In this document: in pieces, positions 1 to 64,000 of the stretch | Position numbering within the stretch: the stretch's first letter is position 1 | How the letters are laid out: each line of letters begins with the position of its first letter | Assembly: GCF_002087085.1 (NCBI RefSeq) | Contig: NZ_MWQY01000017.1 | Location: 1-64,000, forward strand | Direction: 5' to 3' | DNA length: 64,000 nucleotides | The notes under the pieces: generated by a model | What the model saw: the letters and a program-made list of their open reading frames with translations, nothing else | The model's database searches: none | Told to the model about the DNA's origin: nothing | Translations under genes and position numbers: made by a program

Positions 1-27
1 GTCTGATACTGATTTAATGCAGGGTCC

Positions 28-169
28 TCGCTGGTTTGTGAGAAATGCGGGCTAACCAGCACTATATCACCCATTTCGCTCGCATTAGCTTCATTTCAAC
101 TGTTCAGTTCTTGGAACCAGTAGCACAGACCATGACAATAGCCACGTGTGCTCCAATTGCTGGTTATAT
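28..169 (-). repeat. Partial attC-like recombination site (outer right arm and R' box missing or disrupted)
   Basis: Minus strand reads ATATAAC-CAGCAATTGGAGC, starting a few bp after the MTase stop and closely resembling the left arm of the attC at 2508-2678 (ACATAAC-CTGCAGTTGGAGC). Inner stem 124-132 (cacagacca) pairs with 32-40 (tggtttgtg), but 1-30 does not complement the outer arm. Confidence 0.6.
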
Positions 170-175
170 GCAAAT

Positions 176-1315
176 TTACTTTCTTTCAACTAAATACAAA
201 TACTCTTTTATGTGTATCGTTCTATTTCTTAGATTCCTGCTACCACGGAATGTATTGTATTTCGTCTCAATCACATCCACTTTGCCAAATTTTTTTAACA
301 TGTGAACCATGTCCTTCTTGCTAATAAAACCTTCAGAGTTGAAAGACACAATTAAGTATTTGGCCTTAATTTTTTCCAATAAATTATTGAACGTTTCTGT
401 GGCATATGCTCTTTTGTTATATAATGATCTTTTCCAATCAGTTGGTATACCAGATACTTTGCTAATATCATTTGGTTTAATATAATCAACAATAAGATTA
501 AGCATAAAATAATTTGAACCATATGGGTGTTGATTATATGGAGGATCTAAATAGGCAATATCGACTTCTTCCAAGCAATCAGAAATTATATTTGAGTCAC
601 CACAATGTATTTGATATTCACATTCATAGTTGCTAAAAACTGGGAATGGTAAATGAATATCGCCTAATATTCTAAGAAGAGCGTCAGATCCATTTCCTCC
701 AAATTGTCCGACGCCTGTTTTAGAATTTTTGTAGAACCCTTTAAATACACCAGAAGTATTCGCATGAATAGAGGCTTCAGATAACAATGGCGCTAAGAAA
801 TATGGTCTATATTTTTTCGGAACACTTTCAATATAGTGTCTTGCAGTATCTATATACTTTGCATTTCTATTAGTATAAAACACCCTTTCACCATTCTTAA
901 CATTTTCATCATCTTTAGGAGCATAAAGTTCTGAAATAAATCCATTAATAAGTTTTTCATTTTCTAGTTTAAAAACAATTTCATTATAGTAGTCTTTTAG
1001 AACTTTATCATCAATCTCGCTATGATTCGTAAGGTAACATGTATTAATTATTTCAGAGTATCTTTCAATATCATTTACAATAATCTTCTCAGCATTCTTC
1101 TTAAAATATCTAGCAACTATTCCTGATCCAGAAAAAACATCATAAAATGATAACTTATTCTTATCAAGGCGTGTTTTTATTATATTTATGCCTTCATTAA
1201 TAAATGATAATAATGAACGCTTATTCCCTATGTAAGTAATAATTTGTTCATTGAGATAAGCTTCATTCTCTTCTCTTGCTTCCTCAAAAGCATAAATTAT
1301 ATTTTCAGTTTTCAT
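176..1315 (-). CDS. D12-class N6-adenine DNA methyltransferase
   Basis: YIGNKR start motif, DVFSGSG SAM-binding motif I, YLDPPYN catalytic motif IV; AT-rich coding. Confidence 0.92.
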   Translation of the reverse strand: MKTENIIYAFEEAREENEAYLNEQIITYIGNKRSLLSFINEGINIIKTRLDKNKLSFYDVFSGSGIVARYFKKNAEKIIVNDIERYSEIINTCYLTNHSEIDDKVLKDYYNEIVFKLENEKLINGFISELYAPKDDENVKNGERVFYTNRNAKYIDTARHYIESVPKKYRPYFLAPLLSEASIHANTSGVFKGFYKNSKTGVGQFGGNGSDALLRILGDIHLPFPVFSNYECEYQIHCGDSNIISDCLEEVDIAYLDPPYNQHPYGSNYFMLNLIVDYIKPNDISKVSGIPTDWKRSLYNKRAYATETFNNLLEKIKAKYLIVSFNSEGFISKKDMVHMLKKFGKVDVIETKYNTFRGSRNLRNRTIHIKEYLYLVERK

Positions 1316-1326
1316 TGTATCGCCGT

Positions 1327-2496
1327 TTATCCTTTGAAAATATTATCCCTGTGGTGTTTTAAGTATGATCTCATCCTATCGTTAACAACTAATCCAATTC
1401 GGCTATTGCTATTAGTAATTATATCTTTAATTATTGATTTTGATAAGACAGGGTCACTTGATAGGAGAATATTCCCATTATCATTTATAGCTATATATCC
1501 TTTATCAAATAAAGCATCATGCGCTGAACACAATGTGAGAACATTATCGAGATCTAATCGTCCTTCGCCGGTCCTCCATGGTTTTATATGGCTACAAATC
1601 AATAAGTTAGTTTCATCTACTTCACAAAGTAGACAACGGGAACTATCACGCTCTAGTGCAAGATTTCTAAGGCTACTCGTATTAAGTCTTGAATTTGTAA
1701 TTACTTTTATAGTCGTATCTCTACCTTCAAGGTTGTACTGTTCGATATTAATTTGACTGATTATTTCAGTTAAAGACTGTGCCTGAATGTCTATTTGCCT
1801 AAAAATATCATTCTCTATAACAAGATAAATAAAATCTGAATCATTATCACCAAGAATGTTTCTATCAAAAAAATACTCATACTCTAAAATCACTTCATTT
1901 ACATGGTTAAGATGTTCATTGTAAATTGGGAAAATGATATTCGGAACATATTCTATAAAATTTGGAGTATTTACCAACTCATAAATGACTCGATTATTTA
2001 TATTATCAATTAGAATTCTTGGGTATGTATAATATTGGTCGCTATTTGATATAAATAGTTTTTTATTCCCGAACAAACGATGTGTGGATTCTTGCAGATG
2101 TCTCTTCGTACTAATATTTTTAAATACTCTGAATGCACTTGCTTCCGCCGTTTTATTTTTTATCAGCATATCAATTTCATTAAAAATATTTTCATTAGCG
2201 CACTCAACAGAAACGTTCCCACCATCAAGACTAAATGATATGTTACCAGATAAGCATTCATTATTCAGTTCTTTACCACGAAGTAAGAGTATTCTGTTTT
2301 TATCAGAATCATTTTGGATATCATACCCAAAGTAAGACAAATTCCCATCAAATCCTTGTTTGTTTGGAATATCGAATGGTGATTCACTGACTATGTATTC
2401 AGTAACATCAGAACGTTTGAAATATACCTCTCTTTTGCTACAACAATAGTAAATTAATTTTATAATGACTGTATCTTTTTCATACGTTTTTAACAC
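1327..2496 (-). CDS. HNH endonuclease (HNH_2-like C-terminus, unknown N-terminal domain); probable restriction endonuclease
   Basis: CLLC...SHIKPW...NVLTLCSAHDALFDKGYI; GTG start with GGAG RBS; 11 bp upstream of the MTase. Confidence 0.8.
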   Translation of the reverse strand: MLKTYEKDTVIIKLIYYCCSKREVYFKRSDVTEYIVSESPFDIPNKQGFDGNLSYFGYDIQNDSDKNRILLLRGKELNNECLSGNISFSLDGGNVSVECANENIFNEIDMLIKNKTAEASAFRVFKNISTKRHLQESTHRLFGNKKLFISNSDQYYTYPRILIDNINNRVIYELVNTPNFIEYVPNIIFPIYNEHLNHVNEVILEYEYFFDRNILGDNDSDFIYLVIENDIFRQIDIQAQSLTEIISQINIEQYNLEGRDTTIKVITNSRLNTSSLRNLALERDSSRCLLCEVDETNLLICSHIKPWRTGEGRLDLDNVLTLCSAHDALFDKGYIAINDNGNILLSSDPVLSKSIIKDIITNSNSRIGLVVNDRMRSYLKHHRDNIFKG

Positions 2497-2507
2497 ATAT
2501 TACTCCA

Positions 2508-2678
2508 TTGTAACACCCAGTTGAGCTGCAAACCGTTAAGCTGGCGCAGTTTGTGCTGTATTGTTACTTCATTATACAACGATTTCAGCACGGAATCACT
2601 TCAATTCTATCTCTCATATCTAACCTTAACTGCACAAACTGTGACAGTAGGTTTGACTGCTCCAACTGCAGGTTATGT
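2508..2678 (-). repeat. attC-like integron cassette recombination site (~171 bp)
   Basis: Minus strand: R'' ACATAAC ... R' GTTACAA. CAGTTGGAGC pairs with GCTCAACTG with one extrahelical G. CAAACC/GGTTTG and CAGTTTGTGC/GCACAAACTG form inner stems. Lies between two co-oriented AT-rich genes. Confidence 0.85.
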
Positions 2679-2739
2679 TTGCACTTAACACTCTTACCTT
2701 CTATTTATAAATACTTTCTTATTGTAATTCAATTCCGAA

Positions 2740-3711
2740 TTATTTTTTCCAACCTGGTTCTATAATTTTTACCTTCGTGTTTTCTATCTTCATGTTCCTT
2801 TCCATTTTATTCGTAATTGACATAATTAATCCAATAACATTTTCATATGTTTCTAATAAATACTCTTGCGTAAAACAATCATTATAATATCGACTTGTAT
2901 CCCCTTTCTTAAATCTTTCTATATCCAATTCAATAGCATCAACAGGATCAATATCATTTACATACATCAATAATTTTCTTATGTCATGGGTCTTTGGATA
3001 TTGCATCTTTTGTGAAATATAGATTTTTAAACATTTTTCGACTGCCATGTGTAACTCATAAAATGCCAAAGACAATGCCATACTGTTTTTATTTTCTACA
3101 ATCAAGCTTGCTGATTTCTTTAAATGAACCATAATACTATCTTTAAGATCTTTATTCTCATTTTCTATTTTTGCAGTTAATAAATTTGCTCGTATTGTCC
3201 TAATTTCTCTGATATATTTTCTAAGCTTTTTAAGTAATTTTTGATTTTCTGATTCAGAAAGATTTACTATGTTTGGCGGATCTTGAATATATTCGATTAT
3301 ATTCTCACCTCTTTGAACTGAAGAAGGGTAAATGATCCAATAGCTGTTATCCTTATTATGTCGTGTTAATATATATGGAATCCTTACAAGAAAGAAATCA
3401 TTATATATTCTAACAACTGCATGTCCAAAATCTGATGGACGCTCCTTCAACAACCTTTTTCCATATCTCCTACGGTACCATTCAAGTACATTTTGATAGA
3501 TATACTTAAACCATATTGAGTTCTCAAAGTCTTGCTTATCTGATATGACACTATCACCTTTCTTAATTGTTATATAGTTTTCTATTAATGCATAAGTAGC
3601 ATAGTACGGTCTCACAGACATTGGCTTTGATTCTTTAAAGTAATCATCAATATCATTCAATGTATAACTTATTATTTTTATAAAGTCATCTTCTATTATC
3701 TCTTCCTTCAT
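2740..3711 (-). CDS. HEPN domain-containing protein (C-terminal HEPN, unknown N-terminus)
   Basis: LHMAVEKCLK...PKTHDIRKLL...SRY matches the HEPN AxEKxLK/THDL/RY pattern. Confidence 0.75.
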   Translation of the reverse strand: MKEEIIEDDFIKIISYTLNDIDDYFKESKPMSVRPYYATYALIENYITIKKGDSVISDKQDFENSIWFKYIYQNVLEWYRRRYGKRLLKERPSDFGHAVVRIYNDFFLVRIPYILTRHNKDNSYWIIYPSSVQRGENIIEYIQDPPNIVNLSESENQKLLKKLRKYIREIRTIRANLLTAKIENENKDLKDSIMVHLKKSASLIVENKNSMALSLAFYELHMAVEKCLKIYISQKMQYPKTHDIRKLLMYVNDIDPVDAIELDIERFKKGDTSRYYNDCFTQEYLLETYENVIGLIMSITNKMERNMKIENTKVKIIEPGWKK

Positions 3712-3747
3712 CCTACTTCACAACCACTGACCATGCAATTTTCTTAA

Positions 3748-3775
3748 ATCTTAATCTTTCTACCCCTTGTGTCAA
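3748..3775 (-). promoter_or_regulatory. sigma70-type promoter inside the HEPN cassette
   Basis: Minus strand TTGACA (3775-3770), N16, TAAGAT (3753-3748), ~37 bp upstream of the ATG at 3711. Confidence 0.6.
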
Positions 3776-3814
3776 CATAACATATTATAATCACCGCTTT
3801 TCCATACAACTAAC
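3775..3814 (-). other. Cassette 5' junction (G|TTATGT core site); possible attI-like or secondary insertion site
   Basis: GTTATGT at 3781-3775 is the exact complement of R'' (ACATAAC) of the attC closing this cassette. A second GTT box (GTTAGTT) lies at 3814-3808. Confidence 0.55.
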
Positions 3815-4363
3815 GTGAGAGAACAATCTTATGGCAAAACTCTTGAACGGCCACCTTCGCTTCACCAGTAAGGCATGAAACACTCATCCTGTCCAAAAGA
3901 TAAAGACCCATAATATGATATTTAGCACTACCGTACCTGTATCAACCGTTGTCGGTATGCTGCGCGCTAAGAGAAGTTGGGCCGGGGTATTTTATTGAAG
4001 ATCATACAAAAGTGGCAGCTGCAACAATAGTTATCTTTACATTTTAAAACGAAATCCCAATTCGTCAACCTCTAATTCTATTAAAATGTAAATTCCTTCA
4101 ATGTTTTGTACTATCTATGACGTTGTGCATAGGTAGTATTATTCAGCGGGTGGTTTCCTATACGAAAAAGGTATAATGGCCCCAGGCGATTCAAACAAGT
4201 CTCTCTTATTTTTATGATTTTTATACTCATACAAGGTCAAAGAATCATACCGTTATTATTCAAAAAGGGTCCCGCCTTCATGATCCTTGTGATAATCCCC
4301 AATGAAGATTAAAGGACAACAGGGAAAGAAGTACATAAAAAGAGACCTCATCAAAAAATCCGG

Positions 4364-4391
4364 TTGACATCTGACCTAATCCATATAAAAT
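4364..4391 (+). promoter_or_regulatory. sigma70-type promoter
   Basis: TTGACA-N16-TAAAAT just upstream of the ORF at 4405. Confidence 0.6.
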
Positions 4392-4404
4392 ATCTAAAAT
4401 TTAA

Positions 4405-5751
4405 ATGGGGTTCATAATGTTTAAAATAATAGAGTTAATAGAGAAATATAAACTAAGAATCTTTATAAGTTTGACATTAGTGTATGTTATGAGTTCTGCC
4501 GCCATAGTCAGGATCCCGGAAGTCAGCATCCAACATATAATATTTATTGCTGCTCCCACCGTGCTGTTCTCCCTGGTTCATTATATTGCAGGGATTACCG
4601 TGGGCCTTATATCCGCTGTAATCGTACTTGTCAGCTATTTTGAACAGCAAACAGTGGTTTTGACGGTAAATACCTATGTTCTGTATGGAGTAGGGGTCAT
4701 TATTAACACCTTTATGTCCTATCTTGTAGGGGCCTTGAAGGACGCGTATCTGCAGAATAAAAAGGCCTTCCAGGCGGTGGAGCAGTCAAAGGCGAAATAT
4801 CAGCATGTTGTCGACAACATTAAAGAAGGCATGGTCATCGTCGATACCGATGGATCGGTGATCTTCATGAACCGTTCGGCTTCGAACATGCTCAACCTGT
4901 CGATTAATAATCTTGGATTCAGCTTTCTCGACCTCTTTAAAATCAGCATACCCTTTGATGAAAAAAGTGGTATCGATGAGAGCGGGTTTGGATCGGTTAC
5001 AGAGTATGTCCTCGAATATGATAATCCGGAACTTGGTACACGGCAGATTGCGATTGCAGAAACGCCGTATGTAAGCCGGGAAGGGCGGATTTCCGGCAAT
5101 CTGAAATTCCTGCAGGACGTCACCGATACAAAGGAGAAGGAACTCACCATTGAACTTCTTAAAAAAAGAAATGAATACCTTTTTTCGGAGATGTACGACC
5201 GCATCGGCAATAATCTGACCACGATACATTCATACATAAATTTGTATCTTGGGAATGATGAGATACAGCTGTCGGAAGGATTGGACAAGGTGGATGATTT
5301 TATCCACACCATGGCGTTTATGAATTCCGAATTCCATAGAAATTTCCGGCAGCAGACAGTCAATCTTGAAAAATGCATACGCAAGATTGTCCATGATCTG
5401 TCGGAGAAGTATTATTACAGCCTGAACAACATTCGCATGGATCTGCTCCCCCGGGACATTCACCTGAATATCGCTATTCCCTTCAGCATTTTGCTTACTC
5501 TCATTGTTGCCACAATTTTTCTGATGCACAGGGATGAAATCATAAAACCCCAGGTTTCAATAAACACGAAGGAGAAGGATGGAAAAACCGTAATCATTTT
5601 TAGCGTAAACACAAAGGATTTCTTCGTAAACTTGAGAAAAAGCGATACCCGCAGGACTGAAAAAGATATTCTCTCTGCCCTGCTTATGCAGATACAGGGG
5701 AGAATTTCCATCCTGCCGAAGGCCGGCAACTCCATAAAGCTGGAGTTCTGA
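4405..5751 (+). CDS. Membrane PAS-domain protein with degenerate HisKA_2/HATPase region (probable pseudo histidine kinase)
   Basis: N-terminal TM helices; PAS (VVDNIKEGMVIVDTDGSVIFMNRSA); H-box-like EMYDRIGNNL lacks His; no N box or DxGxG. Confidence 0.65.
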   Translation: MGFIMFKIIELIEKYKLRIFISLTLVYVMSSAAIVRIPEVSIQHIIFIAAPTVLFSLVHYIAGITVGLISAVIVLVSYFEQQTVVLTVNTYVLYGVGVIINTFMSYLVGALKDAYLQNKKAFQAVEQSKAKYQHVVDNIKEGMVIVDTDGSVIFMNRSASNMLNLSINNLGFSFLDLFKISIPFDEKSGIDESGFGSVTEYVLEYDNPELGTRQIAIAETPYVSREGRISGNLKFLQDVTDTKEKELTIELLKKRNEYLFSEMYDRIGNNLTTIHSYINLYLGNDEIQLSEGLDKVDDFIHTMAFMNSEFHRNFRQQTVNLEKCIRKIVHDLSEKYYYSLNNIRMDLLPRDIHLNIAIPFSILLTLIVATIFLMHRDEIIKPQVSINTKEKDGKTVIIFSVNTKDFFVNLRKSDTRRTEKDILSALLMQIQGRISILPKAGNSIKLEF

Positions 5752-5769
5752 TTTTACCGGAACGCAGTC

Positions 5770-6210
5770 TCAATAATTATAGAAGATCTCTACACGATGG
5801 TCAGAGAATTTCTTGCTCCGCAGCCTGTCCAGAAGAGAGCGGGTGAACCCTCCCAGCTCATATTGATCAATCTCTTCAAGCTCTGCCCAGGCATATTCCT
5901 GTGCCTCATCGTTAAGGATTACCGCTGAACCTTCCGTTCTGCAGAGGTAATCGATAAAGATAAAATGTTTCGGTTCATGGAAGGTATCGCTGAAGATGCT
6001 TTCCTTGATTCCCAGGAGTTCCGCGGAATAGATCCGGAGGCCTGTTTCTTCCTGAATTTCACGCCGGAGGGCATCTTCCATTTTCTCACCCAGCTCTATG
6101 TGCCCTCCGGGAATGACCCATTTGTTTTCCCATTTATGGGATTTACAGAGCAGGACTTTTCCTGCCGGGTTCAGAATTACAGCGCCGACAGTTGGTTCGG
6201 GATAGCTCAT
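5770..6210 (-). CDS. NUDIX hydrolase
   Basis: Nudix box GGHIELGEKMEDALRREIQEETGL. Confidence 0.92.
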   Translation of the reverse strand: MSYPEPTVGAVILNPAGKVLLCKSHKWENKWVIPGGHIELGEKMEDALRREIQEETGLRIYSAELLGIKESIFSDTFHEPKHFIFIDYLCRTEGSAVILNDEAQEYAWAELEEIDQYELGGFTRSLLDRLRSKKFSDHRVEIFYNY

Positions 6211-6315
6211 ATACAGAGAATACTATCAGAGAGCTGAAGCTTGATGGAAGATCGAGATTCGACAATTTTGCCGGTGTATGAGATTGACGGCTTGTAATTG
6301 TTCAGGGAACAGTTT

Positions 6316-9300
6316 TCATGATTTCTTTCCTATCATCGTCAGCACCACAGGCAGGATGGCCAGCGTAATGAAGGTCCCGAAGATCAGACCATAAGCGATG
6401 GATATGCCGATCGGAACGAGCATCTGTCCGCCCACGCTTTTTTGAAAGATCAGCGGAGACAGACCGACCGCCGTAGTGATGGTGGTCATAATGATCGGCC
6501 TGAAGCGCTGCAGGGCGGCCTCCCTGATTGCAGCGACGCGGGGCATCCCCGAGTTCAGTTTTTTGTTGAAGCAGTCGATCAGCACGACCGAATCATTGAC
6601 GATGATCCCTGCCAGGGCGACACTTCCGAGGAAGGAGATGAAGGATACCTCGACACCCATGATCATATGGCCGTAGAGGGCCCCCAGAAAACCGAGGGGA
6701 ATCAGGGAAAGCACCAGAAGGGGTTCTGACCAGGTTTTCATCTGAAAAAGCAGCAGTGTAAACATGATCAAAAGCGCCATTGCCATGCTGAAGAGCATCG
6801 ACTTCATCATCCGGTTTACCAGTTCGGCTTGTCCCGCTTTTGAGAGACTGACTCCGTCCACCTGCGCGAGTACACGTGGCAGGATATCTTCGTTTATCTC
6901 CTTGAGCACGGTATTGAGGTCGGCGATGTTCGAATCGATACCGGCCATCACCCGTATGGAACGATAGCCGTTTTCCCTTCGGATCTGCTGGATACCCTGC
7001 CTCAGCTGAAAGTCGGCTATCTCCCTGAAGGGTACGATCCCTCCTCCAGGGGTATGTATGGGAAAGTCTTCTATCCGGCCGATGGAGTTCCGCTCGCTGA
7101 GGGGTAGACGCAGCACCACCGGTATACTGCGCCGTCCTTCCCGTACCTCGAACAGTTCACTGCCGTAAAACCCCATCCGCACCTGGTTGGCCACCGAGGA
7201 GGTATGCAGTCCCAGGGCCTGTCCCCTCCGGTTGAGGTGTATAAGAAACTCCTTCTGCCCCAGGGGCATGTCGTCGCGGATGTCCTTGACACCCTCGATT
7301 TCCCGCAGGGCCTTTTTAAACAGTTCGGCCGCTTTTTCCAGCTGTCCTTCTTCCTTTCCGAGGAAACGGAAGGAAATCGGGTCGCCTCCGAAAAAGGTAT
7401 CCTTCCCGATGATGACCGATTCGGTTTCGGGAATATCGGGAAGTGCGCGGGCAAAGGCGTTGGCGAATTCGTTGACTGAATAATCCCGTTCGTCGTTTCC
7501 GATCAGCAGCAGATAGAGTACCAGATGTGAACTGTCGCCCCAGCAGAGGTAGTCCAGGATGGCGTTTTCATGGTCCGGGTCGGATTGGGCCCATTCACGA
7601 CCGAATTCACGAGCCCGGCCCTCGAATTCCCGACCGATCCGGTTGACCACTTCGGCGTTGGTACCGGCGGGAAACTCGATCTCCGCGTAGACGTAGGGAG
7701 ATACCAGCTCGGGAAAGAAGGCCGCCTTGATATGGTTTCCCGCAACGGCACCGACCGAGATGAGAATGGCACCGGCTGCCACAGAGAGTATCAGTGCCCT
7801 GTTTTGCAGGGCGAAGTCGAGAAAGGGGGCGTATATCCGATTGATGAGAACGTCCTGGGCCCTTTCGAGACTCCTTCTGACACGGTTAGACCGGCGGGCT
7901 TCTTCGGTCAGCGCCCTGGAATGGGACAGATGAGCCGGCAGCAGGATGACCGCCTCGATTATGGAGAAGGTCAGACTCACGACCACCACTATCCCGATTT
8001 GCCGGACATATTTTCCCATGTCTCCGTAGATGAAAAAGTAGGGCGCAAAGGCGGCAATGGTGGTGGCCAGGGAGACCAGCACCGGCGGGAGTACGTCGAG
8101 GGTTCCTTCGATGGCCGCCTGCCTGCGCTCTTTTCCGAGACGTTTCCAGTGATCATAGATGCTCTCGCCGATGACGATGCCGTCGTCCACCAGTATCCCC
8201 ACGATAACTATCATGCCGAAAAGGGACATCTCGTTGATGGTCATATCCATGGTCCATTCCAGAAAGAGCAATCCCATAAAGGAGATCGGAATGCCCATGG
8301 CCACCCAGAAGGAGACCCGACTGTTCAGGAACAGACCCAGGACCAGCAGTACCAGGAGAAGTCCGCCGATGCCGGAGACCATGAGGGTGTTCAAGCGTTC
8401 GTTAAGTTCTTCCACATCACGGATTGCGACCCGGTAGCTTAAAATACCTTCGTAGCGGCTGCGGTATTCCTCCAGTTGGCGGTCCACCAGGCGGGCGATG
8501 CCGATTACATCCTCTGTATTGCTGTACATGATGTGAAAGCCGATGGCCGGCTCACCGTTCATCCTGGTATGGACGGCGTTTTCCGCCCGGCCGCGGCGGA
8601 TGGTGCAGACGTCGCCGATCCGGACAGCGCGGCCCCCGCTCACCTTGACGACTATTTTCTCCAGTTCGGGGATGCTGGTCTTTTTCTCGTAGGTACGTAT
8701 CTGGATCTGTTCGTCGGTGGTCAGGACCGAGCCTGCTGTCAGATCCAGGCTGGAAGCACGCACGGCTGTATCGATCTCGTCCAGGCTGATGGAAAAACGC
8801 TCCAGTCCGCGGGGTTTGACTTCGATGATGATCTGTTCGGAGGGAAATCCCCAGGTCAGTATCTGGGTAACCTGCCCGCTGCGAATCAGTTCTTCCCTGA
8901 ACTCTTCAGCCGCCTGTTCGAGGGCCCTAAGGTCATCAGTGCCGTACATGAAGAGCAGCATTACCCGGTTCCACTCGGTCTCATGTACGATGACGGGGCG
9001 CTCGGCCTCTTCGGGATAATCGGGCAGGGTTTCCACCGTGGAGCGGACCTTTTCCATGAGGGTGTCCATGGGGTACCAGGGGGAAGTCTCCAGGCCGAAC
9101 CAGGCCGAATTGTCCCTGGAGGTGGCCGAGATGTTGACGATTCCTTCCAGGCCCAGGAGTCCTTCCTCCAGGGGCCGGACGATGTTTTCCTCTATTTCCA
9201 GGGCGGACGCCCCGCTCCAGGTAATATGTATGCTTATATAATCGAATTCGATCTTGGGCCAAATCCGTTTCTGCAGGTTCAACAGACCGAAGGTTCCGGA

Positions 9301-9372
9301 GGCGAAGATGAGGATCATCAGCCAGTTGGTCAGGTGACGGTTATCTATGAAGTAGCTTATGAAACGTTTCAT
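6316..9372 (-). CDS. RND efflux transporter permease (AcrB/AcrD/AcrF family)
   Basis: 1018 aa; GILVDDGIV and GIIVNDSVV TM motifs; RFRPIIMTT. Confidence 0.93.
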   Translation of the reverse strand: MKRFISYFIDNRHLTNWLMILIFASGTFGLLNLQKRIWPKIEFDYISIHITWSGASALEIEENIVRPLEEGLLGLEGIVNISATSRDNSAWFGLETSPWYPMDTLMEKVRSTVETLPDYPEEAERPVIVHETEWNRVMLLFMYGTDDLRALEQAAEEFREELIRSGQVTQILTWGFPSEQIIIEVKPRGLERFSISLDEIDTAVRASSLDLTAGSVLTTDEQIQIRTYEKKTSIPELEKIVVKVSGGRAVRIGDVCTIRRGRAENAVHTRMNGEPAIGFHIMYSNTEDVIGIARLVDRQLEEYRSRYEGILSYRVAIRDVEELNERLNTLMVSGIGGLLLVLLVLGLFLNSRVSFWVAMGIPISFMGLLFLEWTMDMTINEMSLFGMIVIVGILVDDGIVIGESIYDHWKRLGKERRQAAIEGTLDVLPPVLVSLATTIAAFAPYFFIYGDMGKYVRQIGIVVVVSLTFSIIEAVILLPAHLSHSRALTEEARRSNRVRRSLERAQDVLINRIYAPFLDFALQNRALILSVAAGAILISVGAVAGNHIKAAFFPELVSPYVYAEIEFPAGTNAEVVNRIGREFEGRAREFGREWAQSDPDHENAILDYLCWGDSSHLVLYLLLIGNDERDYSVNEFANAFARALPDIPETESVIIGKDTFFGGDPISFRFLGKEEGQLEKAAELFKKALREIEGVKDIRDDMPLGQKEFLIHLNRRGQALGLHTSSVANQVRMGFYGSELFEVREGRRSIPVVLRLPLSERNSIGRIEDFPIHTPGGGIVPFREIADFQLRQGIQQIRRENGYRSIRVMAGIDSNIADLNTVLKEINEDILPRVLAQVDGVSLSKAGQAELVNRMMKSMLFSMAMALLIMFTLLLFQMKTWSEPLLVLSLIPLGFLGALYGHMIMGVEVSFISFLGSVALAGIIVNDSVVLIDCFNKKLNSGMPRVAAIREAALQRFRPIIMTTITTAVGLSPLIFQKSVGGQMLVPIGISIAYGLIFGTFITLAILPVVLTMIGKKS

Positions 9373-10520
9373 TTTTCTTCGATTCGGCGAAGGGCCATTC
9401 CCTGGAGAGGAGACTGCAGCCGCGTAAACACGATTCTGCTTCCCTCCGGCAGCGTGGGAGCAAGGATGACAGTCTCGGACTGGGTGTAGAGTATCTCGAC
9501 AGGATATTTGACCAGGCGTCCCTCTTCGAAGGTATTGACCGTGCCGTCCGGGTTCAACAGGGCCCTGGGAAGAGCAAAGGCGGATTCGAAGCTTATACCC
9601 GGTATCTCGACTTCGGCGTAGTTGCCCGGAAAAAATCGCGGTTTAGAGTCCGGGTTTCGAAAGGCGATATGGACCTTCACCGTCTGCGACTCCTGCTGCA
9701 TGGTTTTGTCGACCCGTACCAGCCGGCCGGGAAGGGAAATGTCCCGCATTTCCCCGGGATAGACCAGTACCTCCTGCGTATCGGGATTTATCATTCCAAG
9801 TTCATCCCTACTGAGCGCTGCGGTCAATTCAAGATTGAGGGGGTCGGTCAGAGTGAACAGGGGTGCTCCCTGAGATATGTTGCTGTAAAGCGTGACCCCG
9901 TCGCCTTCCAGAACCCCGGGAAAAGGCGCCGTGATGCGATGGTATCCAAGCCGGATAGCAGCTTCCCTGACGCCGTAGTAGGCGGACAAGACCCCGAAAT
10001 TACTGGCCAGCAGCTTCTCCCGGTCGGATTCGACCTCTGGCAGGGGAGGGAGATCATCCGCTTCGGGGGATAGACGGGAAAAGAAATCCGACCAGCGGGA
10101 GTAGAGAGTTCCGTCTCCCTGGACTGCCGACAGCAGCGAGGCGGTCGATCGAATCAACTCCATCCGCGCCAGCGCCAGATTATTGGCAGCCTCTTCGTCG
10201 TCGATCAGGACCAGCTCCTGTCCGGCCTCCACCTCCAGACCGCTTTTCAGGCCTTCGAACGTATTGATGACCTTTCCGCCGGTCATGGCTGTCACGGTCA
10301 GCGATCTGGCCGAGCGGATGAAGCCTTCGCCTCTGATGATTACCGCCACCGGTTCATACACCAGCCTCCTGGTTTCAACCAGGCGGGCTTCCTCTTTTTC
10401 CGCGGAGGCATGGGGTTTGCCGGGATTGATAACAAGATAGACGGTCAGGGCAGCGCAAAGAAGCAGAACTGCCGCAGATGTCGTAACGGGGCGCTTATGC
10501 TTTTTTAAAAAACGTTTCAT
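9369..10520 (-). CDS. RND efflux periplasmic adaptor (membrane fusion protein)
   Basis: N-terminal anchor, GxV...G..V..GQ.L lipoyl-like half, ITAPFPG; overlaps the permease start; ATG 10520 has an AAGGAG RBS. Confidence 0.88.
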   Translation of the reverse strand: MKRFLKKHKRPVTTSAAVLLLCAALTVYLVINPGKPHASAEKEEARLVETRRLVYEPVAVIIRGEGFIRSARSLTVTAMTGGKVINTFEGLKSGLEVEAGQELVLIDDEEAANNLALARMELIRSTASLLSAVQGDGTLYSRWSDFFSRLSPEADDLPPLPEVESDREKLLASNFGVLSAYYGVREAAIRLGYHRITAPFPGVLEGDGVTLYSNISQGAPLFTLTDPLNLELTAALSRDELGMINPDTQEVLVYPGEMRDISLPGRLVRVDKTMQQESQTVKVHIAFRNPDSKPRFFPGNYAEVEIPGISFESAFALPRALLNPDGTVNTFEEGRLVKYPVEILYTQSETVILAPTLPEGSRIVFTRLQSPLQGMALRRIEEK

Positions 10521-10842
10521 AAATTCTCCTTTTTTGTTAAAAAAAGGCAAGGCTGTTTGTTGTAATGAAAGATCACAGCTGTAAAAAAAGGGTGCATCAA
10601 TTATCTGCTCTCCGGCTGAATCAATTACCCGCTGGGAGATCAGATATTCGAAAGCATAGCAGTATTTTAGGACTGATTCTACAGGTGTTTTCGAGATGTG
10701 AATTCCAGAGGATCCTTACAGCCCATGACTCCAACCGTTATTACAATAAGTACTAAACCTGCATTAACATGGTATCAATGCTTATTGCACCACTTAACGG
10801 GCAACAATCCGCGTAAAAAAAGGACGCAATTGCGGTATATTC

Positions 10843-11727
10843 TTATGGTAATCCCCAACCCAGATCTGTAACAGCTCCGACAAGCTCCATCTCCCAGACC
10901 GCGCGAATTGCTGGATCCTCCCAGGTGGCCAGATGGCTTCCTCCGGGAACGGGATACAGCTTTGCAGTATTTCCTGCCTGCTGCAGCTTCTTTACAAAAC
11001 CTTCGGTGTAGCTGAAGGGCAGGATATCGTCGTCAACACATTGAGTCATATACACAGGCGGCAAACCTGATCGAACATTATGATAGGGAGAGCAATTAAT
11101 CGGCTCCTCACGGCCCAGCAGCAATCGTTTAAAATAATCGTCATTGACATTGACCGCTCCGGCGACTGTAAAAACAGCATCGGGAATCGAGCTTATTCCC
11201 GGGTTTTCGGACTCCTCCATAAAATGCGGGAACATGGCGGTACTGAGAGCCAGGTGTCCGCCGGCGGAATCGCCCATGGCAATAATACGATGAGGATCGA
11301 TATTGAACTTTTTACAATATTCCCGGGTCCAGCGGACTGCCGAATTCGCATCCATCATCAAATCAAGAACGCTTATGCTGTGGTAATCAGCCAGCCGATA
11401 CTGAGCAGCAATTCCAATAAATCCCATATCGGCCATATATCGGGCATTATCCTGAGCCCATTCCATTTTCCCCTGTATCCAGCCGCCCCCACAAAAATTT
11501 ACTACCGCCGGGTAGGGTTCTTTGCGCCGAGGATCATACCCTTCCGGATAGAAGAAATGCATTTCCAGTTTGCCGTTCACTGTTTCCTTGTAGTAACATG
11601 CATAATCGGCTATATCAGCGACGGCATTTGAAACGGGTTCATTTATAAGGTGTGGACTTTTTCCCCCATTGGTACACGTTAAAAATATACCTGACATACA
11701 GAGTATGACTGTTAACAGTCTTTTCAT
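10843..11727 (-). CDS. Alpha/beta hydrolase (carboxylesterase-like), probable lipoprotein
   Basis: CGGGW oxyanion loop, GDSAGG nucleophile elbow, Asp/His near the C-terminus; lipobox-like IFLTC. Confidence 0.85.
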   Translation of the reverse strand: MKRLLTVILCMSGIFLTCTNGGKSPHLINEPVSNAVADIADYACYYKETVNGKLEMHFFYPEGYDPRRKEPYPAVVNFCGGGWIQGKMEWAQDNARYMADMGFIGIAAQYRLADYHSISVLDLMMDANSAVRWTREYCKKFNIDPHRIIAMGDSAGGHLALSTAMFPHFMEESENPGISSIPDAVFTVAGAVNVNDDYFKRLLLGREEPINCSPYHNVRSGLPPVYMTQCVDDDILPFSYTEGFVKKLQQAGNTAKLYPVPGGSHLATWEDPAIRAVWEMELVGAVTDLGWGLP

Positions 11728-11872
11728 TTTTTACCTCCTGATAATGCATCACCGGGTTTTTGGCTCTCCTGTGGGTGGACCTGATACGATTTGATATGCA
11801 CCACAGTTGTTTAAAAACGCGGGGATCTTGAACCAGGTACATGCCGGTTGTGCGCAGTGCCCGTCTCTTACA

Positions 11873-12625
11873 TTATATCTTCCTGCCGATAAAAACTGTC
11901 ATCGGGTATTCTCCTTCTCCAAGCAGGTATTTATCATAAATTCCATCCAGACTTCGTGGTTCCATGTTGAAGCCGGCATCCTTTAAAACCTTGTCCCAGG
12001 TCTTTTTTGGGAATAGTCCTGCCTTTGATTCTTCCATATACGTACTGAGCTTTCCTTTATGCCGGATCAGATACAGCAAGGTAATTTCATAGGTGTTGGG
12101 AACATACGGGTTTATGTAATTATTCTCAAACAGGGTTACATGTGTTTCGCCTTTTTCTCCGGTATAGACAAAGTTATTGTTGTGGAAGGTCTCCTCAGGT
12201 TTGCAGACTATCAGTAAAACACCGCCGGGATTCAGGTGCAGTGCCGCTGTCTGTACCGCCTGCTTCAAATCATCAAGGGTCAGCATATAATCAATACTGT
12301 CGGGTATGACAACACAGTCAAACAGGCGTTTCAAGCGGATAGTGCGCATATCCCCTTCAATATATTCGATCTCAGGGTTGGTAAGCTTCGCTTTATCCAA
12401 CATTCCGGTACTTATATCGACACCGCTAACCGTGTAATGCTTTTTAAAATACACGTCAAATCCGCCGGCTCCACAGCCAAGATGCAATACCGTGTTTACA
12501 GGTGTTACGGCTGTACTGTTTATAAATTCGATGTATCCGTTTACTTCATCTCTGTAATCCGCCGGATCAGCGAGAAAATCATCAGTCCAGGCAAGTTCAT
12601 TGTAGGATATCCAGTTCGAAGCCAT
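11873..12625 (-). CDS. Class I SAM-dependent methyltransferase
   Basis: VLHLGCGAG, GVDIS, GDMR motifs. Confidence 0.88.
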   Translation of the reverse strand: MASNWISYNELAWTDDFLADPADYRDEVNGYIEFINSTAVTPVNTVLHLGCGAGGFDVYFKKHYTVSGVDISTGMLDKAKLTNPEIEYIEGDMRTIRLKRLFDCVVIPDSIDYMLTLDDLKQAVQTAALHLNPGGVLLIVCKPEETFHNNNFVYTGEKGETHVTLFENNYINPYVPNTYEITLLYLIRHKGKLSTYMEESKAGLFPKKTWDKVLKDAGFNMEPRSLDGIYDKYLLGEGEYPMTVFIGRKI

Positions 12626-12780
12626 ATCGATACTTCTCCTTTACCTTCTATATTCTGCAGGGAGGCCAGCGTATATACCGTGTTGCGGGTCGCCGGGGTA
12701 TGTTACTGCGCTCCTGCGAAAAACTGTAATTCCACTCAGGTGTTGAGGATATTCTCTGTCAAGGAAACTGCCGGGCAACC

Positions 12781-13242
12781 TCAGAATCCGGAAATTTTCC
12801 CCGAAACTTCTTCGATGAGAATTTTGAGAACCAGGACATTTGAAACCGCAGTCTTCGGAATATCCCATTCGGAATTCCCCGTCTGCTGCCTCATTATTAT
12901 TTTTAATCCCTCAATTTTCTGCTTAACGTCAGTCACAAAATGTGCTGTTCCTGTACAAATAACCGAGCGATATTTTGTGCCATAGCCGCACGCTTTATCG
13001 GAGGTGACTGATTCTATTGAATCCGTTACCTCTATACAGACCTTTTTGTTCTTTTGTAAAAAATTGAGCTTCCTTCCTTCAGGGGCGGAATGTAAATAGA
13101 ATGCCCGATCCTTATATCCATAGTTCATTGGGATTACATAGGGTGTATCCCCATCTGAAAGAGCAACTCTGCAAACAGTATTATTCGATAGAATCTCATC
13201 TATCAGACTATTGTCAGTTATTTCCTTGTCTTTTCTTCTCAT
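12781..13242 (-). CDS. Pyridoxamine 5'-phosphate oxidase family / NimA-like flavin-binding protein
   Basis: MRRKDKEI...PYVIPMNY...YLHSAPEGRK...YRSVI. Confidence 0.88.
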   Translation of the reverse strand: MRRKDKEITDNSLIDEILSNNTVCRVALSDGDTPYVIPMNYGYKDRAFYLHSAPEGRKLNFLQKNKKVCIEVTDSIESVTSDKACGYGTKYRSVICTGTAHFVTDVKQKIEGLKIIMRQQTGNSEWDIPKTAVSNVLVLKILIEEVSGKISGF

Positions 13243-13325
13243 GTTTTTCTTCCAGGCATCTTAAAATCCACAACGCCCTGCGGGAGCACATATTCGCTGT
13301 TATTTGAAGTTGACTGATCGACATT

Positions 13326-13886
13326 TTATAAAATCAGCTCGAATAGTATCGATGCCAGTGTAAACAAAAGAATCGGCCAAATACTTATAAAGAGTGTTTG
13401 TTTCCAGTTGAATTCATTTTTTGCTTTAACGGATTTGATTGCTCTGATTAACGCCCAAAACCCACAGAAAAGTGCTATGAGAGTGGAAATGCATAAAATC
13501 AACACGCTGTCCGGATGGAAATGGAGAAATATCAGAAACGGTATGCAAGTCAATGAAAAGAGTGCTGGTTTATAAAAATTTTCTCCCACGATGATGACCG
13601 TCTCTTTCAAGCGAGTTGTCCCTTTCATAATCCGACTGGCGATCCAGAACCATAAGACACCGAATACGAGCAAACTGAATGCTCCTCCTATCATCGCGCC
13701 CAAGATGCCTGCGCCTAAAATGTAAGCAAGCGATTCTGGTTGATCGGCCAGTATACCATTGCCAACAGCCTCGACATAACTCACCAGAAAATAAGCTGCT
13801 GATGCCTTGGCAACTCTATTTGTCTGAATGCTGTTTTTAGAATAAGAATTGAGTGTATAATCAGGTGAGTCTGGTTCACTGATCAT
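13326..13886 (-). CDS. Membrane protein, Yip1-like
   Basis: Several TM helices with a W.IASRIMKG..(RL)KET pattern; start uncertain. Confidence 0.55.
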   Translation of the reverse strand: MISEPDSPDYTLNSYSKNSIQTNRVAKASAAYFLVSYVEAVGNGILADQPESLAYILGAGILGAMIGGAFSLLVFGVLWFWIASRIMKGTTRLKETVIIVGENFYKPALFSLTCIPFLIFLHFHPDSVLILCISTLIALFCGFWALIRAIKSVKAKNEFNWKQTLFISIWPILLFTLASILFELIL

Positions 13887-13945
13887 TAAATACCTCTAAA
13901 TACCACATAATTACCTTTTCCCCCAATGTGTATTCTTTAAAATAT

Positions 13946-14125
13946 TCATCCTGTACCCCTCTCCAGATACTCATCAATATCCCTCTGTTCAAGGTACCCC
14001 AGGGTAACAGCTATCTCCCCGAACTTGAGGCCGGGATTCTCACTCTGGTACTCCATGATCTTTTCGATGTGCTCGAGAGAGAGCATCTGTATTCCTGCAA
14101 AGTATTCACCGATCCGTTCTTTCAT
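13946..14125 (-). CDS. 59-aa standalone MshEN-like protein (not in the ORF track)
   Basis: MKERIGEYFAGIQMLSLEHIEKIMEYQSENPGLKFGEIAVTLGYLEQRDIDEYLERGTG*; AGGAAGGGG RBS; two 24-aa RLG-like repeats. Confidence 0.75.
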   Translation of the reverse strand: MKERIGEYFAGIQMLSLEHIEKIMEYQSENPGLKFGEIAVTLGYLEQRDIDEYLERGTG

Positions 14126-14295
14126 ACCCCTTCCTGATCTTTTTACTTCAGAGCTGCATGGAGTTCCTGGCTCGAGGATTATCAGCCTTTTATAAGCTTA
14201 TGGAATGAACAATCCCTATACATAGCATTCTGCGATAATTATATCATGGAAAACTGGATGATCTGCATATTTGTTATGATGTACCGGGGTTTGCT

Positions 14296-14643
14296 TTAGA
14301 TACGGGTTTTAGGGTCCATGGTCCAACAGCCCTGACATCGTTCAATGATCGGTTCAGCCATAATACGGGCTTCCTGAATGAGGATGTCATGCCTGGCGGC
14401 ATCGTAGAGAATGTATACGGGCGTTTTTTCTGTTTTCAGCGCTATGGACTGCAGTCTGAAGTTGGGATTGTCCTCGAAAAAGTCTGTCAGCTCCTGCATG
14501 ATTTCCGGGTAATTCTGATAGGCACAACAAAAAGCGGTTTTACCTTCCCCGTCAAGCTCACTGATTATCCTCGAAAGATCAAGGCTGCAGTGGCGATGGG
14601 ACGGAGATATAATCATCTTCGGCATTTCATTTTGAGTAAACAC
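14296..14643 (-). CDS. Hypothetical protein
   Basis: 115-aa ORF with TTGACA and a TATATT/TATTAT -10 immediately upstream. Confidence 0.55.
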   Translation of the reverse strand: MFTQNEMPKMIISPSHRHCSLDLSRIISELDGEGKTAFCCAYQNYPEIMQELTDFFEDNPNFRLQSIALKTEKTPVYILYDAARHDILIQEARIMAEPIIERCQGCWTMDPKTRI

Positions 14644-14774
14644 ATCTGATAATATACCTATAATCTGAAATTTGTCAATTAATATGATTAAATGGATCAG
14701 GAAATAGCCGTGTATCGGAAAAATATCGATCCTCCGGCTGGGAAAAACCTTGTAAGTGAATTAGAATTACAGGT

Positions 14775-15536
14775 ATGAACAGGATAACTGCACTCCTTGG
14801 CCTGGTGCTACTTGTAACGGCCTGCACAACATCGTCTCCTTACAATCGAGGGTCTCTGAGTGATGCCATGGAGAAGGCAAAGGATGATTATCCCGAGGAA
14901 CGGGAAGTTCCCAGCCAACGGGACAGAAGGCCCTGGTGGGAAGATGAAGAAGATGATCAGTCTGTTGCGGATGAAGCCGCCTATCTTGCATCCAACAGCA
15001 GCGGCCGGGTCTATCTTGGTGCCCGGGGAGGCAACTCCTGGAAAAGCTCTCCCTATTTTGACTCCCTCATGGATGCTGAACTTCTGCTCAGCTTCCGGGA
15101 TGCACATGCTGAAGCCGGTGTTTTCGGTGGATTCAAATCTGTCACCGCCAAAGAGGGAAGCTCCATCGAGGAATCCGTCGACGGCGGTGTAATTTTTCTG
15201 CGGGCCGGTATCGAGGGGCGGTACTATCCTTTCCCCGACCTGGAATTCTTTTCCCCCTATCTGCTGGGGCAGGCCGGCGGCATCTATATGTACTGGTCCT
15301 TTAAAAATCCCCTTAAAGCCGGAGCGGATACGATTACCTCGGACAGTGTGGGGGGAATGATGCTCGGAGTCGGCATCGGGGTCAATGTGATCGATACGGA
15401 TTTTCTTCGTATCGGGGCCGCATGCATTCCGGAAACCCATCTGTTCCACAGCGAAACCCAGGAGGGATTTCAGAACGACGTTTTCGACTACTACGGAACG
15501 GTTCGCTGGGCCCTGGAGGCGGGACTTTCCCTTTAG
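14775..15536 (+). CDS. Lipoprotein with probable outer-membrane beta-barrel-like C-terminal domain
   Basis: Lipobox LVTA-C; acidic linker; alternating Gly/aromatic strands ending ALEAGLSL. Confidence 0.6.
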   Translation: MNRITALLGLVLLVTACTTSSPYNRGSLSDAMEKAKDDYPEEREVPSQRDRRPWWEDEEDDQSVADEAAYLASNSSGRVYLGARGGNSWKSSPYFDSLMDAELLLSFRDAHAEAGVFGGFKSVTAKEGSSIEESVDGGVIFLRAGIEGRYYPFPDLEFFSPYLLGQAGGIYMYWSFKNPLKAGADTITSDSVGGMMLGVGIGVNVIDTDFLRIGAACIPETHLFHSETQEGFQNDVFDYYGTVRWALEAGLSL

Positions 15537-15551
15537 TCAACCTGAGTATAT

Positions 15552-17390
15552 TTACTCTGGAAAGCTCAAGACAAATTTGGATCCTGTGGAGTTTTCGATT
15601 TGTATTGTTCCGTTCAATTGTTCGGTAAGGTTTGTAACCATGGTAAGACCGAATCCCCGGGATGTCCGGATATCGAAAGACTCCGGCAGACCCGAACCGT
15701 TATCCTGAACAATCACTGTAATGCTGCCGTCCCTGCGGTGGACTTGTATGGAGAGCCTGGGAACGGCATGGCCGGAAAAGGCATATTTCATGGAATTGGT
15801 TACCAGCTCGTTTACAATCATACCCAGGGGAGATAACCTGCCGGCGTCCAGGGATATATCCTCAATATCGGTGATCAGTTCAACCCCGGCACCGTTTGGA
15901 AAAAGACTTATTACCGATCGTGCAAGCTGATCGAGGTATTCCTTGACCGACGCGCTTTTATGGGAATCCGTGCGGTAGAGCTGGTTATACAGCACCTCCA
16001 TGCTCTGGAATCGGCTTTTTGCATCCGTCAGGGCTTCCACTGCGGCAATTTCCTGTACCGTTTCAGCCTGAAGGGACAGTACACTGACCATGGTGTTCAT
16101 GGTATTCTTGATTCGGTGCTGTACCTCCTTAAGGAGGGTCTCTTTTTCCCGCGCCAGTCGCTCAATCCTTTCATCGTTTTTTTTCCGTTCGGTAACGTCC
16201 AGTATTATGCCGTGCCACAGAGTCCCCCCGTCCTTGGTACGTTCCGGATGAGCCTGGGACCAGCGCCAGCGTAGCCCCTGCCTGGGAAGGATCACCCGGA
16301 ATTCACAGAAGAACTCATTCAGGTTGCGGGCAGATTCCTGAATTGCACTGGAAACATAATCGTAATCATCCGGGTGGAGCCGGCCGAATACCGGTGAAGC
16401 GTCTTCCCGGACCTCCTCCGGAGAAACCTCGTAAATGCTGTTCATACCAGGGCTGGAGTAGGGAAACGCCGAACTCCCGTCCGGATTAAGGCGGTACTGG
16501 TAGATAACCCCGGGAACAAGACGGGCGAGATTGTCAATCATTTCGAGGGTTTCTTCCAGCTCGTCTTCCGCCGCCTTGCGCTCCGTAATATCCTGGGCAA
16601 TGGAACCGATGGACCGTAATTGTCCTTTTGAATCAAACAGGGGAAAAAGGGTTGTCATAAAATATGAATTACCATTTTCCGTCAGGATTAAGTCGTCCAC
16701 CTGAAGGGAGCAGAGTTCCTTTTCTACCTTTTCTATACGTTCCCGGAAAACATTGACGACCTCGGGGGCCAGCAGTTCATCAAAACTTTTACCCACCAGC
16801 TCTTCCGTTGTACTGTTGAACATTCTCGCGATAGCCGGGTTTACCATAAGGTACCGGCCTTCGGTGTCGAATTCGCTGATCATGAGGGGACTCAGATTGA
16901 TGATGGAGCGCAAGCGGCTTTCGGCATTCCGGAGTTCCTCCTCCGTATGTTCCTGGCGGGTGAGGGTCCTATTCAGGTGCTGTTTCTGCTGCTTGAGTTC
17001 GGTGTGTGCATCGAAGAGCCTGAAGGCCATCCTGATGGATGTCAAAAGGACTGTGTCGCCTGAATTCTTGACGATATATCCGTAGGAGGTAATCCCTTCG
17101 GTTTTTTCCACGGTCTCCGCTTCGGTGTGGGAAGAGAGAAAAACTATGGGAACATCCTTTTCAGATAGGATCATCTGGGCGGCTTCTGTTCCGTCGATAC
17201 CCCTCCCCAGGTCGATATCCATGAGGACCAGGTCGATCATGGAGTCTTCCAGGGCTGTATCCACGGCCTTTTCTCCGGTGTGTACGGTGATGACTTCGTA
17301 GCCGTTTTTTTCCAGGACCATCTTTTCGGCCATCGCAATGAGTGCTTCATCCTCTACCAGGAGAATTGTTTTTTTTCTGCTGAGCGTCAT
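15552..17390 (-). CDS. Hybrid response regulator/histidine kinase (REC-PAS-PAS-HisKA_2-HATPase)
   Basis: LLVEDE...LMDIDL receiver; two PAS domains; EVQHRIKN; NELVTNSMKYAF; QDNGSG. Confidence 0.92.
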   Translation of the reverse strand: MTLSRKKTILLVEDEALIAMAEKMVLEKNGYEVITVHTGEKAVDTALEDSMIDLVLMDIDLGRGIDGTEAAQMILSEKDVPIVFLSSHTEAETVEKTEGITSYGYIVKNSGDTVLLTSIRMAFRLFDAHTELKQQKQHLNRTLTRQEHTEEELRNAESRLRSIINLSPLMISEFDTEGRYLMVNPAIARMFNSTTEELVGKSFDELLAPEVVNVFRERIEKVEKELCSLQVDDLILTENGNSYFMTTLFPLFDSKGQLRSIGSIAQDITERKAAEDELEETLEMIDNLARLVPGVIYQYRLNPDGSSAFPYSSPGMNSIYEVSPEEVREDASPVFGRLHPDDYDYVSSAIQESARNLNEFFCEFRVILPRQGLRWRWSQAHPERTKDGGTLWHGIILDVTERKKNDERIERLAREKETLLKEVQHRIKNTMNTMVSVLSLQAETVQEIAAVEALTDAKSRFQSMEVLYNQLYRTDSHKSASVKEYLDQLARSVISLFPNGAGVELITDIEDISLDAGRLSPLGMIVNELVTNSMKYAFSGHAVPRLSIQVHRRDGSITVIVQDNGSGLPESFDIRTSRGFGLTMVTNLTEQLNGTIQIENSTGSKFVLSFPE

Positions 17391-17582
17391 TAAACCTTCC
17401 CGATCATGATTAGCTCAGAGTTCTGTCGAAGCAAAAATCTGACGCTGATAAAATTATAGGAGAATCAATATATGCGCGCAAATTAATTTACTGGATACAG
17501 TCTGCCGCTTTTATAGTTTATTCTGCGTTTCATCCGATAAAGCGGGAGTTCAATAAAAGGTTCTGTGACAGGATAAAGGAAA

Positions 17583-17611
17583 TTGCTATCCTTTTGTCGT
17601 TGTTCTATACT
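17583..17611 (+). promoter_or_regulatory. sigma70-type promoter, probably leaderless
   Basis: TTGCTA-N17-TATACT, then 6 nt to ATG 17618. Confidence 0.55.
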
Positions 17612-17617
17612 TCAGGT

Positions 17618-19117
17618 ATGCCTGCACACGTTCTCCTTACATGGCTTGGACAGCATGATCTTGATGCGGCCTTTGAAAAAAAAGAGGCGGGGCTCGGACC
17701 GATTGCTTCAGCCCTGGAGTCCGGTCTCTACAACAGGCTGGTGGTTCTATCCAACTACGATGCAGAAAAGTCCCGCCTGTACTGTTCCTGGATAGAGGTC
17801 ATGTATCCCAGGGTTGTTACCATTCTCTATCCTGTGGTCCTGACCAGCCCCACCGATTATGAAGAGATCTATATTGCCTGCGAAGGGGTTCTGCAGCAGG
17901 AAGAATCTGATGATACAGAACTGACCTTTCACCTGAGCCCCGGCACGCCGGCCATGGCTTCGGTCTGGATTCTTCTGGCCAGCGGCAGATCCCGCGCCAG
18001 GCTGATCGAGACCCACAGGGAAGAGGGGCTCAAAGAGGTCAGACTGCCCTTTGATATTTTTGCCCGGTACCGTCCGGAAAAAACCCTCGCCAGCCACATC
18101 TCCGCCATCGATGACGCTCTGCTTCCCGGAAGCCCCGCCTTTGACGGAATTATTCATGAATCTGCCGAAATGAGACGGGCGGTGGCAAAGGCCAAGAGGG
18201 CCGCGGTGTTTGAGGTGCCGGTGCTTCTTTTAGGTGAGTCAGGGACGGGAAAAGAGCTTTTTGCCAGGGCTGTTCACCATGCTTCGACCCGATCTTCCGG
18301 CCCCTTTATCGCGGTAAACTGCGGTGCAATCCCGGAGTCCCTGGCGGAATCTGTCTTCTTTGGTCATGCCAAAGGGGCCTTTACCGGAGCTGTGGAAATG
18401 CGTCCGGGATACCTGGAGATGGCAGACGGGGGAACCCTGTTCCTCGATGAGATCGGAGAACTCTCCCGGGACCTGCAGGTTAAACTTTTGCGGGTACTGA
18501 ACGACAGAAAGCTGCGGCGCCTGGGAGAGGACCAGGTCAGGGAACTCGATTTCCGACTGATCAGCGCAACTAATCGTAACCTTGCTCTCGATGCCGCCAG
18601 GGGCCGGTTTCGTCCCGATCTCTTTCATCGTATCGCTGTCGGGGTAATAAAGCTTCCCCCCCTGCGGGAACGCGGGCAGGATCTGCCGCTCCTTACGCGG
18701 CATATCTGCGCCAGGCTGAACCGGGAATTTTCATCCACCCCCGGATGGCAGGAAAAATCCTTAAATCCGGGAGCCATGAGGGCAATCGGCCGGCACCACT
18801 GGCCGGGAAATATCCGGGAGCTCATAAACACCCTGACCAGAGCTTTTGTCTTTTCCGGCGGGACAGAGGTCGACGAGACCGCGATCAGGGATTCCCTTAT
18901 CGATTTTGATACCTCCTCGGATGGTCTGCTGGACCTGCCTCTGGGAGAGGACTTTTCCATTGAGGAGATTATTTCCCGGACTGCTGTGCATTATCTGGAA
19001 CGGGCCATGAAACAGGCCGGTGGAAACAAAACCCGGGCGGCGAAGCTCCTGGGGCTTAACAGCTACCAGACCCTGAGCAACTGGCTGGAACGCTACGGGG
19101 TGGAAGAAGATTTCTGA
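17618..19117 (+). CDS. Sigma54-dependent activator with RtcR/CARF-like N-terminal domain
   Basis: [14 protein letters not shown]-like motif; [30 protein letters not shown]; Fis-type HTH. Confidence 0.85.
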
Positions 19118-19203
19118 ATACGGACGGGAGACCGGGAAGGTATTGTCTGTAGCGAAAAACGGTGTTCCGGGCATATCCCCGGGTACGTGCAGGAGGGGTA
19201 AGT

Positions 19204-21234
19204 ATGAAATTAAAAGCTAATGTAATCCTGCTGTTGGCTGTAATGGTGTTTTTATTCGCTTCGGTGAGTATTCCGTATACTCTTATACAGGTCAGTAAAA
19301 TCCGAAACGCCGCCTTGCACTCAAGCGTTGAAACGATCAGGTCTGAACTGAAGCAGGCATTGAGCGCGAAGGAGGATGTCTGGCTGACAAATGCTCTGCA
19401 GATTGCTTTTAATCCGATCATATCAGGTGCGATGGAGCAGGGGGATCGTCAGACCTGCATACAAATCCTGAACCATTACAGCAGTGTCTTTAAGGATAAT
19501 ACGGGTTTTAAAAATGTGCAGGTGCATTTGATCGACAGCCAGCTCAGGTCTTTTGTTAAATCCTGGGATCCTGACAGCTTTGGGGAATCCCTCGATTATT
19601 CCCCCGGCTATAAAAAGGTTGCTCAAAGCAGAAAACCTCTGGTAACCATGGAGGTTTCTTCAAAGGGCCTGCGCTTGAAAGGACTCTTTCCTGTTATTGT
19701 GGATGGAGTTTTTACTGGAATAGTGAACTTCGAAGGCGGCCTTAACTCCATAAAAAGATCACTGCAGGAATACAATACGGAATTCCTCTATTTCATGTCC
19801 AACGAGGATCTTTCCATAGGGAAAGAAATACAGGGAAGTCCGGGCATAGAAGGGTATACCCTGAGTCAGAGCGATTTTGATGAAACCTTTCTTGCCCATG
19901 TACAGCAGAAAGTGAATACCCCGGACGCACTGTCGGCGTATGAATTTGACGATGCCTATTTGACCGCTGCGGTGCCGATCTATGACAGTGCCGATACTCT
20001 GGCAGGGCTGTATTTCGTGGGAAAAAGGAGCAAAGAGGTAACAGCTCAGCTTGATGAAGCTACCCGGGTTATCACAGTTCTGTTAACGGTTTTTTCTGTT
20101 CTCTTTGTTTTTGTCGTCATTACTGTGCTGATTTTTCTTGTACGCACTGTTATACGTCCTTTGGCGGAATTTACCGCCAAAATCAATCAACTCGCCAGGG
20201 GGAATCTGTCCTCGAACTTCAGCGACGGAAAAGATCGAAGGGATGTGATAGGTATACTTACCCAGGCACTTCAGCAGATGCAGAACAGTCTGCAGTATAA
20301 AGCTGAAATAATAGAGAGCTTCGCTGAAGGAGATTTTTCTGTCGATTTTGAAAAAGAGAGCGAAGAGGACACCCTGGGTGAGTCCCTGATTAGTATGAAG
20401 CGTTCTCTGAACGGACTGATCGGCCACGTGGAGAACACCATAGATCAGGTCAACAGCGGTGCCGACCAGGTAGCCCAGGCCAGCCAGAATCTCAGCCAGA
20501 GTTCCACCGAGCAGGCCAGCAGTCTTGAAGAGATTACCTCCTCCGCCACAGAAATCAACAGCCAGTCAAAGAAAAACGCGAAAAATGCTGTTGAGGCGCT
20601 CAGCCTGGCAAAGCAGGCAACAAAGGATGCTGAAGACGGTAACAGGCAGATGCAGGAAATGGCCAATATCATGGATACGATCAATGCATCCTCCGATGCG
20701 ATCAACAAGGTGGTCAAGGTTATCGATGATATTGCCTTTCAGATAAATCTGCTGGCTTTGAATGCCAACATTGAAGCTGCACGGGCTGGTAAATATGGAA
20801 AAGGTTTTGCGGTTGTCGCCGAAGAAGTACGAAACCTTGCGGTAAAAAGTGCTGAATCAGTAAAGGAGACAACCCAGATGGTAAACGATACGGTGAGCAA
20901 CATAAAGGCCGGGAGCGATGCCGCAGCCCTCACTTCCAGGCAGCTGGAATCAATCGTTGAAGAATCCGGCAAGGTTGCTGAACTCCTCGACGATATAGCC
21001 AAAGCCAGCAGGGATCAGGCACAGGCCATCTCTCAGATTTCCGACGGTCTGGATCAGATTGAGCAGACGACCCAGGCAAATACCGCCAGTGCAGAGGAGA
21101 GCGCTGCAGCCTCAGAGGAACTTGCCGGTCAGGCGGATCATCTTCGCGGTCTTATTTCTCAATTCCGGCTCGATCGCCGCTACAGCGAAGCTGTCCTGGC
21201 CATTGGTTCAGACAGTGAATATGATGACACATGA
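19204..21234 (+). CDS. Methyl-accepting chemotaxis protein (Cache sensor, HAMP, MCP signal domain)
   Basis: Two TM helices; [40 protein letters not shown] 19204 after AGGAGG. Confidence 0.95.
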
Positions 21235-21246
21235 GAAAATGCTTTT

Positions 21247-21741
21247 TTAGAACAATGCAAGGGTACCTTTGATAAAATAAAAACCGATGACACCGCTTAC
21301 AGCGAGTTTAATCAGGATGGCCGCCATGGTTCCGGTGAATACCCCGAAGGCGGCTTTGAAGGGTCTGGATTCCGGTCGTTTCCAGATAAGTTCTCCTGCC
21401 AGGGCGCCCAGAAAGGTTCCGATTATGGTTCCGAAGGGCGGAAAAAAGATGGTACCTATAATCATGCCCGCAATGCTGCCCCGGACTCCCGCCTTCCCTG
21501 CACCGGAGAGGCGCGAGGCGGCCACGGGGAGCAGGGAATCAAAAAGCGCCGCCGCCAGGGATATAACTCCCAGCAGGATTATCAGCCACAGAGGGTATAT
21601 TTCCCATGATCCCGCCAGGGAAACCAGTATCAGTGAAACAAAGGCGACAGGAGGGCCGGGGAGTACCGGTGCAATGCAGCCGATGAGCCCTGCCAGGATA
21701 AGGAGACTGCCTGTAAGGGTGCTTAAGACAGCCGGGATCAT
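21247..21741 (-). CDS. DUF456 family membrane protein
   Basis: GLIGCIAPVLPGPP...GAGKAG...FFPPFG.IIG.FLGALAGE; ATG overlaps the upstream stop (ATGA). Confidence 0.8.
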   Translation of the reverse strand: MIPAVLSTLTGSLLILAGLIGCIAPVLPGPPVAFVSLILVSLAGSWEIYPLWLIILLGVISLAAALFDSLLPVAASRLSGAGKAGVRGSIAGMIIGTIFFPPFGTIIGTFLGALAGELIWKRPESRPFKAAFGVFTGTMAAILIKLAVSGVIGFYFIKGTLALF

Positions 21742-22769
21742 CGGGAGTTCCGGTGTGCATCGAGAAAGCCCGTCAGAAAATTCCTGACGCATTCTCCCAG
21801 AGTGGATGTATTGTACCCCCCTTCCTGGAGAATCAGGGTCGGAAGGTCCAAGGCGGCAAAGGCTGCACCGATTTCAGGATAGTCTGCCGTATCGAGTCCG
21901 AGTCCGCCGATGGGATCATCCCTGTGGGTATCGAAGCCCGCGGAGATAATCAGATAGGACGGTTTAAAGTCCCTCACCTTCGCGAGTATCCTGTCCAGTG
22001 ACGCCAGGTACTCTCTTTTTCCCGCTCCCTTGGGAAGCGGTTCATTATGGTTGGTCCCTGCGGCCTGACCCTTCCCGGTCTCCTCGGCATAACCCCAGAA
22101 ATAGGGGTACTCCGAGGAAGGGTCGCAATGAACCGAAGAGGTAAAAACCGACTTGACCTCCTCAAAAAACTCCTGGGTACCGTTTCCGTGGTGGTAGTCA
22201 ATGTCAACGATGGCGACAGTTCCGGAGGGCAGCAGAAACTCGGCCGCAACAGCGGCATTGTTGAAATAACAGTAGCCTCCGAAGACCCGGGGACCGGCAT
22301 GGTGTCCCGAGGGGCGGCACAGGGCGTATACGCATCTCTCGGTGCCCTCGCGGATCATTTCTGCTCCCGTCAGGGCACTTTCGGCTGAAGCCCGGGCCAC
22401 CTCGTATGTCCGTTTCTTGATGGGAGTTACCGCATCGGTGCACCAGATTCCGCCCCAGAGAGGTTCATGGACCTTTTTTTTGAGTCCCGCACCTTCTCCC
22501 GGAAAAAGATCTGGATAAAACTCCTCTTCGTCGTTGGCCAGCGAGGCGGAGGTGTTGCGAATGTAGTCGTGGTAGGGATGGAGGCGCGAGATCAGGCGTT
22601 CCGGGTAGTGCTGTGCCGTAACAAACTCGAAATCTGTCGATTCCCCCAGGGCCTCCTTTATGCTTGCCACCCGGAGGGGTGTGTCCTTCACTTCGTAGGT
22701 TTCAGGTCCGAGCTGGTATTTCCAGAAGGGGTTATGGAGACTGTCGTTGTATTTTTCAATGACTTTCAT
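21738..22769 (-). CDS. Zn-dependent histone-deacetylase-family enzyme, acetylpolyamine amidohydrolase-like
   Basis: ALCRPSGHHA, GGYCYFNNAA, DIDYHHGNGTQ, SAGFD, QEGGY. Confidence 0.9.
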   Translation of the reverse strand: MKVIEKYNDSLHNPFWKYQLGPETYEVKDTPLRVASIKEALGESTDFEFVTAQHYPERLISRLHPYHDYIRNTSASLANDEEEFYPDLFPGEGAGLKKKVHEPLWGGIWCTDAVTPIKKRTYEVARASAESALTGAEMIREGTERCVYALCRPSGHHAGPRVFGGYCYFNNAAVAAEFLLPSGTVAIVDIDYHHGNGTQEFFEEVKSVFTSSVHCDPSSEYPYFWGYAEETGKGQAAGTNHNEPLPKGAGKREYLASLDRILAKVRDFKPSYLIISAGFDTHRDDPIGGLGLDTADYPEIGAAFAALDLPTLILQEGGYNTSTLGECVRNFLTGFLDAHRNSR

Positions 22770-24912
22770 GAATCTTTCTCCCTTTGTTCAGAAGCTCAAT
22801 AAGCCTGTCATGGGGAATCGGCGGACACCAGCGTTGCTGCCTGCCGTTCATGCCCCCGGAACAGAAGACGGCATTCAGCACCGCCTCCTCAGTTGCCTCG
22901 ATTACCGCTTCGTAGACAATATTTATGTGATTGTCCGAGATACACTTCAGGTTGATAAAACTCCCGGATGAGCGTGCCACCCGTGGTTTCCGGTTGCCCG
23001 TACTGAAGGCGATAATAATCTCACCGCTTGTGGATGCGGCATAGGATCCGGTACGCCCCAGCCCCAGGGCCGCCCGCCGTGAGATACGGTTCAGCTGGCT
23101 GCTGATAAGGGGGACGTCCGTCGCCACCACGACAATAACCGAACCTTCAGATAACTCCCTTCGGCCGGAATGCTCAAACTCGGTATCGAGCTGACGTCCC
23201 ACTACGGCGCCGTCAATTGTAAGGTTCCGCATCCTGCCGAAGTTTGAGAGCACAAGTACCCCGATGGTAAAGCCGCTTCCTTCCGGCAGATCGAAGATTC
23301 GGGAGGAGGTACCGATTCCTCCGGCGAAATCGAAGCTGGTCATCCCGGTCCCGGCACCTGTTGACCCCTGGGCGACCGGACCGGGGGAGGCCGCCTCAAT
23401 CGCCTTTATGGCGTCCTGGGCGCTGCAGGTTCCGATTCGTACATCATTGAGAAAGGAATCGTCCGCTTCACCTACAACCGGAAGCACCACGTCGGTTTCA
23501 GTCCCCATGGTGGGGTATTTACGGCTCATGTGCTGAATTACGCCGGCGTGAACCCTGCCGACGGAGTGGGAATTTGTCAGGAGAATCGGTGTTTCGAGCC
23601 AGCCTGTCTCCAGAACCTGGGTGAGTCCGGACATTTCTCCCACGCCGTTAAGTACAAAGCCCCCTGCGGCTATGCGGTTTGCATAGGCCTGCCCGGCGGG
23701 TAGTACAGCGGTTACCCCGGTACGGATGCTGCTCGATTCGGTCTGTCCGGGTATCTGCACGTTGTCCTCGATCCTGGTCAGGTGACCGACCCGGACACCT
23801 TTGACGTCGGTAATCGCGTTTACAAGGCCCGGATTCATGCGGCCGATCTGGATTCCCAGCTCTCTCACGCTTGTTCGGGGAACTGTTGAAGGGTGCCTGT
23901 TTTTCTGGTTCTTCCTGGCGGGACGTATGGCCATACCGTAACGGCGTGAAGCGGAACGGATTATAAGCCGCATCACATCCCTGAACTCAAGTCCCCGTTC
24001 CCGTGCGGCGGTCATAAGGGATGCGTTGGGATGCAGACTGGGCAGGGGATTCAGTTCAATAAAGTAGGGAGTCCCGTCGGTGTGCAGACGAATATCCACC
24101 CGCCCGAGATCTGGACAGGTCATGATATCGAATACCTGCCGCGCCATATGCAGGACCGACCGCTCTTCGCTGCCGTCTATGCGGGCCGGACAGATTACCT
24201 GAACAGCCCGGGCCGCTTCGCCTCCCTGCTTCATGTCATAGTCGTAAATATTGAATTTGCCGCCGGTCCTTTCCAGGTCAAAGGTGTGTTCCACGATGTC
24301 GAGGATTTTCCCCGGGTATCCCTCAATAAAGGGCACGCTCAGCTCCCTTCCGGTAATGAACTCCTCCACAACCAGCCCCTCGGGATACTGGCTGAGCAGT
24401 TCCGCTATCCGCTGTTCTGCCTCTTCTTTTGATTCAACAACTGACCTTTGTGTAATGCCCTTGCTGGATCCTTCGGAGTTGGGTTTTATTATCAGGGGAT
24501 AGCGGAGTTCTTCATCGATATGGCGGTTTTTTCCGCTTATAAGGACACCCTTCGGAACCCGGATACCCCGGGAAGAGAGCACGGTCTTTGCCAGATGTTT
24601 GTCCAGGTTAAGGTGGAGAAGCGAGGCGTTTCCGCCGGTAAAGGGAATGCCCATCTGTTCATACAGGCCGGGGTAAAAGGCCTCTCTGGAACTGCCGATG
24701 GTGCCCTCGGCAAGATTGAAGATAAGGTCGGGTTCGCTCTCCACCAGGCGCTCGATAACCTGATGAGGATTCCCGCTCACCTCGACAACCGTAACAGTAT
24801 GCTGCAGGCTGCTGATGGCACGGTATATTCGCTCGATGTCCTTGGGACTCAGCAGTTCTGCGGTGGCTTCGGAGTCGTCGGTCCGCAGGTTATATGCGAC
24901 GGTGATCCTCAT
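22756..24912 (-). CDS. Fusion: D-Ala-D-Ala-ligase-like ATP-grasp domain + DmpA/peptidase S58 (P1) domain
   Basis: aa ~1-325: DLIFNLAEG, LDKHLAK, IIKPNSEGSSKGI, EEFITGRE, RVDIR, IELNPLP. aa ~345-710: NAITDVKGVRVGH, RTGVTA, GAGTGM, GS(V/I)IVVVATD. Confidence 0.88.
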   Translation of the reverse strand: MRITVAYNLRTDDSEATAELLSPKDIERIYRAISSLQHTVTVVEVSGNPHQVIERLVESEPDLIFNLAEGTIGSSREAFYPGLYEQMGIPFTGGNASLLHLNLDKHLAKTVLSSRGIRVPKGVLISGKNRHIDEELRYPLIIKPNSEGSSKGITQRSVVESKEEAEQRIAELLSQYPEGLVVEEFITGRELSVPFIEGYPGKILDIVEHTFDLERTGGKFNIYDYDMKQGGEAARAVQVICPARIDGSEERSVLHMARQVFDIMTCPDLGRVDIRLHTDGTPYFIELNPLPSLHPNASLMTAARERGLEFRDVMRLIIRSASRRYGMAIRPARKNQKNRHPSTVPRTSVRELGIQIGRMNPGLVNAITDVKGVRVGHLTRIEDNVQIPGQTESSSIRTGVTAVLPAGQAYANRIAAGGFVLNGVGEMSGLTQVLETGWLETPILLTNSHSVGRVHAGVIQHMSRKYPTMGTETDVVLPVVGEADDSFLNDVRIGTCSAQDAIKAIEAASPGPVAQGSTGAGTGMTSFDFAGGIGTSSRIFDLPEGSGFTIGVLVLSNFGRMRNLTIDGAVVGRQLDTEFEHSGRRELSEGSVIVVVATDVPLISSQLNRISRRAALGLGRTGSYAASTSGEIIIAFSTGNRKPRVARSSGSFINLKCISDNHINIVYEAVIEATEEAVLNAVFCSGGMNGRQQRWCPPIPHDRLIELLNKGRKIHESH

Positions 24913-24939
24913 GCATCCTCCCTGGCAGGGTAGAGTATA

Positions 24940-26745
24940 CTACATTCCGGAGTATTCCGCGATCGCTCTCAGAAAATGGCTTCCGTACTTTGCCAGTTTT
25001 ACCTCGCCGACTCCGGGTATATCCAGCATTTGATCACTGTTCTGCGGCAGGCGGCTGGCCATGGCCAGAAGGCTTGTGTCGGGAAAAATCATGTAGGGGG
25101 GGAGCCCCGCCTGGTCCGCGAGTCTTTTTCGCAGGCCTCTGAGCACTTCGAAGAGCTGACTGTCATGCTTTTCCGGACGGCTTTTTATTCTATCCGAATG
25201 CATTCCATCCTCATGAAGCTGTCCGAAAACCTCGAGTTCTCCCCGCAGTACCTGCCTGGCTTTCCCGGTGGGGAGGAGGCTTCCGTGCTGCGGGTCCTGC
25301 GTCAGAAGGCCCTGCCGGATAAACTGACGGGAAAGATGAAACCACTGCCGCTTTGTGTATTCCAGTCCAATCCCGTAGGTAGAGAGTTGGTCATGCCCCC
25401 GGTCCAGAACCTTTTGGGACTTTGACCCCCGAAGGACATCGATTATGTGCCCCGCGCCGAAAATCCGTCCCGTACGAATAACACAGGAGAGGAACTTCCG
25501 GGCTGCCAGGCTGATGTTGTCCTGATGTTCTGTTTGTTTTTTTTCCCTGCTGCAGTTATCACAGTGTCTGCAGTTATCGCCTTCAAAAGCCTCGCCGAAG
25601 TAGGAGAGCAGGGGTATTCTCCTGCATATCTCGGACTCGGCATAATTTATCATTGCCTTCAGGTGCAGTTCCGCGGCTTTCTGTCCCTTTTTATCCTTTC
25701 CGGAGATGAAATATCGAATTGTCCGTATATCGCCGTAGCCGAACAGCAGAAGACAATGGGAATCAAGACCGTCGCGTCCTGCCCGTCCGATCTGCTGATA
25801 ATAACTTTCGATATTCTTGGGTAGATCACGGTGCAGGATAAAACGGATGTCCGGCTTGTCTATGCCCATACCGAAAGCGACGGTTGCAACCATTATCTGG
25901 ACATCGTCCTTTATAAAAGCCCGCTGGTTTGATCGGCGTTCTTCGTCGCTTAGGCCTGCATGGTATGGGAGCGCCAGGAATCCCCGGGACCGAAGCATAG
26001 AAGCCGTTTCATCCACCCTGCGGCGTGTGGCACAGTAGATTATCCCGGATTGATCCGGGTATTGCCGGATAAAGTCCAGCATCTGGGAATCCGGATCCGA
26101 CTTGATGCGTACCTCGAGGAAGAGCCCGGGGCGGTCAAAACCGGCGACAAAGACTTCCGGCCGGATCAGATTGAGGCTGCTGCAGATATCATGGCGTACC
26201 TGCTCTGTTGCAGTGGCCGTCAGGGCAATCCACACGCTCTTCGGGAATCGTGTACGCAGGGCGGCTATCTGACGGTATTCGGGCCTGAAATCGTGTCCCC
26301 ACTCGGAAATGCAGTGGGCTTCGTCTATGGCTATACAGGAGATATCCAGTTGCTCAAGAAACCCGGCAGTTCGTTCCTGCAGCAGGGTTTCCGGTGCAGT
26401 ATACAGCAGTTTTATCTCTCCACGGCTCAGCAGCCCCATGTTCTGACGGTATTCCTCAGCAGATAAGGAGCTGTTCAGACAGACGGCGGGTATACCGAGC
26501 TCCTTCAGCTGGGACACCTGGTCTTCCATCAGGGAGATAAGGGGAGAAACGACCAGAGTTAGTCCCTCCAGCACGAGGGCGGGAATCTGATAGCAGAGGG
26601 ATTTTCCACCCCCCGTGGGCATTACAACGAGGGTATCCCTGCCGGCGAGGACAGACCCGATAATTTCCTTCTGCAGCGGCCTGAAACTGTCAAAACCGAA
26701 AACCCTCTTGGCAATTTTTTTTGCCTCTGTTGTAGATCCCATCAT
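24940..26745 (-). CDS. recQ: ATP-dependent DNA helicase RecQ
   Basis: MPTGGGKSLCYQ, DEAHCISEWGHDFRPEY, ATVAFGMGIDK, RQC zinc site, HRDC. Confidence 0.96.
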   Translation of the reverse strand: MMGSTTEAKKIAKRVFGFDSFRPLQKEIIGSVLAGRDTLVVMPTGGGKSLCYQIPALVLEGLTLVVSPLISLMEDQVSQLKELGIPAVCLNSSLSAEEYRQNMGLLSRGEIKLLYTAPETLLQERTAGFLEQLDISCIAIDEAHCISEWGHDFRPEYRQIAALRTRFPKSVWIALTATATEQVRHDICSSLNLIRPEVFVAGFDRPGLFLEVRIKSDPDSQMLDFIRQYPDQSGIIYCATRRRVDETASMLRSRGFLALPYHAGLSDEERRSNQRAFIKDDVQIMVATVAFGMGIDKPDIRFILHRDLPKNIESYYQQIGRAGRDGLDSHCLLLFGYGDIRTIRYFISGKDKKGQKAAELHLKAMINYAESEICRRIPLLSYFGEAFEGDNCRHCDNCSREKKQTEHQDNISLAARKFLSCVIRTGRIFGAGHIIDVLRGSKSQKVLDRGHDQLSTYGIGLEYTKRQWFHLSRQFIRQGLLTQDPQHGSLLPTGKARQVLRGELEVFGQLHEDGMHSDRIKSRPEKHDSQLFEVLRGLRKRLADQAGLPPYMIFPDTSLLAMASRLPQNSDQMLDIPGVGEVKLAKYGSHFLRAIAEYSGM

Positions 26746-26809
26746 AGCCCTTTTATCTTAGCAGTTTTGTCAAGCAGACTGAACCGCCCATGTTTATACG
26801 TCAATCGTC

Positions 26810-26828
26810 AATACAGGATACCTGTATT
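26810..26828. promoter_or_regulatory. Perfect inverted repeat, putative transcription factor operator
   Basis: AATACAGG-ATA-CCTGTATT between divergent recQ and the FecR-domain gene. Confidence 0.45.
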
Positions 26829-26959
26829 AAACCAGGAAAAAGCGCCGTTGATTTCTTATTTCAGAGGTTTCGGAAAAAAGCGACATGGCATGGGCTTTCA
26901 TTTTTCCCTGTGCTCTGAAAGAAGTTGCGCTATTTAAGGGACTCCCCTACAATGAAGCT

Positions 26960-27634
26960 ATGAACAATAAGACGCTATTATTGCTGGGGTTGCTGGTATG
27001 GGTAATTCCGGGATTTGCCGGTGGAGAAAAGGAAGCGGAAAAGAAGGCCCTTCCAGGATATACAGGGATCGTTCATTACCTCGAAGGAAACGTAAGCATG
27101 GACGGAGAGTCCCTTGCCATAGGCGATACCGTTGCTCCTGGTTCCACGCTGACCACCGGCGAGGATTCCTACTGCGAGGTTGTTTTCGGCGGAAAGAATG
27201 TCTTTCGAATCCTTGAAAGTACCGTTGCGGTAATCGATCTGGAAAGGGGCAGGGGGAATATCCGGGTGGACAGAGGATCCATGGCCTTTCTCCTCAAACG
27301 GCTGTCTGCCCTGGATGCAGAGGAACCTGAATTCCTGGTGGATACTCCCTCCGCCGCTTTTGGGGTTCGGGGAACGGCCTTTTTTGTGGCCCTTGAGTCC
27401 CCTGCTTCGTCCTATGTCTGTGCCTGCAATGGCAGCCTCCAGGTGGAAGATGCGGCAGGAGGCAACATACAGGAACTCACCGGGTATCACCACAAGGCTT
27501 TACGCATTAAGAAAACCGGAGACGGGACTTTCGAATTTTCCGCCCCCGGTCTCCTGTACCACGATGATGAAGACATGAACAATCTTGCAAAAAGCATTGA
27601 CGAGACAATTCCCTGGGGCCGCCGGGAGTATTAA
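26960..27634 (+). CDS. Secreted FecR-domain protein
   Basis: Signal peptide; GDTV..G..LTTGEDS; DTPSAAFGVRGTAF; TTGCGC-N17-TACAAT promoter 6 nt before ATG. Confidence 0.8.
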   Translation: MNNKTLLLLGLLVWVIPGFAGGEKEAEKKALPGYTGIVHYLEGNVSMDGESLAIGDTVAPGSTLTTGEDSYCEVVFGGKNVFRILESTVAVIDLERGRGNIRVDRGSMAFLLKRLSALDAEEPEFLVDTPSAAFGVRGTAFFVALESPASSYVCACNGSLQVEDAAGGNIQELTGYHHKALRIKKTGDGTFEFSAPGLLYHDDEDMNNLAKSIDETIPWGRREY

Positions 27635-27640
27635 AGGCTT

Positions 27641-28183
27641 CTATTCAACCACAATCTTCGAAAGCCATTTTACCCAGTTGGATCCGTCGTGGCTGCCGGC
27701 GGCCAGTCGCAGGGGAAATCCATGTACCCGGTGGAACTGCCTGCCGTTGAACTCCCAGGCAATCAGCATGTCATCTTTCATGGCTTCATTAACCGGAAAG
27801 CGCGTCCTGTAGGAGCCGTCGGGGGTCGAGAATATCACCATCTTTGCGTCCCGGCGTATTCCTGCCCGTTCAAGGAGGGTACGTACCGTAACACCTGTCC
27901 AGATTCCCGAATCAGTAAAGGTATCGACACAGATCAGATCCAGCTTTTCCCGGACCGTGGGCAGGGCTTTTACCTCCGCAAATGACAGGGAGAGGGGACG
28001 TCGCACTTTTCCGCTTACCGTAAGGCGGTAGCTCTCTTCGTCCAGGTCAAAGGGTTTTCCCGTTACATGAAGACCGTCAAAGAACTCACCGAACTCAAAC
28101 TCCCGTTCCTCGGCTGCAGAAAAGGCCGCCAGGATAAAAATAAGACTTAGAACTGTCAGTACTTTTTTCATGTCCAGCTTCAC
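27641..28183 (-). CDS. Molybdopterin-dependent oxidoreductase (Oxidored_molyb, MsrP/sulfite-oxidase-like), with signal peptide
   Basis: YRLTVSG.V..P..LS, LICV, WTGV, HGFPLRL, VKWLSKI. Confidence 0.85.
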   Translation of the reverse strand: MKLDMKKVLTVLSLIFILAAFSAAEEREFEFGEFFDGLHVTGKPFDLDEESYRLTVSGKVRRPLSLSFAEVKALPTVREKLDLICVDTFTDSGIWTGVTVRTLLERAGIRRDAKMVIFSTPDGSYRTRFPVNEAMKDDMLIAWEFNGRQFHRVHGFPLRLAAGSHDGSNWVKWLSKIVVE

Positions 28184-28485
28184 CGGACTTCAGCTGCCTG
28201 CCTCAGTTTCTGCTGCCAGATGGTCTGATCGAAGCCATACAGAAAATCATTATCCGTTTTCAAAACAGGGTAGACTATGGATTTTCCCCCTGCGGGTTCA
28301 ATTTTACGTTTTATTCTGACAATCTCTTTTTTCGGGAGTCTGTCCACCTGAAGATACCGAAAAGAAAGCCCCATACTCTCCAGGAGTTCCTTTGCCTCTC
28401 TGCAGTGATCGCAGAAAGAGAGACCGTAGAGCGTCAGTTCCGGTGTTTCAAGCCCGCCTTCCGGTTTGGTATAATCTGCCTTCAT
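28180..28485 (-). CDS. Glutaredoxin family protein
   Basis: LYGLSFCDHC CxxC, YPV cis-Pro, GFD. Confidence 0.85.
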   Translation of the reverse strand: MKADYTKPEGGLETPELTLYGLSFCDHCREAKELLESMGLSFRYLQVDRLPKKEIVRIKRKIEPAGGKSIVYPVLKTDNDFLYGFDQTIWQQKLRQAAEVR

Positions 28486-28626
28486 CAGGAGTTCCTCCCT
28501 GTCGATTCACTAGGTTTCTCAGAATCAGTTATATATATAATACACACTATATAAAGATAGTAGTTGTCTCCTGTCTGGTCAAGATAAAGTTGCCAAAACC
28601 GGGGTCGAGCAGTATTTTAAGCACCT

Positions 28627-29526
28627 ATGAAGCGTAGTTTTAATTACACCCGAAAACCTGCCTGGATCCGCATGAGTCTTCTTACCAACAGGGATTTCAA
28701 TACGATAAAAAAGAGGGTGGGAGAGCGCAGCCTCACAACGGTCTGCGAAGAAGCCCGCTGTCCCAACATCCACGAGTGCTGGGGAGAACACCGAACTGCC
28801 ACCTTTATGATCCTGGGGGACACCTGTACACGGCGCTGCCGGTTTTGTGCGGTAAAAACCGGAATTCCCGGAGAAGTGGATCTGGCGGAACCCCTGAGGG
28901 TGGCCCGCACCATAAGCGAGATGGGAGCCGCCCACGCGGTCATTACCATGGTAAACCGGGACGATCTTGATGACGGAGGAGCAGCTGTCATGGCTGCCAC
29001 GGTACGTAAGGTTCATGAACTATCGCCGGATTGCAGCGTGGAGGTGCTCTCCTCCGATCTGATGGGGGATAAAAAGAGCCTTGAAATCATGATGGATGCG
29101 GAACCGGAGATCATGAGCCACAACCTCGAGACGGTTCGACGCCTGACCTCCGGGGTGCGGTCAAGATCTGACTACGACCGTTCTCTGGGTTTTCTGCGAA
29201 TGGTAAAGGAGATTGATCCTCAGAAGCTCACCAAGTCGAGTCTGATGCTGGGTCTCGGGGAAGAAAAGCATGAGGTACTGCAGACCATGGACGACCTCCG
29301 GGCGGTGGGGGTGGAGATCATCAACCTCGGGCAGTACCTTCAGCCTGGGCGTACTAATCTGCCGGTGGTCCGGTACTGGGAACCGGAGGAGTTCGACGAA
29401 CTGAAAAACGCCGCCCTGCATCGGGGTTTTCTGCACTGCGAATCAGGCCCCATGGTACGTTCGAGCTACCACGCCGGCGACCAGTATCAGCTTATACGAC
29501 AGCGGCTCCTGAGGGAAAGGGCTTAG
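28627..29526 (+). CDS. lipA: Lipoyl synthase
   Basis: CEEARCPNIHEC, CTRRCRFC, VRSSYHA. Confidence 0.97.
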   Translation: MKRSFNYTRKPAWIRMSLLTNRDFNTIKKRVGERSLTTVCEEARCPNIHECWGEHRTATFMILGDTCTRRCRFCAVKTGIPGEVDLAEPLRVARTISEMGAAHAVITMVNRDDLDDGGAAVMAATVRKVHELSPDCSVEVLSSDLMGDKKSLEIMMDAEPEIMSHNLETVRRLTSGVRSRSDYDRSLGFLRMVKEIDPQKLTKSSLMLGLGEEKHEVLQTMDDLRAVGVEIINLGQYLQPGRTNLPVVRYWEPEEFDELKNAALHRGFLHCESGPMVRSSYHAGDQYQLIRQRLLRERA

Positions 29527-30185
29527 AAATAAATTTCCGCCTTCAACTGTTCCCGCCGAAATCCTGTTTTCCGGGCAAGACTGAAAAGTTCGTAGATCAT
29601 GTCGCTGTTTCCACAGGCATAGATTGTATCGAAACTGTTTAAAAAGTCCGGATTTGCCCGAAGGTATCCGGTTACCCTGCCGGAAAATGTACCTGAAGGT
29701 GCATCCCCCCTGCTGACACAGAGAATCAGTCTTCCGGAGCTAAAATCCCCGTGCAGGTAATCTTCCATAGCAAAGCGGACCCCATGGAGCAGGGTATAAT
29801 CGGGTTGTTTCTCCGGTTCTGATGAGATGTGCACAAGGGAAGTAAAGGGAGCTATTCCGGTGCCCGTGGCGGCGAAGAGTATTCTTCCCTTCCGGCCTGC
29901 TTCAGGCAGAAGAAAGTCCCCGAAGGGTCCCCGGATTTCGAGAGAGTCCCCCGCTTTCAGCTCCGCCAGCACCGGGGTAACCAGACCTTGAGGGATGCGT
30001 CGGAAGAGGATGCGTCCTTCCCCTGATCCGGGTGCCGATGCAAGGGAGTATTCCCTCAGATGACCCATGCCTGCGGGCCCGGCCATTATGTACTGACCGG
30101 GTCTGAAGGAAAATGCTTCCAGGGAAAAATGTAAAGCATAGACTTCGTTGCCGAAATACTCCCTGGCGATTACCGGGCACAGCAC
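29523..30185 (-). CDS. Ferredoxin-NADP+ reductase-like FAD/NAD(P)-binding oxidoreductase
   Basis: PGQY, REYSLAS, GPFGDF, ATGTGIAPF, YACG. Confidence 0.88.
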   Translation of the reverse strand: MLCPVIAREYFGNEVYALHFSLEAFSFRPGQYIMAGPAGMGHLREYSLASAPGSGEGRILFRRIPQGLVTPVLAELKAGDSLEIRGPFGDFLLPEAGRKGRILFAATGTGIAPFTSLVHISSEPEKQPDYTLLHGVRFAMEDYLHGDFSSGRLILCVSRGDAPSGTFSGRVTGYLRANPDFLNSFDTIYACGNSDMIYELFSLARKTGFRREQLKAEIYF

Positions 30186-30191
30186 AGGATC

Positions 30192-30968
30192 CTACCAGCC
30201 CCCGGAGGCCCCTCCGCCTCCGAAACCTCCACCGCCGCCGGAGAACCCGCCCCCGCCGAAGCCACCACGGGAGTAGCCGCTTCTGCCGCGGCTGCCTGCG
30301 CTGCCAAGCAGGGCCCCCCAGAACAGGGCGCTGCCGAAGGAACCGCCCATTCTGCGGCGCCGGAAGATCATGCTGAGAAAAATGATCACGGCGAAGGCAA
30401 AAAAGTTAAAAGCCGCGCCTTCTTCGCTTCTCGATTGTTCCCGTTGCGAGGCGGCCAGCGCCTGGGGAGATATATCCGCTTCGCCGCTTACAATTCCTCC
30501 GATGGCCTGCACCGCCTTCAGAATCCCCCCGTCAAAATCGCCGGCCCGGAATCGGGGCTGAATTATCTCCCGGATAATAAAGCCGCTCTTGATGTCTGTC
30601 AGGCTGCCCTCAAGGCCGTAGCCTGTCTCGATACGGATCTTTTTCTCCTTCATGGCAACCAGAAGCAGCACCCCGTCGTCCCGGTCGGCGTTTCCCAGCT
30701 TCCACTGGTCGGTAACCCGGATGGAGTAAGCCTCCAGGGATTCTCCTTCAAGACCCGGAAGCGTCAGGACGGCGATCTGTGGACCCGCCTGTTTTTCCAC
30801 CGCTTCAAGATAGGCGGATATCTCCTCTTCGGCCCTGGCGGAGAGGATTCCCGCCTGATCGTTTACCCGTCCTGTAAGAGGCGGTACCTCCAGGGACAGA
30901 AGCGGGAGACTGAATAGCAGGAGAAACAGGGATATCAGGACCGTTACTGTACCTTTTCTTATCTTCAC
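30192..30968 (-). CDS. TPM domain protein with Gly-rich tail
   Basis: GRVND.AG.LS, W.LG....DDGVLLLVA, RIETGYGLEG, GGGFSGGGGGFGGGGASGGW. Confidence 0.9.
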   Translation of the reverse strand: MKIRKGTVTVLISLFLLLFSLPLLSLEVPPLTGRVNDQAGILSARAEEEISAYLEAVEKQAGPQIAVLTLPGLEGESLEAYSIRVTDQWKLGNADRDDGVLLLVAMKEKKIRIETGYGLEGSLTDIKSGFIIREIIQPRFRAGDFDGGILKAVQAIGGIVSGEADISPQALAASQREQSRSEEGAAFNFFAFAVIIFLSMIFRRRRMGGSFGSALFWGALLGSAGSRGRSGYSRGGFGGGGFSGGGGGFGGGGASGGW

Positions 30969-31642
30969 GATCCGCTCTCCAGTTCTTCCGGGGCGTTTCC
31001 CAGTTCGTTTGTATCCTTCTGCCGCCTTTCGACCTTCTGGGCGAGAATATCTCCGCACTCCTTTACCGCTTCAACAATGGCATCGGCAATCTTTCCTGCG
31101 GAGATTTTGCTGATCATTCCGTTCACAATGCTCGTCCAGGTTTCCGGATCGACCTTCTCGTTTATCCCCCGGTCGGCAATCAGTTCGACCCGGCGTTCCA
31201 GCAGGGAGACAAAAATAAGGATACCCGTGTGGTCCAGGGTATCATGGACGCCTGCTTCCATAAAGTGTCGCCGGGCCCGGGCCTGGACCGCTGCGGCCAT
31301 CGCTTTTTTCGGTATGATCAGCCTGTCAACTCCAGGTATCTGGGCCAGAAAATAGGCAAGGGCGCCGGAGAACAGGGCAATCCAGCTGTAAATAAAAGGC
31401 AGCAGCCCGGGATTGAAATCCCAGTACAGGGCGGAAAAAAAGGCCTCCATTCTGCTGTCCATAAGTGCCGCAGCGGTAAAGACAATAAAGCCGACGATGA
31501 GCGCGAAGACCAGCTCCCGGAACCCGTAGTCGTCACTCTCGGCGATTACGGCGGTGGCTATTTCTCCGCCGCTTTTTTTTTCTGCCTCCGCGACAGCTGC
31601 GGCGATACGCCGGCTGTCGTTTTCAGATAATAGTGGTTTCAT
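30965..31642 (-). CDS. TPM domain membrane protein
   Basis: AEKKSGGEI, GILIFVSLLERRVELIADRGI, NEL.N; sits in the lemA-TPM-TPM operon. Confidence 0.85.
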   Translation of the reverse strand: MKPLLSENDSRRIAAAVAEAEKKSGGEIATAVIAESDDYGFRELVFALIVGFIVFTAAALMDSRMEAFFSALYWDFNPGLLPFIYSWIALFSGALAYFLAQIPGVDRLIIPKKAMAAAVQARARRHFMEAGVHDTLDHTGILIFVSLLERRVELIADRGINEKVDPETWTSIVNGMISKISAGKIADAIVEAVKECGDILAQKVERRQKDTNELGNAPEELESGS

Positions 31643-31651
31643 ATGTATTTC

Positions 31652-32260
31652 CTAAAAGGATACCTGCGGTGCGCTGGATGCTCCCTCGGTTGCGGAAAAA
31701 TAGGCCTTTTCCCGGAAACCCATCATGTTGGCAATGATTACCCGTGGAAACTGCCTGATGTAGGTGTTATAGCTTCGTGCAGTCTCGTTGAAGCGCTGTC
31801 GTTCCACGGCTATGCGATTCTCCGTACCTTCCAGCTGATCCTGCAGAGCCAGAAAGTTCTGGTTTGACTTCAGATCGGGATAGTTCTCGGTAATCATCAA
31901 GAGGCGCTGAAGGGCGGAACCAAGTCCCGCCTGGGCCTCCTGAAAACGTGCAAAGGCTTCCGGATCCTCCAGCAGGGACTCATCCATCTGCATAACTCCG
32001 CCGGCTCTGCTCCTGGCCTCGGTAACGGCGGTGAGGGTCTCCTGCTCCTGATTTGCAAAACCCTTGACTGTCTCCACCAGATTGGGAATCAGATCGTAGC
32101 GGCGCTGGTACTGGTTCTCCACCTGCGCCCAGGCAGCCTTGACGGATTCATCCATGCTTACCATGGAGTTGTAGGTACTCCGGAAACTGCTGTACATTAA
32201 AAAAAGGAGAACGAAAATAACACCCAGGACTATAAGTCCCGTACGTAATCCCTTGCTCAT
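31652..32260 (-). CDS. lemA: LemA family protein
   Basis: QYQRRYDLIPNLVETVKG, ENYPDLKSN, LEGTENRIAVER. Confidence 0.95.
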   Translation of the reverse strand: MSKGLRTGLIVLGVIFVLLFLMYSSFRSTYNSMVSMDESVKAAWAQVENQYQRRYDLIPNLVETVKGFANQEQETLTAVTEARSRAGGVMQMDESLLEDPEAFARFQEAQAGLGSALQRLLMITENYPDLKSNQNFLALQDQLEGTENRIAVERQRFNETARSYNTYIRQFPRVIIANMMGFREKAYFSATEGASSAPQVSF

Positions 32261-32416
32261 TGAACCTCCCGGCCCGGTGCTGCGGACACCATTTTTCTGT
32301 ATGTATCACACTATAATACAAAGGAGACGTTCCATCGTCCACCACCCCGGCTTTTACCTGGAGGTATTTCTGAAACTCCTTGTAAAAAATGGAACCCTCA
32401 TCTATTATATCCGGCA

Positions 32417-33838
32417 ATGATCGATTTCAGTTCCGGACCACAGGTGTATTGTATCGGTATCAAGGGTACCGGAATGTGCGCACTGGCAGAATACTGTCGG
32501 CATGCAGGGGCCAATGTGGAGGGCTCGGATGTACAGGAGGTCTTCTATACCGATGAGATCCTGAAGTCTCTTGAAATACCCGTGCATACGCCCTTCAAAA
32601 GCGGGAATCTTCCCTCCCATATCGACTATCTTTTCTATTCCGCCGCCTATGACGCGGACAACAACCCGGAACTGGCGGAAGCCTCCCGGAGGGGCATCCC
32701 GGGAATGAGCTATCCCCAGGCTTTGGGGATGATCTCCCGGGGACAGCCCACCGGCGCGGTGGCCGGGGTCCACGGTAAAACCACGACCACTGCCCTGGCG
32801 GGTTCCATGGCTCAGGCCGCGGGCCTTCCCGTGGGAGTGATTGTCGGGTCGGGGGTTTCAAACTTCGACGGGCGCTCCTGCCTCTTCCTGGGAGACAAGG
32901 GTCTCATTGCCGAGACATGCGAATACCGTCGGCACTTTCTGAACATTTCTCCCCGCTGGCTGATTGTAACCAGTATAGAACCGGACCACCTGGATTATTT
33001 CAGGGATTACGGCGACATATTCGACGCCTTTACCGAGTACGCCCTGAAGCTGCCTGAAAACGGGACTCTTATCTACTGTGCGGACGATGCCGGGGCCTCG
33101 GAACTGGCCGGAAAAATGCGCATCCTTCGTGCCGACCTTCGCCTGATACCCTACGGTTTTTCCGCGGACGGCGAATATGGTATTCAAAATTACCGGGTGG
33201 AGGGAGAGCGGCTTGTTGCAGAACTGGCCGGTTTCAGTAAGCCTCTCCGGCTCCGCATCCCCGGCCGCCACAGCGTTCTGAATGCCGCCGCCGCCGCTGC
33301 CCTTGTAACTGTCATGGGGGCGGATCTGGGACTGAGTCTGGACAGGCAGAAACTGCTTTCTGGCTGCGAAGAATTCCGGGGAAGCCGCAGGCGCAGCGAG
33401 ATAGTCGGCGAGGCCGGAGGGATACTCTTCATGGACGACTACGCCCATCATCCCACGGCAATACGCACCACCCTCCGGGGACTGCGGGAGTTCTATCCCC
33501 ACCGGCGCCTGGTAGTGGATTTCATGTCCCACACCTATTCCCGTACGGCAGCCCTTTTCGACGGATTTGCCGCAGCCTTCGGCGATGCGGATGAACTGGT
33601 TCTCCACGATATTTACGCCTCTGCCCGGGAGGATTCCGGGGGAGTGAGCGGAGAACAGCTTTACCGGAAAACCGCGGAGAACCACCCCTCCGTACGCTAC
33701 TATCCTGAACCGGCGGACTCCCTGGAAGAGCTGGATTCTTTGCTCTCTCCGGGAGACCTTTTCATCAGCATGGGAGCGGGAAACAACTGGCTGGTAAGTC
33801 ACGAACTCTATAAACGACGGAAAGGAAGGTCAGCATGA
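32417..33838 (+). CDS. murC: UDP-N-acetylmuramate--L-alanine ligase
   Basis: IGIKGTGM, AGVHGKTTTT, DHLDYF, DDYAHHPT, HTYSRT, MGAG. Confidence 0.95.
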   Translation: MIDFSSGPQVYCIGIKGTGMCALAEYCRHAGANVEGSDVQEVFYTDEILKSLEIPVHTPFKSGNLPSHIDYLFYSAAYDADNNPELAEASRRGIPGMSYPQALGMISRGQPTGAVAGVHGKTTTTALAGSMAQAAGLPVGVIVGSGVSNFDGRSCLFLGDKGLIAETCEYRRHFLNISPRWLIVTSIEPDHLDYFRDYGDIFDAFTEYALKLPENGTLIYCADDAGASELAGKMRILRADLRLIPYGFSADGEYGIQNYRVEGERLVAELAGFSKPLRLRIPGRHSVLNAAAAAALVTVMGADLGLSLDRQKLLSGCEEFRGSRRRSEIVGEAGGILFMDDYAHHPTAIRTTLRGLREFYPHRRLVVDFMSHTYSRTAALFDGFAAAFGDADELVLHDIYASAREDSGGVSGEQLYRKTAENHPSVRYYPEPADSLEELDSLLSPGDLFISMGAGNNWLVSHELYKRRKGRSA

Positions 33839-34701
33839 TCAGCATGACGGGTTACGGCTACTGCGAGGAGGAAACCGAGAAGCTCTATCTCTCGGTGGAG
33901 ATAAAGTCGGTTAACAACCGCTACCTGGACATTCAGATCAATCTTCCGCCTTTTTTGAATCCTCTGGAACCTCGGCTGCGGGAGTTCATCAGCTCCCGGG
34001 TCCGACGGGGAAGAGTCGAGGTGTATATACGTCTGCGGGAGCTGGAAGAGGAACTGAAGGTTCACCTGGACCAGTCAGTGGCTTCCGAGTATGCGGAAAT
34101 CCTGCGGCGGCTTGCCGAACAGACGGGAATAACGGAACCCCTGCGCCTTGATCATCTGCTGGGAATGGAGGGTATTCTGAAAAGTACCCGGAGCCGCGAC
34201 CTCGAGCGTTACTGGGATGCAATTCAGCCGCTTTTGAGCCGGGCCTTTAATGATTTTTCCCTCACCCGTAAAAAGGAGGGGAGTGCGACAAAACAGGATA
34301 TTCTCCGGCATATCGAAATTATCCGGGAGGCTCTTTCAGGGGTGGAGGTTTTAAAAGACGACCTGGAAAGCTACTTTACGGAAACCGTGCGGGGAAAATT
34401 CCAGGAGGTCGTGGGAGACCAGGTGGAGGAGAGCAGGGTTCTGACGGAAATCGCATCCCTGATGGTCAAATACTCCATCAACGAAGAGCTTGTACGCCTT
34501 AAAGGACACCTGAAGAGTTTCAGCAGCATTGCGGAATCCGAGGATGCCGTGGGAAAAAAACTTGATTTTCTGGCCCAGGAGATACACCGGGAAATAAATA
34601 CCATCGGATCAAAAAGTGTTCAGTACGATATCAGCAGCGGCGTCGTTTCCATGAAGGACGCCCTTGAAAATATACGGGAGCAACTGAGAAATGTCGAATA
34701 G
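33835..34701 (+). CDS. yicC: YicC/YloC family endoribonuclease
   Basis: SMTGYG, KSVNNRYLD, GKKLDFLAQEIHREINTIGSK, IREQLRNVE. Confidence 0.95.
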   Translation: MISMTGYGYCEEETEKLYLSVEIKSVNNRYLDIQINLPPFLNPLEPRLREFISSRVRRGRVEVYIRLRELEEELKVHLDQSVASEYAEILRRLAEQTGITEPLRLDHLLGMEGILKSTRSRDLERYWDAIQPLLSRAFNDFSLTRKKEGSATKQDILRHIEIIREALSGVEVLKDDLESYFTETVRGKFQEVVGDQVEESRVLTEIASLMVKYSINEELVRLKGHLKSFSSIAESEDAVGKKLDFLAQEIHREINTIGSKSVQYDISSGVVSMKDALENIREQLRNVE

Positions 34702-35230
34702 AAGAGGAATTATTGCCATATCAGGAAAGAGCGGCTGCGGTAATACCACCGTCACTCATCTGGTGGCCGAAAAGCTGGGCTTTCGTGTGGTGAACTATAC
34801 CTTCCGGACCATGGCCAGGGAGATGGATATCTCCTTCGACGAGCTCTGTGCTCTGGCCGAAAAGGACGATGCCTACGATCTCAGACTCGACCACAGGCAG
34901 GTCGAACTCGCCAGGGAGGGTAACTGTGTTCTGGGTTCCCGCCTCGCTATCTGGCTTTTGAAGGAGGAAGCGGACCTGACAGTTTTTCTCGACGCCTCCC
35001 TGGAAATACGGGCCGAACGCATCGCATCCCGTGAGGGAGGAACACACATCGAGGTTATGGAAAAAACCGTCGCCCGGGACCAGCGGGATCATGAGCGCTA
35101 TAAAAGAATTTACGGTTATAATAACGACGATTACCGTTTTGCCGATCTCATTATCGACACCTCCGTGTCGGACCAGTACGAGGTTGCCGGACAGATAGTT
35201 CAACAGTACCGTAATCTCGGCAGGGATTGA
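34691..35230 (+). CDS. cmk: Cytidylate kinase (short, archaeal-like type)
   Basis: ISGKSGCGNTT, FR.MARE, GSRLA, RDQRD..RY..IYG, DLIIDT. Confidence 0.75.
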   Translation: MSNRRGIIAISGKSGCGNTTVTHLVAEKLGFRVVNYTFRTMAREMDISFDELCALAEKDDAYDLRLDHRQVELAREGNCVLGSRLAIWLLKEEADLTVFLDASLEIRAERIASREGGTHIEVMEKTVARDQRDHERYKRIYGYNNDDYRFADLIIDTSVSDQYEVAGQIVQQYRNLGRD

Positions 35231-35256
35231 GTCTCAGGGACATTTTCTGCTATAAT
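35227..35256 (+). promoter_or_regulatory. sigma70 promoter with extended -10
   Basis: TTGAGT-N18-TATAAT with TG upstream of the -10, before rpoZ. Confidence 0.55.
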
Positions 35257-35287
35257 TCCATGCAATATACAGAGTAAGGCGGTTTAG

Positions 35288-35479
35288 ATGATAATTCCAT
35301 TGGACCTACTGGTGGACAACACGGACAACGTATACGAAATGACCTGCGCCGCCATTCGCCGGGCTGTACAGGTTACCATTACCGGAGACGAGGAGCTCGA
35401 AGAGGACGGCGGTAAGGTTGTATCCACGGCGATCAAACAGGTCCTTACACGGACCGTGCAATACAGGCTTGAAGAGTAA
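35288..35479 (+). CDS. rpoZ: RNA polymerase omega subunit
   Basis: NVYEMTCAAIRRA.Q...KVVSTAIKQ; located after yicC and the kinase. Confidence 0.8.
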   Translation: MIIPLDLLVDNTDNVYEMTCAAIRRAVQVTITGDEELEEDGGKVVSTAIKQVLTRTVQYRLEE

Positions 35480-35486
35480 ATCAGCT

Positions 35487-36440
35487 TTGCGGCATCATGA
35501 ACCACCGGTACTTCCGGTGGTTCTTCTTTTTGGTCCCACCGGGGTCGGCAAGACCGATCTTATCCGGAACCTTCCGGTTGAATACTTCGAGGTAATAAGC
35601 GCCGACTCCATGCAGGTCTACCGCGGTATGGATATCGGGACCGCCAAACCGGACAGGGCTTTTCGTGAGCATATTCCCCATCATCTCATCGATATCCGGA
35701 ATCCCGGGGAGCAGTTTCACCTGGGTGATTTTATCCGCCTGGCCGACGAAGCTGTGCTGGATATCCTGAAAAGGGGCAGACTGCCTGTTATCTCGGGAGG
35801 AACGGCCTACTACTTCAAGCATTTTCTCTACGGGCTGCCCGAGGCCCCTTCATCGGATCCGCACATACGGGCGGAACTGGCGGCGAGGGTGCAGAGAGAG
35901 GGACTCGAGCCCTTGAGGGAGATGCTGCACCGGGTTGATCCCGTCTCCGCCGAAAGGATAGATGCCAGCGATGCCTACCGTATACAGCGTGCCCTGGAGG
36001 TCTACATGAGCAGTGGGCGTCCCCTGTCGTCCTTCAGGCTTCCTGAAAAGCTGCGGGAGGGGCTTGATCCCCTGATTATAGGTCTTACAAGACCCCGGGA
36101 AGAACTGTACCGGCGAATCGACAGGCGTGTGGAAGAGATGTTCGCTGCGGGGCTTCCCATGGAAGTGGCGTCCCTGAAGCAGGCAGGATATGGTCCGGGG
36201 GACCCCGGCATGAAAGCCATCGGTTACCGCGAGTTCTTCGAAGGGGAAGAGGAGCCGCTGCCCCGGATCCAGACTGCGAGCCGCAGATATGCCAAACGGC
36301 AGCTCACCTTTTTCCGGACCCTCCCCGGAACGATCTGGATGAATCCTGAAGAAGGGGAAGAGATCATCTCCAGGATCTATTCGTTTTTCAACTCCCGGAA
36401 AGAGTCGATTTCCCGGATCTCTTCGGTTTCCAGCGAATAG
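35487..36440 (+). CDS. miaA: tRNA dimethylallyltransferase (start uncertain)
   Basis: GPTGVGKT, SADSMQVYRGMDIGTAKP, PHHLID, GGTAYY, RRYAKRQLTFF. Confidence 0.95.
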   Translation: MRHHEPPVLPVVLLFGPTGVGKTDLIRNLPVEYFEVISADSMQVYRGMDIGTAKPDRAFREHIPHHLIDIRNPGEQFHLGDFIRLADEAVLDILKRGRLPVISGGTAYYFKHFLYGLPEAPSSDPHIRAELAARVQREGLEPLREMLHRVDPVSAERIDASDAYRIQRALEVYMSSGRPLSSFRLPEKLREGLDPLIIGLTRPREELYRRIDRRVEEMFAAGLPMEVASLKQAGYGPGDPGMKAIGYREFFEGEEEPLPRIQTASRRYAKRQLTFFRTLPGTIWMNPEEGEEIISRIYSFFNSRKESISRISSVSSE

Positions 36441-37816
36441 ATATGATAATCCTCCTTATCCCGTCGAAGCCTGACCCTCTCCGTATGCTCGCTTACGTCT
36501 ATCCTGATGCTCTCCTCCACGTCTTCCGGGTCCCCGCCTGCGGGCTGGGCGAAGATACAGGTGACCAGGAACTCTGCCTCTGCCATTTGACGGATGGAAA
36601 TATCCGCGGCACCGAATACGAACTGTCCCCGTTTCAGGGGAGGGAGTCCCGAATCGATCCACTCCTGGGCAGATAAAAAGGGCGGCGGACCTCCGACGGA
36701 ATAGGCCTTTGTTACCCTGGTAATTACCGTGAGTCTGACGGCCGATTCAATATAACGGCTGCCGGCGCCGTCGGTAGTACAGGCGTCCATGGTATCATGG
36801 TCCAGGCGGTTCATGCTCTCGTAAAAAAGACGTACCACCTGTTCAGGGTTCAGCCCCCGGGTGGGAGGCGGGACAGAGGCTTTCTGCAGAAGGTTGGCAG
36901 TCAGCAGGGTTCCGGCGACAACAAGGATCCCGGCAATTGTGAGGGGAATCCTGTAGCGGTGGAAGAATCTACGCAGAATGCCACGCCTGTGAATAAGCTT
37001 CTCCCTGCGACGTGCAAGGCTTCGTATACGCAGTAGATCTGCCTTCGATAACGCGGGAGCGGCTTCCGTCTCCACTTTTTTCAGGAGATCATGCAGCCGG
37101 GATAAATCCGGATTATCTGCGCTTCCATCGAGGATCTTGTCGATGTATTCCACTGTCTCCCGGTATAACTCCGGCTTTATCAGGCGGAGGGATACAAACT
37201 CAGCCCTGCGCATACGCTCCCTGAGTTCTCCGATGTCGGACACGGCCAATGAAGGTCCGGCAACAAAAGGATGACGTCCCGTCAGGGCAATGCAGGCAAG
37301 AAGGGCAAAGGAATAAGCAGCTGACCGGGTTCCCCTGATATCGGGATGCCTGAAGGCTTCGTAAACCTGCAGCAGTTCTTCTTCCCTGAAGCAGCCCCGC
37401 TGTTTTTCCGCCATGGAGGGGGAGAGAACCATAACCCCTCCGTCGTCGAGCAGAAAGACCGAGGAGGCGTCGAAGTGTTCAGGTTCTTTTTTCGAACTGA
37501 AAATCAGTTCATGGGCTGCAAGGACCTTTCTCAGGCATGGCAGATCGAGCTTGCCGTCGGCAATGATCCTGGAGAGACGTGTCCCTTCAAAACGGGGTCC
37601 GATACAGTAGCGTCCCTGGTTTTCGATGTATCCCTCCACCGGCCATTCGTCAAGCCTGCCGTTCCTGTATATCCAGGCCGTATCCGGGGTGTTCCCTGAA
37701 CGCAGGTTCCAGATATCCGGCCGACTTCCGGGGCTTATCTTTATTCCCGTGTAGTGTCTGCCCTCGCGTCGAAGTTCAATTCTGGTGGAGTCGATCCGGT
37801 CTATTATGCTGTTCAT
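36377..37816 (-). CDS. Membrane protein with degenerate protein-kinase-like N-terminus and extracytoplasmic C-terminus
   Basis: HFDASSVFLLDDGGV and AAYSFALLACIALTGRHPF resemble kinase subdomains VIb and IX; one TM at ~aa 290-310. Confidence 0.55.
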   Translation of the reverse strand: MNSIIDRIDSTRIELRREGRHYTGIKISPGSRPDIWNLRSGNTPDTAWIYRNGRLDEWPVEGYIENQGRYCIGPRFEGTRLSRIIADGKLDLPCLRKVLAAHELIFSSKKEPEHFDASSVFLLDDGGVMVLSPSMAEKQRGCFREEELLQVYEAFRHPDIRGTRSAAYSFALLACIALTGRHPFVAGPSLAVSDIGELRERMRRAEFVSLRLIKPELYRETVEYIDKILDGSADNPDLSRLHDLLKKVETEAAPALSKADLLRIRSLARRREKLIHRRGILRRFFHRYRIPLTIAGILVVAGTLLTANLLQKASVPPPTRGLNPEQVVRLFYESMNRLDHDTMDACTTDGAGSRYIESAVRLTVITRVTKAYSVGGPPPFLSAQEWIDSGLPPLKRGQFVFGAADISIRQMAEAEFLVTCIFAQPAGGDPEDVEESIRIDVSEHTERVRLRRDKEDYHIYSLETEEIREIDSFRELKNE

Positions 37817-38406
37817 CAGGGCTGAAAGTCCTCTTCTGAAAAGATACTGGCGGTAAATATTTCCATTCTGGTTTCAGGGTCTTCCAGGGCTTCTGGAGGA
37901 AGTCCCGCCTTGCGGCAGGTATGCAGGGCAAACTCCTCGCGGTTCCATCCCTGTTCGGTGGCCACCTGGGGAAGCAGGACCCCGCTTCTGTATCCTCTGG
38001 TTAAATACAGGCCGTGGGTTCCGGGTTCAAGCTCCTTTAGGGAATCGACCTGCACAAGGGGAGACAACACCGATATCTCTATGCTGATTTCCTGGAACTC
38101 CTCTTTTGAAAGGGGAGAAAAGCGGGGGTCCCGAAAGGCGCTGGAAAGAGCCATGGATGCAATCGTCTCATGCAGAGCGCTGCGGCTTGTCATGTTGCCG
38201 ATGCAGCCACGGAGATCTCCTGCCTTTCTTAAGGTAACAAAGGCCCCCGTTTTCTGCCAGAGAACAGGATGTTCCTTGCTGAAGGAGGCAAAGCTGCTGA
38301 AGAAGTCTGCCGGAACAGAAAGACCGAGTTCCCGGCCTATTGTCCATCGGGCAAGCGAAAGGAGAGCTCTTTGTTCTTCTTCTGACAGATCGGTAAAGGT
38401 CTGCAT
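37816..38406 (-). CDS. amrA: AMMECR1-domain protein (AmmeMemoRadiSam protein A)
   Basis: GAFVTL...LRGCIG, AFRDPRF, IEISVLS, LLPQVA, CRKAGL. Confidence 0.92.
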   Translation of the reverse strand: MQTFTDLSEEEQRALLSLARWTIGRELGLSVPADFFSSFASFSKEHPVLWQKTGAFVTLRKAGDLRGCIGNMTSRSALHETIASMALSSAFRDPRFSPLSKEEFQEISIEISVLSPLVQVDSLKELEPGTHGLYLTRGYRSGVLLPQVATEQGWNREEFALHTCRKAGLPPEALEDPETRMEIFTASIFSEEDFQP

Positions 38407-38422
38407 GAAATCTCACCCCTGC

Positions 38423-39169
38423 TTATTCCGTTTTTTCCACCCCGGTGCCAGGCGATTCAAGCCAGAGGGCAGCGGAGTACTGTGGTCCTTCCCCATGATA
38501 CCACCTGCCCGGGGAAGCGTGAAAGTGCATATTCAGGAGCTTCAGCAAAATTCTTCCCCTTTCCCCATGGATTGTTCCGTTTTCATGATCTTCCGGAAAA
38601 TTCGCGCTGACCATGGGAAAATAATCCCCTCCCAGGTTTTCCAGGAGCTTCAGTCCGGGATCCAGAAGAGATTCGTTTTCAGAGCCGAAGAGCACCGGAA
38701 GGACTCTACCGGAAAAACCGAGATTCCCCAGGGCACTCAGGATCAGATCGAAACAGGGTTCTTCTTCAAAGGGGATTCTCCCAGGACGAAAGGCAGATCC
38801 CATGCCGGCAAGCTCGTCAAGTTTTTCCCGGGGAACAGGAAGCACGCCGAAGGGGGTGTGAAATCCCGAATAGTCGGGCAGCCAGATGCTCTCTTCTTCT
38901 TCCCTGTGTACCAGGGCCATGATGACTACCGCCTTCACGGAAGAAAGAGGAAGCTGTTGAAGCGCCCAGGCCAGGCCGGAACCTGCATAGTCCAGCCCGC
39001 CATGGGGAACCATGGCGGCGGCAGCACGTACAGGCTCAGCCGGAGGGAGGGCGGCCCTGCGTTCAGTCATAAGGGCGGAGAAATCCGTCCTGTCCCGGGG
39101 AAAAAAATGGCCGTCGGAGAGCAGGGGGCGAATACCGTCCTCTGCGGCGGAGAGGGGATAATCCATCAT
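38423..39169 (-). CDS. MEMO1-like protein (AmmeMemoRadiSam protein B), short and divergent
   Basis: G.FFP, MVPHGG.DY.G, TPFG.LPV; adjacent to amrA. Confidence 0.7.
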   Translation of the reverse strand: MMDYPLSAAEDGIRPLLSDGHFFPRDRTDFSALMTERRAALPPAEPVRAAAAMVPHGGLDYAGSGLAWALQQLPLSSVKAVVIMALVHREEEESIWLPDYSGFHTPFGVLPVPREKLDELAGMGSAFRPGRIPFEEEPCFDLILSALGNLGFSGRVLPVLFGSENESLLDPGLKLLENLGGDYFPMVSANFPEDHENGTIHGERGRILLKLLNMHFHASPGRWYHGEGPQYSAALWLESPGTGVEKTE

Positions 39170-40587
39170 GAGTCATGGCCTTCCAGAAGACGGCGGAGCC
39201 GGTCTTCATCCATGCTGATGGCGAGATTTTTCTCCTGGGTCGGGAGGACCGTCCCGGTCTTTCCCTCCCGGGGGCGACGCAGGTATTTTACCTGGGTATA
39301 GTAGCAGTCTCCTCCACCGCCACGACGGGCCTTGCTGTAATGGAGCGCCAGGTTTCCGGCGTCCAGCAGAACCTCCAGGGGAGGGCTCTTGCCCTTCGGT
39401 CCCCGAAGGAAGATGTGCCCCCCGGGATAATCCCTGGCATGGACCCAGTAATCGTTGCCCCTGGCCCATTCCCTGAGCAGCTTGTCGCTCTCCCGGGCAT
39501 TACGCCCGGCAATGATCTGCCATTCCCGGGAAAAGAAATATGCTCCGGGGCGGCTGCTTTCTTCTGCCGGCTTTCTGCTCCGTTTTTCCGGAGGCCCGGG
39601 GATTCCTTCAAGGTCGGCAAGCTCCCTGGCCTTTTCGCAGGTATCGACAAAGTGCTCTGCCTGATCGGCTTCCCGGCGTATATCATTAATCTCTTCCAGC
39701 GCCCGTTTCCGCCGGCGTTCTTCCTTTTTCCTCAGATTGAAGTATCTCTGGGCGTTCTCCTGGGGAGACAGGGCGGGATCAAGGGGAATCTGAAGGGTTT
39801 TTTTCCCGCTGAAGTCCTCCGCCTCGAGCCAGCGGTCCCCGGGCTTTATCCTATGCAGGTTCGCCAGAATAAGGTCCCCGGTGGATTCTTCGCCGGGAAG
39901 GTTCTCCTCCCGTGCTGCGGCGGCTTCGAGTCCATTCAGCCGCCCCCGCAGGGAGCTGCTGTAGCGCCGCCATCGGTTCAGGAGCTCGTTTCTTTTCTGC
40001 CTGAAGGCCTCTTCGGTTTCCTGTCGTGTGTAGAGTTCTTCAACCAGGGAGTTGTAATCCCTGTGCCCGGAATAGTCCTCGAGGGAAAAACGTGCATCCG
40101 GTTCCTGGTACTCTTCCTGCCAGGGAAGAAAGCTGCCTCCCGATACCTCTCCCCGTGCAGGACGCCGGTAAAAGGCGTCGATGATCTCTCCTGTCTCCCG
40201 ACAGAGGATTATGTTTCCCGCGTTTCCCCAGAGACGGAGCCACAGACTGAGGGTTTCGTCTCCCTGAAGAATCTGAATCTCCACCAGGCGCTGGCCGGGC
40301 ACCTGACGGGCGTCAAGGATTCTGCAGCCTTTTATTCTGGACCTCAGCAGCTGGGAAAAGCGCTGCAGTTTGATCTGACGTTTTACCTTGCCCGTAATTC
40401 TGTGAAGCCGGGTTTTTCCCTGTTTCAGGGAGATATAGAGTCCAAGACGGCCCCGGGGACCTTTTCCAGGCTTGAACAGTTCAAGCACCAGAGAGGAATA
40501 ATCGGGCTGAATGATGTTCTGAATAAAGCCCCCGGAGAGCTCGAGTTCCGTGAGGATTTGATCGATCTCGCGCCAGTTGAGGGACAT
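39166..40587 (-). CDS. NFACT/RqcH (FbpA-like) ribosome quality control family protein
   Basis: MSLNW.EI, GNIIL, LDPALSPQENAQRYF, GRNA..SD, WVHARDYPGGH, YTQVKY. Confidence 0.9.
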   Translation of the reverse strand: MSLNWREIDQILTELELSGGFIQNIIQPDYSSLVLELFKPGKGPRGRLGLYISLKQGKTRLHRITGKVKRQIKLQRFSQLLRSRIKGCRILDARQVPGQRLVEIQILQGDETLSLWLRLWGNAGNIILCRETGEIIDAFYRRPARGEVSGGSFLPWQEEYQEPDARFSLEDYSGHRDYNSLVEELYTRQETEEAFRQKRNELLNRWRRYSSSLRGRLNGLEAAAAREENLPGEESTGDLILANLHRIKPGDRWLEAEDFSGKKTLQIPLDPALSPQENAQRYFNLRKKEERRRKRALEEINDIRREADQAEHFVDTCEKARELADLEGIPGPPEKRSRKPAEESSRPGAYFFSREWQIIAGRNARESDKLLREWARGNDYWVHARDYPGGHIFLRGPKGKSPPLEVLLDAGNLALHYSKARRGGGGDCYYTQVKYLRRPREGKTGTVLPTQEKNLAISMDEDRLRRLLEGHDS

Positions 40588-41133
40588 TTATTCGCCGATA
40601 ATCCCGGCGCAGGAGCGGAAGGTCTCAAGATCAGCGGCGGAGAAAAAGACAAAGATTACTTTTTTGGGAAGGTCATTCTCCCGCAGAAAATCTGCCACCG
40701 TTGTATAGGCGATCGGAGCAGCCTGCTCCTTCGGAAAGCCGTAAACCCCGGTTGAGATGGCGGGAAAGGCGACGCTCCTGCAGCGCTTTTCCCTGGCGAT
40801 GTTGAGACTGTTCAGGTAGGCCTCGGCAAGCTGTTTCCGGGCGACCTCATCGTCTCCGCCCCAGCGGGGACCCACGGTATGAATGACGTATTTTGAAGGA
40901 AGGTTTCCTGCGGTGCTCAGTACCGCCTTCCCCACCGGCATGCCGTGGGGGTACTCCTTCTGCCGGATTTCCCGGCAAGCTGCCAGGATCGCCGCGCCTC
41001 CTGCGCGGTGGATGGCCCCATCTACTCCGCCTCCGCCCATGAGACTTGAGTTGGCTGCGTTGACAATCGCATCCACCTGGAGTGTGGTAATGTCGCCCTG
41101 AATGATCTCTATCCTCTCTTCAGTTGTCTCCAT
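40588..41133 (-). CDS. Macro-domain O-acetyl-ADP-ribose deacetylase (YmdB-like)
   Basis: GDIT, DAIVNAANSSLMGGGGVDGAIHRAGG, VIHTVGP, AFPAISTGVYGFP. Confidence 0.95.
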   Translation of the reverse strand: METTEERIEIIQGDITTLQVDAIVNAANSSLMGGGGVDGAIHRAGGAAILAACREIRQKEYPHGMPVGKAVLSTAGNLPSKYVIHTVGPRWGGDDEVARKQLAEAYLNSLNIAREKRCRSVAFPAISTGVYGFPKEQAAPIAYTTVADFLRENDLPKKVIFVFFSAADLETFRSCAGIIGE

Positions 41134-41161
41134 CCCTTATCCTCCTGCTCGATCTGCGTTT

Positions 41162-42241
41162 TTAGAGTTCCCCATTTGTAATACAGGAAAGCTCATGGAT
41201 AAAGCTCTCCATGTCTTTTCCGGAACCTATACTGATACGCAGAAAATCCCTGGTGCGGGGCTTGGAAAAGAACCGGACCAGGAATCCCCTGTCTTTCAAT
41301 ATAGCATACAGTTTTTTTGCAGTGGTAAAAGAGGGAGCGGCAAAAAGGAAATTGGCCTTTGATGGAAGTACCCGCCAGCCCGCATCCGTCAGTTTTGCCG
41401 CGGTCCATTCCCTGACGGCAATCAGCTCGTCCCGGCATTTTTCAAAATAGCCGGTATCCTCCAGGGCCGCAACGGCAATCTCCTGTCCCAGACGGGATAC
41501 GGGGTAGGAGTTGAAGGCGTCCTTGGTTCTGGTCAGTGCTTCTATCAGATCCGGATGACCGGCGGCGTAGCCCAGTCGCAGCCCGGCCAGGGAATAGCTT
41601 TTGGAGAGGGTACCGACTACAAGCAGATTCGGATAGGTATTTACAAGGTCGACCACGCTTTCTCCGCCAAAGTCCACGTATGCCTCGTCCACGGCTATCA
41701 GACGGTCCTGCCTGGTTGATTCAAGCAGAGTGATAATCTCGCTTCTTGTAACAGCGATTCCCGTGGGGGCATTGGGGTTTGCCAGGATTATCCCGCTGTA
41801 ATCGGATTCGGCGGCGATTTTCCTGAAGAGCCCGGTATCCACAGAAAAATCCTCCCCCAGGGGGACCTCCCTGTACGAAAGTCCGTGAAAGGAACAGAAG
41901 ACCGGATAAAAGCTGTAGCTTACGTCAGGAAAAAGGACAGGACCATACTCTTCGTCAAAGAAGGCGTAAAAAAGATGGGCGAGGACTTCGTCCGAACCGT
42001 TGCCGCAGAAGATGTTTTCCTTTCCCAGGCCGAAGCGCTTGGCGAAGGCTTCCCTCAGGCGTGTCGAGTCCGGGTCCGGATAGAGTCTCAGACGGGATGC
42101 ATCAAAGCTGTGCAGAAGCTCATCCACCCCCGGGGCCGGGGGAAAAGGGTTCTCGTTGGTGTTCAGCTTTATATACTGTCTGTTCTGGGGCTGTTCTCCC
42201 GGAACATAGGGAGTAAGGGCCCGCACTTTTCTTGAATACAT
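41162..42241 (-). CDS. hisC: Histidinol-phosphate aminotransferase
   Basis: PYVPGEQP, KLNTNENP, GNGSDE, NPNAPTG, DEAYVDF, TLSKSYSLAGLRLG; ATG 42241 with AGGAG. Confidence 0.93.
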   Translation of the reverse strand: MYSRKVRALTPYVPGEQPQNRQYIKLNTNENPFPPAPGVDELLHSFDASRLRLYPDPDSTRLREAFAKRFGLGKENIFCGNGSDEVLAHLFYAFFDEEYGPVLFPDVSYSFYPVFCSFHGLSYREVPLGEDFSVDTGLFRKIAAESDYSGIILANPNAPTGIAVTRSEIITLLESTRQDRLIAVDEAYVDFGGESVVDLVNTYPNLLVVGTLSKSYSLAGLRLGYAAGHPDLIEALTRTKDAFNSYPVSRLGQEIAVAALEDTGYFEKCRDELIAVREWTAAKLTDAGWRVLPSKANFLFAAPSFTTAKKLYAILKDRGFLVRFFSKPRTRDFLRISIGSGKDMESFIHELSCITNGEL

Positions 42242-42260
42242 GATATCTCCTCTGCTGTGC

Positions 42261-43574
42261 TCAAAAATCCTGCACTTCCTTGACCGCACCGATTAAATAG
42301 AAGGACCCCATCACCAGGATCGGCTCATGCGGAGATGCCAGCTCCTGTACCCGGCGTACCGCTTCTTCCGTGTCTGGGATCAGTTCGGTCCCCGGGAAAT
42401 TCCGGGATACCAGCTCGTGAACCCTATCCGGTCTGCTCGCACGGAAAGTCCCGGGTCTGGTTACGACGATACGGGAGAGCCCGTCGGGCAGAGCCGCGAC
42501 AACTCCCTCCACATCCTTGTCCTCGGCGATGGCGAAAAGAAGGACGCCTCCTTCAGGATGTCGTGTCCGGAAAAGGGCTGCAGTGGCCTCTGCCGAACGG
42601 GGTGTGTGGGCACCGTCGTATATCCATATCCTGTCCCCGGATCTGACGGTCTCGAAGCGGCCCGGGAGCCGGGTGGATTCAATGGCCCCGGTATATACTT
42701 CTGCCGGGATGTTCCCCACTTTTCCTGCCGTAAGCTGTACCGCCCGGGCAGCCAGGGCGGCGTTCATTCCCTGGTGCCTCCCGGGAATTCCTGGTCTCGC
42801 ATGAATACAGGGACCTCCGGGAAGCTGAAACTCTACTGTTTCATTTTCCCCCGGGGAAACACGAAGTTCAGTGAGTCTGAACAGGGGACTGTGCCGCTTA
42901 TCTGCGATCTCCGTGAGGACCGGGAAGGCCTCCGGATTGAGGTCGCCGAGGAGTACCGGAATCCCCTGTTTAATGATCCCGCCCTTTTCTGCTGCAACTT
43001 CGGCAATGCTGTTCCCAAGGAGCCGGGTATGTTCAAGCTCGATGGATGTGATTACCGAAATCTCGGGATTTACGATATTGGTTGCATCCAGCCGTCCCCC
43101 CAGACCTGTCTCCAGCACTGCCCACTGACAGCCGGCTTCGCGAAAAGCCAGAAGGGCCGTAAGCGTCAGAAGCTCGAAGGTCGTAGGGTTCGATCCGTCG
43201 CCGAACCAGTCGGGCCGAAAGGCTCCGCGTATGCGATTTATCGTATCCAGGAGGATCTCTCCCGTCAGATATTCCCCGTCCAGCATGAAACGTTCACGGT
43301 AACTTTGTACATGAGGGGAGGCGTACACCCCGGTTCGATAGCCCGCCTCCCGTAATATGCTTCCCGCAAAGGCACAGGTCGAACCTTTACCCTTGGAACC
43401 GGCGACATGAATGATGGAGAAGGATTCCTGGGGATCGCCGAACTCTCCGGCAAGGAACCTCATGCGGTCCAGCCTGAAGGGCCGCAGATTATCCGCGGTA
43501 CGGCGTTCGAAATTGGTAAAACCCTCTATCCAGCCGAAGGCCTCCGCGAGGGGGGCGGGAAGGGCTTCCCTCAT
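42261..43574 (-). CDS. folC: Folylpolyglutamate/dihydrofolate synthase
   Basis: HVAGSKGKGS, SPHV..YRER, ETGLGGRLDATN, EKGGIIK, DGAHT, GSFYL. Confidence 0.95.
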   Translation of the reverse strand: MREALPAPLAEAFGWIEGFTNFERRTADNLRPFRLDRMRFLAGEFGDPQESFSIIHVAGSKGKGSTCAFAGSILREAGYRTGVYASPHVQSYRERFMLDGEYLTGEILLDTINRIRGAFRPDWFGDGSNPTTFELLTLTALLAFREAGCQWAVLETGLGGRLDATNIVNPEISVITSIELEHTRLLGNSIAEVAAEKGGIIKQGIPVLLGDLNPEAFPVLTEIADKRHSPLFRLTELRVSPGENETVEFQLPGGPCIHARPGIPGRHQGMNAALAARAVQLTAGKVGNIPAEVYTGAIESTRLPGRFETVRSGDRIWIYDGAHTPRSAEATAALFRTRHPEGGVLLFAIAEDKDVEGVVAALPDGLSRIVVTRPGTFRASRPDRVHELVSRNFPGTELIPDTEEAVRRVQELASPHEPILVMGSFYLIGAVKEVQDF

Positions 43575-44869
43575 CTTCTTTTCTGGACCGCGTTCTTGTG
43601 TGCGGGAAAACCCTCGTATTCAGCGAGAACTGCAACATGTTCCGCCAGAAGGGCATTGCCGGCTTTGGTGGCGTAGATAACAGAAGAGTACTTCATGAAA
43701 TCCCGTACCGAAACAGGGGAATAGGTCCGGGCTCGTCCGCCGGTGGGCAGGACAGCGTTGGCCCCCACTGCATAATTGGCTGCAGAAAAGGGTGTATTGT
43801 CTCCGAGGATTATCTCCCCGGCGTTCCGGATGAGGGGAAGCACGTCGAAGGGTTCATGACACTGTACCTGCAGGTGTTCCGGTGCATAGAGGTTGACGAT
43901 CTCCGCAGCCTCCTCTATCGAGTCGGCGTAAATGACAGCGCCATAGCCGGAAAAGACGGAGCTGACAAAATCCTTCCTGGGCTGGGGCAGTTTTTCAATT
44001 TCCGCGGCAAGATGTTCAGCAGCCCTGCCCGCCACCGTCTCATCGGTACATACCAGAACTGCAGAGCTGTCGGCACCGTGCTCAGCTTCGGTCAAAAGAT
44101 CGATGGCAAGGAGGTATGGATCCGCCTTGGCGTCGGCAAGCACTGCTGATTCCGAAGGACCCGCCGGCAGTCCCACATCAACGGTGTCGGACAGGAGCCG
44201 CTTTGCAGCGGCCACGTACATACTTCCGGGTCCGATAATCTTGGCAACCGGTTTTACTGATTCTGTTCCCAGGGCCATGGCGGCGACTCCGTGGGCCCCT
44301 CCGAAGCGGTAAATCTCCTCTATGCCGCAGATCTCCGCGGTATAGAGACAGGCAGGATCGATGCTTCCGTCCCTGTTGGGCGGAGTAAGAACCGCAATCC
44401 GCGGGACTCCTGCCACGGTGGCAGGGACACCGAGCATGTAGAGCATGGAGGGAAAACTCCCGCGACCCCGGGGAACATAGAGGGCTGCCGAGTCGATGGG
44501 GCTTGCACGTTCACCGGCAAACACACCGGGCCGAATTTCCATCATCTCCATGGACCTGGAAAGCTGGGCCTCATGATAAGAACGGACATTCTCGATGCAG
44601 AAGAGCAGAGCATCCTTGACCTCGTCCGCCAGGTTTTCCCTGGCCTGATCAAACTCCTGCTCCCCGACGCGGAAGGGGTGGAGGTCCAGGTCGACCTTGT
44701 CGAGTTCGAGACTCAGCTCCTTCAGCGCGGCGTCTCCGTTATCCTGTATCCGCCGGATAATGTCATGAACCGGGTCCATTACACTGTTGATGTTGATTTC
44801 TGATCGCTGCAGAATAGAGGTTTTCTGTTCATTGTTTAAGTCGCGCCAGCGCCGTACCGGTATATCCAT
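43571..44869 (-). CDS. hisD: Histidinol dehydrogenase
   Basis: YVPRG, GPGS.YV.AAK, PAGPSE, EAEHG.DS, APEHL, GANAVLPTGG. Confidence 0.88.
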   Translation of the reverse strand: MDIPVRRWRDLNNEQKTSILQRSEININSVMDPVHDIIRRIQDNGDAALKELSLELDKVDLDLHPFRVGEQEFDQARENLADEVKDALLFCIENVRSYHEAQLSRSMEMMEIRPGVFAGERASPIDSAALYVPRGRGSFPSMLYMLGVPATVAGVPRIAVLTPPNRDGSIDPACLYTAEICGIEEIYRFGGAHGVAAMALGTESVKPVAKIIGPGSMYVAAAKRLLSDTVDVGLPAGPSESAVLADAKADPYLLAIDLLTEAEHGADSSAVLVCTDETVAGRAAEHLAAEIEKLPQPRKDFVSSVFSGYGAVIYADSIEEAAEIVNLYAPEHLQVQCHEPFDVLPLIRNAGEIILGDNTPFSAANYAVGANAVLPTGGRARTYSPVSVRDFMKYSSVIYATKAGNALLAEHVAVLAEYEGFPAHKNAVQKRR

Positions 44870-44945
44870 CCCATCCTCCGGCTGTAACTGTAGTACGAGC
44901 CAATTCCTCTGGTCAATACAGAACCTTTTTCTTATAATGACGCTG

Positions 44946-45797
44946 ATGTGTGTTCCAGATCATCCTGCGGATATTGATTTTTTCCCCAAGCCCCTGGTCA
45001 TGGGTATAATAAATTGTACCCCCGATTCCTTTTTCCCCTCATCCCGGGCCGCCGCTCTGGCGGATGCCTCCAGAAAAGCGAGACAGCTGATTGCGGAGGG
45101 TGCTCACATCCTCGACCTGGGAGGGGAATCGTCCCGGCCGGGAGCCGATTATGTGGATGAGGCCGAAGAGCTGCGCAGGGTCATTCCCGTGGTGGAGGAG
45201 ATCCGGAAAACCTCTCAGATCCCCATCAGCATCGATACCCGGAAAGCCGGCGTCGCAGAGGCTGCCTTTAAGGCGGGTGCCGACATTATCAATGATATCT
45301 CCGCTCTGCAGGATGATGCAGCCATGGCAGGGATAATAGCGGATTATGGCGGATACGTCGTCCTGATGCATAAAAAGGGCAGCCCCCGGGATATGCAGCT
45401 TGAACCCCACTACGTGAACGTCCTGGATGAGGTACTGGCCGAGCTACAGCTGGCGGTGGAGAAGGCTCTGAGGGCGGGTATTAAAAAGGAGAAGATTATT
45501 CTCGATCCGGGAATAGGCTTCGGCAAGCGGCATCAGGATAATCTCGACCTTCTCAGAAATATACCCCGGATCAACGAGCTGGGATATCCGGTGCTGATAG
45601 GTCATTCGAGAAAATCCTTCCTGGAAAAGATTTGCGGCCGTGGGGTGGACGAGCGGATTTATGCAAGCATAAGCGCCGGGGTACTGGCTCAACTGAAGGG
45701 TGCCGCTGTACTGCGGGTTCATGATGTGGCCGCGACCCTGGATGCCGCAGCGGTCGTGCGGGCTGTAGAAGGAGAAGGCACTGTATGGAGTGGCTGA
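44946..45797 (+). CDS. folP: Dihydropteroate synthase
   Basis: MGIINCTPDSF, GGESSRPG, ISIDT, DPGIGFGK, SRKSF, RVHDV. Confidence 0.96.
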   Translation: MCVPDHPADIDFFPKPLVMGIINCTPDSFFPSSRAAALADASRKARQLIAEGAHILDLGGESSRPGADYVDEAEELRRVIPVVEEIRKTSQIPISIDTRKAGVAEAAFKAGADIINDISALQDDAAMAGIIADYGGYVVLMHKKGSPRDMQLEPHYVNVLDEVLAELQLAVEKALRAGIKKEKIILDPGIGFGKRHQDNLDLLRNIPRINELGYPVLIGHSRKSFLEKICGRGVDERIYASISAGVLAQLKGAAVLRVHDVAATLDAAAVVRAVEGEGTVWSG

Positions 45798-46588
45798 ACC
45801 AGATCTGGCTCTTCCGGGATGTAATCCGTCCCCTTCTGGATATCCTCATTCTCTCCTTTATTATCTATCAGATTTACCAGATCCTCGTTCAGACCAGGGC
45901 CATTCAGCTGGTAAAGGGTGCCTTTCTGATGACCCTGATCTATGTTCTGGCCTTTTTCCTGGAGCTTTCCACCCTGCTGTGGATCATGAACGGTCTTGCC
46001 ACGGTTCTTGTCATTATTATCGCCATCGTATTTCAGCCGGAACTGCGGAATATTTTTACCACCATCGGCCGGGGAGAGTGGCTCAGACTGCAGAACAGGG
46101 GTACTTCCTACCAGCTGGACAGTGTTCTGAATGCCGTGGAGGTTCTTTCCGGGAGGCAGAGGGGTGCGCTCATCGTATTCAGCCTCAAGGTCGGCTTAAA
46201 GAATATAATCGAAACCGGCACCCGCCTGAATGCGGACATCAGTTCTTCCCTGATCCTGACGATCTTCGGCCATGATACTCCCCTGCATGACGGGGCCATT
46301 GTTCTCCAGGGGGGAGAGATCGTTTCCGCCGGCTGTTTTCTTCCCCTCTCAGAGCAGTCGGACATCCGCCGCAGCTTTGGAACCCGCCACCGGGCGGCCC
46401 TGGGGCTGGCGGAAGAGACCGATGCCGCGGTTCTTATCGTGTCCGAAGAGACCGGCGCTATTTCCCTGGCCTATAACGCCAATCTCTACTACGATCTTAC
46501 AGTCCAGGAGGTTCGCCTGACCTTGAGACGACTCCTGAACATCCACGAGGATGAACGGGAAGAGGAGGCTGCCGCAATTGAATCCTAG
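45785..46588 (+). CDS. cdaA: Diadenylate cyclase CdaA
   Basis: 3 TM helices, FQPELR, PLHDGA, GTRHRAALG, VSEETG. Confidence 0.96.
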   Translation: MEWLNQIWLFRDVIRPLLDILILSFIIYQIYQILVQTRAIQLVKGAFLMTLIYVLAFFLELSTLLWIMNGLATVLVIIIAIVFQPELRNIFTTIGRGEWLRLQNRGTSYQLDSVLNAVEVLSGRQRGALIVFSLKVGLKNIIETGTRLNADISSSLILTIFGHDTPLHDGAIVLQGGEIVSAGCFLPLSEQSDIRRSFGTRHRAALGLAEETDAAVLIVSEETGAISLAYNANLYYDLTVQEVRLTLRRLLNIHEDEREEEAAAIES

Positions 46589-47540
46589 ACAGCTGCTTGA
46601 ACGCATAGCCCATAACTGGCCGGTAAAGGTTCTGTCCGTAGCCCTGGCGGTGCTTCTTTTTCTGTTCTACAGAATATCAAGCCTGGAGGAACGTTTTTTC
46701 AGTGTACCCCTGGATCTCAGGATCAACGAAAACCTGGTACCCGCAGGTCCCTATCCGCGAAACGCCAGGGTTACAATCCGCGGTGACCAGGAAGCTGTAT
46801 TCAATATTATCGAGGACGATATACAGGTTTTCGCCGACTTTACCGATTTCCGGCGGGAGGGTGTCTTCAGGGCCCCCCTGCAGTATCACAGGCAGGGTAC
46901 TGCCCTTAACGTTGATTATCTTGAAATAAGTGTTGAACCGGTTGAGTTGAGGCTGGAACTGGAAGAAAAACGGGAGAAGATAGTGGATGTCGTTCCCAAC
47001 ATTGTCGGTTATCCGGCCCGGGGCTACGAGCTCGGACAGTATTTCGTTTCCCCCGAAAAGATCCGTATAGAAGGCCCGAAAAGCAGCGTACAGGATCTGC
47101 GGTCCATCATGACCGATCCCATCGATCTCACCAATCTGCGCAGTTCCATAACCCTCAAAGTCGGTTTTGAAACAGCCCCCGAGGATATGCTCCGTTTTCC
47201 CGATTTCAAGGAAGTCGAATTCCGGGGCATTATTCAGGAGACCCGGCTTATCAGAACCTTCGATAACATCGATATACTGGTGCTGGATATGGACGATGAG
47301 TTCAGAATCAGTTCCGAGATTCCGGAGGGCAGTATCAAATTCCAGGGAACCCAGCTCGTTCTTGAAACCGTCAATCCTGAGGATTTTTCCCTGGTTATTG
47401 ATGGAAGTTTTATATCTTCCCCCGGAAGCTACCGCCTCGCCGTGGAAGCCGAGGTTCCTTCCGACATACTGATATTAAGTTACGAACCCGAAGAGATAAA
47501 CCTGAGGGTTGAAGCGGCGGACGAGACGGAGGGTTTATGA
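46578..47540 (+). CDS. cdaR: CdaR (YbbR-like) regulator
   Basis: NW.VK..S..LA..LF TM, YbbR repeats; follows cdaA. Confidence 0.85.
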   Translation: MNPRQLLERIAHNWPVKVLSVALAVLLFLFYRISSLEERFFSVPLDLRINENLVPAGPYPRNARVTIRGDQEAVFNIIEDDIQVFADFTDFRREGVFRAPLQYHRQGTALNVDYLEISVEPVELRLELEEKREKIVDVVPNIVGYPARGYELGQYFVSPEKIRIEGPKSSVQDLRSIMTDPIDLTNLRSSITLKVGFETAPEDMLRFPDFKEVEFRGIIQETRLIRTFDNIDILVLDMDDEFRISSEIPEGSIKFQGTQLVLETVNPEDFSLVIDGSFISSPGSYRLAVEAEVPSDILILSYEPEEINLRVEAADETEGL

Positions 47541-47917
47541 TCCTGGGAATAGGAGTCGATATTGTGCATGTCAACCGCATGGCCCATTGGCTTGAAAGGC
47601 CGGAACTGATGCACCGTTTTTTTCACCCTTCGGAAATCGAAGATGCCCTGAGACGGGGAAAATCTTCCGCTCTGTCTCTGGCCGCCCGTTTCGCCGCCAA
47701 GGAAGCTTTCGGCAAAGCCCTGGGTACGGGACTGCACGGACTGATCCTGAAAGAGATACGGGTAAAAAACAACCGTTACGGCAAACCGGATATCGAGCTC
47801 CTGGGGAGGGCGAAAAAAACCCTGGAGGAGATGGGAGGCAAGACTATCCATCTTACCATGACCCATGAACGGGACAACGCTGTTGCCATGGTGGTTCTCG
47901 AAGGAGAGGGACAATGA
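47537..47917 (+). CDS. acpS: Holo-ACP synthase
   Basis: GIGVDIV, ARFAAKEAFGKALGTG, GKP, THE. Confidence 0.96.
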   Translation: MILGIGVDIVHVNRMAHWLERPELMHRFFHPSEIEDALRRGKSSALSLAARFAAKEAFGKALGTGLHGLILKEIRVKNNRYGKPDIELLGRAKKTLEEMGGKTIHLTMTHERDNAVAMVVLEGEGQ

Positions 47918-48765
47918 ACAAGACCTCATTTTTTTCGAAAAAACCGATCTCCTGTCCTGTATGCGGTTCCAGCTTCCACCGGGAAGAGATGCTCACCGGA
48001 AGCGGACGCCTGATCGCAGGGAATCTTACTGAAGAACTCCGCCGGCTGTACGAGGTAAACAAAAAATTCGGAGAGGTGAATCCCCTGGTTTACCCGATTA
48101 CCGTCTGTCCCTCCTGTTTTTTTGCCGCCTATCCGGCTGATTTTTCCGATGTTCCCCTTGAATCGGTTCCGGAACTCAAGAAAAACAGCGAAAAACGGGT
48201 GGCGGTTATACGTCCCATATTTCCCGAGCTGGAATTTCGTGAACCCCGGGGCCTTAAGGAGGGAGTGGCCGCCTACTATTTTGCCCTGATGTGCTACGAT
48301 TACTTTCCGAAGTTTACGGCCCCGACAATCAAGCAGGGGCTCTCATCCCTGAGGGCGGCCTGGCTGTGTAACGATCTGCACACCGCGATGCCCAACGAAA
48401 ACTACGACTATATGGCCAGGCTCTTTTACCGGAAAGCGCGTTTTTTCTACACCCTCGCGGTGGAATACGAATCCGATGGAACCGAGAGCCTGGGAAATGC
48501 CGGCAATCTGGGACCGGATCTGGATAAAAACTACGGTTACGACGGGGTCCTCTATCTTGCCTCCTACCTTGAATATATGTACGGTCCCCAGGAGGATCCG
48601 GAAAAGCGGGAGAAGTCTCTGCATCTGGCAAAACGTATTGTTGCCAGGATATTCGGTATGGGCAAAGCCACCAAGAGCAAGCCGGAGGCAATACTGAACT
48701 GCTCCCGGGATCTTTTTGATTCCATAAACGAGGCCTTGAAGGAGTTCGGGGGGGCTGATGCCTAG
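47914..48765 (+). CDS. DUF2225-like Zn-ribbon/helical protein
   Basis: CPVC...F, VNPL.Y...VCPSC.FAA, LRAAW. Confidence 0.75.
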   Translation: MNKTSFFSKKPISCPVCGSSFHREEMLTGSGRLIAGNLTEELRRLYEVNKKFGEVNPLVYPITVCPSCFFAAYPADFSDVPLESVPELKKNSEKRVAVIRPIFPELEFREPRGLKEGVAAYYFALMCYDYFPKFTAPTIKQGLSSLRAAWLCNDLHTAMPNENYDYMARLFYRKARFFYTLAVEYESDGTESLGNAGNLGPDLDKNYGYDGVLYLASYLEYMYGPQEDPEKREKSLHLAKRIVARIFGMGKATKSKPEAILNCSRDLFDSINEALKEFGGADA

Positions 48766-49495
48766 AATCCGTCTGGATCTGAGTTACGACGGAACCATGT
48801 TCTGCGGATGGCAGCTTCAGAAAAACGACCCCTCCGTTCAGGGGAGTCTGGAATCCGCCCTGCAGAAGCTGACCGGCGGGGAACTCAGGGTTATCGGATC
48901 AGGAAGAACCGATTCAGGGGTCCACGCCCTTAACCAGACCGCCCATTTCGACTGCGAAGCGTCGATTCCTCCTGAAAAGTATGCCCCTGCTCTGAACAGT
49001 CTTCTGCCCCGGGGAGTGAGGATCTACAGAAGCTCTGAAGTCCCTGATGATTTTCATGCCCGATTCAGCGCGCGGCGAAGAACATATCGATACCTGATTA
49101 AAACCGGACAGGAACGGAGCCCCTTCTGTGACGGCCGGATGTATCATATCCGTCATTCTCCGGATATTGTCAGGCTCAATGATCTGGCGGCGCCTCTTGT
49201 GGGGACCCACGATTTTACCACCTTCACCGCCGCCGGCGATGCCTCGGAATCCAGGGTTCGTAAAATCGAGGCAGCGAGTTTTTTCCCCCGGCGGGGACTT
49301 ATCATGTTTCAGATAAGCGGTAACGCTTTTCTCTGGCGTATGGTACGATCAATTGTCGGAACCATACTGGATTTTGAACTGAAGAAAGAAGAGCAAGAGA
49401 GTATCCGGGATATATTGCTTTCCAGGGACCGCAGTCTCGCCGGACCTACGGCCCCGGCCCCGGCCCTGTATCTCTACAAGGTATATTATGAATAG
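48758..49495 (+). CDS. truA: tRNA pseudouridine(38-40) synthase
   Basis: YDGT.F.GWQ, GSGRTDSGVHA, FHARF, G.HDF, FLWRMVR. Confidence 0.97.
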   Translation: MPRIRLDLSYDGTMFCGWQLQKNDPSVQGSLESALQKLTGGELRVIGSGRTDSGVHALNQTAHFDCEASIPPEKYAPALNSLLPRGVRIYRSSEVPDDFHARFSARRRTYRYLIKTGQERSPFCDGRMYHIRHSPDIVRLNDLAAPLVGTHDFTTFTAAGDASESRVRKIEAASFFPRRGLIMFQISGNAFLWRMVRSIVGTILDFELKKEEQESIRDILLSRDRSLAGPTAPAPALYLYKVYYE

Positions 49496-50195
49496 CATTC
49501 TGTCTAAATATCGCGACATTCTCGACAATTTTGAAGATCTCGAGGCCGGCGGCTATCGCAGGGAACACGGCACAGAAACCGGTGTCCTGCGTCTGTCGGG
49601 GAGGGCAAAACCGGAAGAAGCTCCGGTACAGGACCTCTCCTCCTGCAGCCTGGAGGAACTTGCCGGACTGATCCGCCGATGCAGCGCCTGTCCTCTTGGT
49701 TCCCTGCGAAAAAACGCGGTTCCCGGCGAGGGGAGCAGCAAGCCGGAGGTAATGCTTATCGGAGAGGCCCCGGGAGGACAGGAAGATGAAAGCGGAAAAA
49801 CCTTTGTGGGAGCCGCCGGGAAATATCTGGACAAGTGGCTTGATGCGGTTCACCTGTCCAGGGACAGGAACGTTTTCATCGCCAATGTGATAAAATGCCG
49901 CCCTCCCGGCAACCGTGACCCTGAAGAGTCGGAGATGAAAAGCTGTTTTCCCTATCTGTTGGCCCAGATCGAACTGCTCAAACCCAGGGCAATTCTGTGC
50001 CTGGGGCGTTTCGCAGGAAGAAAGATCACCGGAATGGAAACGAGCCTCAGGAACATGCGGGAAAAGGTCCATTCCTTCAAGGACATCCCCGTGATAGTCA
50101 CCTACCATCCCAGTGCCGTACTCAGGAATCCCGAACTCCGCCGACCGGTATGGGATGATCTGAGGCGGCTCTCAGGACTTATCGGTCAGGGATGA
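49488..50195 (+). CDS. Uracil-DNA glycosylase family 4
   Basis: CSACPL, GEAPG..ED..G..FVG, KCRPPGNRDP, YHPS. Confidence 0.93.
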   Translation: MNSILSKYRDILDNFEDLEAGGYRREHGTETGVLRLSGRAKPEEAPVQDLSSCSLEELAGLIRRCSACPLGSLRKNAVPGEGSSKPEVMLIGEAPGGQEDESGKTFVGAAGKYLDKWLDAVHLSRDRNVFIANVIKCRPPGNRDPEESEMKSCFPYLLAQIELLKPRAILCLGRFAGRKITGMETSLRNMREKVHSFKDIPVIVTYHPSAVLRNPELRRPVWDDLRRLSGLIGQG

Positions 50196-50214
50196 CCGGA
50201 GAACGGATTCCACA

Positions 50215-52161
50215 GTGTTTGCCGAAGTCGCTTTAAACCTGCCTCTGAACAAAACCTTTACCTACAGGCTCCCGGATGATATGAACGCAGGTCCCGGATA
50301 CCGGGTGGAGGTCGACTTTCGGAGGCGTAAGGTCGTCGCCTTCGTGCTTTCCGTTTCTCCGGATCCTCCTTCCGGAGATTTTACCCTCAAGGATATCCTC
50401 CGGGTCCTGGATAATGAGCCTGTTTTCGGCGAATCCGAAGCAGACCTGGCCCGCTGGACGGCACGCCGCTATTTTTCTTCCGTCGGGGAGGTCCTGAGCA
50501 GCATGCTGCCGGGGGGAAAAAAGGAGAGCAGCATGCCTTCCATCCTGCCGGAGGATGATGTACCCCTCTCCGAATTTACCCTCTCCGATGAACAGCAGGA
50601 CGCTGTCCGGGCAATCCTCGATCCGGATACCCGGCCGATCTATCTCTATGGAATAACGGGATCCGGTAAAACGGCGGTATTCTTTTCCGCCGCCACAGAG
50701 GTGCTGAAACGGGGAGACGGCGTTATCTATCTCGTGCCGGAGATCTCACTCACCCACCAGATTGTACGGGAGGCGGTTTCCCGCTTCGGGAATATCGTTT
50801 CGGTCTGGCACTCCAGGATCACCCCGTCCCAGCGCCTCACGGAATGGAGAAGAATCAGAAGCGGTGAAGCAAGGCTTGTAATAGGTGCCAGGAGCGCTGT
50901 ATTTGCTCCGGTCGCCAGGCTGGGACTTATCATTCTGGACGAAGAACATGAGGGCTCCTATAAATCCGGATCGAGCCCCCGCTATCATGCCCGGCAGATC
51001 GCCATGTACCGTACAAAAAAGGACGCTGCAAGCCTCGTTATGGGAAGCGCCACTCCCAGTGTGGAGGCCTCCTATCTTATGGAGCAGGGACAGTTGAGAA
51101 CCCTCCATCTGACCCGGCGTCTCGCAGGCGGGGCACCCCCGCAGATGAAAATTCTGGATATGAGGGGAGAGAAGGGTGTAATCAGTGCTGAACTGGCCGC
51201 GGGTCTTAAACGAACCCTGGCCGACAAGCGTCAGGCGATTCTCTTTTTGAACCGCCGCGGTTTCTCCTATTTTTTCCACTGCAGGAGCTGCGGGTACGAA
51301 ATGCGCTGTGAACACTGCTCGGTGTCACTGACTTTTCATAAATCCCGGGGAATCATGCTCTGTCATTACTGCGGCTACCAGAGCCGCCCCGTACAGGTCT
51401 GTCCGGAATGCGGTTCCCTGGATGTCGGCTATTCCGGCTACGGAACGGAGGGAATAGAAGAGGAAATCGCCGCCCTTTTCCCCGACGCACGGATAGCCCG
51501 TGTGGATACCGATTCGGTGAGCAGAAAGGGAAGTCTCAGGAAAATCCTGGGCGATTTCCGGCAGGGAAAACTGGATATTCTCCTGGGGACCCAGATGGTC
51601 GCCAAGGGGCTGAATTTTCCGGGCGTCCGTCTGGTGGGAATCGTAATGGCGGATACGACCCTGATGCTGCCTGATTTTCGCGCCGCCGAAAGAACCTTCG
51701 CTCTTCTGACCCAGGTTGCAGGAAGGGCCGGACGTTTCCATCCCGATGGCGAGGTTCTTATCCAGACCTTCCATGGCCAGGCACCGGCCATACGGCTGGC
51801 GGCTGAGAGCCGGCAGGAGGATTTCTATGAAGAGGAGCTGTCGGTTAGAAGGAGTCTCGGTTTTCCGCCCTTCGCCCGGCTTATACGAATCCTTTTCCGC
51901 GGCAAGAGAAGGGACAAGGTACTGGCTGCCTCCCGCCAGTTCTGCACCGCTCTGGAGCGGGATCTGCCCCGGGGGATCGATCTGCTTGGTCCCAGCGAAG
52001 CTCCCCTGGCGGTAATATCCGGCAATTACCGGATTCATGCCATCCTGAGGGGAGAAGAATTTCCCGTTCTTTACGATTTCTGCAGTTTCTTTCTCGAGCG
52101 GATCGATCCCCCTTCCGGGGTATACCGTGAGGTTGATGTGGATCCCGTCAGCCTGCTCTAG
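50215..52161 (+). CDS. priA: Primosomal protein N'
   Basis: GITGSGKT, LVPEISLT, DEEHE, NRRG, Cys-rich Zn region, GTQMVAKGLNF, QVAGRAGR. Confidence 0.97.
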   Translation: MFAEVALNLPLNKTFTYRLPDDMNAGPGYRVEVDFRRRKVVAFVLSVSPDPPSGDFTLKDILRVLDNEPVFGESEADLARWTARRYFSSVGEVLSSMLPGGKKESSMPSILPEDDVPLSEFTLSDEQQDAVRAILDPDTRPIYLYGITGSGKTAVFFSAATEVLKRGDGVIYLVPEISLTHQIVREAVSRFGNIVSVWHSRITPSQRLTEWRRIRSGEARLVIGARSAVFAPVARLGLIILDEEHEGSYKSGSSPRYHARQIAMYRTKKDAASLVMGSATPSVEASYLMEQGQLRTLHLTRRLAGGAPPQMKILDMRGEKGVISAELAAGLKRTLADKRQAILFLNRRGFSYFFHCRSCGYEMRCEHCSVSLTFHKSRGIMLCHYCGYQSRPVQVCPECGSLDVGYSGYGTEGIEEEIAALFPDARIARVDTDSVSRKGSLRKILGDFRQGKLDILLGTQMVAKGLNFPGVRLVGIVMADTTLMLPDFRAAERTFALLTQVAGRAGRFHPDGEVLIQTFHGQAPAIRLAAESRQEDFYEEELSVRRSLGFPPFARLIRILFRGKRRDKVLAASRQFCTALERDLPRGIDLLGPSEAPLAVISGNYRIHAILRGEEFPVLYDFCSFFLERIDPPSGVYREVDVDPVSLL

Positions 52162-52170
52162 GGCGAAGAA

Positions 52171-52199
52171 TTGACCCTGTTCCTCCTTTTCGGTACTAT
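52171..52199 (+). promoter_or_regulatory. sigma70 promoter, probably leaderless def transcript
   Basis: TTGACC-N17-TACTAT, 6 nt before ATG 52206, no SD. Confidence 0.6.
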
Positions 52200-52205
52200 T
52201 TCCTT

Positions 52206-52700
52206 ATGATGAATATTGTTACCCTCGGCGATGAAGTCCTGCGTGAAAAAAGTACCAGGGTCGAAGAATTCGACGATAATCTCCATCGCCTGATCGATGA
52301 TATGGCAAATCTCATGCGCGGGCAGGGAATAGGTCTGGCCGCCCCCCAGGTGGGTGTGTCCAAACGTCTTTTTATCTGTCAGCCCGAAGGACACAAGCTG
52401 TGGGTTTTTATCAACCCGGAGATTACCCTTACCTCGGAAGAACAGGGGGATTACGAGGAGGGCTGCCTGAGCATCCCCGGTATCTGGTCCGACGTTGTAC
52501 GTCCTGTTCAGGTACAGATCCAGGCCTTCAACGAGAAGGGACGTCCCTTCCGTGTTGACGCCGATGGAATTCTCGCCCGGGTTATTCAGCACGAACTTGA
52601 CCACCTGAACGGCGTTCTGTTTATTGATCACCTTTCCGAGGCGAAACGGGACAAAGCGATCAGGGAGTACGCAAAAAAAAGCACCAAGAAGGCGGTATGA
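52206..52700 (+). CDS. def: Peptide deformylase
   Basis: GIGLAAPQVG, EGCLS, QHELDHL. Confidence 0.97.
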   Translation: MMNIVTLGDEVLREKSTRVEEFDDNLHRLIDDMANLMRGQGIGLAAPQVGVSKRLFICQPEGHKLWVFINPEITLTSEEQGDYEEGCLSIPGIWSDVVRPVQVQIQAFNEKGRPFRVDADGILARVIQHELDHLNGVLFIDHLSEAKRDKAIREYAKKSTKKAV

Positions 52701-53647
52701 GGATCCTTTTCGCCGGGACCCCCGAGATAGCCCTCCCTTCACTTGAAACCTTGAGCCGGGAGGGCCTTGTGGCCGCGGTCCTGACGAGTCCCGACGCCTC
52801 CAGGGGTCGTGGAAGAAGCCTCAGCCCCTCTCCGGTAAAAGCCCTGGCTCTGGATCTGAACTTACCGGTTTTTACCCCTGGCCGACTGGGGCGGGAAGCC
52901 CGGGAGGAAATCGCCGAAATCGGTGCTGATTTGTTGGCGGTGGTTGCCTACGGAAAGATTTTTGGTCCCCGTTTTCTTGAACTCTTCCCCTCCGGCGCAA
53001 TCAACCTGCATCCTTCGCTTCTTCCCCGGCATCGAGGGCCTGCTCCCCTGCCATTTACAATTCTGGAGGGCGACGGAGAATGGGGCTTGAGCGTACAGAG
53101 AATCGCCCTCGAGATGGATGCGGGGGATATCCTGCTTCAGAAGAGCTTCCCCCTTAAGGGGACCGAAACCACCGGGGTTCTCGGCGCCCTGGCGGCTGAG
53201 GAAGGTTCCGCCGCCATGCTCGAAGTGGTTCGGGAAATTGAAGCCGGCATTGAGAAGCCGGTTCCTCAGCGCCATCAGGATGCCACCTATTCCCGGCTCC
53301 TTACCAAAGAAGACGGCATGATAGACTGGAACCAATCCGCGGAAAAGATCGGTCGCATGGTCCGGGCCTTTAATCCCTGGCCGGGTGCATACACAGGTTT
53401 TCAGGACCAGAAGCTGACGATCTGGGAAGCCGCGGTCCTTCGGGAAAACAGCAGCCTCGGGGCGGGAAATGTGGCGGCAGTAGACAGGAAGAGGGGAATT
53501 TTGATACAAACTGGAGAAGGTCTCCTCGCTGTCCAGTCTCTGCAGCTGCAAGGGAAAAAGCGCCTTCCCTGGCAATCCTTCGTCAATGGCGTACGGGGGA
53601 TCGAAGGATCGATTCTTGGAGGAACCAATGAAAAACTTCATGGCTAA
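52697..53647 (+). CDS. fmt: Methionyl-tRNA formyltransferase
   Basis: FAGTP, VAYG, NLHPSLLP.HRGPAP, MDAGDI, PWPGA. Confidence 0.96.
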   Translation: MRILFAGTPEIALPSLETLSREGLVAAVLTSPDASRGRGRSLSPSPVKALALDLNLPVFTPGRLGREAREEIAEIGADLLAVVAYGKIFGPRFLELFPSGAINLHPSLLPRHRGPAPLPFTILEGDGEWGLSVQRIALEMDAGDILLQKSFPLKGTETTGVLGALAAEEGSAAMLEVVREIEAGIEKPVPQRHQDATYSRLLTKEDGMIDWNQSAEKIGRMVRAFNPWPGAYTGFQDQKLTIWEAAVLRENSSLGAGNVAAVDRKRGILIQTGEGLLAVQSLQLQGKKRLPWQSFVNGVRGIEGSILGGTNEKLHG

Positions 53648-54659
53648 ATTACGATCTCTGCTTCCCAGAGAGAGCGATTCTCCCGAACATCGTTATTTCA
53701 AGACCGTAATATTTCTTGCCCTGGGAACAATAGTTCTTATGCTGCTTGCAGGCTTTGTGACCTTTATGGTGACGATCCGTGGGCCGGAACAGACCATGGT
53801 CCCCAATGTGGTGGGCAATGATCTGGAAAATGCCCTTGTATCCCTGCAGGAGAAGGAGTTGTATCCGCATATTCAGCTGCGTTACTCTTCAACACCGGCG
53901 GACAAGGGTACTGTTCTTGAGCAGGATCCGAATCCCGGGGCCATAGTCAAGGCAAAATCAAAGATTGTACTCCGGGTGAGTAAAGGTTCGATTATTGAGC
54001 GGATAGACAACTATGTCGGCTGGAATATCGAGGATCTGGAGATACATCTCAAGAGTCTTGTTTCTGTTCACGGGCCCATGCTTTCGATAAAGGAGCCTGT
54101 ACAACGTATCTTCAATGAGCTGTCCGAGGGAACCATTATTTCCCAGTCCCCGGAGCCGGGTACGGAAATTACCAGCCAGACCGCCCTTGAACTGGTTGTA
54201 AGCCGCGGACCACAGACCGGAACCATACTGGTTCGGGATTATACAGATATGCCCTACATTGAGGCGGTCGAGTCCCTTATCCGCCAGAATATCTACTTTA
54301 CCGTTTCTGCACGGGATGCCGACGAAAACGAAAAAGCCGGTATCGTAGTTTCCCAGAACCCTGCCCCGGACAGCGATGTTCCCCGGGAGTCTCTCCACCA
54401 GCTGGTTATAACCAGACCGGAAGATATTCCCGAGGGCCATGTTTTCGGTATCCTGGAAAAGAGTCTTCCCAATTATTCCATACCCGCCAACATAACGATT
54501 GACGCGGTATCCCCCGAGGGTGTAAGGGAGACCAGGCTGGAACTCAGGCACAAGGGAGGGCTCCTCTCCGTTCCATATCTGGAACCGGAAAATACGGTGC
54601 TGCTCATACTGATCGAGGGTACGGAACGGATCAGGTTCACGGTCAAGAAGGAGGAATAG
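53628..54659 (+). CDS. Membrane-anchored PASTA-domain protein (no kinase domain)
   Basis: Short N-terminus, TM, VPNVVG...QDPNPG and IISQSPEPG...VSRG PASTA repeats. Confidence 0.85.
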   Translation: MKNFMAKLRSLLPRESDSPEHRYFKTVIFLALGTIVLMLLAGFVTFMVTIRGPEQTMVPNVVGNDLENALVSLQEKELYPHIQLRYSSTPADKGTVLEQDPNPGAIVKAKSKIVLRVSKGSIIERIDNYVGWNIEDLEIHLKSLVSVHGPMLSIKEPVQRIFNELSEGTIISQSPEPGTEITSQTALELVVSRGPQTGTILVRDYTDMPYIEAVESLIRQNIYFTVSARDADENEKAGIVVSQNPAPDSDVPRESLHQLVITRPEDIPEGHVFGILEKSLPNYSIPANITIDAVSPEGVRETRLELRHKGGLLSVPYLEPENTVLLILIEGTERIRFTVKKEE

Positions 54660-54662
54660 GGA

Positions 54663-55316
54663 ATGGCACCACTGGTTGCACCTTCCATTCTCTCCGCCAA
54701 TTTTACCGATATAGCCGGCGCTGTACGTCTTATCGAGTCAGCTGGCGCTGACTGGATACATCTGGATGTAATGGACGGATCCTTTGTTCCTCCCATTACC
54801 TTTGGAAGTCAGATGGTTGCCGATATCCGGGCGATCAGCAAGCTGCCCATGGATGTTCATTTGATGATAGATAATCCGGAACGGCACATCGAGAGTTTCT
54901 GTGCCGCCGGTGCTGATTATCTGACAGTACATGCCGAGGCCAGCGTACATCTTCATCGTATCCTCCAGACAATCAGGGATCACGGGGTTAAACCCGGAGT
55001 GTCCATTGTTCCGTCTACACCGGTGGATCATATCGTTGAAATTCTGAACGAGGTGGATCTTGTCCTGGTAATGTCGGTGAACCCGGGATACGGCGGGCAG
55101 AAAATCATACCTTCCACCCTGGCAAAGGTGGAGCGTCTGGTCGGGATCCGGGAAGAAAAATCCCTGTCCTACCGGATTTCAATTGACGGTGGAGTGAACC
55201 GGACTACAATAGATGAAGTCCGGAAAAGCGGTGTCGATGTTATCGTGGCCGGAAGCGCCTTCTTCAACGCTGAAGATTCCGCCGCAGAGGTCGCCATACT
55301 GCGGGGGCGTCGCTGA
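54663..55316 (+). CDS. rpe: Ribulose-phosphate 3-epimerase
   Basis: APSILSA, HLDVMDG, DVHLM, MSVNPG.GGQ, DGG, VAGSA. Confidence 0.97.
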   Translation: MAPLVAPSILSANFTDIAGAVRLIESAGADWIHLDVMDGSFVPPITFGSQMVADIRAISKLPMDVHLMIDNPERHIESFCAAGADYLTVHAEASVHLHRILQTIRDHGVKPGVSIVPSTPVDHIVEILNEVDLVLVMSVNPGYGGQKIIPSTLAKVERLVGIREEKSLSYRISIDGGVNRTTIDEVRKSGVDVIVAGSAFFNAEDSAAEVAILRGRR

Positions 55317-55380
55317 GGGCTCTCTTAAAGGTAATGCCGGCTCGTTTATTTGTCGAAAAGTATAGCGGGGGTACATAGGT

Positions 55381-56340
55381 GTGACAGAAGCCCGAAGAAA
55401 TACTCTTTTTCTATTATTTGCAGCTCTCGTTGTTCTGTCTGCTCCGGATCTGGCTGCAGCGAATTTGCCTGGCGAAGTAGAACAGGGAATCACTGCCTAT
55501 CAGGATGGACTGTACACCGAGGCATTACGCAGTTTCCGCAGCGTACTAACTGATTCCCGACTCGAAGATTATCAGGATGATGCCTATTTCTGGATAGGAA
55601 AAACCTATCTTGCGCAAGGGGACTACGATGAAGCGACCCGTCATCTGGAGTATTTCCTCTCCAGCTTTCCGGAAAGCCCCCTGAGACCGGAAGGACTGTA
55701 CCAGAAGGGTCGACTGCTGTATCTTCAGCGGGACTTTGAATCGGCAATACAGATCCTGTACAGTTTTATTCAGGATTACCCCCGGGATGTCTATATTGCC
55801 AATGCCTATTTCTGGATAGGTGAGTCATTGTACAGTACAGGACATCTGGATGAAGCCGAAGAGGTTTTCCGTTTCATTGATGAAAAATACCCCTCAAGTT
55901 ACAAAATAGAAGCTGCCCGCTTTCGGCTCCAGCTTATTCAGTTCAAACATCGTGAAAACGAACTGGTAAAACTCCTGAAAATCAGTCACGAGGAGTATCT
56001 CAGGGCTGTCGAGGAGTTTATCCAACGGGAAAAAGCCTACGAGCAGGCGCTGTCTGAATACCAGAAACGCCTGGCGGTTGTTCTGTCCGAGGATTTTCAG
56101 GAGGAACTCGACCGTCTTACTGCCAGGGTTAAAGAGCAGCAAATAACGATCAGCGAACTTGAAGAACAGAACAGACTTTTACGGAACCAGGCAGGCGATA
56201 CGGCTCCCGTCGGCGAAACATCTGCTTCCCGTATATCCCCCACGGATACCGATGTTATCCGTGAACTTCTTGATATGAAGGCGGAAGCCCTGGAACTGAA
56301 GGAGTATTATCTCGGTCTCATTGAACGGAGTGGTCAGTAA
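55381..56340 (+). CDS. Secreted TPR + coiled-coil protein
   Basis: Signal peptide; AYFWIG TPR repeats; C-terminal coiled coil. Confidence 0.8.
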   Translation: MTEARRNTLFLLFAALVVLSAPDLAAANLPGEVEQGITAYQDGLYTEALRSFRSVLTDSRLEDYQDDAYFWIGKTYLAQGDYDEATRHLEYFLSSFPESPLRPEGLYQKGRLLYLQRDFESAIQILYSFIQDYPRDVYIANAYFWIGESLYSTGHLDEAEEVFRFIDEKYPSSYKIEAARFRLQLIQFKHRENELVKLLKISHEEYLRAVEEFIQREKAYEQALSEYQKRLAVVLSEDFQEELDRLTARVKEQQITISELEEQNRLLRNQAGDTAPVGETSASRISPTDTDVIRELLDMKAEALELKEYYLGLIERSGQ

Positions 56341-57374
56341 TGGGAATTAAAAGAACTGGACCGGCTGTTTTCTTCCTCATTATGCTTATACCGGTTCTGG
56401 CCTATGCACTGAATGTTGAATCAGGCCGCGTGCGCCTGGAAATCAACGAGAAAACCGGAACTTTCAGCCTTTTTTCTCTATCGGAAAAAGAAGGTCAGCC
56501 CCTGTCTCTCTTGTATTCCGATGATCCGAGAACCAGCTATTTCAGTATTGCAGTGAACAACCGGATTTACAACCTGCCGGCAAGTTCTGATTTTCGCAGG
56601 GAGATTATCAATGAAAAGGGACAGCCCCGGATTGTATGGACCTCCGGTCAGCTTGAAGTTCGTCAGGAGTTCCGGATTATTCGCTCATTTTCATCGGAAG
56701 TGAACAACGGACTTGCCATGAGCTTGAGAATTCGGAATATATCCTCACAGAAACTTTCAGTGGGGCTTCGATACCTCCTGGATACCTATCTTGGTGAGAA
56801 CAGGGGGTCGCATTTTGTGAGTTCCGAGAACAGATCGATTAATGGCGAGACCGTGCTTAAGGCACCGTATCCCCGGTACATTCTGTCTCCCCGTGAACAT
56901 TCGGCAGACAGCGGACTCATGCTTATGCTCAATGTTCCGGGAGTAACAGTCCCTGATTCGGTGATCTTCGCCAACTGGAAACGTCTGAACGAAAGCTCCT
57001 GGTCGTACGATGTGAGCACATCCCGGAGCTTTTCCAATCCCCCATATTCAATAAACGACTCCGCAATTGCCCTGTACTTTGATCCCCAGCCTCTTCTGCC
57101 TGGAGACGAGAGGCTTATAGACCTCGCCTTCGGTTCCTACGCACAGGGCGGGTATCTGCCGGCTTCTCAGAACGTGAATGACAAGATAGCGGATATCCTG
57201 TCACAAGAGAAGGAAACCGGAGATCCTGAACAGGAGGTTGCCCTCGTCCGGGAGCTTATAGCAGAGATTGATCTTCTTATGGAGACTGACCAGAAGGTGC
57301 CGGAAGAAAAAATTCAGATGCTGCGCCAGCTCCTTGAAACCCTGAAGGCTCGAAAGGCTGATTTTGAAGATTAG
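56340..57374 (+). CDS. Secreted hypothetical protein
   Basis: Signal peptide; coupled to flanking genes; LLDTYLGE segment. Confidence 0.7.
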   Translation: MGIKRTGPAVFFLIMLIPVLAYALNVESGRVRLEINEKTGTFSLFSLSEKEGQPLSLLYSDDPRTSYFSIAVNNRIYNLPASSDFRREIINEKGQPRIVWTSGQLEVRQEFRIIRSFSSEVNNGLAMSLRIRNISSQKLSVGLRYLLDTYLGENRGSHFVSSENRSINGETVLKAPYPRYILSPREHSADSGLMLMLNVPGVTVPDSVIFANWKRLNESSWSYDVSTSRSFSNPPYSINDSAIALYFDPQPLLPGDERLIDLAFGSYAQGGYLPASQNVNDKIADILSQEKETGDPEQEVALVRELIAEIDLLMETDQKVPEEKIQMLRQLLETLKARKADFED

Positions 57375-57377
57375 GCT

Positions 57378-58472
57378 TTGCTAATGGACCAGGTTCTTTC
57401 AGCTGCCGAGAAACTCTATTTCCGCGGAAAATACAGCAGAGTGCTGAGAATGCTGGAACCCCAGGTCTTTCAGTACAGGGACAGCTACCGTTTTTATCTC
57501 CTGCTGGGATATTCCTGTCTGTTTACCGGTGATTTCGGAGGAGGATACTCGTATCTGAGACGGGCTGAGCAGCTGAGTCCGGGAGACACCTCGGCCAATC
57601 TCGGTCTTGCCCTTGTTTCCGCCAAAAGAGGTGAAACAGAAGAGGCAATACGTATATGGCTCTCTATTCTTGAGAACAAGGGGGAGCTGAAGGAAGTTCA
57701 GCGGGGGCTTAAGCTCATACGGGAATCGAAAGAGTTCAGCCAGATCGCAATGCGTCTCGAGGAAGAAAAACTGGACCGTTATCTGCGCTACCCGAGAAAA
57801 AAGAAAAACCCATGGAAAAAGGTTCTTATTGTCTCTTCCGTAATTATCCTGGGAAGCTCAGTTTTTCTCTATTTCGATCCCTACGGGTGGTTTTCAAAGA
57901 AAGAAATACTGCGTCCGGAAATAGCCGGCATCGACTTTTTTTCCGCCAGCGGGTCCACGGAAAATGAAAACGCGGAGTTTGTCCTTACTGAGGATGAAGT
58001 CCGGGCAAGTACTGAAGAAATCCTTGATCTTATGAACAGCTTTCGGGACAATATGGCCAGGAGAGAAATAAACAGGCTTCTTCTTTCCAACGCCGCGGAA
58101 GACATAAAGGAAAAAGCCCGGTATCTGATTCAATATATAGCGGAACCCAACTTTGCAACCCTGAAGGACTCTTTTACTTTTGAACAGGTATCGTCTCAAC
58201 CCCCTTTATACGAGGGGTGTTACATTGCCTGGAAGGGGAAAAGCGCAAATATACTAACCAAAAATGATGAGATTACCTTCGATCTTTTAGTCGGATACCA
58301 CGACGAAAGCCTCCTCGAGGGTGTTGTCAAGGTGCGTCTGGACTTCCCTGTTTTCCTGGAAGAGAACAGAAGGGTAGAGGTTCTGGCAAAAATCGTCCTT
58401 CCGGAAAAAGACCAACCCGGCAGCCGCGGGTTTACCCTTGATGGAGTTTCAATTCATAAACTGCTTGAATAA
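57378..58472 (+). CDS. TPR-containing membrane protein
   Basis: N-terminal TPRs, single TM, C-terminal OB-like region. Confidence 0.7.
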   Translation: MLMDQVLSAAEKLYFRGKYSRVLRMLEPQVFQYRDSYRFYLLLGYSCLFTGDFGGGYSYLRRAEQLSPGDTSANLGLALVSAKRGETEEAIRIWLSILENKGELKEVQRGLKLIRESKEFSQIAMRLEEEKLDRYLRYPRKKKNPWKKVLIVSSVIILGSSVFLYFDPYGWFSKKEILRPEIAGIDFFSASGSTENENAEFVLTEDEVRASTEEILDLMNSFRDNMARREINRLLLSNAAEDIKEKARYLIQYIAEPNFATLKDSFTFEQVSSQPPLYEGCYIAWKGKSANILTKNDEITFDLLVGYHDESLLEGVVKVRLDFPVFLEENRRVEVLAKIVLPEKDQPGSRGFTLDGVSIHKLLE

Positions 58473-58481
58473 AAAGGGAAT

Positions 58482-58931
58482 ATGAGAGCTGTAGTTCAAA
58501 GGACTGGATCCGCCAGGGTCGAAGTTGATAACAGAATCGTCGGAGAGATCGGAAAAGGTCTCCTGGTGTATCTTGGTATTGGAAATGAAGACACGGAAAA
58601 AGACCTTCTCTACCTGGTCGAAAAGCTGGTGAACCTGCGGATTTTTCCCGATGAAGGGGGAAAAATGAACAGATCAGTCCTGGATGTCAAGGGCGGCATT
58701 CTTGTTGTGAGCCAGTTTACCCTGTATGCTGATGCCAGAAAAGGAAGACGACCTTCATATAATCAGGCTGCGGAACCGGGGAAAGCGGAAAAACTGTATC
58801 AGAAATTCCTCGACAGCCTGGGGGAAAGAAATATCCGGGTATCAGCCGGCATTTTCCAGGCAGAGATGAACGTGGTCAGTCAAAATGAGGGACCCGTAAC
58901 GATACTCCTGGATTCACAAAAAACTTTCTAA
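58482..58931 (+). CDS. dtd: D-aminoacyl-tRNA deacylase
   Basis: MRAVVQR, SQFTL, KGRRP, NEGPVT. Confidence 0.97.
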   Translation: MRAVVQRTGSARVEVDNRIVGEIGKGLLVYLGIGNEDTEKDLLYLVEKLVNLRIFPDEGGKMNRSVLDVKGGILVVSQFTLYADARKGRRPSYNQAAEPGKAEKLYQKFLDSLGERNIRVSAGIFQAEMNVVSQNEGPVTILLDSQKTF

Positions 58932-58935
58932 GCTT

Positions 58936-60945
58936 TTAAAATCCGAAGGACCTGGAGGAAATCTCCTTTTCCCCGTTAAACACCTTGACGTAGTCCATTC
59001 CGCCGGCAGAGGTGCGTATGGAACCGTCGCTACCTTTCAGCAGCCACTGATTCCCGGGGAAAAGATAGATATCTGAAAGCCAGTCCCCCGATTTCTTGTC
59101 CCAGATACTTATTGAAAAGTCACTGTTAACGCTTGCCAGGATTCTCCTGTCCACGCTGATCTTGTGGGGAATGTGAGATACGGATGAAAAGGATGAAAAA
59201 CCGTCCCAGCCGGAAACCTGAATTTCTGAACGCCCCAGGGATGTATACAGCCGAAGTCCGTCAAGCACAAAGGCAGCGTTATGGTCTTCCCCGGGGTACG
59301 AGAGCAGGGGCAGGGAGTGCTGAAAGTTTGAACCCTGCAGCTGCTGCAGGACCGTCATGATATTGCCGCGTCTGTCCTGAAGTCCCAGGGTGTAAAGATG
59401 ATTTGTCAGGGGATCGAAATGAAGGGAGTAAATAAGAAGATCCTCAGCATCCAGGGGAACAGTCTCGCCGGTTCGGAGATTTATTCGGGTAAGGGGAGAC
59501 GGAAAACGGGCTGAAGGGCTGCGTCCCACAATTATGGATTCCTGATCAATAAACGTAACGTCCCGTATACCCGAAGCGGCGTACTGATACAGAACTTCCC
59601 TGCGCTGCAGATCGTAAAGGCGAATACTTCCGTTCTGATCAAGGCTGAGGATCCGGTTACCATTGGTATAGATCTCCTTGCAGGCAGAAGCAATCGAAAA
59701 GAGACCTTCGAAGGAACCGTCGGACACCGAGAAGAGGTAGGCCTGATCCGGGTTTTGCGCGTTCCAGACAATGCCGCGTCGAAAATCGAGAGGGAGAAAC
59801 CCTCCCGACTGGCTGAAGGGAAGAGATACACGTGTGGTTTCGATTGACTCTGGAATCTTGACGGATTGGCCACGCAACTGGGCTGAATCTATTAAAACAA
59901 TGGAACCAGGAGCACTGGCTGCAAGGGTTCCGTTCCAGGCGTCAATATCCGAAACAGCCACGGGACCGGGTTTTCCCCACTGGTTGAAGCCGGAAGAAGA
60001 CGGATTGACTCTTCCAAGACTGCCGTTTTCAAATCCCGTGTCGATACCATCCCGATGAATCGCGAGTGCCACCGGACGGCGGGAGGGAGGAGAAACACGG
60101 GAAACCTCCAGCAATATGCGATTCGAAAAATCAATCTCGACTATCTCCTGGTACCTTTCTGCATTGCGAATAAGCGCTACCCGCGAAGCCTGGGGATGCA
60201 TGGAGATATCGCTTACCCCGGTCATGGCGAGCGACGACAGGGTCCGGCCGGTAACAAGATCAAAAAGATGGAGGGTTGAGCTGCGGTATCCTATACCGAA
60301 TCTGCCGGTGCTGTTGAAATTCACCATCTCCATATCACTCATGGTTCCAATCGGGGCTGCCTTGCGCCTGTTATTCTCCAGGTCCCAGTAGATAATATTA
60401 CCCGAGGGAAGATAGCAGACCATGGTCGATTCGGTATTGGAAATAAAGGCGGCGGAGACTATTCCGAAGCCTTCGGTGGCAATTTCAAGGGGCGCACCGG
60501 TCCGGGCATCCAGGAGGGTCAGGCTGTTAAGATCTGCCCTGCTGTAAAATAGATATGAACCTTTTGGAGAGAAACCCAGAGAGAGAGGAGCATCCTTTAT
60601 CCGAATACTGTACAGTTCATTATCATCAACCCAGTTGTAGACGATCAGACGATAGGTGTTGATACTGTCGGTGGCAATGAAAGCGCTGATCGGCAGGTCC
60701 GGATGAACAATCAGGTCTGAGAGGGGCAGATGCGAAACCTGCCGGCTGTAGAGCAGGGTCCCGTTTTTCCATACCCGGACTGTTCCGTCTCTGCCGGTAC
60801 TGACAGTCAGACCGGAGCTCTCCTGACGGGCGACAGAACGTACTTCTCCGCTGTGACCGGTCTGAATTACGATTCTTGGCTGCGGGGTATTTGCGGACAG
60901 GAAAAAGGGTATGAACAGAAAAAGTATCAGTATCAGGCGTCTCAT
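58936..60945 (-). CDS. Secreted WD40/beta-propeller protein
   Basis: Signal peptide; QTGHSGEV...GRDGTVRVW; repeated W-D strand ends. Confidence 0.8.
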   Translation of the reverse strand: MRRLILILFLFIPFFLSANTPQPRIVIQTGHSGEVRSVARQESSGLTVSTGRDGTVRVWKNGTLLYSRQVSHLPLSDLIVHPDLPISAFIATDSINTYRLIVYNWVDDNELYSIRIKDAPLSLGFSPKGSYLFYSRADLNSLTLLDARTGAPLEIATEGFGIVSAAFISNTESTMVCYLPSGNIIYWDLENNRRKAAPIGTMSDMEMVNFNSTGRFGIGYRSSTLHLFDLVTGRTLSSLAMTGVSDISMHPQASRVALIRNAERYQEIVEIDFSNRILLEVSRVSPPSRRPVALAIHRDGIDTGFENGSLGRVNPSSSGFNQWGKPGPVAVSDIDAWNGTLAASAPGSIVLIDSAQLRGQSVKIPESIETTRVSLPFSQSGGFLPLDFRRGIVWNAQNPDQAYLFSVSDGSFEGLFSIASACKEIYTNGNRILSLDQNGSIRLYDLQRREVLYQYAASGIRDVTFIDQESIIVGRSPSARFPSPLTRINLRTGETVPLDAEDLLIYSLHFDPLTNHLYTLGLQDRRGNIMTVLQQLQGSNFQHSLPLLSYPGEDHNAAFVLDGLRLYTSLGRSEIQVSGWDGFSSFSSVSHIPHKISVDRRILASVNSDFSISIWDKKSGDWLSDIYLFPGNQWLLKGSDGSIRTSAGGMDYVKVFNGEKEISSRSFGF

Positions 60946-61556
60946 TCCGATGCCTCCTCAAAACTGACAAGCTTTACGGAGATGTACGGAGGAAGCAGCA
61001 TGGCGCTATAGGGTTCTTCCTGTACCAGACGTTCCCGGTCACTCTCAAGCTGCCGGTAGGTTTTAAAGGGTACCTGAACAATCCCGACCTCATTCTCACG
61101 GAGTCCGATGAGCTCAAAGAAGAGTTTCTCGTTTTCCAGTTTTTCAAAGTAAATCGATACGCCCCGGTCAGATGGTACTTTCTGAAGAAGATGAAGCTTG
61201 ATGGCCTCCAGGGGAAAACGCTCCAGGTTTTCCTTTTTCAGCAGCATGTGTTCCCGCAGCTCCGGATACCCTATAACAAGTTCCCAGTCAACGGGAACCT
61301 CTTTTTTCCCACTATAGAACCCTTCTCTGTCAATCTCCGGGAGGAACAGGAGGGGTGCTGAAGAATCTCCGAACCGAAAGCGTACTTCAAACTCCGGTTT
61401 GAGTTCTTTTCCGCAGTTGGGGCATTCCGTCTTTAAGAAATCACCCTGGATGATTTCTTCCATTTTTTCCGGGCTTGTTGCGAGATCGATCGTCTCGGGA
61501 ACAGCAACTGTGAGTTCCCGTTCGCAGTAGCAGGTAATGCTGTATTCCCTGTCCAT
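60942..61556 (-). CDS. CpXC domain protein
   Basis: ITCYC...CPNCG Zn motif, N-terminal CpXC-like arrangement. Confidence 0.7.
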   Translation of the reverse strand: MDREYSITCYCERELTVAVPETIDLATSPEKMEEIIQGDFLKTECPNCGKELKPEFEVRFRFGDSSAPLLFLPEIDREGFYSGKKEVPVDWELVIGYPELREHMLLKKENLERFPLEAIKLHLLQKVPSDRGVSIYFEKLENEKLFFELIGLRENEVGIVQVPFKTYRQLESDRERLVQEEPYSAMLLPPYISVKLVSFEEASE

Positions 61557-61575
61557 AAAATACCTCCACCCAGGA

Positions 61576-62946
61576 TCAATGATTCGTAAAAAAGTAGAAA
61601 ATATCGTTAAAGGTAGTAAAAACGAGCAGAGTCATTATAAAGATAAAACCAAAAACTTGGTAGCGGTTAAATACCTTTGGAGAAATCCTCTTTCTGCGTA
61701 TCATTTCGAAGAGGGTTATTACAATCAATCCGCCGTCAAGGGCGGGAATAGGCAGAAGATTCATGACAAAGAGGGCGATACTCAGGAAACTCAGGAAACG
61801 AAAAAGTGAGATAAGCCCGGTCATGATACCGTCGCTGAATCCGCTGCTTGCTACCTGACCAACCATATAGGTAATACGTATGGGACCGGAAACGGCCTGC
61901 TGCAGGTCGATACCCTTGAACAGGAGGGCGAAACTCCTGATGCTCAGTCCAAGGATGGAGAATGATTCTCCGATTCCCCTGGAAAATGCATCGATAACGG
62001 ATGAAGCCTGCTGTTTTGAGGTAATGCTTTTGTAACTGATACCGAGAAGCGGATTTCCGTTTTCATCATAGTCAGGAACCATTCTCAGTTCAAGTCTCTC
62101 TCCGTTTCTCTCGACGGTAAGGCCGAAGCGTAAAGGGTGCCCCTGCAGGGCCTGTAGAAAATCAAGATGGTTACTGACCGGATGGCCCTGGACGGCTACA
62201 ATACGATCCCCCGGACGAATACCTGCAGCAGAAGCGGGAGATCCGGGGCTGACCTCTTCAACCACCGCTTCGATCCAGGGGGATACTCCGATTATTCCAC
62301 CGCCGGTCTGAGGGTTCAGCATTGGGGTAATGCTCAGGTTTAAAACTTCTCCGTTACGTTCCACAGAGAGGTCGGTTGTCTTGTCCGCCCGAATGGAGAT
62401 AAGCTCCTGAATATCCCGATAATAGCTGACCTTCTCTCCGTCGATGCTGAGAATTCGGTCCCCCGTCTCGAGGCCTGCAATGTCAGCGGGATACCTGGAA
62501 TCTCCGGAAGCGACGCTGCCGTATTCGGAAACGAGTATGATGCGGTTCCCGAAGGTCTGTATGCTGTAGCCGATTCCCCATATCAGGGAGAGGATAAGAA
62601 CCGAAAAGAGAAGGTTGCTTACAGGGCCTGCCAGGAAGGTAATTATACGTCTCCAGGGGGCGACGGAAAAGAGAGAACCTTCTTCGGTCGTGATTCGAGC
62701 GCTATCCGGACTCTCCCCGGGTTGAAGGTTTTGTTCTCCCTTCAGTTTGCAGTACCCGCCTATGGGCAGGGAGGATATTCGGTACTCGGTACCCCTGAAA
62801 CTGAAGCGAACAAGAGGATTTCCCCAGCCAAGAGAAAAGGCCTCAACCTCGATACCCATAGCTTTGGCAGCCAGGAAGTGGCCGGTTTCATGAACAAAAA
62901 TTACAATTCCCAGGCCGATAAGCCCGGCTACTATGGTAAAAAGCAT
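61576..62946 (-). CDS. rseP: RIP metalloprotease RseP (two PDZ domains)
   Basis: HETGH, AGP..N, NLLPIPALDGG. Confidence 0.96.
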   Translation of the reverse strand: MLFTIVAGLIGLGIVIFVHETGHFLAAKAMGIEVEAFSLGWGNPLVRFSFRGTEYRISSLPIGGYCKLKGEQNLQPGESPDSARITTEEGSLFSVAPWRRIITFLAGPVSNLLFSVLILSLIWGIGYSIQTFGNRIILVSEYGSVASGDSRYPADIAGLETGDRILSIDGEKVSYYRDIQELISIRADKTTDLSVERNGEVLNLSITPMLNPQTGGGIIGVSPWIEAVVEEVSPGSPASAAGIRPGDRIVAVQGHPVSNHLDFLQALQGHPLRFGLTVERNGERLELRMVPDYDENGNPLLGISYKSITSKQQASSVIDAFSRGIGESFSILGLSIRSFALLFKGIDLQQAVSGPIRITYMVGQVASSGFSDGIMTGLISLFRFLSFLSIALFVMNLLPIPALDGGLIVITLFEMIRRKRISPKVFNRYQVFGFIFIMTLLVFTTFNDIFYFFTNH

Positions 62947-62952
62947 TAAGCT

Positions 62953-63999
62953 CTATACTCCTTGTGCATCAAGCAGCTGTTCCGTGACTGCTCGCACCCG
63001 TAAATCGACTTCAAATACGTTTTGAAGGTCCCGGGGGGCATCGCTCCAGTCATGCTGCAGTACTGCTTCCACAACCTCGGCAATTTGAAGATATCGTATC
63101 CGCTCCCGAATAAAGCCCTCCACGGCAATTTCGTTGGCGGCGTTGTAGGCTGTCGGATAGGCGGCGGATTTACGGGAAGCTTCAAATGCGAGTTTCAGCA
63201 TCGGGTAACGCCGATAATCGGGTTCATAAAATTCCAGATTTTTACCCGCCAGGTCAAGAGGGGCAAAATCACTGACCAGGGTTTCCGGATACGAGAGGGC
63301 ATTGATAATCGGGTTCTTCATATCCGGCGCACTTACCTGGGCATAGAGAATGCCGTCACAGGTCCGGACCAGGGAGTGAACATAGGATTGCGGGTGGATA
63401 AGAACGGAGACCTTGTCGGTTTCCATATCAAAGAAACGTTCCGCCTCAATTACCTCAAGACCTTTATTGGCCATGCTCGCTGAATCGATGGTGATTTTTA
63501 TACCCATGTTCCAGGTGGGATGATTCAGGGCTTCCTGAACACTGACCCCTGCCAGCTCCTGAAGGGGGGTATTGCGAAAGGCTCCCCCCGAGGCGGTGAG
63601 AATAATCCCGCTTATCTCGGAATGCGGTCGTGACTTGAGAAGCTGAAAAACAGCGGCATGTTCCGAATCAACAGGAAGTACATTAACACCCTTTTTGCGT
63701 GCCTCCGGCAGAAGTATCTCCCCGGCCATGACAATTGTTTCCTTGTTGGCCAGAGCAAGGTGCATGCCGGCTTCAATCGCGGCGGCCGAGGGTGCGAGTC
63801 CGGCGGACCCCATGATGCCGTTAACCACAATGTCGGCGTCGAGGGATTCAATGAGCTGTACCGCAGCAGTGCTGCCGTAAAAATCGATTCCCTCCCGCTG
63901 TTCCGCCAGAATCCCGGTCAGAGCTGTCCTGGCCCCGGGATGGTTCCGGGCAATCTGAAGCAGTTTATCACTGTTGGTATGGGCGCTTAATCCGACAAT
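62953..63999 (-). CDS. dxr: 1-deoxy-D-xylulose-5-phosphate reductoisomerase (5' end beyond the window)
   Basis: LANKE, PVDSEH, TASGG, HPTWNMG.KITIDSA; frame stays open to the window end (IVGLSAH...). Confidence 0.96.
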   Translation of the reverse strand: MVGLSAHTNSDKLLQIARNHPGARTALTGILAEQREGIDFYGSTAAVQLIESLDADIVVNGIMGSAGLAPSAAAIEAGMHLALANKETIVMAGEILLPEARKKGVNVLPVDSEHAAVFQLLKSRPHSEISGIILTASGGAFRNTPLQELAGVSVQEALNHPTWNMGIKITIDSASMANKGLEVIEAERFFDMETDKVSVLIHPQSYVHSLVRTCDGILYAQVSAPDMKNPIINALSYPETLVSDFAPLDLAGKNLEFYEPDYRRYPMLKLAFEASRKSAAYPTAYNAANEIAVEGFIRERIRYLQIAEVVEAVLQHDWSDAPRDLQNVFEVDLRVRAVTEQLLDAQGV

Positions 64000-64000
64000 C

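Follow-up and report, generated by a model that had tools for sequence, protein, structure and literature searches.

A fused gene and its overlapping neighbour, located in the 64,000-nt stretch of DNA analysed here (the window), probably make up a self-contained, horizontally mobile two-gene cassette that acts on beta-lysine chemistry. The first gene joins a Ddl-type ATP-grasp ligase to an S58 (DmpA/BapA-type) peptidase through a basic linker, and the second encodes an HDAC-family deacetylase; the predicted catalytic residues are intact in all three enzymes. The link of the cassette to beta-lysine rests on three independent lines of evidence: co-occurrence with ablB, adjacency to abl genes at some loci, and the presence of KamA-like genes beside relatives of the ligase.

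The fused ligase-peptidase gene

The ORF list and translation gave a single unbroken ORF of 718 aa plus stop on the minus strand (Table 1), while the plus-strand frame of the same interval contains stops throughout. An uninterrupted 718-aa frame consisting of a Ddl-like ATP-grasp N-half, a basic linker and an S58 C-half had been proposed in the initial annotation, and translation and Pfam bear out both the frame and the architecture. Pfam places Dala_Dala_lig_C at residues 129-318 (E=1.3e-30) and Peptidase_S58 at residues 365-694 (E=1e-103, profile positions 1-305 of 307), and the basic linker between the two halves comprises about 30-40 residues of low conservation in the translation and in alignment A1. 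All four motifs quoted in that annotation are present in the translation: KPNSEGSSKGI at residues 143-153, EEFITGRE at 183-190, IELNPLP at 285-291, and SEG/SVIVVVATD at 588-599, where the Gly-Ser pair is G590/S591 (a slash marks the predicted processing site). Since both Pfam domains are present in all of the best 120 database relatives (mostly 710-720 aa, range 652-740), and 60 full-length copies of the fusion come from independent assemblies, cultured isolates and complete chromosomes among them, the junction is real and not an assembly artefact; nor is the gene a singleton, as had been considered, with related fusions at 80 loci. Some databases label the protein D-alanine--D-alanine ligase. 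No characterised fusion of this ligase-S58 architecture was found in the literature searched, in agreement with what the initial annotation had supposed.

Table 1. Positions of the cassette features within the window.
Feature	Position	Strand	Evidence
Whole fusion gene	22756..24912	(-)	ORF list, translation, Pfam, 80 related loci
ATP-grasp ligase half, residues about 1-325	23938..24912	(-)	Alignments to DdlB and own Ddl, AF2, fold matches, NCBIfam
Basic linker, residues about 326-355	23848..23937	(-)	Translation; variable columns in alignment A1
S58 / P1-family peptidase half, residues about 356-718	22759..23847	(-)	Pfam 1e-103; PDB matches
Codons of G590/S591, predicted self-processing site and Ser nucleophile	23140..23145	(-)	Alignment to DmpA, BapA
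Partner HDAC-family / acetylpolyamine-amidohydrolase-like deacetylase, 343 aa	21738..22769	(-)	Pfam Hist_deacetyl 1.6e-65

The ligase half has a Ddl-type three-domain ATP-grasp fold, as indicated by the Pfam match (PF07478, 1.3e-30) and by fold comparison of an AF2 model (pLDDT 90.7), for which the top PDB folds listed were all Ddl, VanG or D-Ala-D-Lac ligases (TM 0.68-0.78, ~330 columns). ATP, Mg and catalytic residues are kept (K105, K143, E183, K228, R271, D273, E286 and N288); by alignment, DdlB K144, S150, K215, R255, D257, E270 and N272 correspond to K143, S149, K228, R271, D273, E286 and N288 of the fusion, and a ligase with its active site intact is invariant in the cassette. Fold and ATP/Mg/acyl-phosphate residues are therefore common to the ligase half, to Ddl (DdlB 2dln/1iow; P. 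aeruginosa DdlA/DdlB 8evv/8evy) and to VanA/VanG, whereas the fusion is only 19-24% identical to these ligases, carries a peptidase, and lacks the first-substrate motif of Ddl. The N-terminal GG.S.E.EVS motif of Ddl (Glu15) has no aligned counterpart in the fusion, the N-terminus being subfamily-specific instead; Tyr216 of the Ddl omega loop is replaced by Gln229, invariant in 17/17 fusions, and Ser281/Leu282 are replaced by Ala297/Ser298. Judging from these alignments, the ligase half has lost the D-Ala determinants of Ddl and retained all ATP, Mg and catalytic residues.

Scores against curated models follow the same pattern. The fusion reaches 152.9 bits with NF002378 (cut-off 243) and 131.1 with TIGR01205 (cut-off 245.65), and falls below the cut-off of all 25 NCBIfam models among the matches listed. 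The genome encodes a separate true Ddl at G000:C45:51845-52870 (328.1 bits, cut-off 245.65), on which ground the fusion was rejected as the cell-wall Ddl of this genome, and no murein genes lie near the fusion. A grouping of the ligase with canonical Ddl, which the initial annotation had named as evidence against its proposal, is not borne out by these scores, which lie far under every curated Ddl cut-off.

The S58 domain is full-length, scoring 347.5 bits against a Pfam gathering score of 23.9, and its PDB matches include 2drh (1.1e-79), DmpA 1b65 (2.4e-66) and BapA 3n2w (1.2e-59). The closest of these solved relatives, 2drh (PH0078 of Pyrococcus horikoshii), has no known function. The full domain, processing site, nucleophile, Glu144 equivalent and Ser-Gly-acid motif of these three proteins are all found in the fusion: G590/S591, invariant in 17/17 fusions of alignment A1, aligns with G249/S250 of DmpA and the N/S pair of BapA, E482 corresponds to DmpA Glu144, and further downstream S629-G630-E631 aligns with DmpA S288-G289-D290, Ser-Gly-Glu being common with BapA and Ser-Gly-Asp being found in DmpA, 2drh and 5tzb. 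The Gly-Ser site is thus intact, as had been claimed from the sequence at the outset, and the alignments to Ddl and S58 structures show catalytic and processing residues preserved in both halves. Unlike DmpA and BapA, the S58 domain is here never free-standing but always the C-terminal half of a ligase, so that the predicted self-cleavage would leave an alpha chain bearing the whole ATP-grasp enzyme.

The partner deacetylase and the association with beta-lysine genes

An HDAC gene lies directly downstream of the fusion in 69/80 loci. Of the other 11, 10 are cut off by a contig edge, so the pairing holds in 69/70 loci that extend past the fusion. At L070 the fusion is paired with a tandem double ligase, without HDAC. 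In the window the ATG of the partner falls within the last fusion codons, giving a 14-nt overlap, and is preceded by a GGGAGA stretch. Both genes give near-full matches at 63 loci; at 53 of these the beginning of the HDAC gene overlaps the fusion's end, and across the 63 the divergence of the two proteins from those of the window co-varies (Spearman 0.85, n=63).

The best PDB matches of the partner are the acetylpolyamine amidohydrolases (APAH) 9gkz (5.6e-59) and 3q9b (6.2e-58), and no curated NCBIfam model matched it. Likeness to APAH (9gkz, 3q9b and 6phr, E=5.6e-59 to 2.2e-55) covers the HDAC fold, the tandem His, and the Zn-ligand and catalytic Tyr motifs; GHH, DxDxHHGNGTQ, GFD..DP and EGGY motifs align to 9gkz and 3q9b and are invariant in 32/32 partners. 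In contrast to APAH, the partner shows translational coupling to the ligase-peptidase, and its distribution follows that of ablB-positive genomes; this suggests a substrate of the N-epsilon-acetyl-beta-lysine (NABL) type rather than a polyamine, although the closest solved relatives act on polyamines, not amino acids. In structure, NABL closely resembles N-acetylcadaverine and other acetylpolyamines.

NABL is a major compatible solute of methanogens, and the AblA/AblB pathway for its synthesis was reportedly described by Pfluger et al. in 2003. To our knowledge, the described pathway consists of an aminomutase and an acetyltransferase, with no known ligase, peptidase or deacetylase step; this two-step synthesis is all that we know to have been established for NABL, which is considered metabolically inert. 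Judging by ablAB, many anaerobic bacteria make NABL as well, and their records hint at saline, marine or sediment sources. The fusion was found in 80 loci with about 18 phylum labels; its cultured carriers include Marinilabilia and Tangfeifania isolates (L003, L053 and L004). In methanogens, NABL turnover is described as little or none (PMC1224877), and none of the 80 cassette loci carries an archaeal label.

No conserved neighbours other than the HDAC gene were found in the 80 loci (DUF456 0/80, RecQ 2/80), whether transporter, resistance, regulator, uptake or polyamine biosynthesis genes. The next most frequent real neighbours were ablB (6 loci) and ablA (4 loci), together accounting for 7/80 loci, where the abl genes score above curated cut-offs, are co-oriented with the cassette and tightly packed, and occur in two gene orders under at least five phylum-level labels. 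Cassette and abl genes are unlinked in the window genome and most other carriers; in the window genome, ablA (768 bits, cut-off 525) adjoins ablB (290 bits, cut-off 205) on a different contig from the cassette.

An ablB gene above cut-off was present in 72/79 cassette genomes (47/50 plus 25/29), compared with 13/302 background genomes (4/151 of the phylum of the window and 9/151 of the order around G003). The cassette occurred in 2 and 3 of these background genomes, respectively, all of them ablB-positive, and in 0/289 of the ablB-negative ones, in a sample that represents two lineages, in which related genomes are not independent and 3 of the 5 carriers already belonged to the locus set. Among the seven cassette genomes without ablB above cut-off, one scored 190.6 bits, just under, and one had only a contig-edge fragment; ablA was also not found in G009 and G018, and G029 gave a weak match alone. 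These seven carriers could be true exceptions or incomplete bins. Conversely, 8/13 ablB-positive background genomes are without the cassette, so NABL synthesis can proceed without it.

Relatives of the ligase, which number 572 cluster representatives at E<=1e-30, provide the third line. A KamA-family gene flanks them in 34/80 metagenome loci. In a sample of 18 such genes, 17 passed TIGR00238, and for 16 the best-fitting model was that of lysine 2,3-aminomutase, whose cut-off 7 exceeded. Two KamA-ligase and two ligase-GNAT fusions were found among the representatives, and a paralogous operon on contig C75 of the window genome contains HDAC, KamA-like, GNAT and two ligase genes. Unfused pairs of tandem-ligase and S58 genes occur at four loci confirmed by Pfam and at one by custom HMM alone. 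With KamA-family genes beside or fused to ligase relatives, the pointer of the initial annotation to KamA-associated Ddl-like clades proved apt.

Proposed chemistry and competing explanations

On balance we favour the view that the cassette is an ATP-driven make-and-break module that, together with its deacetylase, acts on NABL or beta-lysine. First, the APAH-like zinc deacetylase would strip the N-epsilon-acetyl group from NABL or a NABL-containing amide, exposing a primary amine. The ATP-grasp half, using a Ddl-type acyl-phosphate mechanism and a rebuilt substrate pocket, would then form a beta-lysyl-X or X-beta-lysine amide, and the S58 half, having cleaved itself at G590/S591, would use Ser591 to hydrolyse the N-terminal beta- (or D-) aminoacyl amide and so reverse the ligation. 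Taken together, these steps would use ATP to convert the free solute reversibly into a condensed or deacetylated form, so that the cell could reshape its beta-lysine/NABL pool. We infer the substrates, the direction of ligation, the self-cleavage and the physiological role of the cassette, the substrates from context alone. A ligase and a hydrolase of the same bond in one protein is wasteful unless the two are reciprocally regulated, and expressing a deacetylase and an acetyltransferase from one operon looks futile unless it is a later intermediate that is deacetylated.

A precedent for a reciprocally regulated make-and-break enzyme is glutathionylspermidine synthetase/amidase (GspSA), in which an ATP-dependent amide synthetase and an amidase that undoes the bond share one polypeptide. 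The likeness is functional only, since GspSA uses a CHAP cysteine amidase rather than a self-processing S58 Ser hydrolase (Pfam reported no CHAP domain in the fusion), has the reversed domain order and other substrates, and is not known to have an obligatory deacetylase partner. The earlier interpretation is partly supported overall: its make-and-break idea is supported, and of the substrates that it suggested, the evidence agrees best with a beta-aminoacyl amide, whereas nothing specific favours a D-aminoacyl peptide or an aminoacyl-polyamine apart from the resemblance of the partner to polyamine deacetylases.

A bolder reading, in which the cassette serves as an ATP-driven osmolyte capacitor, is unlikely. 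When salinity drops, deacetylase and ligase would condense the abundant solute NABL/beta-lysine to beta-lysine dipeptides or short oligomers, leaving fewer osmotically active particles while carbon and nitrogen are not exported; when it rises, the fused BapA-like beta-aminopeptidase would free the monomers and AblB would re-acetylate them, with ionic strength switching the two fused activities reciprocally. If true, osmoregulation would gain a new principle and a beta-aminopeptidase its first physiological role. Something loosely comparable is reported for cyclic 2,3-diphosphoglycerate, which a methanogen fixes into a retrievable polymer pool (PMC1224877).

Possible, if on the doubtful side, is that the cassette is a short line for a distinct small beta-lysine peptide, either a specialised metabolite or a second solute, in which the acetyl group added by AblB is a transient protecting group. 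The ligase would couple protected beta-lysine, the HDAC would deprotect the product, and the S58 half would trim or mature it rather than recycle it. The co-oriented, packed acetyltransferase and deacetylase genes of the 7 loci are sensible if deacetylation follows ligation, the C75 operon brings together KamA-like, GNAT, HDAC and two ligase genes, and two or three ligase domains, which suggest stepwise assembly, are common among relatives (53/150 representatives, 38/80 metagenome loci) and accompany the fusion as a tandem double ligase at L070. However, the cassette itself has a single ligase domain, and a hydrolase fused to a ligase is more easily read as reversing the ligation; transporter, resistance and regulator genes are not conserved beside it, and no such product was found in the literature searched.

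Quite unlikely is that the product made and recycled has nothing to do with beta-lysine and is instead an aminoacyl-polyamine or D-aminoacyl peptide, with the polyamine coming from a partner that is a true acetylpolyamine amidohydrolase. The best solved relatives of the partner are consistent with this, DmpA-type enzymes accept D-Ala amides, and D-Ala-D-X ligases are nearest in fold to the ligase half. Left unexplained are the near-restriction of the cassette to ablB-positive genomes and the ligase relatives beside or fused to lysine-2,3-aminomutase-like genes; moreover, polyamine biosynthesis genes are not conserved neighbours and the D-Ala determinants of Ddl are lost.

Still more doubtful is a catabolic or salvage role, in which the deacetylase and S58 half would degrade NABL and beta-lysyl peptides, the cell's own or imported, to beta-lysine, AblA would convert this back to lysine, and the ATP-grasp half would have a side role such as activation for a subsequent step. 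Two of the three cassette activities are hydrolytic, and NABL breakdown would naturally begin with deacetylation, much as N-acetyl-diaminobutyrate is deacetylated in the ectoine pathway. Yet catabolism of an external solute would need no ablB in the carrier, and the cassette is absent from the ablB-negative background genomes; the ATP-consuming ligase is invariant with its active site intact, and no conserved uptake system lies nearby. That the fusion is a second D-Ala-D-Ala ligase for the cell wall, joined by chance to a D-aminopeptidase, is scarcely credible, for although the Pfam domain, closest folds and database name would fit, the scores under the Ddl cut-offs, the true Ddl elsewhere in the genome, the missing first-substrate motif, the changes at Tyr216 and Ser281/Leu282 and the lack of murein genes nearby all argue against it.

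A mobile and conserved module with three predicted intact active sites, near-exclusive to NABL-capable bacteria, implies undescribed beta-lysine chemistry, which may amount to turnover, to storage in condensed form or to the making of a new beta-lysine peptide. As far as we know, the natural physiological role of S58 beta/D-aminopeptidases is still unclear; the favoured beta-lysine reading, if true, would give them a natural substrate. It would also define a function for a large family annotated as D-Ala-D-Ala ligases (572 representatives) and mislabelled in databases, and would provide a second fused make-and-break amide enzyme, built from folds different from those of the first example.

Fusion gene and its two catalytic halves

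The initial annotation had described an uninterrupted 718-aa ORF in which a Ddl-type ATP-grasp ligase half is joined through a linker to an S58 (DmpA/BapA-type) peptidase half. The ORF and every quoted motif were recovered from the ORF list and translation, but the coding strand is minus; read on the plus strand, the stretch is full of stops. In Pfam, residues 129-318 match Dala_Dala_lig_C (E=1.3e-30), and residues 365-694 form a complete Peptidase_S58 domain (E=1e-103). A protein search with the fusion gave 2049 matches at E<=1e-3 (7999 candidates scored). The best 120 of these were 69-94% identical and 652-740 aa long (mostly 710-720), carried both Pfam domains in every case, and are named either 'P1 family peptidase' or 'D-alanine--D-alanine ligase' in the database. 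When one genome per species was scanned, 97 stretches encoding the fusion were confirmed, of which the best 80 were taken as the locus set. These 80 include complete chromosomes and cultured isolates, among them the Marinilabilia and Tangfeifania isolates of L003, L053 and L004, and carry the labels Bacteroidota, Thermodesulfobacteriota, Spirochaetota, Acidobacteriota, PVC phyla, Bdellovibrionota and others. Since 60 full-length copies sit in independent assemblies, the fusion across the linker is genuine; it is neither the assembly artefact nor the singleton that the initial annotation had considered, given both domains in the best 120 relatives and 80 loci across many phyla.

A tree built with FastTree from the window copy and those of 60 loci, 61 full-length sequences in all, requires 31 phylum-label changes, against a minimum of 17 and a shuffled mean of 39.7, and very short branches separate copies from different phyla. 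Together these indicate that the fusion gene has often moved horizontally, although binning errors in metagenome-assembled genomes could add some of the mixing.

The best curated Ddl model scored 152.9 bits on the ligase half, below its cut-off of 243, and a true Ddl of the source genome is encoded separately on contig C45 (328 bits, cut-off 246). In alignment with E. coli DdlB, residues K144, S150, K215, R255, D257, E270 and N272 correspond to fusion K143, S149, K228, R271, D273, E286 and N288, whereas positions for D-Ala are changed: Tyr216 is replaced by Gln229, which is unvarying in 17/17 fusions, and Ser281/Leu282 by Ala297/Ser298. Alignment with the Ddl of the source genome shows that the N-terminal GG.S.E.EVS motif is missing from the fusion, whose own conserved N-terminus takes that place. 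An AF2 model of the ligase half (55-row alignment) reached a pLDDT of 90.7, and its best structural matches were Ddl-type ligases (TM 0.68-0.78, 19-24% identity). A full-length model of the fusion from a shallow 17-sequence alignment had a mean pLDDT of 49.6 and was set aside. In sum, the ligase half has the Ddl fold and mechanism, yet is not a Ddl.

The closest structure to the S58 half is the uncharacterised PH0078 (2drh; 1.1e-79), followed by DmpA (2.4e-66) and BapA (1.2e-59). Fusion G590-S591 aligns with DmpA G249-S250 and with the N-S processing site of BapA, so that the Gly-Ser autoprocessing site noted earlier appears intact by alignment. The Ser-Gly-acid motif is Ser-Gly-Glu, as in BapA, in contrast to the Asp of DmpA, 2drh and 5tzb.

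Positions or lengths of the fusion gene, its neighbours and related genes
Feature	Location or protein	Strand	Remark
Fusion ORF	22756-24912	minus	718 aa
Partner, HDAC-family protein	21738-22769	minus	next gene downstream of fusion
DUF456 membrane-protein ORF	21247-21792	minus	overlaps HDAC gene 3' end by ~55 nt as called
RecQ helicase gene	24940-26745	minus	ends 27 nt upstream of fusion
Paralogous operon	L096 (= G000:C75:180000-194000), 4883-10737	minus	tightly packed
KamA-family aminomutase + ligase fusions	P0219, P0263		784 and 744 aa
Ligase + C-terminal GNAT fusions	P0232, P0271		507 and 526 aa
Ligase + SET domain fusion	P0148		460 aa

A two-gene cassette with an HDAC-family partner

The ATG of the partner gene lies within the last fusion codons, after a GGGAGA stretch. 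By tblastn, a partner orthologue is found directly downstream of the fusion in 69 of the best 80 of 97 loci; since 10 of the 11 misses stop at a contig edge, L070 is the only one of these 80 truly lacking the partner. Of 63 loci where both genes are matched over nearly their full length, 53 have an HDAC start that overlaps the fusion end, and the identities of the two proteins to the window copies co-vary (Spearman 0.85, n=63). All-against-all ORF clustering of the best 80 loci revealed no other conserved flank genes, the remaining recurrent clusters being shadow ORFs over the fusion and HDAC genes. The real unit is thus a two-gene cassette of fusion and partner. The partner is named by no curated NCBIfam model. 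Among solved structures it comes nearest to acetylpolyamine amidohydrolases (9gkz, 5.6e-59; 3q9b, 6.2e-58), and every catalytic motif aligns with theirs.

The DUF456 and RecQ genes, on the same strand and tightly packed in the window, were considered as operon members, but they adjoin the cassette in 0/80 and 2/80 related loci, respectively, and are therefore not parts of it. The ORF caller probably sets the DUF456 start codon too far upstream. Counts of promoter-like and terminator-like sequences around the cassette were at shuffle level, and no GC anomaly was seen over it. The window also holds a chemoreceptor gene (19162-21234), which is two genes away from the cassette and on the opposite strand to it.

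Several individual loci differ in detail. L070 (Bdellovibrionota label), the sole locus with full flanks and no HDAC partner, has just upstream of the fusion (7001-9154), on the same strand, a gene (4797-6890, plus strand) for a 697-aa protein in which two Ddl-like ATP-grasp matches stand in tandem; the gene downstream of the fusion is Omp85-like and on the opposite strand. In a metagenome contig (L099:603-3756) the ligase part seemingly spans two ORFs that precede the S58 part and HDAC; the split may be a frameshift or an assembly error. A divergent cassette at G212:C364:1049-3160 has a fusion 55% identical to that of the window; its genome belongs to the order around genome G003 and is ablB-positive. 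One TGA lies inside the cassette match at G007:C11:184195-186336, and in G038 (Acidobacteriota label) a single in-frame TGA occurs in each of the ablB copies at C31:11265-12050 and C23:8379-9164; sequencing error, pseudogene formation or recoding might account for these.

Association with beta-lysine genes and related ligases

After HDAC, the commonest real neighbours in the best 80 of 97 loci are ablB (acetyltransferase, 6 loci) and ablA (lysine-2,3-aminomutase, 4 loci), together at 7 loci. All the adjoining copies score above curated cut-offs, are co-oriented and are tightly packed, in the orders ablA-ablB-fusion-HDAC or fusion-HDAC-ablA. Genome-wide, ablB is above cut-off in 72 of 79 cassette genomes (47/50 and 25/29). 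The seven misses include one at 190.6 bits and one contig-edge fragment; in three of the miss genomes ablA was absent from two and weakly matched in the third. As background, ablB occurs in 4/151 genomes of the source genome's phylum, where both cassette carriers are ablB-positive, and in 9/151 genomes of the order around G003, where all three carriers are ablB-positive; the cassette occurs in 0/289 ablB-negative background genomes. This background covers two lineages only, its related genomes do not count as independent, and of its five cassette carriers three were already within the locus set. Eight of the 13 ablB-positive background genomes have no cassette, and in most genomes the abl genes are unlinked to it.

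In the source genome, ablA lies beside ablB on contig C21, both above cut-offs. At this locus (L097, = G000:C21:8000-18000; 3020-8500) a chemoreceptor gene (dCache_1 and MCPsignal) lies upstream on the same strand, and a 308-aa protein partially matching the 2-oxoacid dehydrogenase acyltransferase catalytic domain is encoded downstream, also on the same strand.

A paralogous operon on contig C75 encodes, in order, an HDAC-domain protein (616 aa, the N-terminal ~290 aa having no Pfam match), a KamA-like protein (468 aa; AblA model 458 bits, below cut-off), two Ddl-like ligases (368 and 338 aa) and a GNAT protein (159 aa); no S58 gene is present in it. Between the first ligase of this operon and the ligase half of the fusion, identity is 30% (E=3e-44), and the two have an N-terminal signature in common; between its HDAC domain and the cassette partner, identity is 42% (E=9e-76). 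From this gene content and these homologies, a set of aminomutase, acetyltransferase, ligase and deacetylase parts recurs, and the C75 operon looks like a separate beta-amino-acid peptide pathway.

With the ligase half alone as query, 572 cluster representatives were found at E<=1e-30. The top 150 comprised 95 single-domain proteins, 53 with two or three ligase matches, one S58 fusion and one fragment; a Pfam scan of 18 unusual representatives among them identified fusions to aminomutase, GNAT and SET domains. The partner types other than aminomutase act on amino groups, SET domains acting on lysine side chains. Scanning metagenomes with P0127 alone, the closest of the stand-alone ligases, gave no confirmed locus, whereas an alignment of stand-alone ligase relatives found a separate set of 80 metagenome loci. 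Of these 80, 34 have a KamA-family gene in their flanks, mostly adjacent and on the same strand, compared with a chance of ~1% for a random ~13 kb window as estimated from the four places with KamA-family matches in the 4.2 Mb source genome. Among 18 sampled neighbours, 17 pass the curated KamA-family model; the best-fitting model was lysine 2,3-aminomutase for 16 (448-536 bits, cut-off 525.4; 7 above) and glutamate 2,3-aminomutase for one. The eighteenth, the KamA call at L133, made with our own HMM and not ligase-adjacent, had no curated match and was discarded as false.

An unfused form, a tandem ligase gene followed by a separate S58 gene, occurs at L100, L101, L107 and L138 (by Pfam) and at L151 (by our own HMM only). 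The L107 S58 protein is 46% identical to the S58 half of the fusion, with the same G-S site and Ser-Gly-Glu motif. The order at L107:4908-9206 (plus strand) is an arginase-family gene, a tandem double ATP-grasp ligase (678 aa), a stand-alone S58 gene (396 aa) and BacA; in this single example an arginase-type hydrolase stands roughly at the place of HDAC in the cassette. The arginase and HDAC families share one metal-hydrolase fold.

Proposed working of the cassette

Three active sites are intact in the cassette, its deacetylase is strictly coupled, and it is repeatedly associated with genes that form and acetylate beta-lysine. In the proposed scheme, the partner would strip the N-epsilon-acetyl group either from N-epsilon-acetyl-beta-lysine (NABL) itself or from an amide that contains it, the ligase would make a beta-lysine-containing amide via an acyl phosphate, with beta-lysine as either acyl donor or amine acceptor, and the self-processed S58 half would hydrolyse an N-terminal beta-aminoacyl amide. 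A precedent for a fused make-and-break enzyme is glutathionylspermidine synthetase/amidase. Against a simple version of this scheme stand the mostly unlinked abl genes, the ablB-positive background genomes lacking the cassette, the few carriers seemingly without ablB, and the little NABL turnover reported for methanogens (PMC1224877).

A search of open-access and preprint full text found no paper on the ligase-S58 architecture, in line with the earlier remark that no such protein is known to be characterised, nor any on NABL deacetylation, NABL ligation or beta-lysine ligases. As osmolyte genes, PMC3543383 names ablA and ablB only. The family of every domain is known; behind the cassette there would be an uncharacterised pathway, whose purpose may be either pool control or the synthesis of a distinct peptide.
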